A stretch of DNA of 64,000 nt, taken from assembly GCA_937915765.1 (NCBI GenBank), contig CALGHE010000133.1, positions 8,387-72,386 on the forward strand. Reading direction: 5' to 3'. Every line of letters starts with the position of its first letter. The first letter of the stretch is position 1. A model generated the notes under the pieces. The model saw only the letters and a list, made by a program, of their open reading frames with translations, did no database searches and had not been told where the DNA came from. The position numbers and the translations under genes are program-made. This DNA comes from an uncultured Bacteroidales bacterium (GTDB lineage Bacteria; Bacteroidota; Bacteroidia; Bacteroidales; Paludibacteraceae). Shown piece after piece: positions 1 to 64,000 of this stretch.

Positions 1-1
1 T

Positions 2-3000
2 AAGCTGGATGGACATACTAGAGGAACGATGTATTTCTTTGGTGTGGAAACTGAAGGTGAGGCGTATCTCAAGATGATGTCGTCTGCAAATTCATATCCG
101 TTTGAGGATAATTTGACAGGAAGCGTGCTTGTTGTAAAGCAAGCTTGTCAAGGAACTCAGCTCTATTCTGGCTTTGGACCTTTCGGAAATGTATCTTTCA
201 GCAAACTTACATCTTACGATTGCGGGCGTATTGCTTTGACTTCAAAATATTGGTGCCCTCCTTGCAAAAAACCTGATGCGAACGCTAATGGCGATTATTT
301 TAAAATTAAATCTTCGCAATCTGTAAAAGAAGATACGGTGCATTTGTGCAGAGAAAGTGAGGCTGTGACGTTTATGGTGTCGTTGCAGACAAGCGATGCT
401 GATGCTAAATTTGATGTTCTTTGGTTCGACGACGCAAAAATGGTTGACGAGTATGCGCTGAAAGAGGATTTGAATACTATGTTGTCGTCGTACAAAATCG
501 CATGGAAGGATATTCCGGAGGGAGCGACGAAGACTGTTTACGTGAAAGTGAGGGATAACGAAGACCCGAACTCTGCAGGCTGTTGGATATATGATAGTAT
601 AAAAATAAAGGCGAATAAAGTTCCTTTGGTTCCGGAGATTGAAGTGCTGCCGTTTTGTGAAGGTTCTTTGCAGGCTGCGGATATTGAAGGAATACAGAAT
701 AAATTCAAAACAGACACGCTTTCTGTTGCAGCATATTTGAACGGAGCGGAGTTTGACTGGTCAACTCTGAACTCATTGCCGGGTGGTGATGTCTCTTTGA
801 GACTTTTGCCACAAGATTTGCAGTCGGGTTGTGTTGGAGACTCTTCTGATTTCTTGTTTACGGTCAATGCTTTGCCTGACGCGCCTGAGGCTCCGGGGTT
901 GGATTTGCTGAAGGAGAACGCGTTTCAGTATATTGATGGAGCTGCAGTTGCTCTGAGCGGACATAAGGTGCTTTGGTATAAGGATGCTGTTGGTGGCATA
1001 GGCTCGGAAGAGGCTTTTGAACAAGACAGAAGCGTGGCTGATTCTTTCTTCTACTGGGCAAGTCAGATTAATGAAACTACTAAGTGTGAGAGCGAGCGCG
1101 TAAGGGTTGTTGTGACGGTGAACGATGCTCCAAAGCCGGAGGTGAGAGACTCCTCTGTCTGCAATGGAGATGAAATTGATGATTTGGCAAGTCTGGTGAC
1201 AAAGAAGTCTGATATTTATGAGCTTTACTGGTATGATTCTAAAACAGCGGAGAAGGGCAGCGGTTCAAAGGTGCCTCCTGTTTTTGACGGAACGAAATTG
1301 GGCAAGAACGTTTTTTATGTAAGTCAGAAAAATACGGAGACGGGGGCTGAGAGTGAAAAGCAGGAACTCGTTGTCTATGTGTATGATGTCAAGAAACCTT
1401 CTGTTGAAGATTTGAGGTATTGCGCAGATGAAGAGTCTCCCGAACTTGCCGCTGTCAGCGTGGTTGACGAGGAGAATTATTATTACGCAAATGGCTTTGT
1501 CTGGTATAGCGAGGGTATTCAGGAAAACTCTGTGCCGAAGGTCAGCACTAACGTAGGGCAGACTGAGGTTTTCAATTATTCGGTAGGGCAAAGCTTTACA
1601 ATGGACAATAAGCGAGTTTGCTACGGAGATACAGTGTCCTTCACCGTAACAGTTGCGAAAATGTTGCCTCCAACTGGTAATTTTGACGTTGATTATATAA
1701 AGAGCGAAGGGGCAGACAATGGAGGCGTTTTTGCAGATTTGCTTAAGCAGAACCCTGATGTGGCAAATCCGACTGAGTCCAATGTGCTTGTCTGGTATGA
1801 TGAGAATAAAAATATTATAGGAGATGGAACAAAGGCGCCTTGTCCGCCGTACAATGCGGATGTGCCAGTTGGTGTGGATGAGGTTTTCAGATATTATGTT
1901 TCTCAAAAGAACGAAGATGGCTGCGAAAGTGTTTTGAAAGAGGTTGTGGTGACAGTCAGCTCCACTCCTCGCCCGAAAGTGGAGCCTGTGTTCTACTGTG
2001 AAAATGCGGAGGCTAAACCTCTGGTGGCAAGTATAAATTTCGTAGAACCGTATGAAGAGTCGGACTATAAGTTGATCTGGTACAGTAAAAATCCGGCAGA
2101 AGGTGGTGCAGAGATTGTGGATGAGATTGTGCCTTCGACGGAGTTGAGCGACCCGAATTTGGTGGAGGAGACCAAATCCTACTATGTTGCGCAATACAAT
2201 GTTAATGATGAAGATAATGTGAGCGCTCCGAGCGAGATAAAGGTTACAGTGTATGCGAAGCCGCGTCTGAAAACTGACCGTCCGGCTCCGGTTTGCGAGG
2301 GAACAATAAATCTTGTTGAACAGTGGTACGTGAGCAACAAGGTCTTTATGAAGGTTGAGGCTGAGTATGTTGAAAATGGCGGCAATGAAGTGGTGAACGA
2401 AAAGGCTGTAGGCGAGTCTGGCGAATATTCTGTGAGAGGTTATTTCCCTGTGAACGATGAAGAGTGCTCGTCCGATTTTGAAAAGATTGTGGTGCAAATA
2501 GATACGCTTGACGGTGTGACTGTTGACGGTGTGGCGACCGCTTGCCCTAATTCTATTGTGGAATTGTCTGGCAAAACAGCGTATTCAACAAATAATGTTG
2601 ATTACTATTGGGCTGATGCGAACGGTGACACAATTAAATCTTTGACGTTTGTTTCGCCTGAATTGGGTAGCACGGTTGGCGAGGAATATCATTTTACAAT
2701 GTTGGCAAGGTCTGGTTCATGCATGGATTCTGTTGACCATAAGGTTGTTATTGGAGATGGCGCTGTTGACGGTGTGCTTGTTTTTAAAGAGGAGGGAAAT
2801 ACGGAATCTCCAAAAAGATTCACAGCAAGCAGCAATAGTATGAAGTTCTATAGTTGCGGGAATGAAGTTGAAGTTGATGCGTCTGAAGTTATAAATACAA
2901 ATGAAATTGATGGAGACGCTTTTAGATGGTATGACAGAAATGGCAAACTGATTGGGTCTGGCAAACAGATGGTGATGAATTTGCAGCGTGGCACTCATGC

Positions 3001-4879
3001 TTTCAGACTTAGCTATTCAAATAAGTGCAAAACGTCTATAGACTTCTCTTTTGTTTCTGACCCATTAAAGGTTGTGCAGAGCGATCAGCCTATGTCCATC
3101 TGCGAAGGTGACACATTTAAGTCTGAACTTGAAATTGTGTGTGATGCGGAGCCTGTTGTGGAATGGTATAAGAATGATGAAAAATTAGCCATTTCATCGA
3201 ATAAAATAGAGTTTGACAATGTGGACGAAACTGTTGGGGGAATTTATAGGTATAAGGTGTTTACTCGAGGTTGCGTTGTTGAAAGTCAGTTAGGAAACGA
3301 GCCTTTGACGGTTAGGCCTTATATTAAGTTTGCTGCAGAAAAAAATGAGTATGTGGCACGTTATGATAGTCTGTTGGCTATCAAATTGACTATGAAGGAA
3401 CCGGAGTCCTTGCCTGCTGAAATTGCGTGGATTGAAAATAATAAGACGATTTCGCGAAGTAAAGATATTTCGTTTAATGTAAGAAGAGACAGAAACTTGT
3501 ATGTTGAAATGTCGGATCCGGAGTATTGCAGTGCTTCAGAGTCTATAAGTGTTAAGGTTGATGCAAGGCTGGCCTTAAATACTGTAATTTTAGATTCGAA
3601 CAATGGAATTGCTAAAGACAAAATATGTTATGGAGATAACGCAGTTCTTGTTATTGACACGGCAGGTACGGGCAGATTCGTTTTTGCTGATAAGGTGCGG
3701 CTGAAGGTTACGGAACTTACGGATGTGGACTCTAAAATTTTGTATGACTGGCATTTGAAAGATGGAAAACTAAATTTGGCAATATCTCCAAAGTCTGATG
3801 CTGAGTATATAGTTGAATTTGTATATAGAGAGGGCGAAGGTGTTGACGAACAGAGGATTGTGAGGAGAGAAAAACTGACGGTGGCTCCGCCTGTGTTGAT
3901 TGATCTTCCAGTAGGGCTGAGGGCTTGCGAAGGTGATATAGTGGAAATATCGGCAATGAATGTGTCTCCTGCAGACGCAAAACTGAGCTGGAAGCCTGAT
4001 GCTTCGATAGTGAGCGGATTGACTAATTCAAAATCCATTAAGGTTGAGGCTGTTTATGAGAAGTCTGAGAGTCATTCTTTCACAAAAACTTATACTCTTG
4101 TTGCGTCCTATGCAGATTGTCAGGACCGTGAGTTTGTTGTTAACCTAAAGGTTGACGAAGCCCTGAAAGGAAGAATCGAAGGTGCGGACAGAATTTGCGA
4201 AGGGTCAATGGCTGAACTTGATGCATCTTCATTCGACGCGGTCAGGTATGTGTGGTATTCAGAATCATTTGAGGGAGAAAAACAGTCTGCAAAGATTTCG
4301 ATTTCGTCAGAATATGATACTTATTATCAATTGTTTATGGAAAGAGGCCTCTGTTCTATGGTTTTAGACCATTTTGTGGAGGTTACAACTGTCCCTCATA
4401 TAGAAAAGGTTGATTCTGTTAATTATCAGGATGTTGAGGTTGTTCTAGCATCATCGTTAGGAACGCCTCCGTTCAGTATTTGGATAGATGATAAGCAGCA
4501 GGTTGGTCAGAACCCGTTGAAAGAGAAGGTTGGATATGGCAAACATACAGCATATGTGGTTGATGATGTGGGCTGTTCTGATAAATATGAGTTTGAAGTA
4601 AAGGCTCCTGCTCTTAGTATTCCTGTGGCAGTCTCTCCTAATGGCGACGGAATAAACGAAACATTTGAAATTCCGGCAATTTCAGAGGCTTATCCTGATG
4701 CTAAAATAAAGATTTATGACAGATTCGGAAAGAAACTTGCTGAATATAGGGGTGATGCTGGAGCTTGGGACGGAACGTACAATGGTATGCCGATGCCGTC
4801 AACCGACTATTGGTATGAAATAGAGATAAAGGAGCTCTCTAAAACTTATACGGGACATTTCACGCTGATTAGACAGTAG
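2..4879 (+). CDS. Giant cell-surface adhesin-like protein, 5'-truncated by the window edge; Ig-like repeat modules plus T9SS type B (gliding-motility-associated, CHU_C-like) C-terminal sorting domain
   Basis: The frame is open from nt 2, with no stop before the first in-window ATG at 29. The sequence is collinear with aa ~835-2431 of the downstream paralog (SKLTSYDCGRIALTSKYWCPPCKKPDANANG vs GKLTDYDCGRIMLTAQYGCPPCNKPDLNANG). The C-terminus SPNGDGINETF..WDGTYNG..YWYEIEI..GHFTLIRQ fits the type B sorting-domain pattern. Confidence 0.85.
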   Translation, partial: KLDGHTRGTMYFFGVETEGEAYLKMMSSANSYPFEDNLTGSVLVVKQACQGTQLYSGFGPFGNVSFSKLTSYDCGRIALTSKYWCPPCKKPDANANGDYFKIKSSQSVKEDTVHLCRESEAVTFMVSLQTSDADAKFDVLWFDDAKMVDEYALKEDLNTMLSSYKIAWKDIPEGATKTVYVKVRDNEDPNSAGCWIYDSIKIKANKVPLVPEIEVLPFCEGSLQAADIEGIQNKFKTDTLSVAAYLNGAEFDWSTLNSLPGGDVSLRLLPQDLQSGCVGDSSDFLFTVNALPDAPEAPGLDLLKENAFQYIDGAAVALSGHKVLWYKDAVGGIGSEEAFEQDRSVADSFFYWASQINETTKCESERVRVVVTVNDAPKPEVRDSSVCNGDEIDDLASLVTKKSDIYELYWYDSKTAEKGSGSKVPPVFDGTKLGKNVFYVSQKNTETGAESEKQELVVYVYDVKKPSVEDLRYCADEESPELAAVSVVDEENYYYANGFVWYSEGIQENSVPKVSTNVGQTEVFNYSVGQSFTMDNKRVCYGDTVSFTVTVAKMLPPTGNFDVDYIKSEGADNGGVFADLLKQNPDVANPTESNVLVWYDENKNIIGDGTKAPCPPYNADVPVGVDEVFRYYVSQKNEDGCESVLKEVVVTVSSTPRPKVEPVFYCENAEAKPLVASINFVEPYEESDYKLIWYSKNPAEGGAEIVDEIVPSTELSDPNLVEETKSYYVAQYNVNDEDNVSAPSEIKVTVYAKPRLKTDRPAPVCEGTINLVEQWYVSNKVFMKVEAEYVENGGNEVVNEKAVGESGEYSVRGYFPVNDEECSSDFEKIVVQIDTLDGVTVDGVATACPNSIVELSGKTAYSTNNVDYYWADANGDTIKSLTFVSPELGSTVGEEYHFTMLARSGSCMDSVDHKVVIGDGAVDGVLVFKEEGNTESPKRFTASSNSMKFYSCGNEVEVDASEVINTNEIDGDAFRWYDRNGKLIGSGKQMVMNLQRGTHAFRLSYSNKCKTSIDFSFVSDPLKVVQSDQPMSICEGDTFKSELEIVCDAEPVVEWYKNDEKLAISSNKIEFDNVDETVGGIYRYKVFTRGCVVESQLGNEPLTVRPYIKFAAEKNEYVARYDSLLAIKLTMKEPESLPAEIAWIENNKTISRSKDISFNVRRDRNLYVEMSDPEYCSASESISVKVDARLALNTVILDSNNGIAKDKICYGDNAVLVIDTAGTGRFVFADKVRLKVTELTDVDSKILYDWHLKDGKLNLAISPKSDAEYIVEFVYREGEGVDEQRIVRREKLTVAPPVLIDLPVGLRACEGDIVEISAMNVSPADAKLSWKPDASIVSGLTNSKSIKVEAVYEKSESHSFTKTYTLVASYADCQDREFVVNLKVDEALKGRIEGADRICEGSMAELDASSFDAVRYVWYSESFEGEKQSAKISISSEYDTYYQLFMERGLCSMVLDHFVEVTTVPHIEKVDSVNYQDVEVVLASSLGTPPFSIWIDDKQQVGQNPLKEKVGYGKHTAYVVDDVGCSDKYEFEVKAPALSIPVAVSPNGDGINETFEIPAISEAYPDAKIKIYDRFGKKLAEYRGDAGAWDGTYNGMPMPSTDYWYEIEIKELSKTYTGHFTLIRQ

Positions 4880-4895
4880 GAACTTTATAAAAAAA

Positions 4896-4929
4896 GGGCG
4901 TAGAGATAAATCTGCGTCCTTAATTTTTG
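4896..4929 (+). terminator. Rho-independent terminator candidate after adhesin paralog 1
   Basis: The stem is gggcgtag (4896-4903) / ctgcgtcc (4912-4919), 8 bp including 2 G-U wobbles. It has an 8-nt loop and is followed by ttaattttt. Confidence 0.5.
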
Positions 4930-4970
4930 TTAAAAAAAGGATATGTTTGTGCTGAAGCCGCAAATATTTA

Positions 4971-4978
4971 TATCTTTG
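4971..4978 (+). promoter_or_regulatory. Bacteroidota -7 box (TAnnTTTG) candidate promoter for the Rpn-like gene
   Basis: TATCTTTG lies 24 nt upstream of the ATG at 5002. A TTTG (-33-like) sits at 4946-4949, 21 nt upstream of the box. Confidence 0.5.
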
Positions 4979-5001
4979 CAAGACTAAAAATTCTACTTAT
5001 T

Positions 5002-6024
5002 ATGGCAACAATAATAGCAAACCCCATATACGACTCGGTGTTCAAGTTTCTGATGTCCGACCACCGCGCGGCGTGCGTCATACTGTCCGACATGCTCCAG
5101 CGCGAGGTTGTCGAGGTCACGATGCGCAACAACGACTACGTCAAGAAGCTGAACAGCGACATCACTGTTCTCCGCATAGACTTCGGCGCGAAGGTCCGCG
5201 AGTCGGACGGCACAGTGGAGAACGTGAACATCGAGCTTCAGAAGGCGTGGCTCACGACCGAGGTCATGCGCTTCCGCAAGTACCTTGCCCAGCAGTACCA
5301 GAGCGAGGACAACCGTTTCATCATCCAGGACCGTCCGCTCCGAGACAAGCCGCTGCACATGGTGAACATCTATCTGCTTGGACATAACGTCGAAGGGCTT
5401 GACCAGCCTGTCACGTACGTCTATCCGCGCATGTTCGACCAGCACGGCGAGGCGATAGGCCGCGCCGTTCGCGACGTGGACTTCGTCAACGAGCTTGTGC
5501 ACGACATGATCATCGTCCAGATTCCCAAGCTGACAAAGATGTCCGTCAGGACCCGCCTAGACAAGCTCCTGACCCTGTTCGACCAGGCCCAGACCCACGG
5601 CAGCACCCACGAGCTCAGCGTTGACGAGAGCTCCTACGTCGGCGACCACCGCTACGTGCTCAACCGTCTTGTCTATGCCAAGTCCGACGAGAGCGTCTGC
5701 AAGGACATGGACCTGGAGGACGAGTTCCAGACCGTCCTTGAGCGCTGGGAGCAGACGGAAACGGAGCTGAAGAGCAGGATTGCGGACAAGGACAAGCAGC
5801 TTGCAAGCCAGCAAAGTCAGCTGGCGAGTCAGGAAAAAGAGCTGGAGACAAAGGATAGGCAGCTTGCAAGCCAGCAAAGTCAACTTGCTGACAAAGACAA
5901 GCAGCTTGCCGACCAGCAAGAGCAGCTAGCCGCCTCCATCCGCCTTCTGAAGTCACTGAACTTGCCAGACGAAGAGATAGCAGCAAAGCTCGGCATTTCG
6001 CCGTCCGAAGTTAAACGATACTAA
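5002..6024 (+). CDS. Rpn-family / PD-(D/E)XK nuclease family transposase-like protein (PDDEXK_2, TIGR01784-like) with C-terminal coiled-coil repeats
   Basis: The N-terminus MATIIANPIYDSVFKFLM.. is typical of this family, as recalled from memory. I prefer the internal ATG at 5002 over the ORF-track start at 4927 because the -7 box lies inside the extension. The C-terminus has QLASQQSQLA / DKDKQLA heptad-like repeats and ends with an HTH-like LGISPSEVKRY. The CDS is much GC-richer than its neighbours. Confidence 0.75.
   Translation: MATIIANPIYDSVFKFLMSDHRAACVILSDMLQREVVEVTMRNNDYVKKLNSDITVLRIDFGAKVRESDGTVENVNIELQKAWLTTEVMRFRKYLAQQYQSEDNRFIIQDRPLRDKPLHMVNIYLLGHNVEGLDQPVTYVYPRMFDQHGEAIGRAVRDVDFVNELVHDMIIVQIPKLTKMSVRTRLDKLLTLFDQAQTHGSTHELSVDESSYVGDHRYVLNRLVYAKSDESVCKDMDLEDEFQTVLERWEQTETELKSRIADKDKQLASQQSQLASQEKELETKDRQLASQQSQLADKDKQLADQQEQLAASIRLLKSLNLPDEEIAAKLGISPSEVKRY
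5797..5882 (+). repeat. In-frame direct repeat inside the Rpn-like CDS (coiled-coil region)
   Basis: A perfect 23-bp repeat cagcttgcaagccagcaaagtca occurs at 5797-5819 and 5860-5882, a 63-bp (21-codon) period. It is flanked by the related gacaa(g/a)gacaagcagcttgc units. Confidence 0.9.
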
Positions 6025-6048
6025 AAAAGAATGAAAATATTTCATCCC

Positions 6049-6084
6049 AAGCGTACTCTGGAATAAAAAAGAGTGCGCTTTTTC
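6049..6084 (+). terminator. Rho-independent terminator candidate after the Rpn-like gene
   Basis: The stem is aagcgtactct (6049-6059) / agagtgcgctt (6070-6080), 11 bp with one G-U. It is followed by a T run. Confidence 0.65.
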
Positions 6085-6169
6085 TATTCAAAACCATTTG
6101 TTTGAATAAAAAAACAACAAGTTTTAGCCGAAACTTAGATAATTTATTTGTATAAATCAAATTGATTTG

Positions 6170-6177
6170 TAAATTTG
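6170..6177 (+). promoter_or_regulatory. Bacteroidota -7 box (TAnnTTTG) candidate promoter for adhesin paralog 2
   Basis: TAAATTTG lies 75 nt upstream of the ATG at 6252. Confidence 0.45.
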
Positions 6178-6203
6178 CAGACTGCAGATTGTATGTCTGC
6201 AAA
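6174..6203. promoter_or_regulatory. Perfect 9-bp inverted repeat overlapping the -7 box (possible operator or 5' stem-loop)
   Basis: tttgcagac (6174-6182) and gtctgcaaa (6195-6203) are separated by 12 nt. The left arm overlaps the TTTG of the promoter box. Confidence 0.4.
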
Positions 6204-6251
6204 TATTATGGTATATAAATTATAGGGCTATTGATTAGAAATTAATTTATT

Positions 6252-9200
6252 ATGAAAAAAAGATTTTATATTTTATGGCTTTTATTGCTGAGTATAGCTA
6301 TAGAGGCCTATCCACAGAGCAAAACAATATCTGGTGGAAATGACCACGGTTTGATTATTTGCGCTCAAGGTTATCTTTATACATGGGGTAACAATTTCAG
6401 CGATGTAATTGGGGGGCCATTGTTAGGTATAGACCCTGATGTGCCTGGCAATACTCCAGATGCGAAAGTCGTTTATTCTCCTCAGCGAGTAAAGACAGGA
6501 AATCTTACGTTCAGCATGGTAACTTCAGGGTCTGGTGCATTTAACCTTGCTCTTTCATGTCATAACGTGGTTTATGCATGGGGAGAAGATAGCCAGCATG
6601 GTTGCGGACAGGGAGCGAATACAGCGAGTGCTGTTGTGAAATATCCGGTGCCTGTATTAAAAGGTGAGACTCCTGGTTACACAGAAGATGGGCAGCCTGG
6701 CGGTGATTATTTAGGTGGTGTTACTTATATTGCAGCTTCTACTAATTCAGGATTTGCTATTATGGACGATGGAAGAGTTGTAGGTTGGGGTAATGGTTCT
6801 TGGAATCCAAATACAGGTGCTGCAGCTGCTGTTCCTGCCTACATAAAGGATAAGGCTGGTAATGATTTGCAAAATATCACTCACATTTCTGGTGGTGACG
6901 ACAACTGTTTGTTGCGTGATGCAGATGGTAATTTGTACGGAATTGGACCTTGGAATGGGTCTGGTAGAAATGTTACAACTACATATGCAGTGCCTGTTGT
7001 TATGGAGGAAACCGGAGAGCCTTTGAAGGATATTAGAATGTCTGCAGCAGGTGACGTTTGTGGTTTTGCAGTTACAGGAGATGGTTATGTTTGGTCTTGG
7101 GGTAATGGAGGTTGGGGAGGCTCAACTGGACAGTCAAAGACCGGTTTGAACCATTATGGTGCTTTGAGGGTTTGTTCTGGTGAATATGAAACAATTTCAG
7201 GTGAAGAGTATTTGACAGATGTAAAAGAGGTGATTGGTGGTCGTGGACATGGTGCTGCTGTGACAAAAGAGGGTTATTTGGTGTATTGGGGCTGTAACGA
7301 CGATAATGGTGGTGTTGCTCCTGCGACTAACATCCCTGCAGATTATAAAGTGTCACAAGGTGTGAAACCTATATTGGCTCGATATTGTGATGCGTCAGGT
7401 AAACCAGGTGAGCTTGTGAAGGATGCGGTGAGCATCTCTCGTGGAGATAACTTTGATTTCATGGTTAATGATAAGGATGAATTTTATGTTTGGGGATTGA
7501 ATGACCTTGGTCAAACTGGAACTGGAGATAAGTCTGTGGAAACTTACAACTGTTTGATTAAGTTGGAAACCATCCCTTGTGAAATTCAAGATGGATGCCC
7601 TGAGGTCTTTATGATAGATAGATTGAAATGTCCTGGTGAAATGATAGAACTGGATTGCGGATTTGTTATTCCAAAAGGTAAAGAGGATCGTTACTATGTA
7701 CAGTGGTTCTTAAATGATGAATTGCTTAATACATCTAAGTTGGTATTGTCAAATCAAGGAACTCCGGCTTATGACAAATCGTATGATAGCGACCCTTATA
7801 ACAAAGCTGCGATAGAAATTACAGAACCGGGACGTTATAAGGTTATCGTTTATTATGTAGGTGTAAATATTCCTTGTGATGCTTGTGATCCAGATTCTAT
7901 TGAAATAGAGGTTACTGATATGAATATGCCGATTGACACAATTGTAACTACAATGAATTGTGTGGCAGAACCATTGAAGCCAACTTCAAGTGATAATATT
8001 TGTTTTGAGGCTGTTGTGAATGACAAATTCTATAACTCAAAGCAAAATGTGACTTTCGCAGCGTTTTCTACTGTTGATTCGAAAGATACATTGGAAATTA
8101 TTGAAACTACAGGAGGTGGAGGTGAAATCAGTTTTTGCGTAACTGGTGATAAGATTGCAGCTTCGGAAGTGCATGATAATTCTGGAGACATTAGCAAAGA
8201 TACAACTTATACCGTATGGTTGGAAGATTTGACTTCTTTTGAAACGTATTTGTTTAAAAATCAGAAAGCTGTAGATGCTGGTTCGTTCCAGAGTTATGGT
8301 ATCCTTTTGGATTTGTATTCTGATTCTGATTTGAAGTCTTTTGACATATTTGCGAAGGGGTATTCTGGAACTTCAGAAATTTCTGCTACTCCTGTTATTT
8401 ATACAGTGGCAAAAGATGATAACGGGAAGTATTACCCAGATAAAGTTTTTTGGACAGGAAAGGCTCAGACTTTTGAAATAACTTCTGACGGACCAAATCA
8501 GTTGACTGTTGAGTGTGGCGTTCGTTTGACCGGTATTGCTCGAGGAACTCGTTATATTTTGGGTATGAATTTCAAAGGTAATTGCAACATTTATACTTAT
8601 GATACACCTGCAAGTAAACAGAATATGCCAGATTTTGTTACTCCGGTAGAAGATTCGGAGGGGTTTGGTATTTTTGCAATGGGTGCTACAGCTAACAGCT
8701 ATACGATTCAGGCCAATGGAGCAGATAAGTCTTGCTATACTAATATCACATTTGGAAAACTTACTGACTACGACTGCGGACGTATCATGCTTACTGCTCA
8801 GTACGGTTGTCCTCCATGTAACAAGCCAGACTTGAATGCAAACGGCAAGTATGTGGAAATTGTTCCGTCTGTAGAAAAGAGCGCAGATGATGAGATGGTG
8901 CATCTTTGCAAAGGTTCGTCTGTGGAGCTTGCTGTGAGCGATGTTAAAAACACAACAAAAACTGATGCGGCTTTTGACATATTGTGGTTCGAGAATGAAG
9001 CTGATTTCGCAGATGACGACAAGGCTATCAAGTCTGATGTTACTGGTAAAGCAACTGAGTCTGCTATAACTGTGGCTTGGGAGGATTTGACTCCGGGCGA
9101 AAAGAAAACTTACTACGTGAAGGTGCGTGACCACGAGAAGTCTGATGCGGCTGCATGTTATGTGTTTGACTCTGTTGTGGTGATGCCGGACACAGTGCCT

Positions 9201-12200
9201 GTTGTGCCGGAAATAGAGATCGAGCCGTTCTGCGCTGGTAAGTTGGACGATGCCGGCAAGGCTGAAATTGAAAGCACGTTTGATTTCTCGGCTCTTGAAT
9301 ACTCTTTTGTAATCAAGGACGCTTCTGATGCGGAGATTGAGTTGTCTGCCCTTGTAGGAGGCATCAACGAGATGGAGGCTGGAGAGCATACTTACAGTGT
9401 TGTTGTTACTGATGACAAGACAAGTTGTGTGAGCGAACCGGCTGAATTCACAATTACTATTTATGCAGTGCCAGACGCGCCGGCTACAAAGGTTGTTCCT
9501 CTTTTGAAAGAAGATGGAGCGTCTGAATCTATAGCAAGTGGCGCTACGGCTACTGAGGGCAATGAACTTGTTTGGTACAAAGACGAGAACTTGACTAAAG
9601 GCTCGGACGAAGCTCCTAAGCAGGACCTTTCTGTTGCGGACACGTTCTACTATTGGGTTTCGCAGAAGTCTAAAGATGGTTGTGAAAGTGATACTAGCAG
9701 GGTAACTGTTATTGTGAACGACGCTCCGGTTCCTGCTGTTCGCGACACTGCGTTGTGTACTGGTATGTCAATCGCAGACTTGTCTGGGCTGGTTACTCCT
9801 CTTGACGCTACTTATACGCTTAAATGGTACTCTTCTGCGGATGCGGAAAAGGGCACCGGCTCTGACGAGGCTCCTTCGTTCTCGGAAACAGAACCAGGCG
9901 ATTACCCTTATTTCGTAAGTCAGCTGAATACAAAGACTAACGCGGAGAGTGAGAAGAGCGAGTTTAAGGTGACTGTTTATGATGTGGCAAAGCCAGAAAC
10001 TGACACTAAATTGGAGTATTGTATTGGAGAAGAGGCAGAAATATTGAAAGCTACAGAGGTTGAGGATGGTGATTATATCAAGTCAAGCGGATTGGAATGG
10101 TTCGCAAAAGAGCCGGCTGAAGGTGTGACTGGATCTGCTACACCTTCAACTCCTGCAACAAATAAGGCTGGTGATGTTAGTTATTGGGTTCGTCAATACT
10201 TCAAATTGCCTAGTAAGGGCGGGGCTACTTGTTATGGTAAGCCTGTTGAAATTGTTGTGACAACGAATGAAACTGAAGTGCCGGCTTCTGAAAAGTCTTA
10301 TACTTATAACTATTTGAAGACTGATGTCAAGAATGGCAAGTTTGATGATTTGGTTACTAAAGACCCTAACGCGATAGTGGCAAGTGACGATTGTGAGCTT
10401 GTTTGGTTTGATGCTGACAAGAAAGAGTTGAGCTCTGTGCCGGCTCCTTCTTATGACCCTGACCAGGCTGGAGACGACCGTCAGGAATTCTTCTATGTAG
10501 CTCAGAAGAACAATACGACTGGCTGTTTGAGCGAGCTTGTCAAGGTTACGGTGAACATCAGTGATACTCCTGCTCCTATTGTTAAGGATATAAACTATTG
10601 TGAAAAATCTAAGATAGTCACTGCTTTGGCTGCTCAGATTAACGAGAGCGCTAAGCCTGCAGACCAGTATGAGCTGGTGTGGTTTGATGGCGAACCGAAC
10701 AAGACTCCTACAAAGGATGCTGATAACATTTTGGATGCAGCTCCTGTGCCGGACGTTGAAGTTCCAGCTGATGTTAAGGGTGAAGGTAACCCGATGAAGA
10801 TTGTGAGAACTTACTATGTTGCTCAGAGAGATAAAGAGTCCGGTGCTGTGTCTGTGGCGTCTAAAATTAATGTGACTACATATGCAAAACCGGTGCTTAC
10901 AACTGATGATGCAAGCGGAATCTGTTATCCTGATAGCGCTAAGCTGGCAGATTATTACGAATGGTCGGCTGATGTTCCGGAGCTTGTAACAAAATTTTAT
11001 TATGCGGATAACTCGCTGATGGGTAGCCCTAATGTGTATGAGTCTGGTCTTTACCATGTTACCGGAGAGTTTACTGTGCCATCATCAACTGAAATATGTA
11101 TTTCTGATATGGAAGATATTAAGGTTACAATAGATAAGTTGGAAAATGTAGAGATTATTGCGTCTGAAACAACTTGTCCGGGCACGTCAATCGAGCTTGA
11201 GGCTTCTTCTAAAACTAATTCTGAAGATGGTTCAGATGCTGATGTTAAATATACTTGGACAAGCACTAACGGAGATAATCTTGAAGGCAAGAAGGTTAAT
11301 TCTGCAGTGATGAATGGCAAGGCTGGAGACAAGTTTATGTTCGAGCTTACTGCTGTGTTTGGCGTTGGCGGTGTCTGCAAGCAGACTATCGAGCATGAGG
11401 TCACAATCGGAGACGGTCCTATCGAAGGCAATATTTTAATTTCAGAAGCTAATAATAAGGACTGGAACAATGTTAAGCTGAAGGCGACTGACCTTTCTAA
11501 TACTAAGGTTTATACTTGCGGCGGCGAATTGACTTTGTCTCCAAGTATGACTAAGACTGAAGGTGATTTTGTATGGACTAAGGATGGCGCAGAGTATGAT
11601 ACCGGAGACGCGACAGTTACTGAGTCTGGCGTATATACTGTGACTTACACAAACAAGTGTCCAACTTCTGTTGATGTGACTGTTGTGGCAGTGCCTTTGA
11701 AGGTTACTCCTGATAACACAAGTATGCTGATTTGTGAAAATGAATCGTTCTCAGCTTCGTTAGACATTGAGTGCCCTGAAAAGGATAAGGTGAGTATAGA
11801 GTGGCTGAAGGATGGTGTGAACACTACTTCAGTCTCTGGCTCTTCTTGGTCTTTCGACCCTGCGCGTCCTGAGCACAGCGGCGTTTACAGCTATGTTGTC
11901 ACAAACCGTGGTTGTGAGGTTGCGGGTAAGATTGCTAAGGGAGATCCTTTGACAGTAAGGCCTTACATCAAGTTTGGTGTGGCTCCGGAAATAAGCGGAG
12001 CTTCTGCGGAAGAGAAGTATGAGTATGTGCTTCGTCGCGACAGCTCTTTGCAGCTGGCTATCGGCTTTGATGTGCCTTCTGACGGAAACGTGGAAAGCAT
12101 CAAGTGGATTGACAAGCGTGGCAATGAGGTTAGCACAGAGCCTTTGTATAATTTGACAGTTAAGGGTGACGATGTATATACAATCAAGATTTCTGACTCT

Positions 12201-13547
12201 AAGCATTGCGATGCAGATACTGTTGTAAAGGTTTGGATGGACGCTCGTTTGCAGATGACTACAGACCTTGTTGACGATATGTGTTACGGCGAAACTAAAG
12301 TTCTGGAGATTGACACAACTGGAACTGGTAAGTTCTACTATCCTGCAAAGAGCAGCTTGACTGTTACTGAGAAAATTAAGGGTGTAGAAAGTAAAGTTCA
12401 GGGTTGGGATATTTCTGAAGGTAAATTGAAACTTGAGGTTTCTCCTGCCGATACTGCTGTTTATACTGTCAAGTTTGAATACAGAAACGGCGAGGGTGTG
12501 GATGCTCAGTCTATAATTCTTGAAGAGACTATCAATGTGTTGCCTCCGATAGTGATTAAAGAGCCTACAGGCTTGGCCTTCTGCGGTAACGGAGAAGATG
12601 AGCTGGAAGTCGCTTTGACTGTGTCTCCTCAGGGTACTGTGATTAAATGGGACAACGAGGACGGATATATTGTGAAGGAGTCAAGTGACTCTTATACAGT
12701 AACAGTTTCTAAAGAGTTTGAAAGAGGAACAAACCATAAGGAGGCTTATTACGTGAAGGGAGTGGCTTCTTACGATGTCTGCGAAGAAAAGCCGGTAGAG
12801 GTGCTTGTTACTGTTGAAGAACCTCTTAAAGGTAAGGTTAGCGGTGACTCTATTATTTGCGAGGAAGCTTCGGCTAACTTGTCTGCTGAAGCTTACGAGG
12901 CTGACACTTATGTATGGACTGCAGAAAATGATTTCATCGGCGAAAAGATTGGCGCTGCGATAAACGTTTCTCCTGCCGAAGGTTACGCGTACTATACGGT
13001 AAATATGACTCGTGGAAATTGTAAGGCGGTTGACTACTATTCTGTAGAGGTTTCTCCTAATCCGGTGATCTCGTCTGTGGATTCTGTGAATTATCAGGAT
13101 GTTGAAATCGTGGTGGATCCTTTCTACGGAAAGTCTCCTTTCACTATGTGGATTGATGATAATGTTCAGGTCAGCGGAGACCCTATCAAGACTATGGTCG
13201 GTTATGGCGTTCATACTGCGTTCGTGAGGGATACTATAGGTTGTATGTCTTCAGTTCAGTTCGAGGTTATTCCTCCTGCAATCAACGTGCCTATTGTGAT
13301 TTCTCCTAACGGCGACGGCAAGAACGACTTGTTCACAGTGCCAAGCCTTTCGGAAGCTTATCCGGATGCAAAGATTAAAATCTTTGACAGATTCGGCAAG
13401 CTGCTTGTCGAATACAAAGGTTCTGCTGATGGTTGGGACGGTACTTATAACGGACAGTTGATGCCTTCGACAGACTATTGGTACGAAATTGAAATCAAGG
13501 AAATCGGCAAAACTTATGTTGGTCACTTCACTTTGATTCGTCAATAA
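6252..13547 (+). CDS. Giant (2431 aa) T9SS type B cargo: signal peptide, N-terminal RCC1-like repeats, many Ig-like modules, CHU_C-like C-terminal sorting domain
   Basis: The signal peptide is MKKRFYILWLLLLSIAIEAYPQ. RCC1-like W-G..G.G repeats include YTWGNN, YAWGEDSQHGCGQG, VGWGNGSW, WSWGNGGWGGSTGQ, YWGCNDDNGG and YVWGLNDLGQTGTG. Repeated W(Y/F)..YYV(S/A)Q..C(E)S..V.V modules follow. The C-terminus SPNGDGKNDLF..WDGTYNG..YWYEIEI..GHFTLIRQ fits the type B pattern. Confidence 0.9.
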   Translation: MKKRFYILWLLLLSIAIEAYPQSKTISGGNDHGLIICAQGYLYTWGNNFSDVIGGPLLGIDPDVPGNTPDAKVVYSPQRVKTGNLTFSMVTSGSGAFNLALSCHNVVYAWGEDSQHGCGQGANTASAVVKYPVPVLKGETPGYTEDGQPGGDYLGGVTYIAASTNSGFAIMDDGRVVGWGNGSWNPNTGAAAAVPAYIKDKAGNDLQNITHISGGDDNCLLRDADGNLYGIGPWNGSGRNVTTTYAVPVVMEETGEPLKDIRMSAAGDVCGFAVTGDGYVWSWGNGGWGGSTGQSKTGLNHYGALRVCSGEYETISGEEYLTDVKEVIGGRGHGAAVTKEGYLVYWGCNDDNGGVAPATNIPADYKVSQGVKPILARYCDASGKPGELVKDAVSISRGDNFDFMVNDKDEFYVWGLNDLGQTGTGDKSVETYNCLIKLETIPCEIQDGCPEVFMIDRLKCPGEMIELDCGFVIPKGKEDRYYVQWFLNDELLNTSKLVLSNQGTPAYDKSYDSDPYNKAAIEITEPGRYKVIVYYVGVNIPCDACDPDSIEIEVTDMNMPIDTIVTTMNCVAEPLKPTSSDNICFEAVVNDKFYNSKQNVTFAAFSTVDSKDTLEIIETTGGGGEISFCVTGDKIAASEVHDNSGDISKDTTYTVWLEDLTSFETYLFKNQKAVDAGSFQSYGILLDLYSDSDLKSFDIFAKGYSGTSEISATPVIYTVAKDDNGKYYPDKVFWTGKAQTFEITSDGPNQLTVECGVRLTGIARGTRYILGMNFKGNCNIYTYDTPASKQNMPDFVTPVEDSEGFGIFAMGATANSYTIQANGADKSCYTNITFGKLTDYDCGRIMLTAQYGCPPCNKPDLNANGKYVEIVPSVEKSADDEMVHLCKGSSVELAVSDVKNTTKTDAAFDILWFENEADFADDDKAIKSDVTGKATESAITVAWEDLTPGEKKTYYVKVRDHEKSDAAACYVFDSVVVMPDTVPVVPEIEIEPFCAGKLDDAGKAEIESTFDFSALEYSFVIKDASDAEIELSALVGGINEMEAGEHTYSVVVTDDKTSCVSEPAEFTITIYAVPDAPATKVVPLLKEDGASESIASGATATEGNELVWYKDENLTKGSDEAPKQDLSVADTFYYWVSQKSKDGCESDTSRVTVIVNDAPVPAVRDTALCTGMSIADLSGLVTPLDATYTLKWYSSADAEKGTGSDEAPSFSETEPGDYPYFVSQLNTKTNAESEKSEFKVTVYDVAKPETDTKLEYCIGEEAEILKATEVEDGDYIKSSGLEWFAKEPAEGVTGSATPSTPATNKAGDVSYWVRQYFKLPSKGGATCYGKPVEIVVTTNETEVPASEKSYTYNYLKTDVKNGKFDDLVTKDPNAIVASDDCELVWFDADKKELSSVPAPSYDPDQAGDDRQEFFYVAQKNNTTGCLSELVKVTVNISDTPAPIVKDINYCEKSKIVTALAAQINESAKPADQYELVWFDGEPNKTPTKDADNILDAAPVPDVEVPADVKGEGNPMKIVRTYYVAQRDKESGAVSVASKINVTTYAKPVLTTDDASGICYPDSAKLADYYEWSADVPELVTKFYYADNSLMGSPNVYESGLYHVTGEFTVPSSTEICISDMEDIKVTIDKLENVEIIASETTCPGTSIELEASSKTNSEDGSDADVKYTWTSTNGDNLEGKKVNSAVMNGKAGDKFMFELTAVFGVGGVCKQTIEHEVTIGDGPIEGNILISEANNKDWNNVKLKATDLSNTKVYTCGGELTLSPSMTKTEGDFVWTKDGAEYDTGDATVTESGVYTVTYTNKCPTSVDVTVVAVPLKVTPDNTSMLICENESFSASLDIECPEKDKVSIEWLKDGVNTTSVSGSSWSFDPARPEHSGVYSYVVTNRGCEVAGKIAKGDPLTVRPYIKFGVAPEISGASAEEKYEYVLRRDSSLQLAIGFDVPSDGNVESIKWIDKRGNEVSTEPLYNLTVKGDDVYTIKISDSKHCDADTVVKVWMDARLQMTTDLVDDMCYGETKVLEIDTTGTGKFYYPAKSSLTVTEKIKGVESKVQGWDISEGKLKLEVSPADTAVYTVKFEYRNGEGVDAQSIILEETINVLPPIVIKEPTGLAFCGNGEDELEVALTVSPQGTVIKWDNEDGYIVKESSDSYTVTVSKEFERGTNHKEAYYVKGVASYDVCEEKPVEVLVTVEEPLKGKVSGDSIICEEASANLSAEAYEADTYVWTAENDFIGEKIGAAINVSPAEGYAYYTVNMTRGNCKAVDYYSVEVSPNPVISSVDSVNYQDVEIVVDPFYGKSPFTMWIDDNVQVSGDPIKTMVGYGVHTAFVRDTIGCMSSVQFEVIPPAINVPIVISPNGDGKNDLFTVPSLSEAYPDAKIKIFDRFGKLLVEYKGSADGWDGTYNGQLMPSTDYWYEIEIKEIGKTYVGHFTLIRQ

Positions 13548-13558
13548 AAAATGTTAAA

Positions 13559-13597
13559 GGGGCGTCTGTGGTTCTCGCAGACGCCTTTTTGTTTTTT
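13559..13597 (+). terminator. Rho-independent terminator after adhesin paralog 2
   Basis: The stem is ggcgtctg (13561-13568) / cagacgcc (13578-13585), followed by tttttgtttttt. Confidence 0.75.
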
Positions 13598-13634
13598 AGC
13601 GCGGTAATATTTTTATACTAAGAAATAGAGAGAT

Positions 13635-14501
13635 ATGCTTATAGTGGATAAATTGTCGGAATATGACTCTTTCAAGAGTGTTTATCATGAGAATAGAGAC
13701 GGAGAGCCGTTCCCCTCGGGCCTGGCTTTGAGGCAAATAGTGGATTTGTGCAGGTCTATATTGTTCCCCGGATATTTCGGAAATCCGATGGTTGACCGTC
13801 GGACTATAAAGTATCACATAGGCGTGAATGTGGAGCGGTTGCAGGCTCTGCTTGAAGAGCAAGTCCTGGCCGGTTTGTGCTTCGGTTGCACAGAAGAGGA
13901 GCGCTCTTTGGCAGACAAGAAGGCTGAGGCGAGGCGGGTAGCGTCTGTCTTTGTTGAGTTCCTGCCCGAATTGAGGCGTGTGCTTATGACGGACATTGAG
14001 GCGGCTTACTATGGAGACCCGGCGGCAAAGAGTTTTGCTGAAATCATTCTTTGCTATCCGGCGGTAAGGGCTATTTCGAATCATCGAATAGCGCATAAAT
14101 TGTTGGAACTGGGTGTCCCTATGATTCCGCGCATGATTAGCGAAATGGCTCACTCGGAGACTGGCATTGATATTCACCCGGGCGCAACTATAGGCGAACG
14201 TTTTTCGATTGACCATGGTACCGGTGTCGTTATCGGAGAGACTGCTATCATCGGAAATAATGTGAAGATTTATCAAGGTGTGACGCTTGGCGCTAAGAGC
14301 TTCGAACTTGATGAGTTCGGGAATCCGGTGAAAAATGTGCCGCGTCATCCTATATTGGAAGATGATGTTATTGTTTACGCTAACGCTACAATTTTGGGAC
14401 GTGTGACAATTGGCAAGGGGGCTGTTATTGGTGGTAATATATGGGTCACTTCTGATGTGGAACGTGGAGCTAAAGTTGTTCAATCTAAAGTTAATAGATA
14501 A
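13635..14501 (+). CDS. cysE: Serine O-acetyltransferase
   Basis: The hexapeptide-repeat core is GIDIHPGATIGERFSIDHGTGVVIGETAIIGNNVKIYQGVTLG. The N-terminal helical region is typical of the long Bacteroidota-type SAT. The stop overlaps the birA start (TAATG at 14499-14503). Confidence 0.85.
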   Translation: MLIVDKLSEYDSFKSVYHENRDGEPFPSGLALRQIVDLCRSILFPGYFGNPMVDRRTIKYHIGVNVERLQALLEEQVLAGLCFGCTEEERSLADKKAEARRVASVFVEFLPELRRVLMTDIEAAYYGDPAAKSFAEIILCYPAVRAISNHRIAHKLLELGVPMIPRMISEMAHSETGIDIHPGATIGERFSIDHGTGVVIGETAIIGNNVKIYQGVTLGAKSFELDEFGNPVKNVPRHPILEDDVIVYANATILGRVTIGKGAVIGGNIWVTSDVERGAKVVQSKVNR

Positions 14502-15241
14502 TGGAAAATGCAGTTTTTTTGAAAGAGGTCTCCTCTACTAACGATTATCTGAGCGGACTTGTTGCGTCGAATAGGGCGGCCCTTGCAGACGGTTTTGTGG
14601 CGCTTGCCGAAAATCAGACGGCGGGACGTGGTCAGGCTGCAAATGTGTGGGAGTCTGACTCGGGTGAGAATCTCACGTTCAGCATGGCTCTTTTCCCGGA
14701 CTTCCTTCCTGTGAGGGAGCAGTTTCTTATTTCTCAGGTCGTGTCGTTGGGTGTTGTGGATTTTCTTGACGATTATTGCAAAATAGGCGCGGTGTCTATC
14801 AAGTGGCCTAATGATATTTACTGGATGGATTTTAAGGTTTGCGGAATACTGATAGAGAATGCTGTTTGCGGCAGAGAACTTAGCAGCGTTGTTGCCGGGG
14901 TCGGACTTAATATGAACCAGACAATTTTCAGGGGAGATGCACCCAACCCTATTTCGGTGAGTCAAATCACTGGCGAACATTATGATTTGGAGGCGGCTCT
15001 CGAAGTTTTGAGAGAGAAGATAATGCGGCGTTACGAAATGCTTCGTCGTGGTGAAAAGGAGGCTTTGCGCCAGAGTTACCTTAAAAGGCTTTATCGCCAG
15101 GACGGTTTTTATCCGTATCAGGATGCGGCAGGAACTTTTCATGCTGAGATTGAAGATGTGGAGCCTATAGGCACACTCCTGCTAAGGCTTGATAACGGAG
15201 AGTTGCGAAGGTATGCGTTTAAGGAAGTTTCTTTTATTTAA
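14501..15241 (+). CDS. birA: Biotin--[acetyl-CoA-carboxylase] ligase (group I, no N-terminal HTH)
   Basis: It carries the BPL signature QTAGRGQAANVWESDSGENLTFSM (GRGRxGxxW-type motif) and KWPNDIY. The length of 246 aa is typical. Confidence 0.8.
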   Translation: MENAVFLKEVSSTNDYLSGLVASNRAALADGFVALAENQTAGRGQAANVWESDSGENLTFSMALFPDFLPVREQFLISQVVSLGVVDFLDDYCKIGAVSIKWPNDIYWMDFKVCGILIENAVCGRELSSVVAGVGLNMNQTIFRGDAPNPISVSQITGEHYDLEAALEVLREKIMRRYEMLRRGEKEALRQSYLKRLYRQDGFYPYQDAAGTFHAEIEDVEPIGTLLLRLDNGELRRYAFKEVSFI

Positions 15242-15253
15242 TTATAAACGGTG

Positions 15254-15275
15254 AATTTATAGAACTCACCTTAAG
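15254..15275 (+). repeat. Dispersed intergenic motif copy 1 (AATTTATAGAA..CCTTA family)
   Basis: aatttatagaactcaccttaag lies 13 nt after the birA stop. The flanking ggtga/tcacc can pair around it. Confidence 0.7.
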
Positions 15276-15285
15276 TTTTTATATC

Positions 15286-16197
15286 GTGCTGAAAAAGTTA
15301 AAGACATACGCTCTTTTTATCTCTATGATGGTGGGCATATTGGCTCATCCTGTTTTTGCCCCGGTGGCATGGGTTACTAAATATATGCTTTTTTGCATGT
15401 TGCTGATAACTTATTGCAAGGTGTCGCCTCGGCAGCTCCGTTTTGAACGGATTCATTTGTGGCTCGGCGTTGTTCAGCTGTTTGGCTGCCTTTTTGTGTA
15501 TGCGGTTTTGGCTCTATTTGACGTGCAGCTGGCTCAAGGCTCCATGATTTGCATCCTTGCGCCCACGGCAACGTCAGCCCCTGTGATAACGGGTTTGCTT
15601 GGCGGGTGCGTGGCCAGTTTGGTGACGTACAGCATAACAAGCAATCTGGCGGTGGCGGTGGTTGCTCCGCTGATTTTGTCGCTAATCGGAGCGCACGGGG
15701 CGGTGGCTGGCGACCTCTCTTTTTTTGAGGCTTTTGTGATTATTTGCAAGAAGGTCATGCCGCTTCTAATCGGGCCGTTCTTGCTGGCTATAGTTTTGTC
15801 TAAATTTACGCCTAAGGTTCATGAGGCTCTGAAGACCAAACAGACCATCTCTTTTTGGCTATGGGTCTTGGCTCTGGCTTTGCTTATGGGGCGGACTACA
15901 GAGGATTTGCTTGGCTTAGATGCGAAAGACAAGCTCAGGGCGGCTCTGATTGCGTTTGGCGCATTGGTGGTTTGCGTGCTGCAGTTTTGGGCCGGCAGGC
16001 GTATAGGCAGGAGGTTTGACAACGTCGTTGCCGGAGGCCAGTCTTTAGGACAGAAGAACACAATTCTGGTGATATGGATGGCTCAAACTTTCTTTGACCC
16101 GATGGTTGCTGTGGCTCCGGCATCGTATGTGCTTTGGCAGAACCTTATCAACTCTTATCAGATGTGGAGATTCCAGAGAAAGCAAATTCAAGACTAA
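15286..16197 (+). CDS. Polytopic inner-membrane transporter (bile acid:Na+ symporter-like / SBF-like fold suspected)
   Basis: The protein has about 9-10 hydrophobic segments. The motif APTATSAPVITGLLGG resembles the PTTxSS motif of SBF-like carriers, as recalled from memory. The ORF-track start is GTG; an ATG at 15325 is an alternative. Confidence 0.65.
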   Translation: MLKKLKTYALFISMMVGILAHPVFAPVAWVTKYMLFCMLLITYCKVSPRQLRFERIHLWLGVVQLFGCLFVYAVLALFDVQLAQGSMICILAPTATSAPVITGLLGGCVASLVTYSITSNLAVAVVAPLILSLIGAHGAVAGDLSFFEAFVIICKKVMPLLIGPFLLAIVLSKFTPKVHEALKTKQTISFWLWVLALALLMGRTTEDLLGLDAKDKLRAALIAFGALVVCVLQFWAGRRIGRRFDNVVAGGQSLGQKNTILVIWMAQTFFDPMVAVAPASYVLWQNLINSYQMWRFQRKQIQD

Positions 16198-16217
16198 TTT
16201 ATAGAACTCGCCTTATG
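16196..16217 (+). repeat. Dispersed intergenic motif copy 2
   Basis: aatttatagaactcgccttatg overlaps the TAA stop of the transporter gene. It lies between convergent genes. Confidence 0.7.
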
Positions 16218-16227
16218 TGAGTTGCCG

Positions 16228-17433
16228 TTACGCCTTTGGCTTCTCCTTTCGGTAAACCGGCAAGGTGTAGCCTAAGCTCCAGTATATGAACTGAGCCTTG
16301 CTGAAGCGTGTCGCACGTATGCCGAACGTGCCGAAGATGTTAGAGACAATGTCCGCCTTCACACCTAAAATTTGATAGAAGCGCGAGTCTCTTTCGTTGC
16401 CGTGTATCACGTTGTATCCGAGGTTGGCGAAGTAAGACACGTAAGGCAGAGTTATCTCCCCTTTCAGCCCGATGCCAACGCCAAAGCGCTCTTTCATGTC
16501 TCCTTTTATCACGCGGTCATACCAAAAACCGTCCAGTTCGTTCAGCTCGCGGCGCGCATAAGAGCCGGAACTCTCGTCGTAAAGGATGTTCAGGCTTGGC
16601 CCCCATTTGTATTTGTGTCTGTTTACGAACATAGGTGAGTAGCTTGTCTCAAGCACACGGTACTTCTGATTGAGGTATTGTGTAGGCAGCCCTGTGTTTG
16701 TGGTGCTGTAATAGACTTGTCTGGAAGAGAATGTCACCAAAAACTCATGGTCTATGCGTTTGCGCAAAGGCGGAGCGACAGGCTTTGTCTCCGGAGTTTT
16801 AGGATATCCGTCTTCATTCAGCTTGTAGTTAAGCTCCAGAAAGCCGGCAGCGAGGTTCAGCCCCTTGTTTGGCATCCTTGACGCTCCGTTAGAGAAGTGG
16901 GTCACGCCGGCGCCAAGACGGAGGTTGAAACGTCGGCTCATAGCCCAGTCGAAGAAGACCGAGCCTCCGATATGTATGTTTTCGCTTGTGCCTATGGTTA
17001 TGTTATCCCGATTAGAAAATGCGTTATATGTCTTCCAGTTTGCCGAATAGCCGAGGTTGAATTCGTAATTCAGCGTGAATCGTTTGTGAAGTCTTGCAAG
17101 ACGAGCTCCCTGCACAAGGAAAATGGAAAACGGATAGCCCATGCGCTTTTCGCGCAGGTTTGCAAAGTATATGCCAACACCGTTGTAAGAGTCGTGATTT
17201 ATGTAGTTTAGCCAGTCGTCATGTTTTGGCTGAAGGGTGTATTTGAGCGAGTACGCTTCGTAGCCTTGACGAAATTCTTCTGATTTTATGAAGTCGTTAG
17301 TCTTCAGCGCGATTCCGTGTTCCGCCTTGAAGTTCAGCTTTCTTAGAAATTCACTTTTCGTTGTGTCTGATGCGAGGCCCGACAGAATAAAAATAACTTG
17401 CGCCAATACAGACAATAACACCTTTTTGTACAT
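16228..17433 (-). CDS. Outer-membrane beta-barrel protein, acyloxyacyl hydrolase / PagL-like lipid A deacylase family suspected
   Basis: The signal peptide is MYKKVLLSVLAQVIFILSGLAS. The stretch FLVQGARLARL..LNYEFNLGYS..GAGVTHFSNGASRMPNKGLN resembles Bacteroides 'acyloxyacyl hydrolase' proteins, as recalled from memory. I prefer the start at 17433 over 17451 because the -7 box at 17456-17463 is too close to 17451. Confidence 0.65.
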   Translation of the reverse strand: MYKKVLLSVLAQVIFILSGLASDTTKSEFLRKLNFKAEHGIALKTNDFIKSEEFRQGYEAYSLKYTLQPKHDDWLNYINHDSYNGVGIYFANLREKRMGYPFSIFLVQGARLARLHKRFTLNYEFNLGYSANWKTYNAFSNRDNITIGTSENIHIGGSVFFDWAMSRRFNLRLGAGVTHFSNGASRMPNKGLNLAAGFLELNYKLNEDGYPKTPETKPVAPPLRKRIDHEFLVTFSSRQVYYSTTNTGLPTQYLNQKYRVLETSYSPMFVNRHKYKWGPSLNILYDESSGSYARRELNELDGFWYDRVIKGDMKERFGVGIGLKGEITLPYVSYFANLGYNVIHGNERDSRFYQILGVKADIVSNIFGTFGIRATRFSKAQFIYWSLGYTLPVYRKEKPKA

Positions 17434-17455
17434 ACAATAAACATATTTCACAACG

Positions 17456-17463
17456 CAAAGTTA
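17456..17463 (-). promoter_or_regulatory. Bacteroidota -7 box (TAACTTTG on the minus strand)
   Basis: The plus strand reads caaagtta. The box lies about 22 nt upstream of the ATG at 17433. Confidence 0.4.
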
Positions 17464-17767
17464 TTATTTTTTTCAGAGAGTTGAAAAATAAGTTTGTTAT
17501 TTTGCAAATAAAATGATATTTTTGGGCTCTTGAAATGTTGTGGTTTGAAAAGTGTGGCTGATATAGTTAATTCTCTCGTCATTTTAGGAAATCCTATGTT
17601 CAGGTTGCGGAGGTCTCTTGATGTTGCTGCGGACGTGTTTTTGAAGAGATGCCGCGTAGTTTTGTGACGATGTGGAATTTTGCTGAGTTTTTTAGAGGAG
17701 ACGGTGGCGGACGAGATTTTCTGTCAGAATAAGATTTAAATTAAGATAATAGTTTAACAGAATATTA

Positions 17768-18616
17768 ATGAAAAAGATAATTTCTTTTGCTGTGATGGGG
17801 CTGCTTTCTATGCCTTTCATCCATGCTCAGGTTGAAGAACTTGAAGTGGTCGCAGACGAACCGGCTGTTGAAATCAGCGATGTTTCAGCTGAGATTGTGG
17901 ACGTTCAGCCTGTAGTGCCTAAGGATACGGCGACTATTGAGTCGCTCAATACAAGAGACTCGCTTGTTCCGGAAGTTGCCATACCGGAGGTTAGGCTTAT
18001 TTCGCTCGGTGTTACGGCTGGTTTGAACATGGCCGGTTACCGTACCAATATGGAGGGCGGCGGAATGAGGCTTGGCGGTCAGGTCGGCGTGAATATGGAG
18101 TTCCCGATAGGGCAGTATTTGGCAATTCAGCCAGAAATGATTCTGTCGCTTCGTGGTGGCAAGTATGACTACGCTGGTGTGTACGGAGTTAAGGAACCTG
18201 GCGAGAGCTTGCTTTACATGGATGTTCCGATAAACGTCAAGTTTAGCAAAAGAATGGGCAAGGGTCGTCCGTTTATCTCGGTGGCGCCAATGTTCAGTTT
18301 CGGCATCTACGGCTCTGCAACTTATGAGGGCGTGGGACCGGACGGCTCAGCGACTGAAACTAAGATTTCGGTCTTCCAATGTGACCCGGAACTGGAGCAG
18401 GAAGATGCAGCTTACAATAACTTCGATTTCGGTTTTTGCTTTAAACTTGGGTATGACACAGACGATTTCTGGTCTATATCGGCAGGTTACTCTATCGGCC
18501 TGACAGAAATGTACAATGTGTCGGCTGAAGAGGAAAAGTTCATGAAGAAGCACGGAGGCGAAGAACCTTCGTTGAAAAACCATAATATATTTGTGACTGT
18601 GGGCTATCGTTGGTAA
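17768..18616 (+). CDS. Porin-family outer-membrane beta-barrel protein (OMP_b-brl_2-like)
   Basis: The signal peptide is MKKIISFAVMGLLSMPFIHAQ. Alternating beta-strand patterns are present, and the C-terminus NIFVTVGYRW has a terminal aromatic residue. Confidence 0.75.
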   Translation: MKKIISFAVMGLLSMPFIHAQVEELEVVADEPAVEISDVSAEIVDVQPVVPKDTATIESLNTRDSLVPEVAIPEVRLISLGVTAGLNMAGYRTNMEGGGMRLGGQVGVNMEFPIGQYLAIQPEMILSLRGGKYDYAGVYGVKEPGESLLYMDVPINVKFSKRMGKGRPFISVAPMFSFGIYGSATYEGVGPDGSATETKISVFQCDPELEQEDAAYNNFDFGFCFKLGYDTDDFWSISAGYSIGLTEMYNVSAEEEKFMKKHGGEEPSLKNHNIFVTVGYRW

Positions 18617-18673
18617 TTTGCCTTAAGCCGAAAGATTTGTATCTTTTGTTTTTAAAATTCATTAACTCTTTAC

Positions 18674-18681
18674 TATATTTG
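18674..18681 (+). promoter_or_regulatory. Bacteroidota -7 box candidate promoter for gldE-gldD
   Basis: TATATTTG lies 48 nt upstream of the TTG start at 18729. Confidence 0.4.
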
Positions 18682-18682
18682 C

Positions 18683-18704
18683 AAGGACGGAAAAATCCGT
18701 CCTT
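18683..18704 (+). promoter_or_regulatory. Stem-loop immediately downstream of the -7 box (leader hairpin, or a terminator of the upstream OMP gene)
   Basis: aaggacgg (18683-18690) pairs with ccgtcctt (18697-18704), an 8-bp perfect stem with a 6-nt loop. The following T tract is only weak, so the role is ambiguous. Confidence 0.35.
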
Positions 18705-18728
18705 GTCAGTTTTACTAAAACGTTTAAT

Positions 18729-20060
18729 TTGGACTCTTTTTTATCAGATTTTATAGTTGATGCGGTGCCGGATGCGAATGCTCGTCTGGCTCTGTTGCTG
18801 GTGTCGTGCGGAGTGGCGGCTTGTGCTTTGCTCTTCCTGTTTTTTGTGTTCTCGTTTTTCGAACACGCTCTCTTCTCCTTGTCTAAGCAGGAAATTGAGA
18901 AAATAAACCAGTCAGAGGCCAGTGAGTTCAAAGTGCTGAAAAAGATGCTGAAGACTCCGGAACGGTCTATGGCTATTGTCCTGACGGGGCATTTCCTTTG
19001 GGCTATCCTGATCTGTGTGTCTGTGTGCATGGCTGGTGTTTGCTGTTTCTCTGAGTTCCCGGCTGCGGCGGTTTTTGTCGCTTCTGCGTTTGTGGCAGTG
19101 CTGCTGCTGACTTTTTTCGGCGAACTTGTTCCGATTAAACTGAAAGACAGCGATAAAAAACTTAAATATCTGTATTCGTATTCGAAGATAGTAAATTCTT
19201 TCTCGAAAATTTTTTCACCAGTGGCGATGTTGCTGATGAAGGCGACCACAGTGGTCAGAAGAAGGCTTGACCTGAAGGCTCATCATGTAATATCTATAGA
19301 TGAACTGTCTGAAACTCTTAGCTTGAGCGAGGTGCAGGAGAAAGAGGAAAAGGGCATCTTGCAGGGGATTGTGGAGTTTGGAAATATCTCTGCCGACGAG
19401 ATTATGAAGCCGCGCGTTGATGTGGTTGACTTGGATTCGAAAAGCAATTACGAAGAGGTGCTCGCGCTTATTCGAGACTCGGAATACTCCAGACTGCCGG
19501 TTTATGAAGGCTCTATCGACAATGTGAAGGGCGTGCTTTATATAAAAGACCTGCTGAGGTATCTGGGCGAAGGCAAGGATTTTGAGTGGCAGAAACTGAT
19601 CCGTCCCGCATATTTTGTGCCGGAGACTAAGAAAATTGACGACTTGCTGAAGGAGTTTCAGAGCAAACATATTCACATGGCAATCGTGGTTGATGAATTT
19701 GGCGGAACGTCTGGAATCGTCACGCTTGAAGATATACTTGAGGTGATTGTGGGCGACATCTGCGATGAGCATGACGACGAGCAGAAACTTTATACGGTTC
19801 TGGACAGCCGCAACTTTTTGCTGGAGGGAAAGCTTGCTTTGACAGATTTCTTCAAGATTGACAAGATAGAAAAAGAGGTCTTCGCAGAGGTGGAGGCGGA
19901 TGCTGATACCCTTGCCGGACTTATCCTTGAGATAAAAGGAGCAATTCCTGTGGTAGGGGAGAAAATCGAATATAACGGATACGTTTTCCAGATTGTCTCT
20001 GCCGATAGCAGACGAATTAAAAAAGTGAAATTGCAAATACCAGAAGGTTATGAGAACTAA
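18729..20060 (+). CDS. gldE: Gliding-motility protein GldE (DUF21/CNNM transmembrane + CBS pair + CorC_HlyC domain)
   Basis: The domain order is an N-terminal TM region, then CBS-pair motifs (ADEIMKPRVDVV.., IHMAIVVDEFGGTSGIVTLEDILE), then a C-terminal transporter-associated domain. The gene overlaps a gldD-like lipoprotein gene by 11 nt, the arrangement known for gldE-gldD in Flavobacterium. The start codon TTG is uncertain. Confidence 0.8.
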   Translation: MDSFLSDFIVDAVPDANARLALLLVSCGVAACALLFLFFVFSFFEHALFSLSKQEIEKINQSEASEFKVLKKMLKTPERSMAIVLTGHFLWAILICVSVCMAGVCCFSEFPAAAVFVASAFVAVLLLTFFGELVPIKLKDSDKKLKYLYSYSKIVNSFSKIFSPVAMLLMKATTVVRRRLDLKAHHVISIDELSETLSLSEVQEKEEKGILQGIVEFGNISADEIMKPRVDVVDLDSKSNYEEVLALIRDSEYSRLPVYEGSIDNVKGVLYIKDLLRYLGEGKDFEWQKLIRPAYFVPETKKIDDLLKEFQSKHIHMAIVVDEFGGTSGIVTLEDILEVIVGDICDEHDDEQKLYTVLDSRNFLLEGKLALTDFFKIDKIEKEVFAEVEADADTLAGLILEIKGAIPVVGEKIEYNGYVFQIVSADSRRIKKVKLQIPEGYEN

Positions 20061-20628
20061 GATTTATTTCATGCTGATATTGACGGCTTTGTCGCTTTCG
20101 GGTTGTGAAAGTTACACGCCGAAGCCTATCGGTTACTTTAGAATCGAACTTCCGGAAAAAAAGTACGTGACGTTCGAGAGTGAAGATTATCCGTACTCCT
20201 TTGAGTATGCCGATGTGGCTAAGATTCAGGAGAAAAAGAGTAAGGATGACCCTTTCTGGATCGATGTGGTCTATCCTGATTTCCGCGGCCGAATTTATTG
20301 CAGTTACAAAAAAGTGAATGGTAATTTTCAGGAAATCTCGGAAGACTCCCGCTCTTTCGTCTATAAGCACACTGTGAAGGCGGACAATATCACAGAGCAG
20401 CCCTATGTGGATGAGGAGAGAAAGGTTTACGGAATGCTTTACGAGTTGCAAGGAAACACAGCGTCGGCGGTGCAGTTTGTGCTGACGGACAGTGTGAACC
20501 ACTTTTTCAGAGGAGCTCTCTATTTCAACACTGTGCCTAACCAAGACTCGCTGGCTCCGGTTGTGGAGTATGTGAAAGAGGATATTATACATCTTGTTGA
20601 AACAATGAAGTTCAAGGCGGTAAGGTGA
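20050..20628 (+). CDS. gldD: Gliding-motility lipoprotein GldD
   Basis: It has a lipoprotein signal with lipobox LSLSGC. Its size is about 190 aa, and PKPIGYFRIELPEKKY resembles the GldD N-terminus, as recalled from memory. It is encoded directly after gldE. Confidence 0.7.
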   Translation: MRTKIYFMLILTALSLSGCESYTPKPIGYFRIELPEKKYVTFESEDYPYSFEYADVAKIQEKKSKDDPFWIDVVYPDFRGRIYCSYKKVNGNFQEISEDSRSFVYKHTVKADNITEQPYVDEERKVYGMLYELQGNTASAVQFVLTDSVNHFFRGALYFNTVPNQDSLAPVVEYVKEDIIHLVETMKFKAVR

Positions 20629-20717
20629 AACCGAGGCTCTTTTCTGAATTTCGTTATTTCGTCTGGATGACCTTGAAGGCTGCGGTTAAGATTTAGGGCA
20701 AAAATAATAAAAGTCGT

Positions 20718-20738
20718 AATTTATAGAAGTTGTCTGCC
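20718..20738 (+). repeat. Dispersed intergenic motif copy 3 (fused to a hairpin repeat)
   Basis: aatttatagaagttgtctgcc lies 90 nt after the gldD stop. Confidence 0.65.
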
Positions 20739-20751
20739 TGGAAGGCAGTAC
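20732..20751 (+). repeat. 20-bp direct repeat, copy A, containing a small hairpin
   Basis: gtctgcctggaaggcagtac is identical to 20809-20828. It contains the internal palindrome ctgcc-tggaa-ggcag. Confidence 0.9.
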
Positions 20752-20808
20752 AAAGCGAAGCGGCGGTAACCCGTGACGAAGTCTCGGGAGAAAACTGATA
20801 TGGCGAAA

Positions 20809-20828
20809 GTCTGCCTGGAAGGCAGTAC
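20809..20828 (+). repeat. 20-bp direct repeat, copy B
   Basis: gtctgcctggaaggcagtac lies 77 bp downstream of copy A. Confidence 0.9.
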
Positions 20829-20934
20829 CAAATCACTTTGCAGCATTGCGTCATAAGAAAATTTAAAAAGAAAAACCGTGTTTCACTTTAATTTCACACA
20901 AATTATTTGGTGCAATATAGACCTTTAAAATCGT

Positions 20935-20956
20935 AATTTATAAAAGTTGCCTTATT
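20935..20956 (+). repeat. Dispersed intergenic motif copy 4
   Basis: aatttataaaagttgccttatt lies 217 bp downstream of copy 3 in the same orientation. Confidence 0.65.
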
Positions 20957-21005
20957 TTTATTAAGTCTAACACGTCGAATTGATGTTGTTTTAATAAAAA
21001 AGTAT

Positions 21006-21013
21006 TACCTTTG
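21006..21013 (+). promoter_or_regulatory. Bacteroidota -7 box candidate promoter for prs
   Basis: TACCTTTG lies 99 nt upstream of the ATG at 21112. Confidence 0.4.
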
Positions 21014-21111
21014 CAGAAATTTTGGAAATTGGCTGGTTTGGCGGAACTTTTGCTTGTTCTGCAAAATTCTGGCAGTTCCTTTGTCACAGACAGAAAATCA
21101 AATTTTCAAAA

Positions 21112-22050
21112 ATGGATAACAACCACCCTTTCAAAGTGTTCTCAGGCTCAAGTACTAAGTATTTGGCGGAAGAGATTTGTAAAAATTTAGGATGTCCTCT
21201 CGGCGAGATGAATATCCAGAAGTTCGCAGACGGAGAGTTTGGCGTCTCTTACGAGGAGTCAATCCGTGACAACTATGTGTTCCTTGTTCAGTCAACGTTC
21301 CCTAACGCTGACAATCTTATGGAACTTTTGCTTATGATAGATGCTGCAAAAAGGGCTTCGGCTTACAAAATTATTGCAGTGGTTCCTTACTTCGGTTGGG
21401 CAAGACAGGACCGTAAGGACAAGCCGCGTGTGGCAATCGGGGCTAAGCTTGTGGCTGACCTGTTGAGCACGGCTGGTATAGACCGCCTGATTACGATGGA
21501 CTTGCATGCAGACCAGATTCAGGGATTCTTTGACGTGCCGGTTGACCACCTTTACGCATCATCTATTTTCTTGCCGTATGTGAAGTCTATGAACCTTGAA
21601 AATCTTGTAGTGGCTTCGCCTGACGTCGGAGGCTCTAAGCGCGCTAATTCTTACGCGAAGTATCTTGGCTGCCCTATGGTGCTTTGCCACAAGAGCCGTG
21701 AAAAGGCTAATGTCGTGAGCGAGATGACTGTAATTGGCGATGTTGAAGGCAAGAATGTTATTATCCTTGACGATATGGTGGACACTGCCGGAACTTTGAC
21801 AAAAGCCGCAGACATTATGACTAACGCCGGAGCAGCTTCTGTCCGCGCTATCGTGTCTCACGCCGTTATGTCTGACCCAGCAAGCTCCAGAGTGGACGAG
21901 TCTAGCTTGACTGAACTTATATTCACAAACTCTATTCCGTTCACTAAGTCGTGCAAGAAGGCTCGTGTGCTTTCTATCGCGGAACTCTTTGCAGACACTA
22001 TCAGACGTGTCTATGCAGGTGAGTCAATCAGTGAACAGTATCTTTTGTAA
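21112..22050 (+). CDS. prs: Ribose-phosphate pyrophosphokinase
   Basis: Motifs present include MDNNHPFKVFSGSS.., VVPYFGWARQDRK, DLHADQIQGFFD.PVDHL and the PRPP-binding loop VIILDDMVDTAGT. I take the internal ATG at 21112, because the ORF-track extension from 21022 has no homology-like features and contains the promoter box. Confidence 0.92.
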   Translation: MDNNHPFKVFSGSSTKYLAEEICKNLGCPLGEMNIQKFADGEFGVSYEESIRDNYVFLVQSTFPNADNLMELLLMIDAAKRASAYKIIAVVPYFGWARQDRKDKPRVAIGAKLVADLLSTAGIDRLITMDLHADQIQGFFDVPVDHLYASSIFLPYVKSMNLENLVVASPDVGGSKRANSYAKYLGCPMVLCHKSREKANVVSEMTVIGDVEGKNVIILDDMVDTAGTLTKAADIMTNAGAASVRAIVSHAVMSDPASSRVDESSLTELIFTNSIPFTKSCKKARVLSIAELFADTIRRVYAGESISEQYLL

Positions 22051-22073
22051 AATATAAAGATTGCATATTGAAT

Positions 22074-22109
22074 GAGAGGTTGGCCTTTGGGTTGGCCTCT
22101 CTTTTGTTT
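22074..22109 (+). terminator. Terminator candidate after prs
   Basis: gagagg..ggcc / ggcc..cctctc form an imperfect stem at 22074-22101. It is followed by ttttgtttg. Confidence 0.45.
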
Positions 22110-22211
22110 GCAAACTCTCAAATGTTAATAAAATTAACAAAAAAAGAGTGTTTTTTGTGATGTTGTTGCGTTTTTGTTGCAAAATAGTTGGAATATTAGA
22201 TTTTAAAAAAC

Positions 22212-22219
22212 TATATTTG
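22212..22219 (+). promoter_or_regulatory. Bacteroidota -7 box candidate promoter for the HYR-repeat giant gene
   Basis: TATATTTG is present here. It implies an unusually long (~225 nt) leader to the ATG at 22445. Confidence 0.35.
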
Positions 22220-22444
22220 TGACGTTTTTGCTGAGAACTAAATTATTGGTAAATTAGACAACTGCAAATCAGTTACCTAACTTAATTTGTAAAATAAATT
22301 TTGCCAATAATCTAATGCGAAGTTGTGAAAAACAAGAGATCGATATTTGGATTAAATTATAAACTAAAAGTAAACCTTATGGTTTTATCTGAGATTAAGT
22401 CCGTTTTGGGCTACATATATGGAAGTATGAGAGGTGTTCTTGAC

Positions 22445-25400
22445 ATGACAATGTTGAGGAGGTATCGCTGTTTTGCTTTGATTCCAGTATTAACGATGTT
22501 GGCGGTTTCTGCATCTGCGCAAGATGACAATCAGAGTTCGGGAGGAGAGACGGAAGAACCAGTGCCGTTGGTTTTGACGGCTGATGTTCAATCTTCTTGT
22601 CCTGATATGCCTATAGTCTTGACTGCCACTGGTTTCCCAGGCAATACAGGCAATATAGCATGGGAGGTGGAAGTGCCCAATGAAGATAAGACAGGAATGA
22701 AGTGGAAACCTCTCGGCTCTACTGAATATAACGGTTCTGCTGCGGTGAATGTAGTTGTGATGCCAGATCAGGAAACGGCTTTGTTCAGAGCCTCTTTGAC
22801 AGGATATGCAGAACGTTGCTCTGTATCGGTGAAATTGGAAACAGATTGTCCGGATAGGTGTCATACAACCACAACAGGCGAATACTACTTGGGTACGGAC
22901 TTTACACCGAAGGATTCGTCAAATACAGGAGCAAAAGTACCAAATGATATATATCATCATTTCACAGAAGCAGGAATAGGTTTTAGAGGTAATGGGGCGT
23001 CTTATACCATAACGCAAGATTTTGGATATTCTCCAAAAAATATGGAGGATTTAGAGTCTAATTTTTATTATTGTAACACGGAGTTTAAAAACAACCCTTT
23101 CACACTAGTATTCCCAACTAAGGATAATTGGGGTAAATCTTACAGGTTTACAGCGAGGTTATATTTTGTTTTCCCTGATAATGGATGTACCCCATTTATA
23201 GATAATTCGGCTAAGATAATGACTCGAACGGGGCATGGAACATCAACAAATGATATGTTGGAAGTTTCGATATATGATGACGAGACTGGTGAACTGATTT
23301 TTAATGCTTCCGACAGTAGAGATGTTGCTCAAATAGATTTTGGAAAGCCAATTGGAGGATATGATTTTAAGAGATATGTGAACAATAAAAAAACAGGTAG
23401 GCATGCGTATAGGTTTGAGTTGACTTTTTACGGAAGTTTCCCTGCCCGACCTGATGGAAAGACAGAATTTACATTTGATCCGTATTTCGAACAATTTGTA
23501 ACAGGACAAAGTGGAGGTTGTCTCCCTGTGCTTGCCGTTGACTACATCAGTGCAGAAATTGAGAATGTGTGTGTCAATTCAAATCCGGTTTGTGAGGGAG
23601 ATACGGCAGTTGCGAATGCAGCAGGTTTTGCAAAAGATGCAGACTATCGTTGGTTCAGATATAATGATGAAGGTGGGGCATGGATGGAGCAGACTCATTT
23701 TAGGGGACAGAGCCAGATGGAAGTGCTGATTGATAAGATTGGCAAGACTTTGTATTATGTGTGTGATGGTAAAGGAGAATTTATTAATGGAGAACCAAAA
23801 ACTAAGTTTGAGTTCTTTATTGTGGGGCAGTCTTGCAAACCTGTGCCTGTAAAGAGCGTGGAGGGCAAAACTAACGTTTGTATAGCGGACGGGGCTACGG
23901 TTCAATATACTGTTCCGGAGAAGCAAATAGACAGTAATCCTAAAGTTAAGTACCACTGGTTTTTGAGAGATTCTGTCAATGGAATAGATTATAATGCGGC
24001 AGACGAGGCTTTTGGTATTAAGTCTATTGTTACTACGGGTACTCATAGCGAATCTGTTATATTCACTTTCAACAAAAACATGAAAGAGTACAAAGAGGGG
24101 GATATAAAGTTAGGCGTTTATCCAAGTACAGATGCTATTGGAGATACGCTGTTAGTAAATCTCACTCTGAGAGAAAAACCTGCAGTATCGTTAGAACTTC
24201 TTGGAAACTATTTTGCTCCCGGCACGTCTGAAACTGACAAGGAATTGTGCCCTGCGGATAAGTTCCAAAAGATTGTGGCTAATATAGCTTCTCCGAATGG
24301 TTATCCTGCAGATAAATACACTTTTGTGTGGTCTGGTGCTTCTGGAACCTCGGACACTGCAACTGTTGATATAGAGACGGTGGCAGACCGTTGTGACCCT
24401 ACGAAAGAGAAGTCCATGAAAATAGGTGTGTCGGTTTCGAAAGACGGTTGCGTGACTGATACTGCGAATACTTATAAAGTGCGTCCTTCTGTTGGCCCTT
24501 CGATTAATTGCGAAAGTATCAAAGATAATGAGCGTATCTTTATACTTGGCCCTACGCAGAGCGACACTTTGGTTCGTTTCCCTATACCTGATTTCTCTGC
24601 AGATTGCGACCCTAATCCAATTCTGACTATTGAGTTGAAAGGCAAGCGTACAAATCAGACAATCAGTTTAGGTAAATACACTGCAGATTCTATCAAGGCA
24701 GGTCTGATAGAAAGCAGTGTGTTGGATATTCGTCTGAAGAGTGACACCATAAGGACAACATATACTGTTAAGGATGGTTGTGACAGCACAAGGACTTGTG
24801 ACATTCTGTTTATTGTTAAGGACACAACAGCGCCTAATATAGATTGTGAGCTTATAGACGATTATAGCACAAAATTGTCATATTTCGGTTCGTGTGAGGC
24901 TGTTCCTGGCTTGCATGAGTCTTTGCCAACTCTTGTAGCTCCGGAATTGGAGGACAGGAATGGCTCTGATGGTGTGATAAAAGGTACATATTTAGGCCGT
25001 TTTAACGGAAAGGATGGAGGCGAGCCTAATGTTGACTTGACCAATTTTGATAAAAAGATTGCATTGAACGACAAATATGAATCTGGTAATAACTACATAT
25101 TGTGGGGCTTCTATGACTTCGACGGTAATGTGGCATATTGTATTCAGCTTGTAAGAGTGCTGGATGATATTAAACCAAATCTTTACAACTGTCCTGAAGA
25201 CCCTCTGATTGGCGAGGTCGGAATGGACCCTGAAAAGTGCGGTTTGAGTCTTGGTCATTTCCTTAAGAACTTGTCAGCGTCGCGTGTGCCTTATGCAAAA
25301 GACCAGTGCTCTTCTACAAAAGTGTTGAAGCCGCGTTATTTCTATAAATTGACAGGAACTGACAATCCGTGGGTTGAGATAGATACAACAAAGATGAATG

Positions 25401-28400
25401 ATATAGTTTTTGTTGTTGAGCCGGACAAGGATTCTGCGATTTATGATTTGGCTTGGAGGTTCTATAAGGATGGAGCTAACGGAGTTACTGTGAGTGACAC
25501 GACTTATGCGGAATGTGTCCAGACCTTCATACTGAAGGATAAGGAAGGCCCTAGAGGTGATTGCCGAGACTTGCCAGAGCATAATGTTAAGGTGAATCAG
25601 CATGCGTTGAACTCGGAAGTCGTGTTCAAATATGCGTCGGGTAAAAATCCTGACGGTGGAGCTGATGCGGTTGGTGTGATATATTCGTTGGCTGGCGAGT
25701 TTAACATTCCTGTGCCTGTGGATAATTGCGGCGGTGAAGTTATTATTGACATAGAACTTGTGGATCCGGGCAAGAAGGATGGGGCTGAAGAAAATGTGAG
25801 AATAAGCGGAAAAGGTGATGCGGCTGGTATTGCGAGTCTGATTGAAAAACTGAATCGCTATAAGTTCTATGTGGGTGTAACTCATGTTATCTATACGTTT
25901 ACGGACGAGCGAGGTAATAAAAATGTGTGTGACCAGCGTATAACTGTCTCAAGCAAGTATGCTCCTAATCCGGATTGCAGCAAGTCAATAGATCAGGAAC
26001 TGGTTTCTCAGGGAACTTGTAAAGTGGATTTGAACTTGAATCTTGGAGATGTGCCGACTGCGAATTTCCCTTATTTCTTGGAGGTGAGAGACAATAAGAC
26101 TGGCGAGCCTTATAGCCCAGAAAAGTACGATAGTTACCATGTTAATCCAATTTCTAAGGATATGCCGGGTGTAAAGGGTTATCCAAGTAAGGTTGTGAGA
26201 GTGACGAATGTGGATTCTATAACTCTTCTCCCTACTGCAATAAGCAAGACTTATGAGTTGGTTAACACTTATGATGAGATAGATAAGGTGGCTGTAAAGA
26301 TAGTGAATACTTACGATGATGCAGGTAATGTTACAGAAGAGGTTGTGCATGAATATGTGAACATTCATTTGAGTAACTTTAATCAGTTGCCAGATGAGTT
26401 GACAAAGGAATTTCCAACGGGAACACACCTTGTGACATGGTTCTTTGACAATGGTTACGGCGACATAGACTCTTGTGTTTCTAAAATTGTTGTGAAAGAT
26501 ACCACATCTCCGGTGTTTGACTGTAGCTCATTGGATACTATAAAGGCTCCAATAGATCAGGTGTCTGTATGTGAAACCGCAGTAGAGGTTGATATTCCGG
26601 AAGCTCATGATTACTGTAATCCGTCGTACATAGCGAAGGGTGTTGGTGTCCGTTCTGATAATTTGCCTTTGAGTGCGGTATATCCAGCCGGAATCACTAC
26701 TATTACGTGGACGTTTACTTCGCCTTACAGTACTTCGGCAAAGGTTTGCAAGCAGACTGTTCTTGTGCAGAGTGTTACTCCGCCAGTGTTCAACTGTGGC
26801 GATATTGAAGACATCAATGTTTATACAAAAGTGGATGAGTGTGATGTTACAGCAGACATGGTCGAGTTTGACCAATATTTTGCAAAAGATTATTGTACAA
26901 ACGACCCTGTTCCGGGAGTCAAGTCTCGTGAAGATGGAAGAACGTTTGAAGATAATTATCCGTTAGGAACAACTAAGATTAAGTGGTTGTTTGTAAGTCC
27001 TTACAGTTTGGTGGAAACTGTTTGTTTCCAAAATGTTATTGTTCATGATACGACGTTGCCGTCTGATTGGAAATGTGATTTGATAGAACCGCGTGTCATT
27101 AATGTGGAAATTAGCACTTCAGATGCATTTGTTTCGAAAGATGAAGTTGTAAAGTCAGGCTTGTCGCTCGATGGAAACATAAATCTGTTCAAAGACCCTT
27201 GTGGAGAAGTGCTTGTTGATTCAAAACGTTCGGATGGCAAGGCATTGACAGACAACTATCCTTTAGGAGAGACAACTATCACATGGACTTATAAAGACCA
27301 CGCTGGAAATGTGATGTATTGTGACCAAACGGTTATTGTTGGCGAAATGAGTGGCGGCGATATGAATTGTCCGAAAAACTTGGACGGAAAGACTTTCGGA
27401 TGTTACTCAGGTTTGGAAAACAGACCGTATGGTTCGTATGAAGAGTTTAAGGATGCGGTTCTTGCCGAGGGTAATGCAACGACAGTGTTGCCGTATGACG
27501 AAAAGTACATGAAACCAGGCTCGTTCGGATATACGGATACTCTTGCGGGAGATACTTGCAACATGACGGTTAAACGTACGTACTATGTTTATAATATTCG
27601 TGATGTGAAGAGTACTTGTGTGCAGAACTTTGCGGTTCATGATACTGTGGCTCCGGTCTTCGATGTTAATCCTGCAGATATAATTTTGAGCTGTGACAAT
27701 TATGAGATTCCAGATCCAGAAGAGCTTACAGCTGTGGACAATTGTGCAGGAGAAATGAAGATAAAGGCTGTTGTTACTAACTTCAGAAGCAAGGATCCTT
27801 CATCTTGCGAATATTACAATTACAAAATAGAGCACAAGTGGACTGCAACTGATGAGTGTGGCAATAGCAACAGTGTTTCAAGATATATCTACATCAAAGA
27901 TACTGTGCCTCCTACGGTTACATGGGATGCTTTCTTCAGAGATACTACATTGGCAGAGTTGGCAGGCTCGTGCGTGTTTACAGTTCCTGATTTTGAATCA
28001 AAACTGAAAGATAAGGTTTCTGATAATTGTAACGAGACATCTCGCATCTCAATTGTTCAGACTCCGCCGGCAGGTTCTCAGATAAAAGAAACGACAACGG
28101 TGAAGTTGAGGATTTTTGACAATTGTGATAATTCGGTAGATACATTCTTCGTGGTTCGTGTTTCGCCTCGTAAATCGATAGTTAAAGTGGAGGCAGAGGA
28201 CAAGAGCCTTTGTATCACGGAGACGACATCGCTCAACTCTAAGGGGGTCTTTAGCGTAACTGGTAAACTAGAACGTATTATCTTTGGCAAGATTCAGTCT
28301 GTTGACAGCCGTGTGTTTATTGATTACTATAAAGATTCGATAAAAGAGGAAAACTTGATTTTAAGTAACAATCCTACAACTTATTATTATAGTAAAGGAT

Positions 28401-29533
28401 TTAACAACATGTCAAGTCAGGAACGTGAAAACTTGCTCAAGATAGTTAGCAATAATCAGAGTGGCAGATATGTGTTCGTTGGTATGGATACGGTAGCGTA
28501 TTGTTCTGATACGGCTTCGGCTTACTTTGATTTCGTAGAGCGTCCGAGAATATCGTTGTATGCAGATACGGTTGCGTTGTGTGAGGGCGACTCTATCGCG
28601 ATTACTGGGCCTAACTCGTTCTTCCATAAGTATGGTGTTTGTATAGACGAGCGAGGCGGTGTGGTTGACAGTACGGCTTGGTTGCTTGATGATTCGTTGT
28701 ATCACGCTCATCAGCCGGTTCCGGGTGGATATAGGACTTTGAAGTTCTATGCGAAGAACGAATGTGGTGAGAGCGACTCTAAGAATAGTTTGTTCGCATT
28801 CTGCGAAATGCTAAAGGCTACAACTGAAGATAGCTTGTTAGCGGCGGGAAGTGAGGAGAACCTGAAGTTGTGGAGAGAAGATAAGCTTTACTCTAACGAT
28901 TCGATTGTTCTTGATGTTCACACAAGATATGATGCAGACAAGTTTATCCTGACTACGTTGCCGACTGACAAGCCTCGTGTGGTGCGCGGTGATGGTGCTT
29001 CTCTAATCGTGAAGACTAACTACAAGCCGAAGACTTACTATTGGTACCGCGTGAACGGAAAGTCTGACGGTATGTCTTGCTTCGATGCGTTTAGTGTGGA
29101 TGGTGAGGTTGATGATGATTGCGTGGATAGTGATGACAGCAAGGATGAACTTCTTGGCGTGACGATAGATGGTTTTGATGTGGATGCGAATAAGTTTGCT
29201 CTGGCTTCTGTCTCTGACACGGCTGATTACTATGTGCTGATTACGGATAGCGTTTGTCCGGCTGCTCAAAGTAATGTGGTTGAGATTGCGGTGCTGGATG
29301 AACTTCCGAGCGCAATAACGCCTTACACAATAGACAACTTGAACGATGTCTTTATGAAGGGTTATTTTGTAATGATATTCAACCGCTATGGACAGAAGGT
29401 CTTTGAAGGTGAAGATGGCTGGGACGGTAAGATTGATGGTGTGCTGGTTGACCCAGGTGTCTATTTCTATGACACTCGCTTGAAAGACGGTTCTGTGGTG
29501 AGTGGCACTATTGAGGTCGTGAAGATTAAATAA
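22445..29533 (+). CDS. Giant (about 2360 aa) surface protein with multiple HYR-like repeats and a divergent T9SS type B C-terminal sorting domain
   Basis: The signal peptide is MTMLRRYRCFALIPVLTMLAVSASAQ. At least 8 modules begin D(T/K)xxP..(C), namely DTTAPNIDCE, DIKPNLYNCPED, DKEGPRGDCRD, DTTSPVFDCSS, VTPPVFNCGD, DTTLPSDWKCD, DTVAPVFDV and DTVPPTVTW; each is followed by ..Y..G.T.V.W...D..GN...C.Q.V.V, as in HYR domains. The C-terminus is FNRYGQKVFEGEDGWDGKIDG..PGVYFY..GTIEVVKIK. I prefer the start at 22445 (or 22451) to the GTG at 22325. Confidence 0.85.
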   Translation: MTMLRRYRCFALIPVLTMLAVSASAQDDNQSSGGETEEPVPLVLTADVQSSCPDMPIVLTATGFPGNTGNIAWEVEVPNEDKTGMKWKPLGSTEYNGSAAVNVVVMPDQETALFRASLTGYAERCSVSVKLETDCPDRCHTTTTGEYYLGTDFTPKDSSNTGAKVPNDIYHHFTEAGIGFRGNGASYTITQDFGYSPKNMEDLESNFYYCNTEFKNNPFTLVFPTKDNWGKSYRFTARLYFVFPDNGCTPFIDNSAKIMTRTGHGTSTNDMLEVSIYDDETGELIFNASDSRDVAQIDFGKPIGGYDFKRYVNNKKTGRHAYRFELTFYGSFPARPDGKTEFTFDPYFEQFVTGQSGGCLPVLAVDYISAEIENVCVNSNPVCEGDTAVANAAGFAKDADYRWFRYNDEGGAWMEQTHFRGQSQMEVLIDKIGKTLYYVCDGKGEFINGEPKTKFEFFIVGQSCKPVPVKSVEGKTNVCIADGATVQYTVPEKQIDSNPKVKYHWFLRDSVNGIDYNAADEAFGIKSIVTTGTHSESVIFTFNKNMKEYKEGDIKLGVYPSTDAIGDTLLVNLTLREKPAVSLELLGNYFAPGTSETDKELCPADKFQKIVANIASPNGYPADKYTFVWSGASGTSDTATVDIETVADRCDPTKEKSMKIGVSVSKDGCVTDTANTYKVRPSVGPSINCESIKDNERIFILGPTQSDTLVRFPIPDFSADCDPNPILTIELKGKRTNQTISLGKYTADSIKAGLIESSVLDIRLKSDTIRTTYTVKDGCDSTRTCDILFIVKDTTAPNIDCELIDDYSTKLSYFGSCEAVPGLHESLPTLVAPELEDRNGSDGVIKGTYLGRFNGKDGGEPNVDLTNFDKKIALNDKYESGNNYILWGFYDFDGNVAYCIQLVRVLDDIKPNLYNCPEDPLIGEVGMDPEKCGLSLGHFLKNLSASRVPYAKDQCSSTKVLKPRYFYKLTGTDNPWVEIDTTKMNDIVFVVEPDKDSAIYDLAWRFYKDGANGVTVSDTTYAECVQTFILKDKEGPRGDCRDLPEHNVKVNQHALNSEVVFKYASGKNPDGGADAVGVIYSLAGEFNIPVPVDNCGGEVIIDIELVDPGKKDGAEENVRISGKGDAAGIASLIEKLNRYKFYVGVTHVIYTFTDERGNKNVCDQRITVSSKYAPNPDCSKSIDQELVSQGTCKVDLNLNLGDVPTANFPYFLEVRDNKTGEPYSPEKYDSYHVNPISKDMPGVKGYPSKVVRVTNVDSITLLPTAISKTYELVNTYDEIDKVAVKIVNTYDDAGNVTEEVVHEYVNIHLSNFNQLPDELTKEFPTGTHLVTWFFDNGYGDIDSCVSKIVVKDTTSPVFDCSSLDTIKAPIDQVSVCETAVEVDIPEAHDYCNPSYIAKGVGVRSDNLPLSAVYPAGITTITWTFTSPYSTSAKVCKQTVLVQSVTPPVFNCGDIEDINVYTKVDECDVTADMVEFDQYFAKDYCTNDPVPGVKSREDGRTFEDNYPLGTTKIKWLFVSPYSLVETVCFQNVIVHDTTLPSDWKCDLIEPRVINVEISTSDAFVSKDEVVKSGLSLDGNINLFKDPCGEVLVDSKRSDGKALTDNYPLGETTITWTYKDHAGNVMYCDQTVIVGEMSGGDMNCPKNLDGKTFGCYSGLENRPYGSYEEFKDAVLAEGNATTVLPYDEKYMKPGSFGYTDTLAGDTCNMTVKRTYYVYNIRDVKSTCVQNFAVHDTVAPVFDVNPADIILSCDNYEIPDPEELTAVDNCAGEMKIKAVVTNFRSKDPSSCEYYNYKIEHKWTATDECGNSNSVSRYIYIKDTVPPTVTWDAFFRDTTLAELAGSCVFTVPDFESKLKDKVSDNCNETSRISIVQTPPAGSQIKETTTVKLRIFDNCDNSVDTFFVVRVSPRKSIVKVEAEDKSLCITETTSLNSKGVFSVTGKLERIIFGKIQSVDSRVFIDYYKDSIKEENLILSNNPTTYYYSKGFNNMSSQERENLLKIVSNNQSGRYVFVGMDTVAYCSDTASAYFDFVERPRISLYADTVALCEGDSIAITGPNSFFHKYGVCIDERGGVVDSTAWLLDDSLYHAHQPVPGGYRTLKFYAKNECGESDSKNSLFAFCEMLKATTEDSLLAAGSEENLKLWREDKLYSNDSIVLDVHTRYDADKFILTTLPTDKPRVVRGDGASLIVKTNYKPKTYYWYRVNGKSDGMSCFDAFSVDGEVDDDCVDSDDSKDELLGVTIDGFDVDANKFALASVSDTADYYVLITDSVCPAAQSNVVEIAVLDELPSAITPYTIDNLNDVFMKGYFVMIFNRYGQKVFEGEDGWDGKIDGVLVDPGVYFYDTRLKDGSVVSGTIEVVKIK

Positions 29534-29569
29534 TATCATGTTGGTTTGAATTTTTAGTTTATTTGTTTT

Positions 29570-29599
29570 GCGGAAGGGTTAAACCTTCCGCATTTTTTT
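29570..29599 (+). terminator. Rho-independent terminator after the HYR giant gene
   Basis: gcggaagg (29570-29577) pairs with ccttccgc (29584-29591), followed by T7. It abuts the next ATG at 29600. Confidence 0.8.
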
Positions 29600-30646
29600 A
29601 TGGAAAGTATATATAAATATATTGCCTTGAATGGCAAAAAGTATAGGATTGACGAATATGAAAGCTGGTGCTACGCTTTGTCGTCTGATGAGGAGGATGA
29701 AAAACTGCGCCAGTTTTTTAAAGATTGGGCAGACGAGCGTGATTTTATCCTTGGCAAAACCTCTGGCTCTACTGGAGACCCGAAGACTATAAAGTTGTCA
29801 AAGAGAGCTATGCTGGCTTCTGCAGAACTTACTAATTCTTTTTTTAATCTTAAGGCTGGAGATTCCATCTTGTTATGTCTTTCTGTTAATTACATTGCAG
29901 GTAAAATGATGTTGGTGAGGGCCATTGCTGGTGGATTGAATGTTGTTGTTGCAAAGCCGTCTTCTGAGCCTGATTGGAAGGGCTCTGTCGCTCTTGCTGC
30001 GATGGTGCCTATGCAAGTTCAGCAGCTGTTGTCGTCGGCTAAAGGCCGGAAAGCTTTGTCTATGGTTGAGAATCTTATTGTTGGAGGCAGCCCTTTGTCT
30101 CGAGATTGTGCGGAAAAACTGTCGGACTTGCCAGTGAATGCATATATGACCTACGGCATGACAGAGACTGTGTCTCACGTCGCTTTGTCTAAGATAGGTA
30201 GGGAAACAAGGCCAGTTTATACTGCGATGAGTGGAGTGCGCTTTTCTTTGGACAATCGTGGTTGTCTTGTGATTTCTGCTCCGCATTTGTCGGAAGAGAA
30301 TGTGGTGACGAATGATGTGGCTGAACTGATTTCTGACATGTCTTTTGTTTGGAAGGGACGGTTTGACAATGTTATTAATACAGGTGGCGTCAAGGTGCAT
30401 CCGGAGGTGGTTGAGGATAGTTTGAGGGGAATGATTGACCGTCGGTTTTATGTGATGGCGGAGCCTGATGTCAAGTTCGGGGAGATAGTTGTGCTGAAAA
30501 TAGAGGGAACGCCTTTGTCTGATGATTTGCTGCGGAAATTGCAAAGTGATATGGCTCGGCGCTTGTCAAAGTTTGAGAGACCTAAAAAGATTTTATTTCT
30601 GGCCAAATTTAGGGAGACGGACAGCGGGAAAGTTATAAGGATTTAA
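29600..30646 (+). CDS. AMP-dependent synthetase/ligase (short acyl-CoA ligase; o-succinylbenzoate-CoA ligase MenE-like)
   Basis: It has the AMP-binding motif I TSGSTGDPKTIKLS, motif YGMTETVSH, and ..TGG.K. Its ~350-aa size is like Bacteroidales MenE annotations. No other men genes are adjacent, so the substrate is uncertain. Confidence 0.75.
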   Translation: MESIYKYIALNGKKYRIDEYESWCYALSSDEEDEKLRQFFKDWADERDFILGKTSGSTGDPKTIKLSKRAMLASAELTNSFFNLKAGDSILLCLSVNYIAGKMMLVRAIAGGLNVVVAKPSSEPDWKGSVALAAMVPMQVQQLLSSAKGRKALSMVENLIVGGSPLSRDCAEKLSDLPVNAYMTYGMTETVSHVALSKIGRETRPVYTAMSGVRFSLDNRGCLVISAPHLSEENVVTNDVAELISDMSFVWKGRFDNVINTGGVKVHPEVVEDSLRGMIDRRFYVMAEPDVKFGEIVVLKIEGTPLSDDLLRKLQSDMARRLSKFERPKKILFLAKFRETDSGKVIRI

Positions 30647-30677
30647 AAAAGCGTCCTGATTCAGGACGCTTTTTTTT
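30645..30677. terminator. Bidirectional rho-independent terminator between convergent genes
   Basis: The sequence is A6-gcgtcctg-att-caggacgc-T8, a perfect 8-bp stem flanked by A and T runs. The T run overlaps the mutS stop codon. Confidence 0.85.
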
Positions 30678-33306
30678 ATTCTGACCTACCAGTCACAATT
30701 TTCTTTATCTCGTTAAGCTTGTTGAGAGCTTCAATAGGAGTCAGATTGTTTACATCCAGATTTACGATCTCGTCTCGAACCTGAGATAGCACAGGGTCGT
30801 CCATCTGGAAGAAACTAAGTTGATAACCTTCCTTTGGAAGTTGGCTCTTCTTTGGCTCGTTTGTTTTATTGCTTTCGGAAGTGCTGGATTTCCTGTTGTC
30901 TTTTTCAAGCTGCGCTAATATTTCATTAGCTCTGGACACTACGCTGTGCGGAAGTCCTGCCAATTTGGCTACATGAATACCAAAGCTATGTTCGCTTCCG
31001 CCTTTAACGAGTTTTCGCAGGAAGATGACTTTGCCGTTAGCCTCTTTTACGGACACGTTGTAGTTGCAGATGCGGTTAAACAAATTCTCCATCTCGTTTA
31101 GTTCATGGTAGTGAGTGGCGAACAGTGTCTTTGCCTTTGCAGTAGGGTGCTCGTGTATATGTTCCACGATAGCCCAGGCTATAGAGATTCCGTCGTATGT
31201 GCTGGTGCCTCGGCCTAATTCGTCAAACAGCACAAGACTTCTGTGCGAAAGGTTGTTTATTATGCTTGCGGCCTCGTTCATCTCTACCATGAAGGTTGAT
31301 TCGCCCATAGAGATGTTGTCGGAAGCCCCGACACGTGTGAATATTTTGTCTATAACGCCAATTTCAGCCTTTTCGGCAGACACGAAACAGCCTATTTGGG
31401 CCATCAGCACAATGAGGGCTGTTTGCCTTAGCAGTGCGGATTTACCTGCCATGTTGGGGCCGGTTATCATTATCACTTGCTGCGAATTGCTGTCCAGATG
31501 GAGGTCGTTAGCCACGTATTTTTCGCCAATTGGCAGTTGCCGTTCGATAACGGGGTGGCGGCCTTGCGTAATGTCAATGGCGTCGCCCTCGTTCATGGAC
31601 GGACGCACGTACGAGTTGCTGTCAGACACCTTTGCAAAGGATAGCAGAGTGTCTATCTGAGCTATAAGATTGGAGTTCGTCTGTATGGCAGGAATGTATT
31701 CTGCAAGTTCAAGGACTAACTCGTTATAGATTCTCGATTCGAGCGCTATGATTTTGTCTTCTGCTCCGAGAATCTTCTCTTCGTATTCCTTCAGCTCTTG
31801 TGTTATGTAGCGTTCTGCGTCTTTCAGAGTCTGTTTTCTGATCCACTCTTCCGGAACTTTGTCTTTGTGTGTGTTGCGAACCTCTATGTAGTATCCGAAC
31901 ACGTTGTTGTAATTGATTTTGAGAGATGGTATGCCGGTGCGTTCTGATTCTCTTTCCTGAAGGTCCAGAAGATATTGCTTGCCAGAGCGTGAGATGAGTC
32001 TCAGTTCGTCAAGCTCGCTGTTTACGCCTTCGCGGATTACGCCTCCGCGATTCACCATGTTTGGCGGGTCGTTTGTTATGAGGTCGCCAATCTTGGTCCT
32101 TATCAGTTTGCACTCATTAAGTTGTTCGCCGATACGTTTCAGGCCTTCGCTGTCGCTTGAAGAGCAAACCTCTTTTATCGGAGTTATGGACTCCAACGAG
32201 ACGCGGAGCTGAACAATCTCGCGCGGGGTCACGCGTCCTACCGCCACTTTCGATATGATGCGCTCAAGGTCGCCGATAGTGAAAAGCCTGTCATTTATCA
32301 CCTCCATCATGTTGCTGTCGTTCAGCAGGCTCTCTACAATGTTGTGTCTCTCTTCAATAGGTTTCACATCTTTTAAGGGGAAGGCAATCCATCGTCTGAG
32401 AAGACGTGCGCCCATAGGCGAAACCGTCCGGTCCAGAATGTCTGCCAAGGTTTTTCCGCCTTCGTGAACCGTTCCGTACAGCTCCAGATTTCTTATTGTG
32501 AATTTATCTAACCACACATATCTGTCTTCCTCTATTCGAGACAGGTTTGTGATATGACCAATCTTCTGATGATGAGTTATGTCGAGGTAGTAAAGTATGG
32601 CCCCCGACGCTACAATGCCGAGTTCCAGTTTGTCAACCCCGAAACCCTTCAGGTTTTTTGTCTCAAAATGTTTGACGAGCCGTTCGTTTGCTGTGTCGAG
32701 CGTGAAAATCCAGTCGTCCAGCTCAAACGTGAAATATTTGTTGCCGAAATGCTCCTCAAAGGTGCTTCGTTTGCTTCGTTCAAAGAGGACCTCTTTAGGC
32801 GACATGCTGCTGAGGAGTTTGTCGATATAGTCAAACGGGCCTTCGGCAGTGAGAAATTCTCCGGTTGATATGTCGAGAAAGGCAACTCCGGCGCTTTTCT
32901 TGCTAAAATGGACAGCGGCGAGGAAATTGTTCTCTTTATGATTTAGCACATTGTCATTTATGGAGACACCGGGAGTTACGAGTTCGGTAATGCCTCGCTT
33001 CACAATGTTTTTTGTGAGTTTGGGGTCTTCTAACTGGTCGCATATAGCCACACGTTGCCCTGCGCGCACCAGTTTGGGCAAGTATGTGTCCAGCGCATGA
33101 TGCGGAAAGCCTGCCAGCTCTACAGAAGAGGCAGACCCGTTTGCCCTGCGTGTCAGGGTTATGCCTAATATTTCAGACGCTTTGATTGCATCGTCCGAGA
33201 ATGTCTCGTAAAAATCTCCTACACGAAAAAGAAGAATCGCGTCCGGGTGCTTTCCCTTGATTTCAAGGTATTGCTTCATCAATGGTGTTTCTGCTACTTT
33301 TGCCAA
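30676..33306 (-). CDS. mutS: DNA mismatch repair protein MutS
   Basis: Motifs present are the N-terminal [30 protein letters not shown], Walker [16 protein letters not shown], and [12 protein letters not shown]. The protein is 876 aa. Confidence 0.97.
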
Positions 33307-33339
33307 TTTTGTCTTTAATTGATTGTTATGTTTATTCTA

Positions 33340-33347
33340 CAAAGGTA
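33340..33347 (-). promoter_or_regulatory. Bacteroidota -7 box (TACCTTTG on the minus strand) candidate promoter for mutS
   Basis: The plus strand reads caaaggta. The box lies about 33 nt upstream of the ATG at 33306. Confidence 0.4.
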
Positions 33348-33787
33348 ATAAAATATTTCTATGCTTAGTGCATCATAAAGATTTTCGCATCACTGCTAAA
33401 AATAATCAAGGGAAGCTTCACAGCCTCCCTCAACTCATTTAACCTAAACCTTAACTATGAAAAAAATCTACCTGTTTTGTTTGCTTGGCACAAAGGTAAG
33501 AACTTTCTTGTATAAGATGCAAGTTTTTTTTATATTTTTTTTGATTAAGGTCAAAAAAAGTGTTTTTTGTGTGATTGAGGTCAAGAAAGATGTGTAAAAA
33601 TGGAATTTTTTACATGTTTCTTGGAAGAGGCAGTTTGTGAGGATAGCTCTGGTTATAATGAGAAATGTGTGAGTTTGCTCTTTGGGAAACTTAAAAAAAT
33701 CATGTAATCGTACTTTTTGGTTAAAATTAAATAGATTCTTAATATTTTTTTTGCGAAATTTGCAGGCGGTTTTCAAACTTTTAGATA

Positions 33788-35662
33788 ATGGTTTTTAAGT
33801 ACGACGTAATTGTAGTAGGGGCTGGACATGCGGGTTGCGAGGCAGCCGCTGCAGCCGCTAATCTTGGGTCAAAGACTCTGCTTGTCACTATGGATATGCA
33901 CAAGATTGCGCAGATGAGTTGTAATCCTGCCATCGGCGGTATTGCTAAAGGTCAGATTGTGCGCGAGATTGACGCTTTGGGTGGCTTTTGTGGCATTGTC
34001 TCGGACTTGACAGCTATACAGTTCCGTATGTTGAACCGTTCTAAAGGGCCTGCAATGTGGAGCCCGCGCTCGCAAGCCGACAGACAGAAGTTCTCGGAGA
34101 AGTGGAGGTCTATATTGGAAAACACAGACAATCTTGACATCTGGCAGGATATGGTTACGGAACTTATAGTGAAAGATGGTGCTGTTTGCGGTGTTAAGGT
34201 TGGTATGTCTGCAGTGTTTGAGGCTAAGTGTGTGGTTATTACTGCAGGAACTTTCTTGTCGGGGCTTATGCATTGCGGAAAGACTCAGGTGGCTGGAGGC
34301 CGTATCTCAGAACCGGCTTCTTACGGACTTACAGAACAGTTGAACGCTTTGGGTGTCAGGTCGGACAGAATGAAAACCGGGACGCCGGTGCGTATTGACG
34401 GACGCTCTGTTGATTTCTCTGTAATGGGAAAACAGGATGGAGATAATGATTTTCACAAATTCTCTTATCTGGACTTTGAACCGAGGCCGCTGGAACAGAA
34501 AAGTTGCTTCACCACCTCCACAAATGAAGAGACGCATGAGATTTTGAGGCAGGGTTTGCCGGACTCTCCGTTGTATAACGGTCAGATTCAGAGTATTGGT
34601 CCGCGTTACTGCCCAAGTATAGAGACCAAAATCGTGACGTTTGCAGATAAGACTCAGCATCCTCTGTTCCTTGAACCGGAGGGTGTGGATACTCAGGAAT
34701 ACTATCTGAACGGCTTCTCGTCGTCGCTCCCTCTGGATATTCAGTTGCGCGCGTTAAGAACTGTCAAAGGTCTTGAGAATGTGAGGGTGTATCGTCCGGG
34801 CTATGCGATTGAGTATGATTTCTTCGACCCTACTCAGTTAAGGCACACTTTGGAGTCTAAGGTTGTGAAAAATCTTTTCTTTGCTGGGCAGGTTAATGGA
34901 ACGACGGGGTATGAAGAGGCGGGCGGACAAGGTCTTGTGGCTGGTGTGAACGCGCATATCAATTGTCATGGAGGAAAAGAGTTTGTCCTTGCAAGAAATG
35001 AAGCGTATATTGGTGTTCTGATTGACGATTTGGTTACGAAGGGTGTTGATGAACCTTACAGAATGTTCACTTCGCGGGCTGAATACAGGATTTTGCTGCG
35101 TCAGGATGATGCGGATGCGAGACTTACGCCGATGTCTTACAATTTGGGACTGGCTTCCAAGGATAGATATTCTTTGTATATGTCTAAAAAAGAGTGGGTT
35201 GAGCGGCTTATTCATTTTATCAAGGGGTATTCGGTTAAGCCGGCTTACATAAACGGTTTCTTGGAAAAGGCGGGTACGGCTCCGCTCAGAGAGGGCTGCA
35301 AGTTGGTTGATCTGGTGACAAGACCGCAGCTTACTATTGAACTGCTGTCCGAGGCTATTCCGGCTTTGAAGTCAGAAATCTCTAAGATTCCAAATCGTAA
35401 AGAGGAAATTGTGGAGGCTGCCGAAATCCAGATAAAATATCAGGGCTACATAGATAGGGAGACTTTGATTGCCGATAAACTGAAAAGATTGGAGAATATT
35501 AAAATCAAAGGCAAGTTTGATTATTCTACAATTAACACCATATCGACTGAGGCCCGACAGAAGCTTCAGAGGATAGACCCGGAAACAATTGGTCAGGCGA
35601 GCAGAATACCGGGTATCTCACCGAGCGATGTTAATATTCTGCTTGTGCTGATGGGCAGGTAG
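33788..35662 (+). CDS. mnmG: tRNA uridine 5-carboxymethylaminomethyl modification enzyme MnmG (GidA)
   Basis: The FAD motif is YDVIVVGAGHAGCEAA. MSCNPAIGG, GPRYCPSIE and the C-terminal GQASRIPGISPSDV are also present. The protein is 624 aa. Confidence 0.97.
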   Translation: MVFKYDVIVVGAGHAGCEAAAAAANLGSKTLLVTMDMHKIAQMSCNPAIGGIAKGQIVREIDALGGFCGIVSDLTAIQFRMLNRSKGPAMWSPRSQADRQKFSEKWRSILENTDNLDIWQDMVTELIVKDGAVCGVKVGMSAVFEAKCVVITAGTFLSGLMHCGKTQVAGGRISEPASYGLTEQLNALGVRSDRMKTGTPVRIDGRSVDFSVMGKQDGDNDFHKFSYLDFEPRPLEQKSCFTTSTNEETHEILRQGLPDSPLYNGQIQSIGPRYCPSIETKIVTFADKTQHPLFLEPEGVDTQEYYLNGFSSSLPLDIQLRALRTVKGLENVRVYRPGYAIEYDFFDPTQLRHTLESKVVKNLFFAGQVNGTTGYEEAGGQGLVAGVNAHINCHGGKEFVLARNEAYIGVLIDDLVTKGVDEPYRMFTSRAEYRILLRQDDADARLTPMSYNLGLASKDRYSLYMSKKEWVERLIHFIKGYSVKPAYINGFLEKAGTAPLREGCKLVDLVTRPQLTIELLSEAIPALKSEISKIPNRKEEIVEAAEIQIKYQGYIDRETLIADKLKRLENIKIKGKFDYSTINTISTEARQKLQRIDPETIGQASRIPGISPSDVNILLVLMGR

Positions 35663-35681
35663 GTTTTGTGTATGACAACCT

Positions 35682-35700
35682 AATTTATAAAAGTTCTATA
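35682..35700 (+). repeat. Dispersed intergenic motif copy 5 (partial)
   Basis: aatttataaaagttctata lies 20 nt after the mnmG stop. It runs straight into the terminator hairpin. Confidence 0.5.
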
Positions 35701-35742
35701 GAAGAGGACTTGCTATTTTGCAGGTCCTCTTCTCTTTTTTTT
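35700..35742 (+). terminator. Rho-independent terminator after mnmG
   Basis: agaagaggac (35700-35709) pairs with gtcctcttct (35724-35733), a perfect 10-bp stem. A T8 run follows. Confidence 0.8.
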
Positions 35743-36007
35743 GCAAGGAAGGTCCTGAAACAGAATGAAACCATGATAAGTTTGCCGATATAACCAATCA
35801 GTTGCAGCTCTTTTTAACGTTATGGTCTTCCTGCTCTATTTCTGCAAGGATGGAGGTCCAAAGTTCCTTTGTTGTGGTGCGTCTCAAAAAAAATTAAGGC
35901 AACTTCAAAAAAATATGCAGAGATGATTTTGAAGAGCATTTTACTTAGGCTGATTATATTTGCAAACACTTTTTTAAATAATTTGTAGTTTTTTTGAATT
36001 GTTTTGT

Positions 36008-36015
36008 TACATTTG
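36008..36015 (+). promoter_or_regulatory. Bacteroidota -7 box candidate promoter for the GH5 gene
   Basis: TACATTTG lies 31 nt upstream of the ATG at 36046, with a TTTG at 35982-35985. A second box, TATATTTG, is at 35955-35962. Confidence 0.5.
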
Positions 36016-36045
36016 CGAATCATATTGAATCTAAAAGTGAAAAAC

Positions 36046-37452
36046 ATGAATGTAAAAGGATTGATGCTGGCTATGATGTCATTGTTAGTACTCTCTTTGT
36101 CATTTGCTCAGAATAAGATTTTTCTTTGGCAGGAAGGGGTTGTAGTAGGCAGTTATGAGATTGGGGAAATTGACAGTATTACGTTTAGCGCATCTGAACA
36201 AAGTGCAGACTCGTCAGCCGTTGACATAGCAGATATGCCGAGCGATGCTAAGACTTTAGCCAGAAAGATTTTTGCTGGAATCAATCTGGGGAATACCATG
36301 GAGTCTTCAGACGGGTTTGATGGGGATTGGTGTCCGGATGGCGAGACCTGCTGGGGGGCTAAGAAGGTTGATGCAGAACTTGTCAAGCAGTACAAAGCCT
36401 CCGGATTTAATGCGGTGAGGATTCCGTGCCAGTGGTACGACATGATTGAGCCAGGGTCTGATTCTTATAAAATCAGAGAGACCTGGATGAGCAGAGTTCA
36501 GAAAGTCGTCGATTTTGTGGTTGATGAGGATATGTATGCTATTCTTAATATTCACTGGGATAATGGATGGCTCGAAAACAATATAACTGACGCTAAAAAG
36601 GATGAAGTGAATAAGGTGCAGAAGGCTTTGTGGCAGCAGATTGCAGATAGATTCAAAAATTATGACGAGCATCTTATTTTTGCAAGTGCCAATGAGCCGA
36701 ACTTGCTTGGCAGCGCTCCGTCTATTAATAAGGACGACGGGCTTACAGCCGAAGAGGAGGCGGAAATTAGCAAAAGGGCGGAGGTGCTTAGAAGTTATCA
36801 TCAGACGTTTATAGATGTGGTGAGAGCCTCTGGAGGAAATAATCTGTTGAGGAATGTTATTATACAGGGGCCCGGCACTGATATTGACCAGAGTTTGGCC
36901 TATGATGTGCTTCCTAAAGATGAGGTGCAGGGACGCATGATGTTTGAGGTGCATTTTTATCCTTACACCTACGCGCTGATGGAATCTGATGCGGACTGGT
37001 CGCCTGCCCATTACTTCTGGGGCAATCAGCCGGATTTTATGAATATTGTGATTGATGGCAAAAATCATTCGGTAGAGCCTGAAGGCTGGTGCGGCGAGGA
37101 GTATGTGCAAAAGCAGTTCAAGGCGATGAAATCCGCCTTTGTTGATGGCAAGGGGCTGCCGGTGATTCTTGGCGAATATTGCGTGATGAACAGAGATTTG
37201 TCGGCTTTCGGAAATCATTCGACAGGAGAGTCGTATCAGAGTCTGTTTGAACGTTCTCGCGCATACTACTACGAATTTGTCAACAGAGAGGCCAAGAACA
37301 ACGGCTTGATACCTTTCTTGTGGGAGACTCCGGGCGATATTTACGAAAGGGTTGACAATGCAGGTTCGGGTGATTTCTCGGTTGTGAAAGGCAGGCAGAT
37401 GTTGCTGGACGGCATAATGAAAGGCGCGGCCGACGGTAAGTATCCGTTTTGA
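36046..37452 (+). CDS. Glycoside hydrolase family 5 (cellulase / endo-beta-1,4-glucanase-like), secreted
   Basis: The signal peptide is MNVKGLMLAMMSLLVLSLSFAQ. GH5 hallmarks are GINLGNTMES, AVRIPCQW, NIHWDNGW, the acid/base motif FASANEPN, and the nucleophile region PVILGEYCV. Confidence 0.85.
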   Translation: MNVKGLMLAMMSLLVLSLSFAQNKIFLWQEGVVVGSYEIGEIDSITFSASEQSADSSAVDIADMPSDAKTLARKIFAGINLGNTMESSDGFDGDWCPDGETCWGAKKVDAELVKQYKASGFNAVRIPCQWYDMIEPGSDSYKIRETWMSRVQKVVDFVVDEDMYAILNIHWDNGWLENNITDAKKDEVNKVQKALWQQIADRFKNYDEHLIFASANEPNLLGSAPSINKDDGLTAEEEAEISKRAEVLRSYHQTFIDVVRASGGNNLLRNVIIQGPGTDIDQSLAYDVLPKDEVQGRMMFEVHFYPYTYALMESDADWSPAHYFWGNQPDFMNIVIDGKNHSVEPEGWCGEEYVQKQFKAMKSAFVDGKGLPVILGEYCVMNRDLSAFGNHSTGESYQSLFERSRAYYYEFVNREAKNNGLIPFLWETPGDIYERVDNAGSGDFSVVKGRQMLLDGIMKGAADGKYPF

Positions 37453-37481
37453 AAATTCTTTTTTGAACTAATTTGTCAGAC

Positions 37482-40400
37482 ATGAATAGATTTTTTGCAC
37501 ATATATTGGCTCTTTTGCTGTTGCTGAGCTGTTCTGCGGTTTCTGCGAAACAGTTTGCGAAGTTTGACCATTTCTCTGTTCAAGATGGATTGGCGTCTAA
37601 TCGTGTCTATGGCATTGCTCAGGACGAACGCGGCTTTGTGTGGGTGGCAACAGACTTTGGACTGTCTCGCTTCGACGGCAGGTTTTTCAGAAATTACTCT
37701 AAGAAAGATTATCCGTCGCTGATTCGTGATGATGTGTATTTTGTTAAGTCTTTCAATAACAAGATTTTTACGGGTGGCTATAACGGACTGCTTTTGGAAT
37801 ATGACTATGAGTCGGACAGCTTCGTCAACAAGAAGCCTGACGAGTTTGAACATTCCTCTTATAAGGAGGTCAAGGGAATTTGCAAGTCCGAAAAAGGTGT
37901 CTATTATGCTTACACAATCGGAGGTCTCTACAAATATGACCCGGACAAGGATGTGTTCACGCATGAGTTTCCGGCTTTCGAGTCTTTCGCCCCGAATTAT
38001 GTGAGCGCGGCCTATGTTGACCGATACGACAGGTTCTGGCTCGGGTCTGTGAACTCTATGTTTGTGGTTGATAGCGCTGGCAATAAACTTGCAAATTTCA
38101 ACCAGTCCTTTGCTCCGTGTGAGTATGCTACAATGATACTTCCAATCTCAGAAGACAAGGTGGCGGTCTCGTTCTTATCTTCAGACTTGTGGGTTTTTGA
38201 TTTGGACGAAAAAGGGGTGGGCAATCCGGAAATCGTGAAGTTGCCTTTCGGAAATGTGCGGTGTGTGTTTAAGGATTCTCAGGACAGGTATTGGTTTGCG
38301 ACTGATGGTTTCGGCCTTTGGTTCACAGACGATGTGCCGTCGGCTTCCGCTAACTTTCAAGAACTGCGGCCGTTTAATTCGGAGCCTATCGATTTTAATA
38401 AGATTTACGCCATTTCGGAGGATAAGAATGGTAACATGTGGTTTGGCACTCAGAATTCGGGATTGTGGAGGCTGTGCCGGAGTCAGACGGAAAAATTGGT
38501 GTTCTCTTCAGACTACGGATTCCCTTCTATTGTCTGCAATTCGTTTGCCGAAGATGATAATGGCAACTTGATTGTTGCGTCTGACGGCGGTGGCATGTAT
38601 TCTGTTGCACCTGACTTCAAGGAGTTCAAGAAGATTAAGACGAATAACACAAATGTGCTTTGCGCTGAGAAAATTAACAGCGGCGAGGTGCTGCTGACCA
38701 CATGGGGCGGCGGATTGTTGAGCATGGACTCGAAAACTGATGAGGTTTCTGTGACCTCGTTTGACGGAATCAACACCTCTATAAATTGTTTTTTCTCATT
38801 GAAGCAGATGCCCGACGGAGAGATTTGGGTCGGCACTGCAAACGATGGCATCTATATTCGTGACAACAAAGGCAAATGGCGCAAGCAAGTGCTGAAGGCT
38901 GAGGGCGTGCAGGAAGACCGTTGGGTGTACAGCGTTTATGGCAACGCTAAGGGCATAAGGTGGGCGATAACGTCAAACACGATATGGAGGCTGGACGACA
39001 AGGGCCTGACTATGCTTCTGCCGGACGTGTCAACCCTGAAAACGCATCTGCCTCGCGCTTTGTATGATGCGGAGTGCGACGACGATGGCAACCTTTATGT
39101 GGTTTGCAATAAGGGTGTACTGTGTTTCCCTGCCGACGGTTCTGAACATTATATGCTGGACTATATTCCTGGTGTCTTTTTCCGTTCTATTTTGAGGTCT
39201 AAGGACGGACGATTCTGGATTGCCGGAGACGGAGACATCGGTTTCTTTAATCCGAAAGAAAAAAAGTACGTCTCTTTTGTGGGCGATTTTAACAAAAATA
39301 TTGTAAAGTCTTTCTACCAGAGGGCCTCTTTTGAGGATTCGGCGGGAAATCTTTATTTCGGCACAATGAGCGGCTTCTTTAAGTTGTCTCCGACATCGTC
39401 TTCTGAAAAGTCCGCTGATATTCATTACGAGTTTTCTGACCTTTATATGCTGGGCAAAAAAGTGAAGCCGTTGACTTCGGTGCTGAAGAACGGTAGGCTG
39501 TCCAAACTGTCCGAAATAGAACTGAAACATAATCAGACTGACATATCTGTTACGGTTGATGTTGTGAGCATGAGTTCTGAGAGTTGCCAGTTCAGGTATA
39601 TATTGGAGGGGCTTGGAGAACAGTGGCAACTATTGCCAAACAGCAGGGAGATTGCTTTCTCTTTCATTCCTCACGGAAGTTACGACTTGATAGTTGAGCC
39701 GTGCGACGCGGTGGATGGCAAAGCTCTCGGAGAGCCTATTAAACTGCATATTGAGGTTTTGCCCCCTTGGTGGGCCGTGTGGTGGTTCCAGCTGTTGCTC
39801 GTGGTCTTAATTTCGGTTGTGGTCTTGCTCTTCTTCAAAAGAAGGGAGCGGAATCTGGTGCGTATTCAAAATATCTTGCGCGAAAAGGTTGATAAAAGAA
39901 CGTCTGAACTGAAAGTGGCTTTGGAGGACAAGGACAGACTTATCTCTGTAATAGGGCATGACCTGAAGAATCCGATGTTTGCCATCGTAGGTTCGCTCGA
40001 CCTGCTCAAGAACAAGGAAGACCAGATGTCTAAAGAGGAGAAGAGCCAGCTTATTGATGAAGTGCGCTTTGAGGCGAAAACGCTTCAGGACGAGATGGTG
40101 AGGCTCGTGGAGTGGGCTAAGTCAAAACGTGAAGAGCTGGTGTGCAATATGTCGGACACAAATCTTAGCCTTGTTGTTAAAAATGTCTTTATGCTGCTCG
40201 AAGGGGTGGCAGAGCAGAAAAAGATAGAGCTGAAGCAGAATATAGAACTGGAGCATTATGCTCTGGTCGATTCGCGTATGTTAGGCACAATTTTAAGAAA
40301 CCTGATGGGGAATGCAGTGAAGTTCACTCCAGCCGGAGGCTCCATCTCGCTAAATGCTTTTGAAAGGGATAGCAAAATTGTTGTGAATGTGATAGATTCG

Positions 40401-41429
40401 GGGGTGGGAATGGACGATGTGCAATTGGCTAAATTGCTTGATGCTGAAGATAACACATCGACAAAAGGCACTGATAACGAGGAGGGCACCGGGCTTGGTT
40501 TCCGAATATGTCAGGACTATGTGAAGCGAAATAAAGGTTCTATCTTAGTTAAGAGCGAAAAAGGCAAGGGCACAACCGTGACGCTTGAGTTCATGAAGTC
40601 TGATAATACGATAAAAGAGACGGAGACAGTGAAAGATGTTGAGTTTGAGGTTGATAGAGATTTAATGGAAGGCAACTCAATTCTGATTGTTGACGATGAT
40701 TATCTGATATGCAGAAATCTTTCGGCTATACTGGAGCCTTATGTCAATGTTATTGTTGCGCATAACGGAGCGGAGGCGTTGAAATTGGCAGAGGAGAATT
40801 TGCCGGACATGATTCTGAGTGATGTCGATATGCCGGAAATGAATGGTATTGAGCTGGGTAAAGCTCTGAACTCTTCGGAGAAGTTAAGCCATATACCGGT
40901 CATATATCTTTCTGCGAAGAGTGACGAGCAAGACAGGCTGAGAGGGCTTGTGAATGGAGCCGTGGACTATATCTCAAAGCCTTTCAGCCAGACCGAACTG
41001 CTGATAAAGGTTTGTAATCAGTTAAAGATAAGACAGAAACAGCAGTCGTTGATTCTTTCGACTCATCTGAAACGAAATGTTAAAAAGCAGGAAAAGATAG
41101 AAGAGCCTGCCGCTCTGAATCCGTTCACTAAAGATTTCATCGCAGTTCTGGACAAAAGGTATTCGGACAGCAGAGTTTCTGTAGAAGACCTTGCAAGTGA
41201 CATGAACATGAGTCAGTCAACACTGAACCGGCGGGCGAGGTCTATTGTTGGCAAATCGCCTCTCGAAATGCTGAACGAATACAGACTGAATATGGCGGCT
41301 CAGATGCTGAAAGATGACAAGCTCGGAAAGAGCATAAGTGACATCGCGTATGATGTGGGTTTCAGTGATCCGGCGTATTTCACAAAGAAATTTAAGGACT
41401 ATTTTGGTTGCACGCCTTCTCAAGTTTAG
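37482..41429 (+). CDS. Hybrid two-component system sensor histidine kinase / response regulator with AraC-type HTH (HTCS)
   Basis: The periplasmic part has beta-propeller 'two-component regulator propeller' repeats (WVATDFGL, WFGTQNSGLW, WVGTANDGI) and a Y_Y_Y-like region, followed by a TM helix WWAVWWFQLLLVVLISVVVLLFF. The cytoplasmic part has HisKA ISVIGHDLKNPM, HATPase GTGLGFRICQ, REC ILIVDDD..LSDVDMPEMNG, and a C-terminal AraC HTH (DIAYDVGFSDPAYFTKKFK). Confidence 0.92.
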   Translation: MNRFFAHILALLLLLSCSAVSAKQFAKFDHFSVQDGLASNRVYGIAQDERGFVWVATDFGLSRFDGRFFRNYSKKDYPSLIRDDVYFVKSFNNKIFTGGYNGLLLEYDYESDSFVNKKPDEFEHSSYKEVKGICKSEKGVYYAYTIGGLYKYDPDKDVFTHEFPAFESFAPNYVSAAYVDRYDRFWLGSVNSMFVVDSAGNKLANFNQSFAPCEYATMILPISEDKVAVSFLSSDLWVFDLDEKGVGNPEIVKLPFGNVRCVFKDSQDRYWFATDGFGLWFTDDVPSASANFQELRPFNSEPIDFNKIYAISEDKNGNMWFGTQNSGLWRLCRSQTEKLVFSSDYGFPSIVCNSFAEDDNGNLIVASDGGGMYSVAPDFKEFKKIKTNNTNVLCAEKINSGEVLLTTWGGGLLSMDSKTDEVSVTSFDGINTSINCFFSLKQMPDGEIWVGTANDGIYIRDNKGKWRKQVLKAEGVQEDRWVYSVYGNAKGIRWAITSNTIWRLDDKGLTMLLPDVSTLKTHLPRALYDAECDDDGNLYVVCNKGVLCFPADGSEHYMLDYIPGVFFRSILRSKDGRFWIAGDGDIGFFNPKEKKYVSFVGDFNKNIVKSFYQRASFEDSAGNLYFGTMSGFFKLSPTSSSEKSADIHYEFSDLYMLGKKVKPLTSVLKNGRLSKLSEIELKHNQTDISVTVDVVSMSSESCQFRYILEGLGEQWQLLPNSREIAFSFIPHGSYDLIVEPCDAVDGKALGEPIKLHIEVLPPWWAVWWFQLLLVVLISVVVLLFFKRRERNLVRIQNILREKVDKRTSELKVALEDKDRLISVIGHDLKNPMFAIVGSLDLLKNKEDQMSKEEKSQLIDEVRFEAKTLQDEMVRLVEWAKSKREELVCNMSDTNLSLVVKNVFMLLEGVAEQKKIELKQNIELEHYALVDSRMLGTILRNLMGNAVKFTPAGGSISLNAFERDSKIVVNVIDSGVGMDDVQLAKLLDAEDNTSTKGTDNEEGTGLGFRICQDYVKRNKGSILVKSEKGKGTTVTLEFMKSDNTIKETETVKDVEFEVDRDLMEGNSILIVDDDYLICRNLSAILEPYVNVIVAHNGAEALKLAEENLPDMILSDVDMPEMNGIELGKALNSSEKLSHIPVIYLSAKSDEQDRLRGLVNGAVDYISKPFSQTELLIKVCNQLKIRQKQQSLILSTHLKRNVKKQEKIEEPAALNPFTKDFIAVLDKRYSDSRVSVEDLASDMNMSQSTLNRRARSIVGKSPLEMLNEYRLNMAAQMLKDDKLGKSISDIAYDVGFSDPAYFTKKFKDYFGCTPSQV

Positions 41430-41455
41430 AACTTGAGAAGGTTTCTTTTTTTTCC
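41415..41455 (+). terminator. Rho-independent terminator whose loop is the HTCS stop codon
   Basis: ccttctcaagtt (41415-41426) pairs with aacttgagaagg (41430-41441), a perfect 12-bp stem. The 3-nt loop is the TAG stop, and tttctttttttt follows. Confidence 0.8.
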
Positions 41456-41665
41456 TACTTTTGTTACATCGGATTTTGATTTTTGTGTCGCAGTGTTTTT
41501 TTTGTATCGTTTTTTTAACAAAAGTCAATGAAAATTTGCGACTATGCTTTTCAATTGTTAGTTTTGTCTCATCTGAATAATACAGACTAATTACGAAACA
41601 AGGATGATAACTTTTCGTGGAGTTGTTTTCTTGCGCATATATTTATATAAAAGGAATTGTACAGT

Positions 41666-44600
41666 ATGAGTTTTTTTAGCAGATTAAGAAGGGTGGCGTT
41701 TTGTTTATGCGCGTCGTTTGCTTTCTATAGTGCAGATGCCGGCGTGGTAATAAACGAGATTATGCCGTGTAACGTTTCGACGTTGCTTAATGACTATTAT
41801 AATTATACAGGCTGGCTCGAATTATATAATTCGGGCGAGGCCGACGTGAACCTTAAAGGTTACGAGTTTAGAAATATCACAGGCTCAAAAAACAAGTTGA
41901 AGTGGGCCTGGAAAATTGAAGATTCGGTCGTCGTTAAAGCAGGAAAGTATAAAGTGATATTTTTTGACGAGGAGGAGGGCAAGTCTAAAACGCACGCTCC
42001 GTATAAAATTGACTCGGACGGCGGCACACTTGTCCTTTTGGACAATAAAGGAAATGAGGCTCACGCGCTAATCTACAAGGCGCAAGAGTCTGGCTATTCT
42101 TTCGGGTTGAACGGCTCGGACAAAAATTATATGCTTCCGACTCCTGGCGAGAAAAACAGCGGTTGCTACTCTAATTTTTGCGCGCTTCCGAAGTTTAACG
42201 GCGCTGCTCCGGGAACCTACAATTCTAAGTCTGAGGTTGGTGCAGTCACTTTGTATTGCGTGACAAGGGATGCGCGCATTTACTACACATTGGATGGCAG
42301 CGAGCCTGACATAAATGACACGTTGAATACTTTTTTATATTCTGGTGAAATAAAGCTGAATGAGGAAGGGAATACCGTAATCAGGGCAAGATCGTATAGA
42401 GATGATGCGTTGCCGAGCAAAATAGTTACAGGTTCGTTCATCTTTGCAGACGAGGGCTTTCATGGCAAATGCGGTGGTTTCACAGTGCCCGTTGTCTCTA
42501 TTGTTGCGGAACCAGACCATTTTTATAGTGACCAGATTGGTATCTATGTAAAAGGCGAGAATGGAATCGAAGGGAAAGGAGACTGCGGTAATGGTGTGGA
42601 CAAGAAAAGAAATTATAATCAGGATTGGAAGCGTCCGGTTAATTTCGAGTTTATAGAGAATGGAAATGTAAAGGTGTCTCAGAGCCTTGAGGCGGCTGTT
42701 ATGGGCGGCTGTTCGAGAGGGGATAACAGAAAGTGGAAGTCTCTTAAAATTACAGCCTCAAAAAAGCAGGGAAGCGGCGGAAACTTAATCGGCTACAAAG
42801 ACTTCTTTGGAGATAAGAGCAATATGGAGTTCAAGGCTGTTCAGCTTCGTAACGGTGGTAATGATTATGACGGAATACGTATTCGTGACGGGGTTATGCA
42901 GGCTATCTTGGACGGTATGGATGTGGACCGGCAGGCTTATCGTCCGGTGGCGTTCTACATTAATGGCGAGTATGGCGGCCTGTTCGGATTGCGCGAGAGG
43001 ACAAATAAGGATTATGTCTATTCTAACTATGGCTATGAAGAGGAGGACCTTGATGTAATAGAGATTACGGCCAAGGACGGTGTCACAGCGTCAACAGGAA
43101 CGGTTGACTATTTCAACGAAATGATAAGGGTGGCTGGCGAAAATCAGTCTGACGCTGGTTATATGGCGAAAATGTCAAAGTATATGGACGTTGACGAGTA
43201 TGTGGATTACATGACGTTTGAGCAGTACATTGTGAATACAGACTGGCCTGGTAATAATATTAAGGTTTGGAGAGAAAGGAATCATGGCGTATTCCGCTGG
43301 CTCGTTTATGACACAGATTTCGGATTTGGCTTGTATCAGTCTTATGGACCTAATTATTGTGACCCCAACATGAACACTATAAAGTTCAGTTCGGGTGAGT
43401 CTGAACAGAAAAACTGGGCTAATGAGGAAGAGTGGCAGTGCGAGCTTTTCAAAAATCTGCTTGGCAATAAGGATTTCCAGAAGAAGTTTATAACAAGAAA
43501 CTTGTTCAATCTGAAAAAGTTCTATTGCTACGACAGGGTTAAGCCGATAATAGACTCTATGGTCGCTTTGGCAAGCGATGAATATTGCGCCATGAAGTCG
43601 GATGAGTATTATGACGCGTCTGGAAAACTGGAAACGAGTGACGAGGTCAAGGGCTTGTACTCTTTTGCAGAAAAACGTAGCAAAGTGATTCCTGAACATA
43701 TTAAGGAGTATTTTAAGCTTGGGGAAGTTGTGGACCTGACCATCTCTTCTAATGTGGATGGCGCTCGGTACTTGATAAACGGAGAACTTTATGACAGCAG
43801 TTCTTATAAGGGCTTGTACTATGCAGACTTGGACCTTTCTGTGGCTCCTATTCCGCCAAAGGGTTATGAATTTGACTCTTGGTCTTTGTCGGCTTCTATC
43901 TCCGAATCGCTTTTGAGCGATTCTGCGACATGGGCTTATTACTACGACAGTTTGCCTCCGGCTTCGGACTGGAACAGCGTGGGCTTTGATGATTCTGAAT
44001 GGAGCCGCGGCAGAGGTAAGTTTGGCTATCCGGCTTATGATACGGAACTTAAGTATGAGGATGAGGAGAACAAGCCTATGACGGCATATTTCAGAACTTC
44101 TTTTAATCTGAAGGACACCTCCGCTTATGCTGCTGTCAAGGCCAAGATTGCTTATGACGACGGTTATGTTATCTATGTAAACGGCAAGGAGATAGCTCGT
44201 AAGAATATGCCGGAAGGTGATATAGATTTCTCTACTCCGGCTCTTGAATACGTTAATGACGTCTCCGAATCGGTTGAGTTCCCTTCGAGTTGCCTGAAAA
44301 ATGGCGTCAATGAGATTGCGGTAGAGGTGCATCAGAATGTTAAAACAAGTTCAGATTTCGTGTTCAGTATGACCGTGGCTGGTGTTACAAATAAGGATGG
44401 CGGCTCTAAGGGTGTATTCTCTGCTATTTTGACAGGGCCGATGGAAATGAAGGCTAAATTCGTGAAGGTTGACTGTGTTAAGCCTAATCTTGTCATTAAC
44501 GAAATTTGTTCCTCTAACGACTCTATTGCTGACGATTTCTACGGGTTCAAGCCAGACTGGATCGAAATCGTGAATCGTGGTGACGAACCTGTCAATTTGG

Positions 44601-45280
44601 CTGGTCTGTACCTGACTGATAAAGCCGGCAATTTGAGGAAAAGTATGATTCCTTATGACAAATACTTCGATTCGGCCTCTGTAATACAGCCGGGCGAGGC
44701 TAAGGTTGTTTGGGCTGATAATGCGGAATATCTTGGGCCTTTGCATCTTGGATTCAAGATTTCTAATGAGTCGGTTTCTACTTTGTTCTTGTCTTGGGAA
44801 GATGAAGAGAGTGAGTTGCACGTCATAGATTCGGTTACGTATGATGTTCATCCGAAAAATGGGTCTTACGGAAGGATAAGAGACGGCGAGGAGTGGAGCG
44901 TGATGTATGTTGACAGGCAGCAAGCTGAAGGCAGCATTTGTGGCGACTCTGCGTATTATACTACGTACCGTCAGCTAAACTCGTCAAAAGCACCAGATTT
45001 CATTTCTATGGCGTTGTGTTCAGATGTTGAGCCTTTTGCGGCTAATGATGATGCGATTGTAGCTTATCCGAAATTGGTGGATGAATGTGTCTTCGTTTCA
45101 GGTCTGGATGGCGAAACCGCAGCTTGCACCGTATTCAGTAGCATGGGCGCTGTGGTTGGAAATTGGGCGTGTGTGAGAGACGGGGAGTGCATAAATCTGG
45201 CAGATTTGCCGTCTGGAACCTATATTTTGAGGCTGATTTCGAAAAAAATGACAAAAAACGAGAAAATTTTAAAGAAATAA
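41666..45280 (+). CDS. CotH kinase-family protein with two lamin-tail (LTD) domains and a T9SS type A C-terminal sorting domain
   Basis: LTD-like regions are VVINEIMPCN..GWLELYNSGEADVNLKGY and LVINEICSSN..DWIEIVNRGDEPVNLAGLYLTD. The central part is a CotH-like region. The C-terminus AYPKLVDECVFVSG..CTVFSSMGAVVG..INLADLPSGTYILRLIS..KILKK fits the Por secretion tail pattern. I prefer the ATG at 41666 to the TTG at 41657. Confidence 0.75.
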   Translation: MSFFSRLRRVAFCLCASFAFYSADAGVVINEIMPCNVSTLLNDYYNYTGWLELYNSGEADVNLKGYEFRNITGSKNKLKWAWKIEDSVVVKAGKYKVIFFDEEEGKSKTHAPYKIDSDGGTLVLLDNKGNEAHALIYKAQESGYSFGLNGSDKNYMLPTPGEKNSGCYSNFCALPKFNGAAPGTYNSKSEVGAVTLYCVTRDARIYYTLDGSEPDINDTLNTFLYSGEIKLNEEGNTVIRARSYRDDALPSKIVTGSFIFADEGFHGKCGGFTVPVVSIVAEPDHFYSDQIGIYVKGENGIEGKGDCGNGVDKKRNYNQDWKRPVNFEFIENGNVKVSQSLEAAVMGGCSRGDNRKWKSLKITASKKQGSGGNLIGYKDFFGDKSNMEFKAVQLRNGGNDYDGIRIRDGVMQAILDGMDVDRQAYRPVAFYINGEYGGLFGLRERTNKDYVYSNYGYEEEDLDVIEITAKDGVTASTGTVDYFNEMIRVAGENQSDAGYMAKMSKYMDVDEYVDYMTFEQYIVNTDWPGNNIKVWRERNHGVFRWLVYDTDFGFGLYQSYGPNYCDPNMNTIKFSSGESEQKNWANEEEWQCELFKNLLGNKDFQKKFITRNLFNLKKFYCYDRVKPIIDSMVALASDEYCAMKSDEYYDASGKLETSDEVKGLYSFAEKRSKVIPEHIKEYFKLGEVVDLTISSNVDGARYLINGELYDSSSYKGLYYADLDLSVAPIPPKGYEFDSWSLSASISESLLSDSATWAYYYDSLPPASDWNSVGFDDSEWSRGRGKFGYPAYDTELKYEDEENKPMTAYFRTSFNLKDTSAYAAVKAKIAYDDGYVIYVNGKEIARKNMPEGDIDFSTPALEYVNDVSESVEFPSSCLKNGVNEIAVEVHQNVKTSSDFVFSMTVAGVTNKDGGSKGVFSAILTGPMEMKAKFVKVDCVKPNLVINEICSSNDSIADDFYGFKPDWIEIVNRGDEPVNLAGLYLTDKAGNLRKSMIPYDKYFDSASVIQPGEAKVVWADNAEYLGPLHLGFKISNESVSTLFLSWEDEESELHVIDSVTYDVHPKNGSYGRIRDGEEWSVMYVDRQQAEGSICGDSAYYTTYRQLNSSKAPDFISMALCSDVEPFAANDDAIVAYPKLVDECVFVSGLDGETAACTVFSSMGAVVGNWACVRDGECINLADLPSGTYILRLISKKMTKNEKILKK

Positions 45281-45364
45281 TTTGCAGATTGCCAAATAAG
45301 TTGTACATTTGCATATACAAAAATATAATTTTGAAAACGTAAACATAATATTAAAAAAGATGGA

Positions 45365-45396
45365 ACTGCCTTGTCGTGAGACAAGGCAGTTTTTTT
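45365..45396 (+). terminator. Rho-independent terminator after the CotH-family gene
   Basis: actgccttgtc (45365-45375) pairs with gacaaggcagt (45380-45390), a perfect 11-bp stem with loop gtga. A T6 run follows. Confidence 0.8.
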
Positions 45397-45503
45397 GTGC
45401 GGACTTTTGATTTGCGGTTTAGACAATTTTTTATTTTTCTCATAAGTCCATCTTTTTTATGTAAAAATGTTGTTAAAGGAAATTTGCCATCACAATTTTT
45501 CAC

Positions 45504-45511
45504 TATTTTTG
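45504..45511 (+). promoter_or_regulatory. Bacteroidota -7 box candidate promoter for the OmpA-family gene
   Basis: TATTTTTG lies 30 nt upstream of the ATG at 45541. Confidence 0.5.
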
Positions 45512-45540
45512 CGTTCTAATCTAAGATAAAGTTTATTCAA

Positions 45541-47520
45541 ATGAAGCTTTTAAGATATTTTTTATTGTTATTGGTCGTTTTTTTGTCGTCTTGTTCTGTA
45601 AAGCAGCAGATTAAGAGGGCAGATAAAAAATATGAGATAGGGGAGTACTATAAGGCTGCCGGAATCTATCGTTCGGCTTATCCTCGTGTTAATGTGTCTA
45701 AGGACCGTGCGACTAAGGCCTATGTGGCTTACCGTGCGGCGGATTGTTATCGGCTTGTGAATGAAAACGATAGGGCGGAGAGGTATTTCTCTAATGCGGT
45801 GCGCTATAAATATAAGGACAGCACAGTCTATCTTGATTATGCCGAGGTGTTGCGAAAAAATAAAAAACCGAAGGATGCAATCGCAAACTATGATGTTTAT
45901 TTGCAGTTCCAGCCCAACAGCCAGGTGGCAAAGAATGGCAAAGAGGCGGCGCTGCAGGCTGTGGAGTGGCAGAAAAACCCGACTCGATACAAAATCAGCA
46001 AGATGGATAAACTGTCTTCTAAAAAGACAGAGAGCTGTCCGGCTCATCCGGGTGGCGACGGCGATGTGGTCTATTTCGCTTCGTCCCGAGAAATCAAAGG
46101 GCAGGCTCGTAAGAAGATGAGCAACATTACGGGTGTGCCAAATAAGGATATGTATGTGGCAAGAAGAAACTCGCTTGGCGAATGGGATAATATAGAGCCG
46201 CTGGATGGCGAACTCAACTCGCCGGACGATGAGGGTAGCCCGTCTTTTTCTAGTGATGGAAAGGTCATGTATTTTACTCGTTGCCGTTCGGTAAAAGGTG
46301 AAAGCTTGGGTGCGGAGATTATGTCTGCAACTCGCTCTGGCGGCAAATGGGGCAAGCCGACTAAGGTGGAATTGTCTAAGGATAGCTCTGTGACGTTTGC
46401 TCACCCGACGGTGTCTCCCGACGGAAGGTTTCTCTATTTCGTGTCTGACATGAAAGGCGGGTTCGGCGGTAAGGATATATGGAGAAGCGAAATCAGCGGA
46501 GGCAAGTATGGTGCTCCGGTGAATCTTGGTCCGTCGATAAATACGTCGGGCGATGAAATGTTCCCTTACATGAGAGAGGACAGCACTTTATTCTTTTCGT
46601 CGGATGGTCTTCCTGGGTTTGGCGGACTGGATATATTTTTCGCAAAGGAAAATCAGGACAATTCATGGACGGTGAGGAATATGATGTATCCTATAAATTC
46701 TAATGCGGACGATTTTGGTATAACGTTCGCCGCCGGAGGGAAAAAGGGCCTTTTCTCTTCTAACAGAGAGGAGCGGAAAGGGTATGATAAACTGTGGGAG
46801 TTTGAATTGCCGGACATCGTTTTTGAAATAACCGGGAAGGTTGTTTCGACAGATGGAGAAGGCTTGGCTGACGCAAATGTGCGTGTGGTCGGAAACGATG
46901 GGACAAATGTTAGGCTTAAGACTAAGAAGGACGGCTCGTTTTCTTATCCGCTGAAGAAGGAGGTGCAGTATGTGCTTCTGGGCACTTGCCGCGGATTCCT
47001 GAATCAGAAAGAACAGGTGTCAACTGTCGGGCTGGAAGATAGCAAGTCGTTCCCGTTGCAGTTTAACCTTGCGTCTATAAGCAAGCCGGTTGGGCTGGAC
47101 AATATCTTTTTTGAATTCGGGAAGGCTACTCTTACGGCAGAGTCTTCGGGTGCGCTCGATAAACTGGTTAAGCTTCTGAAAGATAATCCTAATATTACGA
47201 TAGAGATTGGAGCTCATACTGACCGTGTGGGGTCTGCTGACGGTAACCTTGCTCTTTCTGGCAAGCGTGCGCAGTCTGTTGTGGACTACCTGATTAAAGG
47301 TGGAATCGATGCGGAGCGCCTGACTGCAAAGGGATATGGCAAAACGCAGCCGGTGACTGTTGATAAGGCTCTTGCTGGCAAATACGAGTTTCTGAAAGAG
47401 AATGATGTGCTTGACGATGCTGTTATTGATGCTTTAACTCCTGAACAGCAGGAGGTGGCTAATCAGATTAATCGTCGAACTGAGTTTCGTGTGCTGAAGA
47501 CAACGTACAAAATGTATTAA
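45541..47520 (+). CDS. OmpA-family protein with N-terminal TPR, TolB-like WD40/PD40 beta-propeller repeats and a C-terminal OmpA peptidoglycan-binding domain
   Basis: The lipoprotein-like signal is ..VFLSSCS. PD40-type repeats include PSFSSDGKVMYFT, PTVSPDGRFLYFVSD and EMFPYMREDSTLFFSSD. OmpA_C motifs are NIFFEFGKATL, IEIGAHTDRVGS, LSGKRAQSVVDYL and NRRTEFRV. Confidence 0.88.
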   Translation: MKLLRYFLLLLVVFLSSCSVKQQIKRADKKYEIGEYYKAAGIYRSAYPRVNVSKDRATKAYVAYRAADCYRLVNENDRAERYFSNAVRYKYKDSTVYLDYAEVLRKNKKPKDAIANYDVYLQFQPNSQVAKNGKEAALQAVEWQKNPTRYKISKMDKLSSKKTESCPAHPGGDGDVVYFASSREIKGQARKKMSNITGVPNKDMYVARRNSLGEWDNIEPLDGELNSPDDEGSPSFSSDGKVMYFTRCRSVKGESLGAEIMSATRSGGKWGKPTKVELSKDSSVTFAHPTVSPDGRFLYFVSDMKGGFGGKDIWRSEISGGKYGAPVNLGPSINTSGDEMFPYMREDSTLFFSSDGLPGFGGLDIFFAKENQDNSWTVRNMMYPINSNADDFGITFAAGGKKGLFSSNREERKGYDKLWEFELPDIVFEITGKVVSTDGEGLADANVRVVGNDGTNVRLKTKKDGSFSYPLKKEVQYVLLGTCRGFLNQKEQVSTVGLEDSKSFPLQFNLASISKPVGLDNIFFEFGKATLTAESSGALDKLVKLLKDNPNITIEIGAHTDRVGSADGNLALSGKRAQSVVDYLIKGGIDAERLTAKGYGKTQPVTVDKALAGKYEFLKENDVLDDAVIDALTPEQQEVANQINRRTEFRVLKTTYKMY

Positions 47521-47598
47521 GGCTTGGCTGACGGCTGCGCTTGAGTGCTGTGTACGCGTAAGTTTGATATTGTGAAAAAAATAAATTAATATTCTTCC

Positions 47599-48210
47599 AT
47601 GCTAATAAGAATATACGAAGAGAACCCTAATCAGAGGGAAGTGGATAAGGTTGTGCAGTTCTTGAGAGACGGCGGTCTTATCGTTTATCCGACAGATACT
47701 ATTTACGGACTGGGCTGTGACATCTTTAACGCAAAGGCGGTCGAGAAGATTTGCAGGTATAAAAAAATTGACCCGAGAAAGGCCAACCTCTCTTTTATCT
47801 GTTATGATTTGAGCAATATAAGCGAATACGCGAAGGTGGATAATCAGACGTTTAAGCTGATGAAAAAAAACCTTCCGGGCGCTTTTACGTTTATATTGAA
47901 CGGAAACAGCAATTTGCCTAAGCTGTTCCGGAATAAAAAGACGGTCGGAATACGTGTGCCTGACAATAATGTGATACGTGAATTGGTGAAGGGACTTGGC
48001 AATCCTATCCTTTCAACCTCTGTGAAGGATGACGACGATGATATTTTGGAATATTTCACAGACCCGGAACTGATTCATGAGCGATTAAGCAATATCGCAG
48101 ATGTTGTGATTGACTCCGGTTTTGGAGAACTGGAGCCTTCGACTGTGGTTGACTGTACTGGCGACGAACCGGTGATTGTGCGTCAGGGCAAAGGTGTTCT
48201 TGAGTTTTAA
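47599..48210 (+). CDS. tsaC: L-threonylcarbamoyladenylate synthase (TsaC/YrdC/Sua5 family)
   Basis: It has the YrdC-domain motifs GGLIVYPTDTIYGLGCD, VGIRVPDN and STS. The protein is 203 aa. Confidence 0.85.
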   Translation: MLIRIYEENPNQREVDKVVQFLRDGGLIVYPTDTIYGLGCDIFNAKAVEKICRYKKIDPRKANLSFICYDLSNISEYAKVDNQTFKLMKKNLPGAFTFILNGNSNLPKLFRNKKTVGIRVPDNNVIRELVKGLGNPILSTSVKDDDDDILEYFTDPELIHERLSNIADVVIDSGFGELEPSTVVDCTGDEPVIVRQGKGVLEF

Positions 48211-48221
48211 GGAGGGTCTGT

Positions 48222-49115
48222 ATGTGGGTTGTTTTAGCAATATGCTCGGCTCTGCTTCTCGGTATTTACGACGTTTTTAAGAAACGTTCTTTGAGGGACA
48301 ATGCGGTTATTCCGGTGCTTTTCCTTTCGATCGTTATCTCGACGTTTATGTTCGTGCCGATTGTGGTCTTGTCTGTTGTTTCGGAGGATTTCAAAGATTC
48401 TGTGCTGTATGTGCCTAAGGCCGATCTGGAGGCGCATCTCTATATCTTTGTCAAGGCTGTGATTGTACTGGGGTCTTGGATTTGCGCCTACTTTGGCATG
48501 AAGAATATCCCGATTACGATATTTTCGCCGATAAGGGCAACTCAGCCGATATGGACGCTGATTGGCGCGGTTGTGATTTATGCGGAAGTGCTTTCGGGCT
48601 GGCAGGTCGCCGGCATCGCGCTGACTATAGTGTCGTTCTATTTTTTCTCGATAGCGGGACTAAAAGAGGGCGTGTCGTGGAAGTCTAACCGTTGGGTGTG
48701 GCTCGTGATTTTGGCTACGCTGCTGGGGGCTGTGAGCGGACTTTACGATAAGTTTTTGATGAAACAGTTTGACAGAATGACTGTGCAGGTCTATAGTTCT
48801 GTTTATCAGACTATTCTTATGGCTGCGGTCTTGTTCTTTTTGTGGTATCCGAATAGAAGTAACACAACTCCGTTTCAGTGGCGATGGTCTATTGTCGGAA
48901 TATCGGTGTTCCTGGTACTTGCGGATTTTGTTTATTTCAAAGCTTTGTCGATGGACGACGCTCTTATCTCAGTTGTCTCTACGATTCGCAGGTCGGGGGC
49001 GGTGGTGCCGTTTGCTTACGGAGCGCTGTTCTTGCACGAAAAGAATCTGAAGGTCAAGACTGTGCTGCTCTGCGGTGTGCTGACGGGTGTGTTTTTGTTA
49101 TATGTAGGTAGTTAA
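48222..49115 (+). CDS. EamA/DMT-superfamily transporter
   Basis: It has ten predicted hydrophobic helices in two similar halves. The 297-aa size is typical of EamA repeats. Confidence 0.75.
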   Translation: MWVVLAICSALLLGIYDVFKKRSLRDNAVIPVLFLSIVISTFMFVPIVVLSVVSEDFKDSVLYVPKADLEAHLYIFVKAVIVLGSWICAYFGMKNIPITIFSPIRATQPIWTLIGAVVIYAEVLSGWQVAGIALTIVSFYFFSIAGLKEGVSWKSNRWVWLVILATLLGAVSGLYDKFLMKQFDRMTVQVYSSVYQTILMAAVLFFLWYPNRSNTTPFQWRWSIVGISVFLVLADFVYFKALSMDDALISVVSTIRRSGAVVPFAYGALFLHEKNLKVKTVLLCGVLTGVFLLYVGS

Positions 49116-49126
49116 ATTTTTCAGGT

Positions 49127-49789
49127 ATGAGGAGATGTTTTTCTTATATAGTCACGTTTCTTGTGACATTTTTTTCTGCGAATGTTTTTGCGGAGAACGG
49201 GTCTTTTGACCCTGTGGCCATTTTGCCTGGCGAGTACTTCCCGGCCTTCAGCTGTGATAATCAGGTGTCGCTGCTGACGAGTGTGAAGGAGGGTAAGGAC
49301 AGTTGCGCAAAAGGTCCGTTCGGGAAGGATATTTGTGTTGAAGTTTTTGAGAAAGATTATTTGCAGTATAAAACGTCGCAAGTGGCTCGTCTGACAATAA
49401 AAAAGTACAAGAGGAAGTCGGATGGTGTTGAGTTTATTGCGGTTGTGAATAGTGTGCAAACCCCGATAGAGGATTCAAAAATCCAGTTCCTTGATTGTAA
49501 CAACCAAAACAACAAGCCGTTGACAATCAAACTGATGGAGCCTGTCGGACTTATGGATTTTATTGACAAGGACAGTATGGCTGCTAAAGGTTGGACTGAA
49601 GATTATGTAAGGAACAAGATGGATATGCTGTTTTTGTCGTACAAGATGACACCGGGTGGCAAAGATATTGTTGTCACTCTAAACAACAAAGAATATTTGG
49701 CAAAAGAAGATTACGAGAAGTTACGTTCTGTACTTAAAAGTGAGAGCTTGACACTGAGCTGGAACGGCGATTCGTTTGATAAGAAGTGA
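49127..49789 (+). CDS. Hypothetical exported protein (possibly DUF3256-like)
   Basis: The signal peptide is MRRCFSYIVTFLVTFFSANVFA. The gene starts 11 nt after the EamA gene, and I recognise no catalytic motifs. The family name rests only on a weak recollection. Confidence 0.6.
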   Translation: MRRCFSYIVTFLVTFFSANVFAENGSFDPVAILPGEYFPAFSCDNQVSLLTSVKEGKDSCAKGPFGKDICVEVFEKDYLQYKTSQVARLTIKKYKRKSDGVEFIAVVNSVQTPIEDSKIQFLDCNNQNNKPLTIKLMEPVGLMDFIDKDSMAAKGWTEDYVRNKMDMLFLSYKMTPGGKDIVVTLNNKEYLAKEDYEKLRSVLKSESLTLSWNGDSFDKK

Positions 49790-49820
49790 GCAACCGTCTT
49801 CTGAAGGTGTAATGATAAAA

Positions 49821-49846
49821 AAAGCGGCCGTGTTGGTCGCTTTTCT
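49821..49846 (+). terminator. Terminator candidate after the hypothetical exported protein gene
   Basis: aaagcggcc (49821-49829) pairs with ggtcgcttt (49835-49843) with one G-U. A T-rich tail follows. Confidence 0.45.
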
Positions 49847-49895
49847 TATGTTGGCTTCCATGAATTATGTCGAGGTGATTTAGAACGACACTTGT

Positions 49896-49927
49896 AATTT
49901 ATGGAAGTTGCCTTATGTTTCCATAAA
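49896..49927 (+). repeat. Dispersed intergenic motif copy 6 forming a 9-bp hairpin
   Basis: The motif is aatttatggaagttgccttatg. tttatggaa (49898-49906) pairs with ttccataaa (49919-49927), with loop gttgccttatgt. It lies between convergent genes. Confidence 0.7.
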
Positions 49928-49933
49928 CTTTCT

Positions 49934-50614
49934 CTACAAAAGTCTTTGTCCGTTGATTACAAGCTCGAAATTTGTGTTCAGATATTCGGCAGCTTTGCGG
50001 CTAAGCATCATTCGGCCAAGGAAAATCTCAAAGTAATTCATCACAGCCGAAATGGAAGTGTCGATAGTTATGTCTAACACAAGAGACTTGTTGTCGTTCT
50101 TGAAGTATAGTTTAGAAGATTCTACCGCATAGTTCACACGGTCATGTATGTCGAAAGACGGAATGTCTCTGTTCCTTACACGTGTGCGTCTTACGTCGCA
50201 TTTGTCGGCAATAATCAGTGCCGCCGCCACAGGGTTTACTGCAGATGCAGTGCCTTCGTCATGATTTCCTATAGCGCTGACGACAAGAGCGACCTCTTCG
50301 GCCGGCATGCCCATGTTGTCGAGGATTCGGAACGCAAGGACAGCTCCGCTCTGAGCGTGTTCCACGCGGTTCACCACATTGCCTATGTCATGAAGATACC
50401 CAGCTATGCGCGCAAGTTCAACATCTCTGTCAGAATAACCTAAAGTTTTGAGAATCATAGCCGCAGTCTCCGCTGTCTTCACAACGTGTCCGAACGAGTG
50501 TTCCGTGAAGCCCATTGCGGCAAGCACCTTGTCGGCCTGCGAGATGTAAGCCTTAATAGTTTCGTTTTCACGTACAATGTCGTATGTGATCACTTTCTTA
50601 GAATCTATGGCCAT
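49934..50614 (-). CDS. HD-domain phosphohydrolase
   Basis: The HD motif is HSFGHV..(x)..GYLHDIGN, with further His/Asp ligands (IGNHDEG). Confidence 0.8.
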   Translation of the reverse strand: MAIDSKKVITYDIVRENETIKAYISQADKVLAAMGFTEHSFGHVVKTAETAAMILKTLGYSDRDVELARIAGYLHDIGNVVNRVEHAQSGAVLAFRILDNMGMPAEEVALVVSAIGNHDEGTASAVNPVAAALIIADKCDVRRTRVRNRDIPSFDIHDRVNYAVESSKLYFKNDNKSLVLDITIDTSISAVMNYFEIFLGRMMLSRKAAEYLNTNFELVINGQRLL

Positions 50615-50665
50615 TTGTGATTAATTTTTTTGTTAGAAATAAGGTTAGACACATTATCAAAAGAA

Positions 50666-50696
50666 CACGGAAGAGAATCCTCCTCCGCGTTCCGTG
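50666..50696 (-). terminator. Hairpin downstream of the DUF5606-like gene (minus strand)
   Basis: cacggaa (50666-50672) pairs with ttccgtg (50690-50696) around a 17-nt loop. On the minus strand ttcttttg follows. Confidence 0.35.
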
Positions 50697-50732
50697 AAAT
50701 CTAAAAAATGTATGAATATGGAAAATTAAAAA

Positions 50733-51152
50733 TTATTCTTCAGTTCCTTCACCTTCACTTTGCTTCACCATCAAGTCTGCCTTTCCTGCAGAAACAAGTG
50801 TGTTGTACCAGTTCACAAGCTTTTTCACGTCTGTAGGATAAACGCGGTTGCGGTCGAAGTTTGGAAGAATTTCAGCAAAGAAGTCGAACAGTTCCTGATT
50901 GCTGCTTTTAGAGTTGAGGCTAACCTTTTCTGCATTGTACTTTTCCTTGATAGTGCAGAACACGTCAACTAACGGCACTTCTCCGTCCTCAGTAAACATC
51001 GCAATGTCGGCAAGAGAGATAACTCTTTCGTGAGCGTATGCCGGTGTGCGTTTTTTAGTTTCCAACGCTTCCACAATCAACATGTTCTTTCCTTGCGAAA
51101 CCAACTCGTACAAACCCGGTTTCCCAGCGATAGACAATATCCTTTTTAACAT
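50733..51152 (-). CDS. DUF5606-like conserved Bacteroidota protein
   Basis: The N-terminus MLKRILSIAGKPGLYELVSQGKNMLIVEAL matches my recollection of the DUF5606 signature (ILSISGKPGL..). The protein is 139 aa. Confidence 0.65.
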   Translation of the reverse strand: MLKRILSIAGKPGLYELVSQGKNMLIVEALETKKRTPAYAHERVISLADIAMFTEDGEVPLVDVFCTIKEKYNAEKVSLNSKSSNQELFDFFAEILPNFDRNRVYPTDVKKLVNWYNTLVSAGKADLMVKQSEGEGTEE

Positions 51153-51212
51153 AACTACTTTATTTTAATCTATAATTGTTACTAATTTATTATTTCCGTT
51201 GATTTATTTGTG

Positions 51213-51220
51213 CAAATGTA
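51213..51220 (-). promoter_or_regulatory. Bacteroidota -7 box (TACATTTG on the minus strand)
   Basis: The plus strand reads caaatgta. The box lies about 60 nt upstream of the ATG at 51152. Confidence 0.4.
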
Positions 51221-51249
51221 GTAATCAAAATAAAAATATACAATTTTTT

Positions 51250-51268
51250 CAGACAATTTCTATAAATT
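51250..51268 (-). repeat. Dispersed intergenic motif copy 8 (only reverse-oriented copy)
   Basis: The minus strand reads aatttatagaaattgtctg. Compare copy 3, aatttatagaagttgtctg. Confidence 0.55.
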
Positions 51269-51469
51269 AGGTTTGGGCACAGCACTCAGGTGTGTTCTGT
51301 GAATTCGTCGTCTATAATTGAAAAGGTATAAATCGGAGGATGAAGAACTTTCCGGCACATTTTGATTTGTTTCGGCAACTTGCTGTTTGTCAGTTGTTCA
51401 CGATGCCGTGCTGCTCACTTCTTTTGTTCTGCAATCTACTCGGAATTAATTCAAAAACTCCGCGAAATG

Positions 51470-51491
51470 AATTTATAGAACCCACCTTAAA
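51470..51491 (+). repeat. Dispersed intergenic motif copy 7
   Basis: The sequence is aatttatagaacccaccttaaa. Together with copy 8 it forms an inverted pair about 220 bp apart. Confidence 0.65.
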
Positions 51492-51589
51492 ATAAAATCA
51501 TATATATGTTCGTTATAACAATGAGGGTGTTTGACAGTCCGTTCTAACAAAAAATGCAGGCAATATGTTGAAAGGTACAAAAAAAATGT

Positions 51590-51597
51590 TATCTTTG
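51590..51597 (+). promoter_or_regulatory. Bacteroidota -7 box candidate promoter for the beta-helix giant gene
   Basis: TATCTTTG lies 87 nt upstream of the ATG at 51684. Confidence 0.4.
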
Positions 51598-51683
51598 TGG
51601 CTTGAGTGTTCATAATGGATGTGGCAGGTGCAATAGGAGATACGAGAATGGGGCTGAAGCCCTGTTGAAAAATGTAAATTTAG

Positions 51684-54600
51684 ATGAAAAAAATGTGTAA
51701 TATATTTCAGACTTTAACTGGTTGTCTAAAGGGGATTTCTTTTGTCAGGAGGAGCTTGTTGTCGGTTCTGCTGATGGCGTTGAGTTTTTCGGCTGTCGGT
51801 GCGGATTTCTATGGCTTGTTTCCGGACCCTCTTGTGAATGTTGCGTTTTCGCAAATGAAGGGAGACGAGGATGGTTCCAGAATTGTGGAGTGGAGTCTTG
51901 AAGATTGCCTGCCTTTAACAAAGATTGTATTGAAAAGGTCAGATTATAAACTCAGTGTTAATGATCAGAAGCATAAGGATTTAACGCATGTTATTTCTAT
52001 CCCTTGCGTAACTCCTCACAAAGTTTTCACGCTCAACAAGCCGACATCTTTCAAGGAGATGGGTTTCTTGTTCGAGAAAGATCTCAAAGGAAAGAAGGCT
52101 TCGCTTACGTTCAAGAGGAATGGTAAGCCTGACTCCCTTTTCATTGGGGTAGAGCCGGTGCTGGGGCAGGTCAAATTTGCTCCGCCAACCATTAAGCTCA
52201 GGTCGGGCAACGACATCTTTTTCTGTCGTGGAGAGCTTCACTCCTTTGTGGCATCTGTGCCAGAAGGCTTCCGCTCTGACGAGGTTAAGTACAATTGGTA
52301 TGTCGATGGAGAGAAAATGACCGGACGTCATGACCGCTGGTTTGACACTTATTCAAGGACGAACTGGGCGGATGGCGAACATTACGTGCAGTGTGAGGTC
52401 TATCTTGACGGCGAGGCGCCTTCTCCCAAAGGCACGTTCAACGTGGTGCAGCTGCCGGGCGCGAACTGTGAGTTTTCGGTGAAGGCGATTCCTTATTGGG
52501 GAGCGGAGTGTGAGGATGACACTTCGGGTGCCGACCTCAGATATAATTACAAGTCGGAATGGGGTAGTTTTGTCATAACTCCTATGGAGGAGTATGTGCA
52601 TTTCTATCTGGAGGTGATAAACAGAAAAGTCTCGTCCTTTACCGTAACAAACGACGAGGCGATTCCTAATTTCAAACTGATTAACAAGAGCGAGGCGGAC
52701 CAGGACTTTATGTTCTTCTCGCTTCCGGTGAATATGAAGGCTCAGGCAAAAGAGCCTTACACAACGCATAAGGTTTACTTCAGATTTGAAGGTGACAATA
52801 TCAATTACTCGATGACACCGTATGCGTTCCCGGAAGTTACAGCGTCGCCAGACACTGTGGAAATCTGCGAGAACTCTTTCATCATGGGCGAACCTGTGAC
52901 TTTGAATGCAGAACAGGTTGGACTGGCTAAGGACACGTACGGTTTCCAATGGTATTACTCTACTGAAATTAACGGAAAGTACGAGCCTGTAGAGAACGCG
53001 ACCTCCAAGGTGTTCACTCCGTATCGTGTGGGATATTACAAGGCGGAGGTGTCCGACGGCGTCTTTTCTGCAATGTCCGCGCCTGTTGTTGTGAAGAGAA
53101 AGACAGACCATTGTGTCAGCGTAGAGATTATTGGCGAGCGTGGCATTGATTATGTCTGCGCAAAGTCTAAACTTTATTTGCACTCTTCTATCTCTGGCAG
53201 CAACTACACTTATCAGTGGAAGGTCGGGAAGTTAGACGGCTCTGAGCTGAAAAATATAAACGGTGCCACAAATGCAGAGTATGTGGCTGCGGCAAATAAA
53301 AAGGGAGAGGCTTATTTCTTAGAGGTTAAATATGCAGGGCAGGTTGTATTGTCTAAGCCTTTCGTCGTGAGGGAGATTGCCAAACTGCCGGCTTCTAAGA
53401 ATTTGGAAATTACGGCATTGCCTTTGTCTGTGTGTCAGGGCCGTTCAGCTAATATATTTGCCAATCTGGAACTGAAAGAGAAGGAACGCCGCGAATCTAA
53501 ATCTAAGAGCCAGTTTATTTATGAACTGTATAGGAAAGGGTTTGTAGGCAATGAGCTTGTTAAGAGTGAACTTTCTAATAAGACAAGTCTGCATACGACT
53601 CAGCTGATAAACGAATCCGCCACATATTATGTGGACCTTGTCGGTTGCGACGGCAGGTTGCGCTCTAAGTCTGAGGTTACAATCAATGTTGTCAATGACG
53701 ACAGATGCTCTTCGAGCGTCTTCTATGTCAAGCCGACGGGTAATGACTATAACGACGGTTTGTCGTGGGGTACGGCTTTCCAGACTTTGAAGCATGCGAT
53801 AGAGGTCGCTTTTGAAATCAGAAACTCGGACCTTTATAAGAGCCAGCCGATAGAGATACATCTGGCCGCCGGAACTTATGCTTCGTCAAATGGATATGAC
53901 TTTCCGGACAATACCACCATCTATGGAGGTTATGACGAAGAGCCGGTTGACGGAACGCTTAGCGCTACTCTTCGCAATCCTAAAAGCCCGGCTAACATAG
54001 AAGGTAAGCTTACCACGCTAACGGCAGAAAGCACATTCTCCAGAATCGTTAAGCTGACAGACAGAAAGGATGTCAAGTTTGTGGGTATATGTTTCAACGG
54101 CGAGGCTATATCTAACGAGTCTTGGCTTAACGGACGCGCTATTTATGCTGACGGGTCGTCTGTGACTTTGGACTCCTGCTGGGTAACTAATTTCTATATG
54201 TCTGTGAATCAGGGTAACCCGATTACTGCGGTGTCTATGCTGAAGAGACGTGCGGAACGTACAGACTTCAGACCGACTCTGATTGTCCGAAATACAACCT
54301 TCTCTGCGAATAAGGGGGGCGACATAGGTTCTTGCATCGGGCTGCTGTCCGACTGCGATGTGGAAATTGCAAATTCTGTGTTTAACAACAACACAACTAA
54401 GTATAGCGGAGGGGTCGCATTGCTCTCTTTCAACGCAAGCCCGAAGGTAAATGTCTTGAACTCCACGTTCTACGACAATACGTGCCAGAATGGTATCGGA
54501 TATTACGGACGTACCGTAATTCGTATGGTGGGTGGCAATCCGGAATTGAACATATACAGTTCTACGGTCTGCGGACGTTTCTATAAGGAAGACGGTAAAC

Positions 54601-56399
54601 TTAGAATTTATAACTCTATTATTGAGTGTGCCGGACGTGCGGATGTGTATGAGAACAATTATCCTAAAGTGTCAACTTTTGTGGACGATGACCAGAAAGA
54701 CCTTGAAAAGAATGACAAGCCGTTCCTTGCTAATTTCAGAGGCGGAATAGGAGGAAAGCTTCAGAGCAAAGGCGGTTTGACTCAAGTGCTTGTTCCGGCT
54801 AACTTGCTTGAGATTGTTTCGCAGGCAGGGGCTCCTCATAAGCTTACCCCGACAGACCAGCGCGGTTTTCCTCGCAACGAGATGGCAAGCACTTACGGAG
54901 CGTATGATCTGGACCACTCGGCGTTCATCAGACTTACTTACGAGGCTTGTCCTGACTACAAGAATACAGAAGGGTCGTTCGTGGCTTCTGTTGTCGGACT
55001 GAGAAATCCAAAATATCAGTGGGTGAATAACTACTCTAACGTGGAAGGCGCCACAACTAAGGATGTTGAGAAACTCGGAATAGGAACATATTGGCTGGAG
55101 GCGACTGGCGAGGATGCAAGTGGGCGTGTGATCACTATCTCTTCTAACGAAATACGAATTTCTGATATTTGCGAGGAACCGGGCGTGTTTTTTGTCAAGA
55201 CTCCTCTGAAGGGGGGTAATGACTTGTATGCGGGTACGACTTGGAACCAGGCTTATGCAACTGTGGACAAGGCGATAGAGGCTGCCATGGAGTATAAGAA
55301 GCGCGAAGGCGAGTCTAAGCCGGTGAGCATACATGTGGCAGAGGGCGTTTATTCTCCGTCGGACGACAAGGGATTTGCTTTCCAGAAGAGCGGATTGCCG
55401 GTCTCTAATATTGTTGTCTATGGCGGATACCCGGCTAATGCGTCGAACAACTCTGTGCGGATGCCTAAGAAGGTTGGGGCTGAAGAGGGCTATTCGACAG
55501 TATTCACTGCTGCGTCGCCAAAGGGAAAGATCTTCTCTTCAAACTCAAAGACGAAGGGCTTGACTTTTGTAGGGATACAGTTTGCAGGGACAGACAGCGT
55601 GCCGTCTTCCACTTCTGCAATATCTATAGACGGAGGTGCTGTCACAATGGACTCTTGCGAGTTCCGAAACTTCAGAGCTGGCAAAAAGTCTGATGTGAAT
55701 CCGTTGATTTCTGTGACTAAGACCTCTGAGCTTACGTTGCGAAATTGTGTGGTGAGAGACAATTCTGCATGGATGTCGGCAGGTGTTTATATGAAGAACA
55801 AAGGCAATAAGTCTGTGGTGAAACTTGTCAATGTGACATTTATGAACAATGTGTCGGAAGGAGATGGCGGCGCTGCAATTTATGTTGACGGAGCTTCTGC
55901 AGACATAAGGATGTACAACTCCACGATGTACGGAAATGCGTGCGTTTCTGGAGAAAATGATGCGGCGGGAACTGTCAGACTGAAAGGCGGAGAGTCGAGC
56001 CTGAAAGTATATAACTCCACGCTTATGGGAACTTACTACCGCGAGTCCGGCTCTCTGAAGTTCTATCACTCTATGGTAGAGGCTGTGGGCGGTTATTATG
56101 TAAACGCTAACAGTTACGTGGCTTATCCTCGTCTGGAAAAGCTTGCGGACAAGATGCCGGAAGACCAGAAGAGGGCGTTCCGGAGCAATTTTGAAGACTC
56201 GCTGTCTTACGGAGGTTTCACGCCTGTCTTGAAGCCGCTGAAGAGAGATGGCTCTACGTTCTTCAGCCGTGTGAGTTCGCTTGTCTCTATAGATGGTGTG
56301 GACTTGTCTAAAGACCAGAGAGGCGAAGCGCGTCCGCCGCTGTCAATCTTGGGAGCTTGCGAGTTTGATGCCGAGAAAGAGGGAGCCGTCGGCTTTTGA
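51684..56399 (+). CDS. Large (1571 aa) exported protein: N-terminal Ig-like modules plus two tandem right-handed beta-helix modules (choice-of-anchor-Q / pectin-lyase-fold-like)
   Basis: The N-terminus has a signal-like hydrophobic segment LLSVLLMALSFSAVGA. There are two homologous modules of about 400 aa. The first starts VFYVKPTGNDYNDGLSWGTAFQTLKHAIE and ends DQRGFPR..YGAYDL. The second starts VFFVKTPLKGGNDLYAGTTWNQAYATVDKAIE and ends DQRGEARPP..LGACEFD. I recognise no T9SS C-terminal domain. Confidence 0.85.
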   Translation: MKKMCNIFQTLTGCLKGISFVRRSLLSVLLMALSFSAVGADFYGLFPDPLVNVAFSQMKGDEDGSRIVEWSLEDCLPLTKIVLKRSDYKLSVNDQKHKDLTHVISIPCVTPHKVFTLNKPTSFKEMGFLFEKDLKGKKASLTFKRNGKPDSLFIGVEPVLGQVKFAPPTIKLRSGNDIFFCRGELHSFVASVPEGFRSDEVKYNWYVDGEKMTGRHDRWFDTYSRTNWADGEHYVQCEVYLDGEAPSPKGTFNVVQLPGANCEFSVKAIPYWGAECEDDTSGADLRYNYKSEWGSFVITPMEEYVHFYLEVINRKVSSFTVTNDEAIPNFKLINKSEADQDFMFFSLPVNMKAQAKEPYTTHKVYFRFEGDNINYSMTPYAFPEVTASPDTVEICENSFIMGEPVTLNAEQVGLAKDTYGFQWYYSTEINGKYEPVENATSKVFTPYRVGYYKAEVSDGVFSAMSAPVVVKRKTDHCVSVEIIGERGIDYVCAKSKLYLHSSISGSNYTYQWKVGKLDGSELKNINGATNAEYVAAANKKGEAYFLEVKYAGQVVLSKPFVVREIAKLPASKNLEITALPLSVCQGRSANIFANLELKEKERRESKSKSQFIYELYRKGFVGNELVKSELSNKTSLHTTQLINESATYYVDLVGCDGRLRSKSEVTINVVNDDRCSSSVFYVKPTGNDYNDGLSWGTAFQTLKHAIEVAFEIRNSDLYKSQPIEIHLAAGTYASSNGYDFPDNTTIYGGYDEEPVDGTLSATLRNPKSPANIEGKLTTLTAESTFSRIVKLTDRKDVKFVGICFNGEAISNESWLNGRAIYADGSSVTLDSCWVTNFYMSVNQGNPITAVSMLKRRAERTDFRPTLIVRNTTFSANKGGDIGSCIGLLSDCDVEIANSVFNNNTTKYSGGVALLSFNASPKVNVLNSTFYDNTCQNGIGYYGRTVIRMVGGNPELNIYSSTVCGRFYKEDGKLRIYNSIIECAGRADVYENNYPKVSTFVDDDQKDLEKNDKPFLANFRGGIGGKLQSKGGLTQVLVPANLLEIVSQAGAPHKLTPTDQRGFPRNEMASTYGAYDLDHSAFIRLTYEACPDYKNTEGSFVASVVGLRNPKYQWVNNYSNVEGATTKDVEKLGIGTYWLEATGEDASGRVITISSNEIRISDICEEPGVFFVKTPLKGGNDLYAGTTWNQAYATVDKAIEAAMEYKKREGESKPVSIHVAEGVYSPSDDKGFAFQKSGLPVSNIVVYGGYPANASNNSVRMPKKVGAEEGYSTVFTAASPKGKIFSSNSKTKGLTFVGIQFAGTDSVPSSTSAISIDGGAVTMDSCEFRNFRAGKKSDVNPLISVTKTSELTLRNCVVRDNSAWMSAGVYMKNKGNKSVVKLVNVTFMNNVSEGDGGAAIYVDGASADIRMYNSTMYGNACVSGENDAAGTVRLKGGESSLKVYNSTLMGTYYRESGSLKFYHSMVEAVGGYYVNANSYVAYPRLEKLADKMPEDQKRAFRSNFEDSLSYGGFTPVLKPLKRDGSTFFSRVSSLVSIDGVDLSKDQRGEARPPLSILGACEFDAEKEGAVGF

Positions 56400-56539
56400 T
56401 TCTGATTTCTGATTTCCGTTTTTTGAATTCAAAGTCAGATAAGGAAGGACGCAGGGCGATTTGGAGGCTCCGAACGCTTTTAATGTATTAATTTTTAGCA
56501 AAAAAGGCGATATGATTTTTTTTTATAGATAAAAACATC

Positions 56540-56547
56540 TATATTTG
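56540..56547 (+). promoter_or_regulatory. Bacteroidota -7 box candidate promoter for the HU gene
   Basis: TATATTTG lies 81 nt upstream of the ATG at 56628. Confidence 0.45.
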
Positions 56548-56627
56548 CAAACCGAAAGCGAGAAGGCGCGATTAGGCGTTGTGAAAGAGGTTGTATAATA
56601 TAGTAACAAATATAAAATTTAAAAGAG

Positions 56628-56903
56628 ATGACAAAAGCGGATATCGTAAACGAGATTGCAAAATCAACGGGTATCGATAAACTTGATGTTCTGAAGACTG
56701 TCGAAGCTTTTATGGAGGAGGTGAAGAAGTCTTTGATAAAAGAGGAGAATGTGTATTTGAGGGGATTCGGTTCTTTCATCATAAAGAAGAGAGCAGAGAA
56801 GACAGCGAGAAACATTTCTCAAGGCACGCAGATAACAATCCCGGCTCACAACATTCCAGCATTTAAGCCAGCAAAAACATTCGTAATGGATGTTAAAAAA
56901 TAA
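56628..56903 (+). CDS. hup: HU-family DNA-binding protein
   Basis: The sequence MTKADIVNEIAKSTG..VYLRGFGSF..KKRAEKTARNI..G..I.IPA...P.FKP is the classic HU/IHF fold signature. The protein is 91 aa. Confidence 0.93.
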   Translation: MTKADIVNEIAKSTGIDKLDVLKTVEAFMEEVKKSLIKEENVYLRGFGSFIIKKRAEKTARNISQGTQITIPAHNIPAFKPAKTFVMDVKK

Positions 56904-56934
56904 AATGATTTAAAAACTTAAAAACTTTAAGAAA

Positions 56935-57024
56935 ATGCCAAGCGGAAAGAAAAGAAAGAGACATAAAATGGCTACTCACAAACGCAAAAAGAGACTAAAG
57001 AAAAATCGTCATAAAAAGAAATAA
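56935..57024 (+). CDS. Unlisted 29-aa ultra-basic peptide (bS22 / AURKAIP1-COX24-type small ribosomal protein suspected)
   Basis: Hand translation gives ATG CCA AGC GGA AAG AAA AGA AAG AGA CAT AAA ATG GCT ACT CAC AAA CGC AAA AAG AGA CTA AAG AAA AAT CGT CAT AAA AAG AAA TAA, i.e. MPSGKKRKRHKMATHKRKKRLKKNRHKKK. The ORF is below the 60-aa cutoff of the ORF track. It has an A-rich upstream region and sits between hup and rng. Confidence 0.5.
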   Translation: MPSGKKRKRHKMATHKRKKRLKKNRHKKK

Positions 57025-57114
57025 TTTTTGCGTGATTTTATGTTGATTAACGAGACATTGAACAAACTTAATCTTACTTTAAGTTTGTTCTTTGTTTTAT
57101 AAAAAAAAGACAAA

Positions 57115-58707
57115 GTGAACAACGAATTAGTAATTGATGTCCAGTCTTCGGAAGTGGCTATCGCGCTGCTTGAAGAGGGTAAACTTGTGGAGATTCACAG
57201 GGAGAACCGCGTCGCGTCTTTTTCTGTCGGCGACATTTACCTTGCTAAGGTGCGGAAAATCATGCCAGGACTTAATGCTGTGTTCGTTGATGTAGGTTAC
57301 GACAAAGGTGCGTTCCTTCATTATCAGGACTTAGGTCCGCAGTTCAGCTCACTTGTCGCTTTCACAAAAAATGTTTTGCGAGACGGCAAACGCGCTCAGC
57401 CGCTGCATAAAATGCAGCTTCATAAAGACATCAGCAAAACCGGAATGATTTCGGATGTGCTTGCGCAAGGGCAGGAAATTATGGTGCAGATTGCTAAAGA
57501 GCCAATCTCCACAAAAGGCCCGAGACTAACTTCCGAGATATCGCTTGCTGGACGGTTTCTCGTTTTGATGCCTTTTGCTGAAAAAGTTTACGTGTCACAG
57601 AAGATCAAGTCTTCTGAAGAGCGTAATCGTATCAAGCAGCTGATGCGCAGCATAAAGCCTAAAAACTTCGGCGTGATTGTGCGCACTGTGGCGGAAGGCA
57701 AGAAGGTGGCGGAACTGGATGCGGAGCTGAAGACGCTGCTTAAGCGTTGGGACGAGGCGGTCGCCAAAATGGCGAGACCGCAGCAGAAGTTGCCGGCGTT
57801 GCTGCTTGAAGAGATGGGCAGAACTGTAAGCCTCTTGAGGGATATATTCAATCCGTCTTTTGAAAATATTTATGTGAACAACCGTTTCGCTTACGGCGAA
57901 ATATGTGATTACGTGGATGCTATTGCTCCGGAATGCAGCGGGCGGGTTAAAATGTATTCGGGAGACCTCCCTATATTTGACCATTTCGGAATTTCTAAGC
58001 AGGTGAAGTCGGGCTTCGGCAGGACTGTGTCCTTCAAGAACGGAGCGTACCTAATTATCGAGCATACAGAGGCGATGCACGTTATTGACGTTAACAGCGG
58101 AAACAAGTCCAAGGGTATTACAGACCAGGAGACAAATGCGGTTGACGTGAACTTGGCTGCGGCAGACGAAATCGCAAGACAGTTGAGGCTGCGCGATATG
58201 GGCGGAATCATCGTTATTGACTTCATTGATATGCAGAAGTCGGAGAACCGCCAGCGTCTGTTTGACAGAATGAAGGAGAATATGGCTCACGACAGGGCCA
58301 GACACAACATTCTCCAGCTTAGCAAGTTTGGCTTGATGCAGATTACCCGGCAGCGAGTGAGGCCGGAGATGCATGTTAGCACCGAAGAGGTGTGTCCTAC
58401 TTGCTTAGGGAAAGGCTTTTCCCAACCATCAATCTTATTTGTCGATAAACTGGAAGACAAAATAGATTATCTTGTCAATGAATTGAACGTAAAGAACTTC
58501 AAGCTGTTTGTGCACCCGTATGTAGAGGCGTACATCACGAAGGGTTTCCCTTTCTGTTCCATCAAGTGGAAATGGAGGCGGAAATACGGCAAGTTCAAGA
58601 TTGTGCCATCCCAGAGCATTGCTTATTTGCAGTATCTTGTTTTGGACAAGGACGGTCATGAAATAGACCTTCGCGAAGACTTGGAGGCAGTAAACGCAAA
58701 AAAATGA
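57115..58707 (+). CDS. rng: Ribonuclease E/G family protein (RNase G-like)
   Basis: The N-terminal region is S1-like (GDIYLAKVRKIMPGLNAVFVDVGYDKGAFLH). The catalytic region has HVIDVNSG, and GGIIVIDFIDM is also present. The start is GTG and the protein is 530 aa. Confidence 0.9.
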   Translation: MNNELVIDVQSSEVAIALLEEGKLVEIHRENRVASFSVGDIYLAKVRKIMPGLNAVFVDVGYDKGAFLHYQDLGPQFSSLVAFTKNVLRDGKRAQPLHKMQLHKDISKTGMISDVLAQGQEIMVQIAKEPISTKGPRLTSEISLAGRFLVLMPFAEKVYVSQKIKSSEERNRIKQLMRSIKPKNFGVIVRTVAEGKKVAELDAELKTLLKRWDEAVAKMARPQQKLPALLLEEMGRTVSLLRDIFNPSFENIYVNNRFAYGEICDYVDAIAPECSGRVKMYSGDLPIFDHFGISKQVKSGFGRTVSFKNGAYLIIEHTEAMHVIDVNSGNKSKGITDQETNAVDVNLAAADEIARQLRLRDMGGIIVIDFIDMQKSENRQRLFDRMKENMAHDRARHNILQLSKFGLMQITRQRVRPEMHVSTEEVCPTCLGKGFSQPSILFVDKLEDKIDYLVNELNVKNFKLFVHPYVEAYITKGFPFCSIKWKWRRKYGKFKIVPSQSIAYLQYLVLDKDGHEIDLREDLEAVNAKK

Positions 58708-58724
58708 CAAGCTTAAGAAGCAAT

Positions 58725-58765
58725 AAAGCGGAGCAGCTCAAAAAGAGCGCTCCGCTTTAGTTTTT
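58725..58765 (+). terminator. Rho-independent terminator after rng
   Basis: aaagcggagc (58725-58734) pairs with gctccgcttt (58749-58758), followed by agttttt. Confidence 0.75.
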
Positions 58766-59062
58766 GGGGAGGGGAGAGATCGGAATGTATTGCTGTCCGG
58801 TAAAATGACTATCTTCGCCTATGGTTGTTTATTTTAACGTGAGTTTGACGAATTGTAATTATAAAGAAAGACAAACTATTATCAATTATACGCGCGACGT
58901 GAATGCATAGTTTCTTATGAAGGAAGCAGAGAGATTTCAGCCGCATTCATTCTGCTGTCCGGTGATATCTCCTTTTTGACGGATTGGACAGATTGACAGA
59001 ATATTTCTGCTTTGTTTTGTTAAAAAGTTTGCAGTATTCGTCTGTCAAACGAAAAAAATCTA

Positions 59063-59070
59063 TAACTTTG
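59063..59070 (+). promoter_or_regulatory. Bacteroidota -7 box candidate promoter for the AT-rich three-gene operon
   Basis: TAACTTTG lies 160 nt upstream of the ATG at 59230. The distance is long, so confidence is low. Confidence 0.3.
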
Positions 59071-59229
59071 TCTATGGTAATCTTGCGTTGTTTTTTTGTT
59101 TTCTTTTTTTTACTGTGAAATCACGAAAAAATAATGCTAATAAGTAATCAGTAGGTTAAATTTATCTAACTCATGTTAGTTTAAATAAATTAGGGTGTGT
59201 TACAATCACTGAAAGAATAATTTTCTATT

Positions 59230-60300
59230 ATGCAAATACCTCAATCCCAGATATTGACAACTCGTCACCTTAACAGGGTGTTTGATAAAACTGTGGCCAC
59301 CTATAAATTTTATTGGTTTCTTGGTATTCTAGACTTGTTTGTGAAGCAAGGAAAGACTAGGATTAATGTATGGGAAATAATGATTACGATGGTTGCTAAT
59401 GCTTGGTATCCAGTTAACTATTTCCGTCTTTCATTTGGCAAGTCCGAATCGTTATATGACGCTATTCTTGCTTTACAACGTGAGAATAATATTCCAATTA
59501 ATATTGGAATGAAGGATTTAACTATATTGCTTCAAGCATTGATCCAACGACCGGAGATACGAAAACAACTGAATTTCCTTCAAATGAATGTACCTTTCCG
59601 TTTTCTTCGTCCTTGGATAGATACTTCTGATGACCGTGAAATGGTAAAACGTTCACAAACATTCGAAAATGGATGTTTGTATAAACTCGAGAAAGAGAAT
59701 GGATCTTTGTGGGTAGAACTGAATCCTATTTGGTTGATATATTTGAAAGAGAATTATGATATATTAAGCTCATTTGCATATTGGGGGTTGACAAACTTCT
59801 TGCAAGTCCGCAACCCTAATGTTCCTAATATTCCAAGTAAACTAATAAAGAAAGAGGAACGAAATTCTTTAACATCCCAACGTAGATTTTGGAATACAGC
59901 AATAACCGGAGGAATGGAAGTAAGGTGCCTATATACTGGTAATTTGTTGATAGAATGTGAGTACGACCTTGACCATTTTATCCCTTGGAGTTTTGTCTCT
60001 CATGATTTATTGTGGAATTTAATGCCCGCAGATTCAAGTATTAATAGTTCAAAAAGTAATAAATTACCAGACTTGGATTTATATCTGCCCAAATTAGCAG
60101 AAGCCCATCAAGTAGCATTGCGCATTTATATAGGAAAGGGGAAACAAGATAAAATATTGGAAGATTATTTGTCTCTTGGCCATACCCCACAAGATATAGC
60201 TATGATGGATAGAGAACACTTGCTTGACTGCTTTTTCCAAACATTTGCTCCAATGAACCAGATTGCTCTTAATATGGGATTTGAATCATGGAAATATTGA
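59230..60300 (+). CDS. HNH (His-Me finger) endonuclease with an uncharacterised ~220-aa N-terminal domain
   Basis: The HNH core is C..EYDLDH(249)FIPWSFVSHDLLWNLMPADSSINSSKSNKLP, i.e. DH...N...N. I do not recognise the N-terminal region (..ATYKFYWFLGILDLF..). The 3' end overlaps the next ATG by 13 nt. Confidence 0.8.
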   Translation: MQIPQSQILTTRHLNRVFDKTVATYKFYWFLGILDLFVKQGKTRINVWEIMITMVANAWYPVNYFRLSFGKSESLYDAILALQRENNIPINIGMKDLTILLQALIQRPEIRKQLNFLQMNVPFRFLRPWIDTSDDREMVKRSQTFENGCLYKLEKENGSLWVELNPIWLIYLKENYDILSSFAYWGLTNFLQVRNPNVPNIPSKLIKKEERNSLTSQRRFWNTAITGGMEVRCLYTGNLLIECEYDLDHFIPWSFVSHDLLWNLMPADSSINSSKSNKLPDLDLYLPKLAEAHQVALRIYIGKGKQDKILEDYLSLGHTPQDIAMMDREHLLDCFFQTFAPMNQIALNMGFESWKY

Positions 60301-61169
60301 ATTCTATGCAAACCGAAAAAATAAACCATCCATACCTCACGGCTATCAAGCGTACAGATTTGTCTGTGCCTACTCGTTATCTACTCCAACGTGATTTGTT
60401 GAAAGGAAAAATCCTAGACTTTGGTTGCGGTTTTGGATATGATACGGATGAATTGCAAAGGAGGGGATATGATATTACTGGTTATGATTATTATTATCGC
60501 CCTGACTATCCTGATGGTAAATTTGATACAATTATCTGCAACTATGTGTTGAATGTGCTTGAACCTTACGCACAAGCAGAGGTTATGATGAATGTTACAA
60601 ATTTGCTGTCTCCAAAGGGTTCTGCTTTCTTTGCGGTTAGAAGAGATTTGAAAGAAGAGGGTTTTCGGCTTCATGCAATTCATAAGCAATATACTTATCA
60701 ATGCAATGTTAAGTTGCCTTTTCAAAGCCTTGTCCATAATAATAGCTACGAATTGTATCAATACAATCATTTTAATAAACTTCCGCGGAAAGAAGGCGAA
60801 AAATGTCCATTCTGTAAATTATCTCGAAGAGTGGAAGTCATTTGTGAAACGGCAACTTGTGTTGCTTTCTATGATGGTTATCCAGTTTCGCCTGGTCATG
60901 CATTGATTATTCCAAAGCGTCATGTGGCTAATTATTTTGACCTAACTAATCATGAACGTGAAGCAATGAATATAATGCTTCAATATGTTAAACGAAAGAT
61001 AGATGAGCGTTTCCATCCTGATGGTTATAATATTGGAATTAATGTGAATGAAGCTGCAGGCCAATCAGTATTTCATGTTCATATGCATTTGATACCACGT
61101 TATAAAGGAGATGTGGATAATCCTAAAGGTGGTGTGCGGGGTGTGATTCCAAGTAAACAAAAATATTAG
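60288..61169 (+). CDS. Fusion protein: class I SAM-dependent methyltransferase (N-terminal) :: HIT-family histidine-triad nucleotide hydrolase/transferase (C-terminal)
   Basis: MTase motif I is ILDFG(46)CGFGYD, with an acidic residue after beta-2 (ITGYD) and IICNYVLNVLEP. The HIT domain runs CPFCK..AFYDGYPVSPGHALIIPKRH..NIGINVNEAAGQSVFH(263)VH(265)MH(267)LIPR. An alternative start at 60306 is possible. Confidence 0.8.
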   Translation: MEILNSMQTEKINHPYLTAIKRTDLSVPTRYLLQRDLLKGKILDFGCGFGYDTDELQRRGYDITGYDYYYRPDYPDGKFDTIICNYVLNVLEPYAQAEVMMNVTNLLSPKGSAFFAVRRDLKEEGFRLHAIHKQYTYQCNVKLPFQSLVHNNSYELYQYNHFNKLPRKEGEKCPFCKLSRRVEVICETATCVAFYDGYPVSPGHALIIPKRHVANYFDLTNHEREAMNIMLQYVKRKIDERFHPDGYNIGINVNEAAGQSVFHVHMHLIPRYKGDVDNPKGGVRGVIPSKQKY

Positions 61170-61170
61170 C

Positions 61171-62865
61171 ATGAAACATAGAAATTCACAACCATATCTC
61201 ACTTATGCATTAAATAAAGAAGGTGATTTGGTACACATTGACAGCGTTCCAAATGGTAATGAATGTGAATGTTTTTGTCCACATTGTAAAAGTGAACTTT
61301 GTGCAAAAAACGGTGGTTCGGGTCTAAAAATGGTTCATCATTTTGCTCACATAAATGGTGCTGATTGTTTCGGTGCAGTTGAATCAGCTTTACATAAGAT
61401 GGCAAAGGATGTCATAAAAGAAACTTTAAGTTTACAGTTACCAGACAGATTAGATGGAAGCCGGGGAGAGTTATTAAAATTTGATAATATAGAAGTTGAG
61501 TATTACGACAAGGAGACTAATTTGCGCCCAGATTGTATTGGTTACTATGGAGATAAAAAGATTTGGATTGAATTTAAACGTACTCACGCTGTTGATACAA
61601 GAAAGAAAGGCAAAATTATTTCTGCCAAAATAGATTGCGTAGAGCTTGACCTAAATGTTTGCAAACTTGATCCAGATGTCGTTCGTAATTTCATAATAAA
61701 CGAAACTCAAAATCGTATCTGGATTAGAGATTGTGAATTAAAAACAAGAATGTCAGGTCGTATGCTTGGATATGGCACCTATCTTGACAGATATTCTGAT
61801 TATTATGAATATAGACACATAGAACGTGTATTCGCAAAGGATGAGAATGATATACTAGTCAACTTATTAGACGACAAAGTCGACATGAATATTCATAATT
61901 ATTATTGTTTGGCATGTGGCAAAGAACTTACTATAAATATTAATGAATTGGGAACTTATATTTTTGTACATGTTGATGAGAATGTTCATTGTAACGATGA
62001 TTTATATTTGCATGAAGCAGCAAAAGATATTCTCCATCATAAGTTCATTGCTTCAGATGATTTTAAAATTCTTGTTCCTCAATATCAAAACTGTGCAGAG
62101 AAGACATGTTGTGCTTTATTTCAATCAGAATTATGTACGACAGATAAAAGTATTACATACGATTTGAAACAACATGGCTATACAGAATGCTTGAAAGATT
62201 ACAAATTTCAAGATTTTAAATTTAAATGTGATTTAGTTATTAAAACTGCTAATAGCAATAAAAATGCCATTCTAATAAGTATTAATGCTGGTGCTTGCCA
62301 TGTTGATATAGATACTAAAGAATATAGAATCATAGATATTGAAGTGTCAAATAGTGATCAACTTTTATCTCTATTAAATGAACCGATTGGACACTTTCAT
62401 TCATCTTTTATAAATTTTAAACGTGAAAATGAAAAGACTGCTTTACGTTCGGAAATGGATAGAAAGATATTAAAGTTCTCTTTATTTTCTAGTGGTAAGT
62501 ACCGTATAGACACAGTCTCATGCGATAAGTTAAATGAGCATAAGTACAGTACTGTTTTAGAATACATTTTTATTGAAGGAGTAGATAATAAATACGATGC
62601 AAAATTGTACTCACTTTGGCGGTGTTATGAACAAAAACGAAATGTCTGCTTCTGCGAAATATGTTGGTTCATTGTTAAAACTAATGGTTTTTATGGTGTA
62701 TCGGAAACCATATGTAAACGATATAAAACAAAAGGAACCCCACATTACCCATTAGAGGTTATGCCTGTTAATTGTCCCTATTTTAAAATTAACAAAGAAA
62801 TAGAGAGTGTGTTAAAGTTAAATTATGGAAATATGGTTGTAAATGAAAATAAAATTCATGAATAA
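61171..62865 (+). CDS. Protein with two tandem CoiA-like modules (zinc-ribbon + PD-(D/E)XK nuclease fold) and a C-terminal Cys-rich region
   Basis: Module 1 has CECFCPHCKSEL..HHFAH..C..ESALHKMAK, then RPD(121)C..IWIE(134)FK(136)RTH and CVELDL. Module 2 has YYCLACGKEL..FVHVDENVHC..LHEAAK, then KCDLVI..AILISIN (ExK lost) and RIIDIEV. The C-terminus has CFCEIC..C..C. The gene starts 1 nt after the previous stop. Confidence 0.75.
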   Translation: MKHRNSQPYLTYALNKEGDLVHIDSVPNGNECECFCPHCKSELCAKNGGSGLKMVHHFAHINGADCFGAVESALHKMAKDVIKETLSLQLPDRLDGSRGELLKFDNIEVEYYDKETNLRPDCIGYYGDKKIWIEFKRTHAVDTRKKGKIISAKIDCVELDLNVCKLDPDVVRNFIINETQNRIWIRDCELKTRMSGRMLGYGTYLDRYSDYYEYRHIERVFAKDENDILVNLLDDKVDMNIHNYYCLACGKELTININELGTYIFVHVDENVHCNDDLYLHEAAKDILHHKFIASDDFKILVPQYQNCAEKTCCALFQSELCTTDKSITYDLKQHGYTECLKDYKFQDFKFKCDLVIKTANSNKNAILISINAGACHVDIDTKEYRIIDIEVSNSDQLLSLLNEPIGHFHSSFINFKRENEKTALRSEMDRKILKFSLFSSGKYRIDTVSCDKLNEHKYSTVLEYIFIEGVDNKYDAKLYSLWRCYEQKRNVCFCEICWFIVKTNGFYGVSETICKRYKTKGTPHYPLEVMPVNCPYFKINKEIESVLKLNYGNMVVNENKIHE

Positions 62866-63167
62866 CTTAATTGATCTTTCATTCCATAAAAATAATTAGT
62901 GTATGTAAGATAAACGAGTCAAGAAACAAAAGCATGATTTAATTCAAGTTAAATATATTATATAAACAATTTAATATATTTGTATTAAAACATCAAAAAA
63001 AGACGTTAAGCAGTTGAATTAATAATAAGTACGTTGAAACTTCGAAGTCTTAGGAGTTTTAGGTGGGAATGCTTATGCCTTTATTAGGGGTTAAGTGGAG
63101 AAGCCGTGCAATCTGAAAATTTGACATTCTAAAGATTGAGCTTTTTGATTCTGATGCAATAATTAAA

Positions 63168-63195
63168 CCTCAGCCATAATGAGTTGTGGCTGAGG
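63168..63195 (-). terminator. Hairpin downstream of the MFS gene (could act on either strand)
   Basis: cctcagcca (63168-63176) pairs with tggctgagg (63187-63195), a perfect 9-bp stem with a 10-nt loop. T-rich sequence lies on both sides. Confidence 0.5.
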
Positions 63196-63219
63196 TGGTT
63201 ATGTGTTTTGTTTTATCTC

Positions 63220-64000
63220 TCACTTCCCCTTCTTCCAAAGCACGCAGGAGAGGGTGAAGAGGATTGCGGAGAGGACGAAGATGTAGATGAACGAGACGTG
63301 CATGTTGTATTTCTCCGCTATCATGCCTATCACGAACGGTCCGAACAGAAAGCCGGTGCCGCTGATTGTGTTCACCATCGCTATGCCGGTGCCCGGACTT
63401 ACGTCTTTGCGGTTGCCTGCCAGACTGTAGATTATCGGCACAAGACACGATAGCCCAAGCCCTGAAATGAACAGACCTGTGACGGCAAAGTAGATGTCGG
63501 TCTTCATAATCATCACGCCCAGTCCCAACATGGCAAGAAAACTGCATCCTAAAAGGATTGTCGGCTCGCTGAACCGCTTGCGTATGGAGTCGCCGAAGAA
63601 TCGCCCGAAGGCAATGAACGACGCGTATATCAGAAGCCCAACCGGAGCGATGTTCTCTTCCAGCGAAACAATCTCTTTCATGTAAACCGTGCTCCAGTCA
63701 GACACGCTGCCCTCTATGATTCGTCCGCACAAAGCGATGAACGCGATAAGCAGCAAAACGCCTTTGGGCAGCAGCAGCTTGAATCCTTGCGGAACGTTTT
63801 TCTTGGACGGTGTTTCTTTGAGAAAGTAAGTGCGCACGATGTAGAACTGAATCAGCGAGATGGCAGACACCATTATGAAGTGAGCCGCCACGTTTACGTT
63901 GAGGGTCAGGCAGGCAATGCTTAGGATTGCGCCAGCGCCTACGCCTACGTAAAACAGCGCGTGGAACAGTCCGATGATGGGACGCTTGTATGCCTTTTCC
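63220..64000 (-). CDS. MFS-type transporter, N-terminal part lies beyond the window edge
   Basis: The minus-strand frame stays open from the stop at 63220-63222 to nt 64000. I hand-translated upstream of the GTG at 63891 and got ..KAYKRPIIGLFHALFYVGVGAGAILSIACLTLNVN.. The protein is a run of hydrophobic helices typical of MFS carriers. Confidence 0.75.
   Translation of the reverse strand, partial: EKAYKRPIIGLFHALFYVGVGAGAILSIACLTLNVNVAAHFIMVSAISLIQFYIVRTYFLKETPSKKNVPQGFKLLLPKGVLLLIAFIALCGRIIEGSVSDWSTVYMKEIVSLEENIAPVGLLIYASFIAFGRFFGDSIRKRFSEPTILLGCSFLAMLGLGVMIMKTDIYFAVTGLFISGLGLSCLVPIIYSLAGNRKDVSPGTGIAMVNTISGTGFLFGPFVIGMIAEKYNMHVSFIYIFVLSAILFTLSCVLWKKGK

Follow-up and report, generated by a model that had tools for sequence, protein, structure and literature searches.

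Organization and genomic context of the locus

The analyzed window, a stretch of 64,000 nucleotides from a Paludibacteraceae genome, contains three tightly packed genes on the forward strand, which are located between rng and a convergently oriented MFS gene. Gene 1 (59230-60300) encodes a protein of 356 aa, gene 2 (60288-61169) one of 293 aa and gene 3 (61171-62865) one of 564 aa. The upstream spacer comprises 522 nt (from the rng stop at 58707 to 59230), the downstream spacer 354 nt (from 62865 to the end of the MFS gene at 63220), and a single nucleotide separates the stop codon of gene 2 from the start codon of gene 3 (TAG C ATG). Coordinates and spacing are those of the initial annotation of the locus, which had also proposed that gene 2 starts at ATG 60288, overlapping gene 1. 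However, in ten related loci the stop codon of gene 1 is found in frame upstream of a conserved methionine equivalent to M7 of gene 2; the conserved start codon is therefore probably ATG 60306, 5 nt past the gene 1 stop, rather than ATG 60288. Genes 1 and 2 are tightly coupled whichever start is used.

The proposal of an AT-rich cassette of foreign composition is supported by a GC content of approximately 30-37%, compared to approximately 45-52% in rng and the MFS gene (per 300-nt window: cassette, 0.28-0.38; rng, 0.44-0.51; MFS gene, 0.50-0.52). The left island edge with the upstream spacer (58776-59229) and the right spacer (62866-63166), neither of which is assigned to a strand, were delimited by comparison with other cassette copies and, on the left side, also with conspecific contigs. 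The match to conspecific contigs harboring other islands stops at approximately 58775-58780, just after a terminator-like hairpin of rng (58744-58758). DNA common to other cassette copies begins at 59183-59227, that common to other three-gene copies stops at 62993, and a 13-bp stem-loop (63167-63196) is located just downstream of the MFS gene. On contigs whose rng protein is identical, this site is occupied by SspD-SspE-PbeA-PbeC genes or by Cas1/2/4. The site after rng is genuinely a strain-variable defense hotspot, in which conspecific strains hold a Ssp/Pbe phosphorothioate (PT) island or CRISPR-Cas, and the initial placement of the cassette in a variable defense island holds.

Domain structure and conservation of the three proteins

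All three sets of catalytic motifs proposed initially (HNH, SAM-methyltransferase fused to HIT, and PD-(D/E)XK) are present and conserved in relatives. Gene 1 consists of a mostly helical, uncharacterized N-terminal domain (aa 1-225, nt 59230-59904), a Cas9-type HNH nuclease domain (aa 233-280, nt 59926-60069; Pfam HNH_4, E value 2.2e-10) and a helical C-terminal region. The residues DH249, N263 and N272 are invariant or nearly so in 68 relatives at 30-47% identity, and the protein thus has an HNH catalytic core with a histidine as general base and Asn/Asn or His as metal ligands. The N-terminal domain, which the initial annotation had singled out (as aa 1-220) for profile and structure searches, gave no match in Pfam, NCBIfam, PADLOC or the PDB, either as a single sequence or as a profile; no recognizable fold or family emerged, nor did any modified-DNA reader (SRA, PUA/EVE, DpnI-like wH, SBD). 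A structure model of this domain was too poor to use (pLDDT 59.5). A domain like the gene 1 N-terminus is also fused to MzaA-like sigma-70 factors, and these fusions hint at a sensing or DNA-recognition module common to nucleases and transcription factors. Distant gene 1 relatives are found on four viral contigs, where they have no HIT neighbor.

Gene 2 encodes a class I SAM-methyltransferase domain (aa 30-162, nt 60375-60773; Methyltransf_23, 1e-13) followed by a HIT domain (aa 183-273, nt 60834-61106; Pfam HIT, 6.1e-27). Both the ILDFGCG motif of the former and HVHMHLI (aa 263-269, with H263, H265 and H267) of the latter are invariant among relatives. The HxHxHxx motif within a HIT fold places the domain in the Hint branch of the HIT superfamily, and its best PDB matches are Hint-type HIT proteins (approximately 1e-17). 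The protein in the window is a short form lacking the HTH-like tail of 71-97 aa that is present in 23 relatives. Family matches of the methyltransferase domain are limited to Methyltransf_23/25/11/12, and the closest solved structures are TehB, UbiG and other small-molecule methyltransferases. There was no match to DNA methyltransferase families, neither a (D/N/S)PP(Y/F/W) amino-methyltransferase motif nor a C5-methyltransferase catalytic motif was seen in the sequence, and no variable (target-recognition) segment was found across relatives. By every test applied, the domain thus appears not to be a DNA methyltransferase and resembles the small-molecule type.

The two genes differ in their pattern of selection. 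The median amino acid identity among relatives is 0.54 for gene 1 and 0.85 for gene 2, and third codon positions of gene 2 are only 0.41 identical at a GC3 of 0.19-0.76, i.e. its synonymous sites are saturated. Conservation as extreme as this is unusual for defense genes. Genes 1 and 2 are common as a pair in gut and rumen Bacteroidales, with thousands of proteins in databases.

The first half of the gene 3 protein (aa 1-190) combines a CoiA_N-type zinc ribbon (PF25164, aa 32-66; E value 5.5e-8, 32.6 bits at a cut-off of 26.3) with a PD-(D/E)XK nuclease-like domain, whose motif D121..E134-x-K136 is encoded at nt 61531-61578. The residues C32, C34, C36, C39, H57, H60, C66, E71, D121, E134 and K136 do not vary among 50 relatives, whose identity goes down to 43%. 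The second half (aa 215-564, nt 61813-62862) is Cys-rich and degenerate. The tandem architecture suggested initially applies to the zinc ribbon and the first helix, which are repeated within the protein (aa 10-103 versus 219-315; hhalign E value 5e-5, probability 67%), but not to the nuclease, as the D..ExK triad is missing from the second half. Other Pfam matches are weak (DUF7828/DUF7830), Foldseek retrieved only weak PD-(D/E)XK matches with E values above 0.1, and PADLOC-DB v2.0.0 contained no match. Gene 3 shares with CoiA the order of zinc ribbon and PD-(D/E)XK-type motif; in contrast to CoiA it is twice as long, carries a degenerate second ribbon-helix copy and occurs in defense-island or solitary rather than competence contexts, and the CoiA nuclease core and C-terminal domains were not matched in Pfam at E values up to 1.

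A conserved pair of HNH and HIT genes

At all 80 genome loci from Bacteroidales, which represent at least eight families or genera, gene 1 immediately precedes gene 2. This count describes the pairing from the gene 2 side only, as the loci were retrieved with gene 2 as query; contexts retrieved through gene 1 homologues show the same arrangement. Not one of these 80 loci contains gene 3. Of the synteny that the initial annotation had suggested testing for homologues of the fusion gene, that with HNH genes was found at all 80 loci and that with CoiA-like genes at none. On four plasmids of Betaproteobacteria and Cytophagales (Polaromonas, Aromatoleum, Persicobacter, Hymenobacter), HIT genes 49-58% identical to the HIT domain of gene 2 adjoin HNH genes, and in the latter a profile of the gene 1 family recognizes the N-terminal motif as well as the HNH domain. 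Since these HIT genes lack the methyltransferase domain, the conserved core is the HNH and HIT pair. Genes 1 and 2 are a conserved two-gene cassette present in several bacterial phyla.

The initial annotation had interpreted all three genes as a candidate defense system or one similar to restriction-modification (R-M). In a single three-gene system of the latter kind, the methyltransferase/HIT protein would mark self DNA and the HNH and PD-(D/E)XK proteins would cut unmarked DNA. In the window all three genes are indeed translationally coupled, and the cassette of approximately 3.8 kb moves as one, at approximately 90% nucleotide identity, into at least two genomic contexts. However, gene 3 accompanies the pair only in this form and in one sublineage (L099, L100, L138), and gene 3 homologues with 42-74% identity are also encoded at loci lacking the pair, alone or preceded by an HTH gene. 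In addition, a methyltransferase of the small-molecule type without a variable specificity region makes classical R-M unlikely, and the pairs in other phyla lack this domain altogether, so that the R-M analogy is weak. We therefore consider a three-gene R-M-like system highly unlikely; gene 3 is better regarded as a separate, self-contained family of putative single-gene nucleases, independent of the pair.

That the cassette corresponds to no named system was already suspected, and indeed nothing matching the pair was found in PADLOC-DB v2.0.0 or in the searchable literature. In this database gene 1 matches only the HNH region of Cas9, weakly, and gene 2 matches the HIT domain of ThsC (4.8e-12) and, weakly, mad2. 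Judged from sequence and gene context, the HNH-HIT pair is a credible new candidate defense module.

The cargo slot and the defense context of the pair

The position after the stop codon of the methyltransferase/HIT gene is occupied by at least 44 different (non-redundant) cargo genes, many of them known defense genes, and gene 3 is one of these alternatives. Among the genes just downstream of gene 2 are TIR/SPARTA-like, PtuA/GajA-like, MkoA-like, GmrSD, nSTAND3 and RhuM genes, while AbiEi/Eii and HipBA are found upstream of the pair in some loci. From this association we infer, by guilt by association, that the pair probably functions in defense.

Of 81 related loci, 50 share the ...KQ(K/S)Y codon as the end of gene 2; unrelated genes in the same orientation come next, frequently at a distance of 3-40 nt. 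This regularity, together with the diversity of the cargo, would also be expected if the pair formed the conserved 5' end of a site at which defense genes are expressed or exchanged, with the HNH nuclease favoring the replacement of the gene or genes right after the gene 2 stop. Yet neither a recombinase nor a conserved sequence or repeat was found at the junction between gene 2 and cargo, genes upstream of gene 1 are likewise mostly singletons, and gene 2, with its saturated synonymous sites, is poorly suited to anchor homologous exchange from one lineage to another. Such a platform thus appears extremely improbable.

Some copies of the pair are located within mobilizable elements with integrase and relaxase genes. 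This location, like that on plasmids and next to HipBA and AbiE modules, could also reflect addiction rather than immunity: similar to type VII toxin-antitoxin systems, the HNH protein would be a toxin, which the methyltransferase/HIT protein would neutralize by nucleotidylation, its removal, or methylation, and the islands and mobilizable elements carrying the pair would thereby be stabilized. The tight coupling and common orientation of both genes are consistent with this explanation, as is a common Paraprevotella locus at which gene 2 persists although gene 1 is absent, reminiscent of antitoxins and orphan methylases. On the other hand, the metagenome-assembled genome at locus L037 encodes an intact gene 1 next to a gene 2 with an internal stop codon (which may be a sequencing error), and the gene order is reversed in Betaproteobacteria. 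We consider a pure addiction module unlikely, bearing in mind that toxin-antitoxin and defense roles are not mutually exclusive and that this explanation overlaps with the one we prefer.

Possible links to phosphorothioate-based immunity

At two loci (L070, L071) the pair is part of an operon that opens with a putative SspB gene and continues with an SspC-like gene and SspD, and it starts 3-5 nt behind the latter; here it occupies the slot held by SspE-PbeA in locus L091. PbeC-like and p191 genes adjoin the pair at five loci (L044, L058, L059, L070, L076). Furthermore, the first approximately 80 aa of the methyltransferase match positions 6-85 of the 478 positions of TIGR04096 ('DNA phosphorothioation-associated putative methyltransferase'; 2.7e-17), and the Ssp/Pbe island is found at the same hotspot in conspecific strains. 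Within the HIT superfamily, Hint-type enzymes remove sulfur from nucleoside 5'-phosphorothioates, and those of the aprataxin type de-adenylate DNA. In gut Bacteroidales, PT modifications are made by sspBCD systems (PMC12914056).

Genes 1 and 2 might thus take the place of SspE-type effectors or accompany PT systems. The HNH protein would then recognize or cleave DNA depending on its PT modification, the HIT domain would strip AMP or sulfur from intermediates of the PT pathway or from nucleotides that have been released, and the TehB-like methyltransferase would methylate the product. However, ssp modification genes are located within 10 kb of the pair at only 4 of the 80 loci, and two of these (L067, L076) lack SspD and contain the insertion of an unrelated ATPase pair, a pattern suggestive of mosaic islands. 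The match to TIGR04096 is confined to the N-terminus and scores 62.7 bits at a cut-off of 150, the rest of the model being replaced in gene 2 by the HIT domain, although the aligned part includes the segment preceding motif I. A PDB profile search with the gene 1 N-terminal domain retrieved no sulfur-binding-domain structure, no homology to SspE (DUF262/DUF1524) or SspFGH was detected in the three proteins with Pfam and PADLOC, so that the ssp link is positional only, and no PT genes were found near the plasmid HNH-HIT pairs. Moreover, HIT proteins go unmentioned in a comparative-genomics survey of nucleases associated with PT (PMC10853773). A PT-linked module is therefore improbable. A more specific version, the pair as an unrecognized effector or 'sanitation' arm of PT-based immunity that is interchangeable with SspE/PbeA, appears distinctly unlikely: the HNH protein would tell DNA apart by the sulfur status of its backbone, de-adenylation or desulfuration of released nucleotides or of pathway intermediates would fall to the HIT domain, and methylation of the sulfur product to the TehB-like methyltransferase. 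It would, however, explain in one step the TIGR04096 similarity, the position behind SspD and the Ssp/Pbe island as alternative occupant of the hotspot.

A possible division of labor and comparison with known systems

The explanation we prefer, and consider somewhat more likely than not, is that two independent modules are located in the defense-gene hotspot directly downstream of rng: the pair as a module of a nuclease and a nucleotide-directed enzyme, and gene 3 as separate cargo nuclease. The gene 1 protein (approximately 350 aa) would be the DNA-cutting effector, its fast-evolving N-terminal domain supplying target or trigger recognition. The gene 2 protein would not act as a sequence-specific DNA methylase; its HIT domain may be a Hint-type nucleotide hydrolase or transferase, to which the Bacteroidales form adds the N-terminal methyltransferase of small-molecule type. 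It would act on an invariant substrate of the nucleotide type (a nucleotide, a nucleotidylated protein or a nucleic-acid end), and would either hold the nuclease in check or complement it.

In its architecture, an N-terminal non-catalytic domain followed by HNH within approximately 300-360 aa, gene 1 resembles type IV (modification-dependent) HNH restriction enzymes such as the SBD-HNH/SBD-SRA-HNH proteins ScoMcrA and EcoWI and the EVE-HNH protein VcaM4I (PMC10853773, PMC7897488). It is also encoded in defense islands and, at few loci, directly behind PT modification genes. It differs from these enzymes in an N-terminal domain that has no match among known reader families or solved structures, and in being accompanied by an enzymatic HIT protein, whereas type IV enzymes need no such partner. 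With classical R-M systems the cassette has in common a SAM-dependent methyltransferase domain encoded beside a nuclease, mobility and a foreign composition; it differs from them in its TehB/UbiG-like enzyme without DNA methyltransferase motifs or specificity domain, in the conservation of this enzyme across families (85% at the amino acid level) and in the dispensability of the methyltransferase domain in other phyla. Conserved genes with many different defense systems in their immediate surroundings are also found at P4/P2 hotspots. Small serine recombinases likewise serve as defense markers (PMC13552941); in contrast to such recombination or integration markers, the marker here is a nuclease-plus-enzyme pair with intact catalytic motifs.

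If validated, the pair would represent a nuclease-based defense (or addiction) module with a HIT partner, an enzyme class without an established role in phage defense, and would provide a biological context for HIT/SAM-methyltransferase fusions, which NCBI names only 'bifunctional methyltransferase/HIT family protein'. As it is common in gut and rumen Bacteroidales and many of the at least 44 genes in its slot are unannotated, the pair could serve as a marker for new defense genes. Gene 3, in turn, defines a separate candidate family of single-gene nucleases.

A conserved HNH and HIT gene pair

The cassette between rng and a convergent MFS gene consists of three open reading frames on the forward strand, gene 1 (59230-60300, 356 aa), gene 2 (60288-61169, 293 aa) and gene 3 (61171-62865, 564 aa), at the positions and on the common strand reported in the initial annotation. 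The spacers of 522 nt to rng and 354 nt to the MFS gene were confirmed, as was the AT-rich composition of the cassette, with a GC content of 0.28-0.38 in 300-nt windows versus 0.44-0.51 in rng and 0.50-0.52 in the MFS gene. The domain assignments agree as well: gene 1 carries an HNH_4 domain (aa 233-280), gene 2 a class I SAM-dependent methyltransferase (aa 30-162) fused to a HIT domain (aa 183-273), and gene 3 a CoiA_N match (aa 32-66), and the catalytic residues named for the three proteins are kept across their relatives. The ATG of gene 3 lies 1 nt past the gene 2 stop codon, as described. The proposed overlap of genes 1 and 2, in contrast, is doubtful: ten related loci have the stop of gene 1 in frame just 5' of a conserved Met that matches M7 of gene 2, which places the conserved start of gene 2 probably at ATG 60306, 5 nt past the gene 1 stop, and not at 60288. 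Neither flanking direct or inverted repeats nor a strict Bacteroides promoter consensus were found in the spacers.

The three genes had been read as a single candidate defence system. Scanning one genome per species for gene 2 yielded 80 Bacteroidales loci from Paludibacteraceae, Phocaeicola, Bacteroides, Prevotella, Paraprevotella, Alloprevotella and Muribaculaceae, among others; gene 1 is located immediately 5' of gene 2 in all 80, whereas gene 3 is present in none. Gene 2 is also present in the contexts that were found via gene 1 homologues, the sole exception seen being a common Paraprevotella locus in which gene 2 lacks gene 1 and is followed by a MkoA-like helicase gene. The pair co-occurs across Bacteroidales genomes and its relatives are found among known defence genes; gene 3 is not part of this conserved association. 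The initial annotation thus rightly flagged a candidate module, but extended it by one gene too many. In one metagenome-assembled genome (L037, ~3269-4129), gene 2 contains an in-frame stop at codon 131 of its 287-aa translation, where other copies encode Tyr, next to an intact gene 1, which points either to a pseudogene or to an error in the assembly.

Outside the Bacteroidales, a query with the HIT domain recovered stand-alone HIT genes on plasmids (49-58% identity to the HIT domain of gene 2), and in four of seven plasmids these adjoin an HNH gene of ~340-350 aa (gene pairs at L115, 5974-7441; L116, 6073-7445; L120, 2409-3797; L121, 2412-3797). The order is HIT-HNH in Polaromonas pPNAP03 and Aromatoleum EbN1 plasmid 2, and HNH-HIT, with the genes 1-4 nt apart, in Persicobacter pPP10 and a Hymenobacter plasmid. 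In all four plasmid HNH genes the N-terminal motif region as well as the HNH domain gave a match with the family profile of gene 1, and the Aromatoleum protein aligns with residues 1-279 of gene 1 in BLASTP. None of the plasmid HIT partners has a methyltransferase domain; the conserved core is therefore HNH plus HIT, and the methyltransferase is a Bacteroidales-specific addition. Genes adjoining the plasmid pairs include IS elements, a BPTD_3080-family restriction enzyme, a PLD protein, Fic and a NUDIX-helicase pair. Scans of viral contigs recovered no full methyltransferase-HIT gene and just four distant relatives of gene 1, none of them with a HIT neighbour; the pair is thus not typically phage-borne.

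Gene 3 belongs to a separate family

Gene 3 had 409 homologues in a large protein search in which those of genes 1 and 2 exceeded 3,000. Copies with 96-99% identity accompany the pair in L099, L100 and L138, where the cassette is conserved at ~90% nucleotide identity from 59183 or 59227 to 62993 and is part of a different island with an HTH gene, DUF3990, two metallophosphoesterases, a PLD-helicase-DUF3427 enzyme, NUDIX and a relaxase-like gene. Homologues with 42-74% identity were found without the pair, either solitary among housekeeping genes or between an XRE-type HTH gene and a Fic gene. In L106-L110, a homologue with 68% identity (P0251) overlaps the end of a 155-167-aa XRE-type HTH gene and is followed by small ORFs and a DUF4172-Fic gene, and a 1341-aa Schlafen/AlbA_2 protein and a NUDIX/ADP-ribosylglycohydrolase pair are encoded in the surroundings.

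The AlphaFold2 model of gene 3 is good (pLDDT 84.5). A Foldseek search with this model returned no significant match, and its weak top matches (E 0.1-1) are enriched in PD-(D/E)XK nucleases such as RecU/PrfA, EcoRV, Can2 and Hjc. The relatives of gene 3 all keep the zinc ligands, E71, D121, E134 and K136. The likeness to CoiA ends at the zinc ribbon. The description of gene 3 as a tandem protein holds for the zinc-ribbon/helix unit, which is repeated (hhalign E 5e-5), but not for the catalytic triad, which the second half lacks. In our reading, gene 3 is a candidate nuclease gene, complete in itself, which joined the pair in one sublineage.

Likely functions of gene 1 and gene 2

The HIT domain of gene 2 is of the Hint type with an intact HVHMH motif, and its closest solved structures are bacterial and archaeal HIT proteins (~1e-17). 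Profile searches with the methyltransferase domain matched TehB (3e-7), UbiG and other small-molecule methyltransferases, with no DNA methyltransferase among the matches, which weakens the restriction-modification-like reading offered initially. The first ~80 methyltransferase residues resemble the start of TIGR04096 ('DNA phosphorothioation-associated putative methyltransferase'), far under the family cut-off. A relative of the methyltransferase domain with 41-43% identity (L122, 541-864, on a 78.7-kb viral contig of IMG/VR) covers this N-terminal segment; no HIT domain was detected in it.

Sequence and profile searches of Pfam, NCBIfam, PADLOC and the PDB left the N-terminal domain of gene 1 (aa 1-225) unmatched; the PDB searches returned only HNH domains of Cas9, and a PHROGs search added nothing. 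The AlphaFold2 model of gene 1 (pLDDT 59.5) was built from a shallow alignment (sequences with 79-100% identity and a single more divergent one), and its Foldseek matches are meaningless. The N-terminal domain family comprises 1,313 representatives (50% clustering, E <= 0.001), most of which combine it with an HNH domain in a protein of 350-380 aa; some join it to MzaA-like sigma-70 region 2/4 modules or HTH_40. These fusion proteins are 660-1249 aa long. In the sigma-70 fusions (P0384, P0385, P0423, P0434) the domain lies downstream of the region 2/4 modules, which among NCBIfam families match best to MzaA, the anti-phage sigma factor of Mza, and P0438 is the HTH_40 fusion. Several of the fusion proteins contain repeated SH3-like 'KVV.IRK..G..K.V.K.DDG' motifs.

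Selection was judged from codon-position identities, and dN/dS was set aside because some of the gene 2 sequences retrieved by tblastn run 5' of the true start and distort it. Across loci, the median amino-acid identity of gene 2 is 0.85, but identity at third codon positions is only 0.41 and GC3 ranges from 0.19 to 0.76. Judged from these values the pair is old, has drifted to its hosts' base composition and does not represent a recent sweep. The methyltransferase-HIT protein is unusually strongly constrained over its full length, with no variable segment. Amino-acid identity of gene 1 is 0.54; its variation peaks at aa 81-120 and 281-340, and its best-conserved parts are aa 181-200, the HNH core and the final 16 residues. 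This contrast fits a putative invariant-substrate enzyme (gene 2) combined with a diversifying recognition protein (gene 1).

No system in PADLOC-DB v2.0.0 matched, in agreement with the initial annotation, which recognised no named system in the three genes. The pair differs from classical restriction-modification because its methyltransferase is not a DNA methyltransferase, and from known type IV reader-HNH enzymes because a known reader domain is absent. Our literature searches (HIT, HNH and defence; Bacteroides hotspots; Mza) revealed no description of an HNH-HIT or HNH-methyltransferase-HIT module. We consider the pair a real and fairly common candidate defence module for which no description was found. 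The mechanism we favour is that the HNH protein would serve as an effector with a diversifying recognition domain and that a nucleotide-directed HIT (methyltransferase) enzyme would control or complement it; gene 3 would represent independent cargo.

A strain-variable defence hotspot and a possible link to phosphorothioation

The host, a Paludibacteraceae bacterium, is known from metagenomes. Exact copies of its rng protein are found on 74 contigs, and of its gene 1 protein on four. DNA common to the window and contigs with an identical rng protein ends at ~58775-58780, just past a terminator-like hairpin of rng, and conspecific strains carry either a phosphorothioate-based defence island encoding SspD (1.4e-85), SspE (7e-292), PbeA (E = 0) and a PbeC-like ATPase, or Cas1/Cas2/Cas4 after a gap of ~3.5 kb without called genes. 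Since the shared DNA stops after rng and other strains carry other islands, the cassette occupies a real strain-variable defence hotspot. The variable site itself (58707-58780) lies directly 3' of rng, with alternative occupants in the conspecific contigs L091, L093, L094 and L098; the island in the window lacks flanking repeats, an integrase or a tRNA as markers.

The occupation of the same hotspot by an Ssp/Pbe island, together with the TIGR04096 similarity of the methyltransferase N-terminus, suggests the most interesting alternative, namely that the pair is linked to phosphorothioate systems, although we consider this rather improbable. In four of the 80 loci ssp genes are located directly 5' of the pair. 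Two of these represent an operon (L070, 2965-15808; L071, 2946-10849) in the order 287-aa gene, SspC-like gene, small genes (DUF3990-type), SspD, gene 1 and gene 2, in which gene 1 starts 3-5 nt past SspD and the pair takes the place held by SspE-PbeA in L091. The 287-aa first gene we take to be SspB, from its DUF4007 N-terminal motif alone. A PbeC-like gene and a 191-aa partner gene (p191) follow farther downstream in L070, and the L071 locus stops one gene beyond gene 2. In L067 and L076, however, SspD is missing and an unrelated AAA ATPase and a small partner gene are inserted instead, which looks like island mosaicism, and the plasmid HNH and HIT pairs have no phosphorothioation genes nearby. 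A HIT partner is not mentioned in two recent papers on phosphorothioate systems (PMC10853773, PMC12914056).

Variable genes downstream of gene 2

Gene 2 of 50 out of 81 related loci stops, as it does in the window, at a shared ...KQ(K/S)Y codon where the HIT domain ends. The sequence beyond is unrelated, and often a gene on the same strand starts 3-40 nt on. A long form with an additional, weakly HTH-like tail of 71-97 aa (motif W..(D/E)..L...Y..G.S...LA..F.R...AI..RL.KLG) is present in 23 of the 81 (L001, L003, L004, L007, L010 and 18 others). From the position just after the gene 2 stop codon we gathered 44 non-redundant genes, which include four TIR proteins, two of them matching SPARTA-type TIR-APAZ models at <=1e-140, as well as PtuA/GajA-like ATPases, a MkoA-like helicase and GmrSD, nSTAND3, YobI, HD-CE, RhuM, RecQ and HerA domains. 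The pair might be conceived as a platform, a fixed end for exchangeable defence cargo, but the genes upstream of it are likewise mostly unique and comparison of the related loci revealed no conserved sequence at the junction, so that we retain this explanation at a low probability beside that of a two-gene candidate defence module.

In L021, L027, L036 and L043 (~10.9-17.1 kb in L043) a recurrent cluster of four genes (C5-C8; 399, 197, ~1217 and ~281 aa, the large protein being SMC-like) immediately follows gene 2. It may be a divergent Wadjet-like system, an identity that we do not claim because its support is a single weak match to the N-terminus of JetC (5.8e-6). Recurrent nearby genes comprise AbiEi/AbiEii, HipBA, a small XRE HTH gene, present in 20 loci, and two candidate families of PADLOC, PDC-S57 and PDC-S72. 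An integrase, an excisionase-like HTH protein, a primase, MobC and a relaxase clearly identify some of the loci as integrative mobilizable elements.

What the first reader, a model, noticed from the sequence alone, without database searches (positions are those of the whole stretch)
60288..61169. Unusual domain fusion: class I SAM methyltransferase joined to a HIT (histidine triad) domain
**Seen in the sequence.** A single 293-aa ORF carries a Rossmann MTase N-terminal half (ILDFGCGFGYD, ITGYD, IICNYVLNVLEP) and a complete HIT domain (CPFCK.., GHALIIPKRH, GQSVFHVHMHLIPR).

**From memory.**
- The N-terminal stretch TAIKRTDLSVPTRYLLQRDLL..ILDFGCG..YVLNV resembles the family annotated as 'DNA phosphorothioation-associated putative methyltransferase' (TIGR04096).
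- HIT enzymes hydrolyse or transfer nucleotidyl (AMP/GMP) groups.

**Inference.** Coupling a HIT domain to a methyltransferase suggests chemistry on a nucleotide or nucleotidylated intermediate, rather than a canonical DNA N6/N4/C5 MTase. No DPPY/NPPY or PCQ motifs are seen.
Basis: partly seen in the sequence, partly recalled or inferred. Interest (0 to 1): 0.7.

Follow-up and report, generated by a model that had tools for sequence, protein, structure and literature searches.

The report
Methyltransferase–HIT partner of an HNH nuclease
The methyltransferase–HIT fusion is real, but it belongs to a large, already-annotated and uncharacterised protein family whose active members almost always sit directly behind a particular HNH nuclease gene in bacterial defence islands, sometimes inside DNA-phosphorothioation (Ssp) gene clusters, so it is most likely part of an undescribed restriction-type defence module.

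Summary
**Observation: confirmed.** ORF 60288-61169 (+) encodes 293 aa with no internal stop. It combines a minimal class I SAM methyltransferase (Pfam Methyltransf_23, E 1e-13) with an intact HIT domain (E 6e-27; H263-V-H265-M-H267).

**The fusion is not rare.**
- More than 4,600 90%-identity clusters were found, in Bacteroidota, Cyanobacteria and other phyla.
- NCBI already names it [quoted passage not shown].
- I found no functional study.

**What is new here.**
- The gene is translationally coupled (13-nt overlap) to an upstream Cas9-type HNH endonuclease carrying an unassigned N-terminal "T-Y-K" domain.
- In 112 non-redundant loci, 69 have an intact HIT triad and this HNH. Another 40, mostly cyanobacterial, have the nucleophilic His replaced by S/A/N and never have the HNH.
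- The same HIT subfamily has a conserved GG[VI]RGVIP tail. It also occurs alone next to the same HNH family, and fused to SauUSI-like PLD-helicase restriction enzymes.
- In 12 of the 69 loci the pair lies beside or within Ssp phosphorothioation genes or a TIGR04095-like restriction enzyme.

**In this window** it is an orphan copy in a 4.5-kb low-GC islet.

**Best reading.** It is the nucleotide-processing subunit of a restriction-type module. The exact chemistry is unknown.

The parts
59230..60300 (+). Partner gene: a 356-aa endonuclease. The C-terminal part is a Cas9-type HNH domain (HNH_4, residues 233-280; catalytic D248-H249, N263, N272). The N-terminal ~200 aa form an unassigned domain with an invariant T24-Y25-K26 motif.
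   Evidence: - Pfam HNH_4, E 2.2e-10; all 36 of 36 family members match it.
- The profile hits Cas9 HNH domains in the PDB.
- The N-domain has no Pfam or PDB sequence match.
- Invariant columns are listed.
- The stop codon overlaps the MT-HIT start by 13 nt.
60288..61169 (+). The finding: a 293-aa methyltransferase-HIT fusion protein. An alternative start is at 60306.
60288..60785 (+). Methyltransferase half (aa 1-166).
- Family-specific N-terminal motif: N13..T18-A-I-K-R..S26-x-P28.
- Motif I: D44-F-G-C-G-F-G50 (60417-60437).
- Other conserved positions: D67, Y86-VLNVL-91, R119-D120, Y137-Q-C139, E155, Y157, H161.
   Evidence: - Pfam Methyltransf_23 and TIGR04096 N-terminal match.
- Invariant columns in a 47-sequence alignment.
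- Only generic class I matches in the PDB by sequence.
60798..61166 (+). HIT half (aa 171-293).
- C173-P-F-C176 motif.
- Histidine triad H263-V-H265-M-H267 (61074-61088); H265 is the predicted nucleophile.
- Subfamily-specific C-terminal tail D275..G281-G-V-R-G-V-I-P288..Y293 (61110-61166).
   Evidence: - Pfam HIT and PDB HIT proteins by sequence.
- Foldseek top hits are Rv2613c Ap4A phosphorylase, B. subtilis Hit and Fhit.
- The tail is conserved in stand-alone and fused HITs.
61171..62865 (+). Third co-directional gene: a 564-aa CoiA_N-like, Cys-rich protein, starting 1 nt after the MT-HIT stop. It probably carries a PD-(D/E)xK nuclease core (RPD...IEFK, by eye). It is probably a separate defence gene, because this position varies between relatives.
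   Evidence: - Pfam CoiA_N, E 5.5e-8.
- No PADLOC hit and no PDB hit.
- In relatives the downstream gene is instead patatin, HATPase_c_3, a helicase or SspD.
58750..63250 (.). Low-GC islet (GC 0.27-0.37 against about 0.48 in the flanks) holding the three genes. It lies between RNase G (57115-58707) and an MFS transporter gene (63220-63891, - strand).
   Evidence: - Composition profile.
- Gene content.
- No flanking direct repeats were found.
63167..63196 (+). Terminator-like hairpin (13-bp stem) after the third gene. No terminator-like site lies on the + strand between 59230 and 62865.
   Evidence: This is a consensus scan only.

Best explanation
**What it is.** The ORF encodes a genuine two-domain enzyme.
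- One half is a minimal (~150 aa) SAM methyltransferase of the clade that also forms the N-terminus of TIGR04096.
- The other half is a catalytically intact HIT domain of a distinct subfamily, recognisable by its conserved C-terminal GG[VI]RGVIP tail.

**How it is organised.** It is the second, translationally coupled gene of a two-gene module. The first gene (59230-60300) encodes an HNH endonuclease with a novel N-terminal T-Y-K domain. The core of the module is HNH + HIT. The methyltransferase is an add-on fused to the HIT in one large lineage.

**Where it lives.** The module sits in defence islands. It is evolutionarily tied to Ssp-type DNA-phosphorothioation clusters and to TIGR04095-like PLD-helicase restriction enzymes. 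In this window it is an orphan copy in a horizontally acquired low-GC islet.

**Proposed mechanism (inferred, not shown).** The HNH protein recognises and cuts target DNA. The HIT domain uses H265 to attack a nucleoside-5'-phosph(orothio)yl species produced or encountered in that process. Candidates are a 5'-adenylylated or 5'-thiophosphorylated DNA end, or a (d)NMP-X or (d)NMPS nucleotide. The methyltransferase methylates the same phosphoryl or thiophosphoryl group or the released sulfide, not a base.

**Graded confidence.**
- About 0.7 that it is a functional partner of the HNH nuclease in a defence or restriction-type module.
- About 0.4 that its ancestral or actual substrate world is phosphorothioate DNA.
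- About 0.15 for the specific S-methylation and desulfuration chemistry.
For: **Shown by tool results.**

1. *Domains intact and under selection.*

2. *Gene coupling.*
   - HNH and MT-HIT overlap by 13 nt in the window.
   - They overlap by 13, 4 or 1 nt in most of 49 genome loci from Bacteroidales, Cytophagales, Flavobacteriales, Chitinophagales, Ignavibacteriales and a deltaproteobacterium.

3. *Co-variation.*
   - In 112 non-redundant loci, 69 have an intact HxHxH triad together with the T-Y-K HNH.
   - None has a substituted triad together with the HNH.
   - 40 have the middle (nucleophile) His replaced by S/A/N and lack the HNH.
   - 3 have an intact triad without that HNH. Of these, one has an HNH_2 nuclease upstream and one has a helicase-DUF2726 gene downstream.

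4. *The same HIT subfamily elsewhere.*
   - Stand-alone HITs (49-58% identical, tail included) sit next to an HNH endonuclease on Polaromonas, Aromatoleum, Persicobacter and Hymenobacter plasmids.
   - The Aromatoleum HNH aligns with the window HNH over its full length, including the ATYKF motif.
   - The subfamily is also the N-terminal domain of ~1,000-aa HIT-PLD-ResIII/helicase-(DUF3427 or S24) proteins.

5. *Phosphorothioation link.*
   - Flanking genes in relatives are SspC (1,418 bits), SspD (302 bits, overlapping MT-HIT by 4 nt), DUF4007/SspB and a TIGR04095-like enzyme (409 bits).
   - 12 of 69 partner-bearing loci have such genes, against 0 of 40 partner-less loci.
   - The methyltransferase half's best family match, by ten orders of magnitude, is the dnd-associated TIGR04096.
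   - The domain equivalences of SspB, SspC and SspD come from PMC12914056.

**From the literature.** The HIT enzyme HINT1 converts (d)NMPS to (d)NMP + H2S slowly, with kcat about 0.02 s-1 (PMC8775712). A HIT acting on thiophosphoryl nucleotides is therefore chemically precedented.
Against: - No experiment exists, and no paper on this family was found.
- The window itself contains no ssp or dnd gene or relic.
- Only 17% of partner-bearing loci show Ssp or TIGR04095-like genes. Many of the SspC copies are short (224-516 aa of about 1,035), so the link could be island co-residence.
- The co-variation is dominated by one clade (Cyanobacteria) and is not corrected for phylogeny.
- Cyanobacterial copies show that the methyltransferase can be maintained without any nuclease.
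- The HNH N-domain shows no detectable similarity to known sulfur-binding domains or to SspB.
- The methyltransferase substrate is wholly unknown. The weak similarity to TehB/ArsM-type methyltransferases rests mainly on the SAM-binding motifs.
Confidence: 0.5

Rival explanations
1. **Modification arm of an R-M-like system.** The methyltransferase domain marks host DNA, on a base or on the backbone, and thereby protects it from the HNH nuclease. In variants with SspB and a short SspC-like ATPase but no SspD, MT-HIT would replace the sulfur-inserting enzyme as the modifier. This would parallel PglX versus BrxP in BREX types 1 and 4.
For: - Stand-alone ~150-190-aa homologues of the methyltransferase half, with the same N-terminal motif, occur on IMG/VR viral contigs including 225-349-kb ones. 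Phages often carry orphan protective methyltransferases.
- SspB / short SspC / HNH / MT-HIT arrays without SspD recur: L145 and L200 with SspC of 503-516 aa, and L042 with full-length SspC.
- TIGR04096 is named as a dnd-associated putative methyltransferase.
- The BREX analogy is stated in PMC12914056.
Against: - HNH+HIT pairs with no methyltransferase at all exist, so methylation cannot be the general self-protection mechanism.
- There is no DPPY/NPPY or PCQ/ENV motif and no target-recognition domain in about 150 aa.
- Cyanobacteria keep the methyltransferase without the nuclease.
- This idea does not explain why the HIT nucleophile tracks the nuclease.
Confidence: 0.17
2. **Nucleotide-signalling pair.** The HIT domain works as a nucleotidyl transferase or phosphorylase, as Ap4A phosphorylase does. 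It would make or destroy a dinucleoside-polyphosphate-type signal, optionally methylated by the methyltransferase. The N-terminal T-Y-K domain of the HNH effector would sense that signal, by analogy with CBASS Cap5.
For: - The top structural and NCBIfam neighbours are Ap4A phosphorylase / ATP adenylyltransferase.
- A HIT protein (ThsC) accompanies some Thoeris systems and was hypothesised to act on the signal (PMC8565338). The window protein matches the ThsC profile at E 4.8e-12.
- The effector architecture is an unknown N-domain plus HNH.
Against: - The module has no infection sensor, and a 121-aa HIT alone is an unlikely sensor-synthase.
- There is no evidence that the N-domain binds ligand.
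- The fusions of this HIT to PLD-helicase-DUF3427 restriction enzymes and its adjacency to PP-loop enzymes point to DNA and nucleotide processing rather than signalling.
Confidence: 0.08
3. **Independent metabolic or house-cleaning enzyme.** It would methylate a small molecule and hydrolyse a nucleotide derivative, and merely hitch-hike in islands. The neighbouring nuclease would be functionally unrelated.
For: - Cyanobacterial orthologues sit in conserved, non-island synteny without a nuclease.
- The methyltransferase half resembles small-molecule methyltransferases such as TehB, UbiG, ArsM and CpaM at low scores.
- JGI annotates homologues as Ap4A hydrolase.
Against: - Overlapping start and stop codons with the HNH gene recur across phyla.
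- The co-occurrence of the intact nucleophile with the nuclease is 69 with the HNH against 3 without it.
- The gene lies in a low-GC islet here.
- The HNH+HIT pairing recurs with the opposite gene order in Proteobacteria.
Confidence: 0.15

Closest known systems
TIGR04096 (NCBIfam 'DNA phosphorothioation-associated putative methyltransferase')
   Same: - The family-specific N-terminal motif plus the SAM-binding core match profile positions 6-85. E is 2.7e-17 for the window protein, and 13 of 13 family members match. The next best family scores about 1e-8.
- In three related loci MT-HIT lies near a TIGR04095-like PLD-helicase. That enzyme is the reported neighbour of TIGR04096; this last point is from my own recollection of the TIGRFAMs description.
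   Different: - Only 80 of 478 profile positions are covered.
- The score is 62.7 bits, below the cut-off of 150.
- The remaining ~390 residues of TIGR04096 are replaced here by a HIT domain.
- There are no dnd or ssp genes in this window.
Hint/Fhit-type HIT proteins (B. subtilis Hit 1Y23, human Fhit, M. tuberculosis Rv2613c Ap4A phosphorylase, HINT1)
   Same: - The fold matches (Foldseek probability 1.0).
- The CxxC motif and the HxHxHxx triad are present.
- Identity is 25-38% over about 100 residues.
   Different: - It has a conserved extra C-terminal tail, D-x5-GG[VI]RGVIP-x4-Y.
- It is fused to a methyltransferase.
- It is encoded in an operon with an HNH nuclease.
- Its substrate is unknown.
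PT-associated restriction components (SspE, SspFGH, ScoMcrA-type SBD-SRA-HNH, the mcrA gene inside the B. salyersiae BREX type 4 operon)
   Same: - A nuclease gene lies beside or inside phosphorothioation gene clusters (PMC12914056; PMC10853773).
- Orphan copies occur frequently without the modification genes.
   Different: - There is no DUF262/DUF1524 (SspE).
- There is no detectable SBD or SRA domain.
- It has an obligatory HIT partner, which none of the described systems has.
- PT dependence is untested.
SauUSI-like type IV restriction enzymes (PLD nuclease - SF2 helicase - DUF3427)
   Same: The same HIT subfamily (about 50% identical, tail included) is fused to the N-terminus of proteins with exactly this architecture. 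The HIT is therefore repeatedly attached to DNA-restriction machinery.
   Different: - Here the nuclease is an HNH encoded separately.
- The module has no helicase and no DUF3427 reader.
ThsC, the HIT protein of Thoeris type II (PADLOC)
   Same: It is a HIT-family protein in an anti-phage context, with a profile match at E 4.8e-12.
   Different: - There are no ThsA or ThsB genes in the islet.
- The match covers the generic HIT core only.
- ThsC's own function is only hypothesised (PMC8565338).
Aprataxin (HIT enzyme that removes 5'-AMP from abortive DNA-ligation intermediates)
   Same: - It is a precedent for a HIT domain acting on a nucleotidylated DNA end (established knowledge).
- This HIT subfamily sits next to PP-loop ATP pyrophosphatases, which make AMP adducts. 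Examples are SspD and phage phiSASD1 gp3.
   Different: - It has no aprataxin zinc finger or FHA domain.
- Sequence affinity is with Hint/Fhit, not aprataxin.
- The activity is untested.

Membership tests
Class I SAM-dependent methyltransferase | Glycine-rich motif I (D/E-x-G-x-G-x-G) at the end of strand 1, and an acidic residue at the end of strand 2 | tested here: met
   D44-F-G-C-G-F-G50 and D67 are invariant in 47 sequences.
Class I SAM-dependent methyltransferase | Profile score above the curated threshold, and a Rossmann-like alternating strand/helix fold | tested here: met
   - Methyltransf_23 scores 51.8 bits against a cut-off of 27.
- The AF2 model shows alternating strands and helices over residues 42-160 at pLDDT 83-97.
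- BFVD structural hits to AdoMet methyltransferases.
Class I SAM-dependent methyltransferase | Binds SAM and transfers methyl | not testable with these tools
   Needs biochemistry.
HIT superfamily (Hint/Fhit branch) | Histidine triad H-phi-H-phi-H-phi-phi, with the middle His as nucleophile | tested here: met
   H263-V-H265-M-H267-L-I (61074-61094) is invariant in 47 sequences.
HIT superfamily (Hint/Fhit branch) | HIT fold and profile score above threshold | tested here: met
   - Pfam HIT scores 94.6 bits against a cut-off of 21.5.
- 46 PDB HIT chains match by sequence.
- Foldseek probability is 1.0 to Fhit, Hint and Rv2613c.
TIGR04096 dnd-associated putative methyltransferase | Whole-protein score at or above the curated cut-off (150 bits) over the 478-position profile | tested here: not met
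   The score is 62.7 bits, and only profile positions 6-85 are matched.
TIGR04096 dnd-associated putative methyltransferase | Encoded next to dnd genes or the TIGR04095 restriction enzyme | tested here: not met
   - No SspB, SspC, SspD or TIGR04095-like sequence is present in the 64-kb window.
- Such genes do flank relatives in 12 of 69 loci.
DNA N6-adenine / N4-cytosine methyltransferase | Motif IV (D/N/S)PP(Y/F/W) and a target-recognition domain | tested here: not met
   The regular-expression search found none. The methyltransferase half is only about 150 aa.
DNA C5-cytosine methyltransferase | PCQ and ENV motifs | tested here: not met
   None found.
Ssp phosphorothioation defence system (SspABCD + SspE/FGH) | sspB (DUF4007), sspC (DUF6079) and sspD (PAPS reductase) in the locus | tested here: not met
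   - Absent from the window.
- Present, in full or in part, in related loci L020, L030, L033, L042, L143-L145 and L200.
Thoeris type II (ThsA, ThsB, ThsC) | ThsA and ThsB (TIR) genes adjacent to the HIT gene | tested here: not met
   The islet holds only the HNH, MT-HIT and CoiA-like genes.
Classical restriction-modification pair | The nuclease is always accompanied by its protective methyltransferase | tested here: not met
   The same HNH family pairs with methyltransferase-less HIT proteins on four plasmids.
PT-sensing HNH (ScoMcrA-type) | Sulfur-binding domain (SBD) and/or SRA domain N-terminal to the HNH | tested here: inconclusive
   No Pfam or PDB sequence match was found for the N-terminal 200 aa.

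The most novel reading that the evidence does not exclude
The HNH + (MT-)HIT pair is a previously undescribed phosphorothioate-linked defence module. In it, MT-HIT is a dedicated phosphorothioate-processing enzyme. SAM-dependent S-methylation would turn the thiophosphoryl sulfur of a DNA end or nucleotide into a good leaving group. The HIT histidine would then displace it. This would erase or edit PT marks, or resolve adenylylated or thiophosphorylated intermediates of the SspD reaction. It would be the first enzyme known to remove or remodel a natural DNA backbone modification, and the first defined catalytic role for a HIT domain in prokaryotic immunity.
Probability: 0.12. Interest if true: 0.85.

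Novelty: new variant of a known kind. Interest (0 to 1): 0.55.

Why it matters
- HIT domains turn up repeatedly in defence contexts: ThsC, HIT-PLD-helicase fusions, and this module. None has an assigned role.
- This family offers a compact, widespread two-gene system, common in gut Bacteroidales, in which that role can be tested. The natural "nucleophile-dead" cyanobacterial variants serve as built-in controls.
- If the link to Ssp clusters is functional, the module would add a new restriction or processing component to phosphorothioate-based immunity. It could also yield an enzyme that acts on thiophosphoryl or adenylylated DNA ends.
- If the link is not functional, this is still a new candidate restriction-type system, absent from PADLOC v2.

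Tried and rejected
- **Single-sequence AlphaFold2.** It gave pLDDT 33 and was unusable. It cost one of the two structure jobs, so the HNH partner could not be modelled.
- **Foldseek of the two-domain model against the PDB.** It returned only HIT hits in the top 50, so no structural neighbours were obtained for the methyltransferase half. BFVD gave only generic AdoMet methyltransferases.
- **Profile search of the methyltransferase half against PDB sequences.** Only generic class I matches, mostly to the SAM-binding motifs.
- **The search for related loci with the divergent alignment A2.** It failed because no conserved stretch was available. It was repeated with A4.
- **A specific dnd link through the HIT-PLD-helicase fusions.** They match TIGR04095 only over about 85 helicase residues (47-67 bits against a cut-off of 600), so I rejected this as generic SF2 similarity.
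- **Homology between the HNH N-domain and SspB/DUF4007.** The hhalign probability was 0.07%; rejected.
- **Ssp relics upstream of the window HNH.** None found.
- **Island boundary repeats.** None convincing.
- **C-terminal ~75-95-aa extension of the long (365-390 aa) homologues.** It looks HTH-like by eye but has no significant PDB match. The window protein is the short form.
- **CoiA-like third gene.** No PDB hit and no PADLOC hit.
- **Literature.** Searches for the fusion, for TIGR04096, and for HIT in defence found nothing on this family.
- **Plasmid and phage collections.** No full-length fusion was found.
Full report
**1. The observation**

ORF 60288..61169 (+) is a clean 293-codon reading frame with an in-frame stop just upstream.
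- Pfam finds a class I methyltransferase domain: Methyltransf_23, residues 30-162, E 1e-13.
- Pfam also finds a HIT domain: residues 183-273, E 6.1e-27. Both are above the curated thresholds.
- No DNA amino- or C5-methyltransferase motif is present.
- NCBIfam confirms the recalled TIGR04096 resemblance, but only for residues 17-94 against profile positions 6-85 of 478. The score is 62.7 bits, below the cut-off of 150.
- An AlphaFold2 model built on 47 homologues is confident (pLDDT 82.7, pTM 0.75).
- Its HIT half superposes on Rv2613c Ap4A phosphorylase, B. subtilis Hit, Fhit and Hint.

**2. How common the fusion is**

The fusion is not an assembly artefact and not rare.
- A single-sequence search returned 3,768 clusters at 90% identity.
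- A profile search returned 4,645 among the 8,000 candidates scored.
- NCBI names members [quoted passage not shown]. JGI calls them Ap4A hydrolases.
- Genome and metagenome scans found the protein in Bacteroidales, Cytophagales, Flavobacteriales, Chitinophagales/Saprospiraceae, Ignavibacteriales, a deltaproteobacterium and many Cyanobacteria.
- Many gut Bacteroidales homologues are 365-390 aa because of a C-terminal ~75-95-aa extension. The window protein is the short form, which is also abundant.
- No full-length copy was found in the plasmid or phage collections.

**3. Surroundings in the window**

The gene lies in a 4.5-kb islet of GC 0.27-0.37, set in DNA of about 0.48. The islet sits between RNase G and an MFS transporter gene and holds three co-directional genes.
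- 59230-60300 encodes a 356-aa protein. Its C-terminal part is a Cas9-type HNH domain (HNH_4). Its N-terminal ~200 residues match nothing in Pfam or in PDB sequences.
- The stop codon of that gene overlaps the MT-HIT start by 13 nt.
- 61171-62865 starts 1 nt after the MT-HIT stop. It encodes a CoiA_N-like Cys-rich protein.
- There is no + strand terminator-like site inside the unit, and a strong hairpin follows it.

**4. The conserved unit is HNH + HIT**

- In 90 loci gathered from genomes, the HNH protein is the only recurrent neighbour of MT-HIT outside conserved cyanobacterial synteny. It is immediately upstream, on the same strand, usually overlapping by 13, 4 or 1 nt.
- The gene downstream of MT-HIT varies: patatin, MORC-like ATPase, helicases, SspD or nothing.
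- The representative-library search showed that residues ~171-293, including the tail D275..GG[VI]RGVIP..Y293, are about 50% identical to two further kinds of protein: many stand-alone ~125-135-aa HIT proteins, and the N-terminal domain of ~1,000-aa proteins.
- Those large proteins have the architecture HIT-PLD-ResIII/helicase-(DUF3427 or S24 peptidase). This is SauUSI-like type IV restriction enzymes with an added HIT.
- On four plasmids the stand-alone HIT lies next to an "HNH endonuclease" of 338-351 aa, in either gene order: Polaromonas, Aromatoleum, Persicobacter and Hymenobacter.
- The Aromatoleum nuclease aligns with the window HNH over its whole length, including the N-terminal ATYKF motif. 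T-Y-K is invariant across three subfamilies.
- The methyltransferase is therefore an optional N-terminal addition to the HIT partner of this nuclease family.

**5. Catalytic co-variation**

- In cyanobacterial homologues the triad reads H-A/T-S/A/N-I-H. The middle histidine is replaced. By established knowledge of Fhit (His96) and Hint (His112), that residue is the nucleophile.
- The methyltransferase motifs and the rest of the HIT domain stay conserved in these homologues.
- I pooled the genome and metagenome loci, collapsed them at 97% identity, and required room for an upstream gene. The counts were:
  - 69 loci: intact triad and the T-Y-K HNH.
  - 0 loci: substituted triad and the HNH.
  - 40 loci: substituted triad and no HNH.
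  - 3 loci: intact triad without that HNH.
- Of those three, L038 has a different HNH (HNH_2) upstream. L001 has an AAA_11/12 helicase-DUF2726 gene downstream.
- Fisher's test gives 3e-27. This is not corrected for phylogeny, and the substituted group is largely one phylum.
- Even so, the pattern says that HIT catalysis is needed where the nuclease is present, and that the methyltransferase has value of its own.

**6. The phosphorothioation link**

- PADLOC profiles identify genes flanking the pair in relatives as SspC (L042, 1,418 bits, full length) and SspD (L030, 302 bits, overlapping MT-HIT by 4 nt).
- The small or full-length upstream gene is DUF4007, which is SspB.
- The equivalences SspB = DUF4007, SspC = DUF6079 and SspD = PAPS reductase are stated in PMC12914056.
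- L020 reads: SspB-like, SIR2-pAgo, HNH, MT-HIT, SspD, then a PLD-helicase that matches TIGR04095 "DNA phosphorothioation system restriction enzyme" end to end at 409 bits.
- Independent metagenome and NCBI loci repeat the theme (L100, L143-L145, L151, L200).
- In all, 12 of 69 partner-bearing clusters carry Ssp or TIGR04095-like sequences within 8-10 kb, against 0 of 40 partner-less clusters.
- SspC is often short (224-516 aa of about 1,035), and SspD is usually missing. Either the ssp genes are decaying around a surviving HNH/MT-HIT pair, or a stable SspB / short-SspC / HNH / MT-HIT variant exists.
- The same HIT subfamily sits beside a PP-loop "PAPS reductase" in Streptomyces phage phiSASD1 (44% identity, tail included).
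- The methyltransferase half's kinship with the dnd-associated TIGR04096 fits this picture.
- The window itself has no ssp or dnd sequence. Here the module is an orphan.

**7. Mechanism**

*Shown:*
- Both domains are intact.
- The gene is translationally coupled to an HNH nuclease.
- The nuclease partner recurs across phyla.
- The module lives in defence islands.
- It is recurrently, though in a minority of loci, embedded in Ssp clusters.

*Inferred:*
- The HNH protein is the DNA-cutting effector.
- MT-HIT supplies nucleotide-phosphoryl chemistry.
- HIT enzymes attack nucleoside-5'-phosphoryl-X bonds through a covalent His-NMP intermediate.
- HINT1 also slowly desulfurates (d)NMPS to (d)NMP + H2S (PMC8775712).
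- PP-loop enzymes such as SspD and DndC make AMP adducts.
- A HIT partner could therefore resolve adenylylated or thiophosphorylated DNA ends or nucleotides.
- A fused small methyltransferase without a target-recognition domain could methylate the (thio)phosphoryl group or the released sulfide.

This specific chemistry is speculative (about 0.15). The module-level reading is much firmer (about 0.7).

*Rivals:*
- *A true modification arm.* It is supported by phage-borne stand-alone homologues of the methyltransferase. It is contradicted by the methyltransferase-less HNH+HIT pairs.
- *A nucleotide-signalling pair.*
- *An unrelated house-cleaning enzyme.* It is supported by the cyanobacterial copies. 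It is contradicted by the gene coupling and the co-variation.

**8. Comparison with what is known, and novelty**

- The protein is a member of the class I methyltransferase and HIT superfamilies.
- It is not a member of TIGR04096, of any DNA methyltransferase class tested, of Thoeris, or (in this window) of an Ssp system.
- The family has a database name, but I found no functional description.
- PADLOC v2 has no model for it beyond a generic ThsC HIT match.
- I rate it a new variant of a known kind: a restriction-type, possibly PT-associated defence module with an unprecedented HIT(-methyltransferase) subunit.
- Interest is moderate (0.55). The operon logic, the catalytic co-variation and the Ssp link together make a testable question about what HIT domains do in prokaryotic immunity.

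Noticed in passing
window 61171-62865 (+): A 564-aa Cys-rich protein with a CoiA_N-like zinc-ribbon N-terminus and a probable PD-(D/E)xK core (RPD...IEFK, by eye). It starts 1 nt after MT-HIT. It has no PADLOC or PDB match. It is probably an independent, uncharacterised defence nuclease.
   Followed up: partly
window 51684-56399 (+): A very large (1,571 aa) secreted-looking protein with two right-handed beta-helix regions and repeated Ig-like segments, encoded upstream of the HU-like and RNase G genes. It is unrelated to the finding.
   Followed up: no
P0197, P0249, P0262-P0264, P0267: About 1,000-1,400-aa proteins with the architecture HIT-PLD-ResIII/helicase plus DUF3427 or an S24 (LexA-like) peptidase domain. 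These are SauUSI-like type IV restriction enzymes carrying the same tail-bearing HIT subfamily at the N-terminus. I found no description of this fusion.
   Followed up: partly
L040-L090 and L147-L173 (cyanobacterial and related loci): MT-HIT orthologues have the HIT nucleophile His replaced by Ser, Ala or Asn but are otherwise strongly conserved. In Nostoc they sit in conserved synteny between Uma2-family genes near serA/prmA. In Microcoleus they sit next to an Hsp70-like gene. This looks like a pseudo-enzyme HIT retained as a binding domain.
   Followed up: partly
L187-L193 (IMG/VR viral contigs, up to 349 kb): Stand-alone 150-190-aa homologues of the methyltransferase half (38-51% identity) keep the N-terminal LTAxxR..S.P motif. 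They are carried by phage contigs, including jumbo-phage-sized ones.
   Followed up: partly
L098 (Streptomyces phage phiSASD1, gp3-gp4): A PP-loop "PAPS reductase" gene is followed by a 110-aa HIT of the same subfamily (44% identity, GGVRGVIP tail). It lies in the phage's nucleotide-metabolism and replication module.
   Followed up: partly
L020 3778-6930 and L023 3688-6930: A 1,050-1,080-aa SIR2-pAgo fusion (PADLOC pAgo, 1,442 bits) lies immediately upstream of the HNH/MT-HIT pair. In L020 it is preceded by a DUF4007 fragment.
   Followed up: no
L143, L144, L145, L151 (just downstream of MT-HIT): A conserved ~82-aa ORF (MIMKDNFGNTKPVQIE..NEWWFNGRIIVKQ..) overlaps the MT-HIT stop by 4 nt. It occurs in the lineage whose HNH belongs to the second subfamily. 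It may be a third component.
   Followed up: no
L101-L103 and L200 (downstream of MT-HIT): A 1,601-aa protein combining DEAD/Helicase_C and UvrD-type helicase modules follows MT-HIT after 1-3 nt. In L200 the array is SspB, short SspC, HNH, MT-HIT, then this helicase.
   Followed up: no
L021 773-2613 and L025 5043-6895: A TcmP-like gene plus a DUF5131 (Gp37/Gp68) gene pair sits directly upstream of HNH/MT-HIT. The gaps or overlaps are 11 nt and -28 nt.
   Followed up: no
P0091, P0112, P0001, P0105: Long-form homologues carry a variable ~75-95-aa C-terminal extension with a W..D..L....(S/T)...LA..F.R....I..R..KL pattern. By eye it looks like a Myb/HTH-type DNA-binding motif. It has no significant PDB match.
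   Followed up: partly
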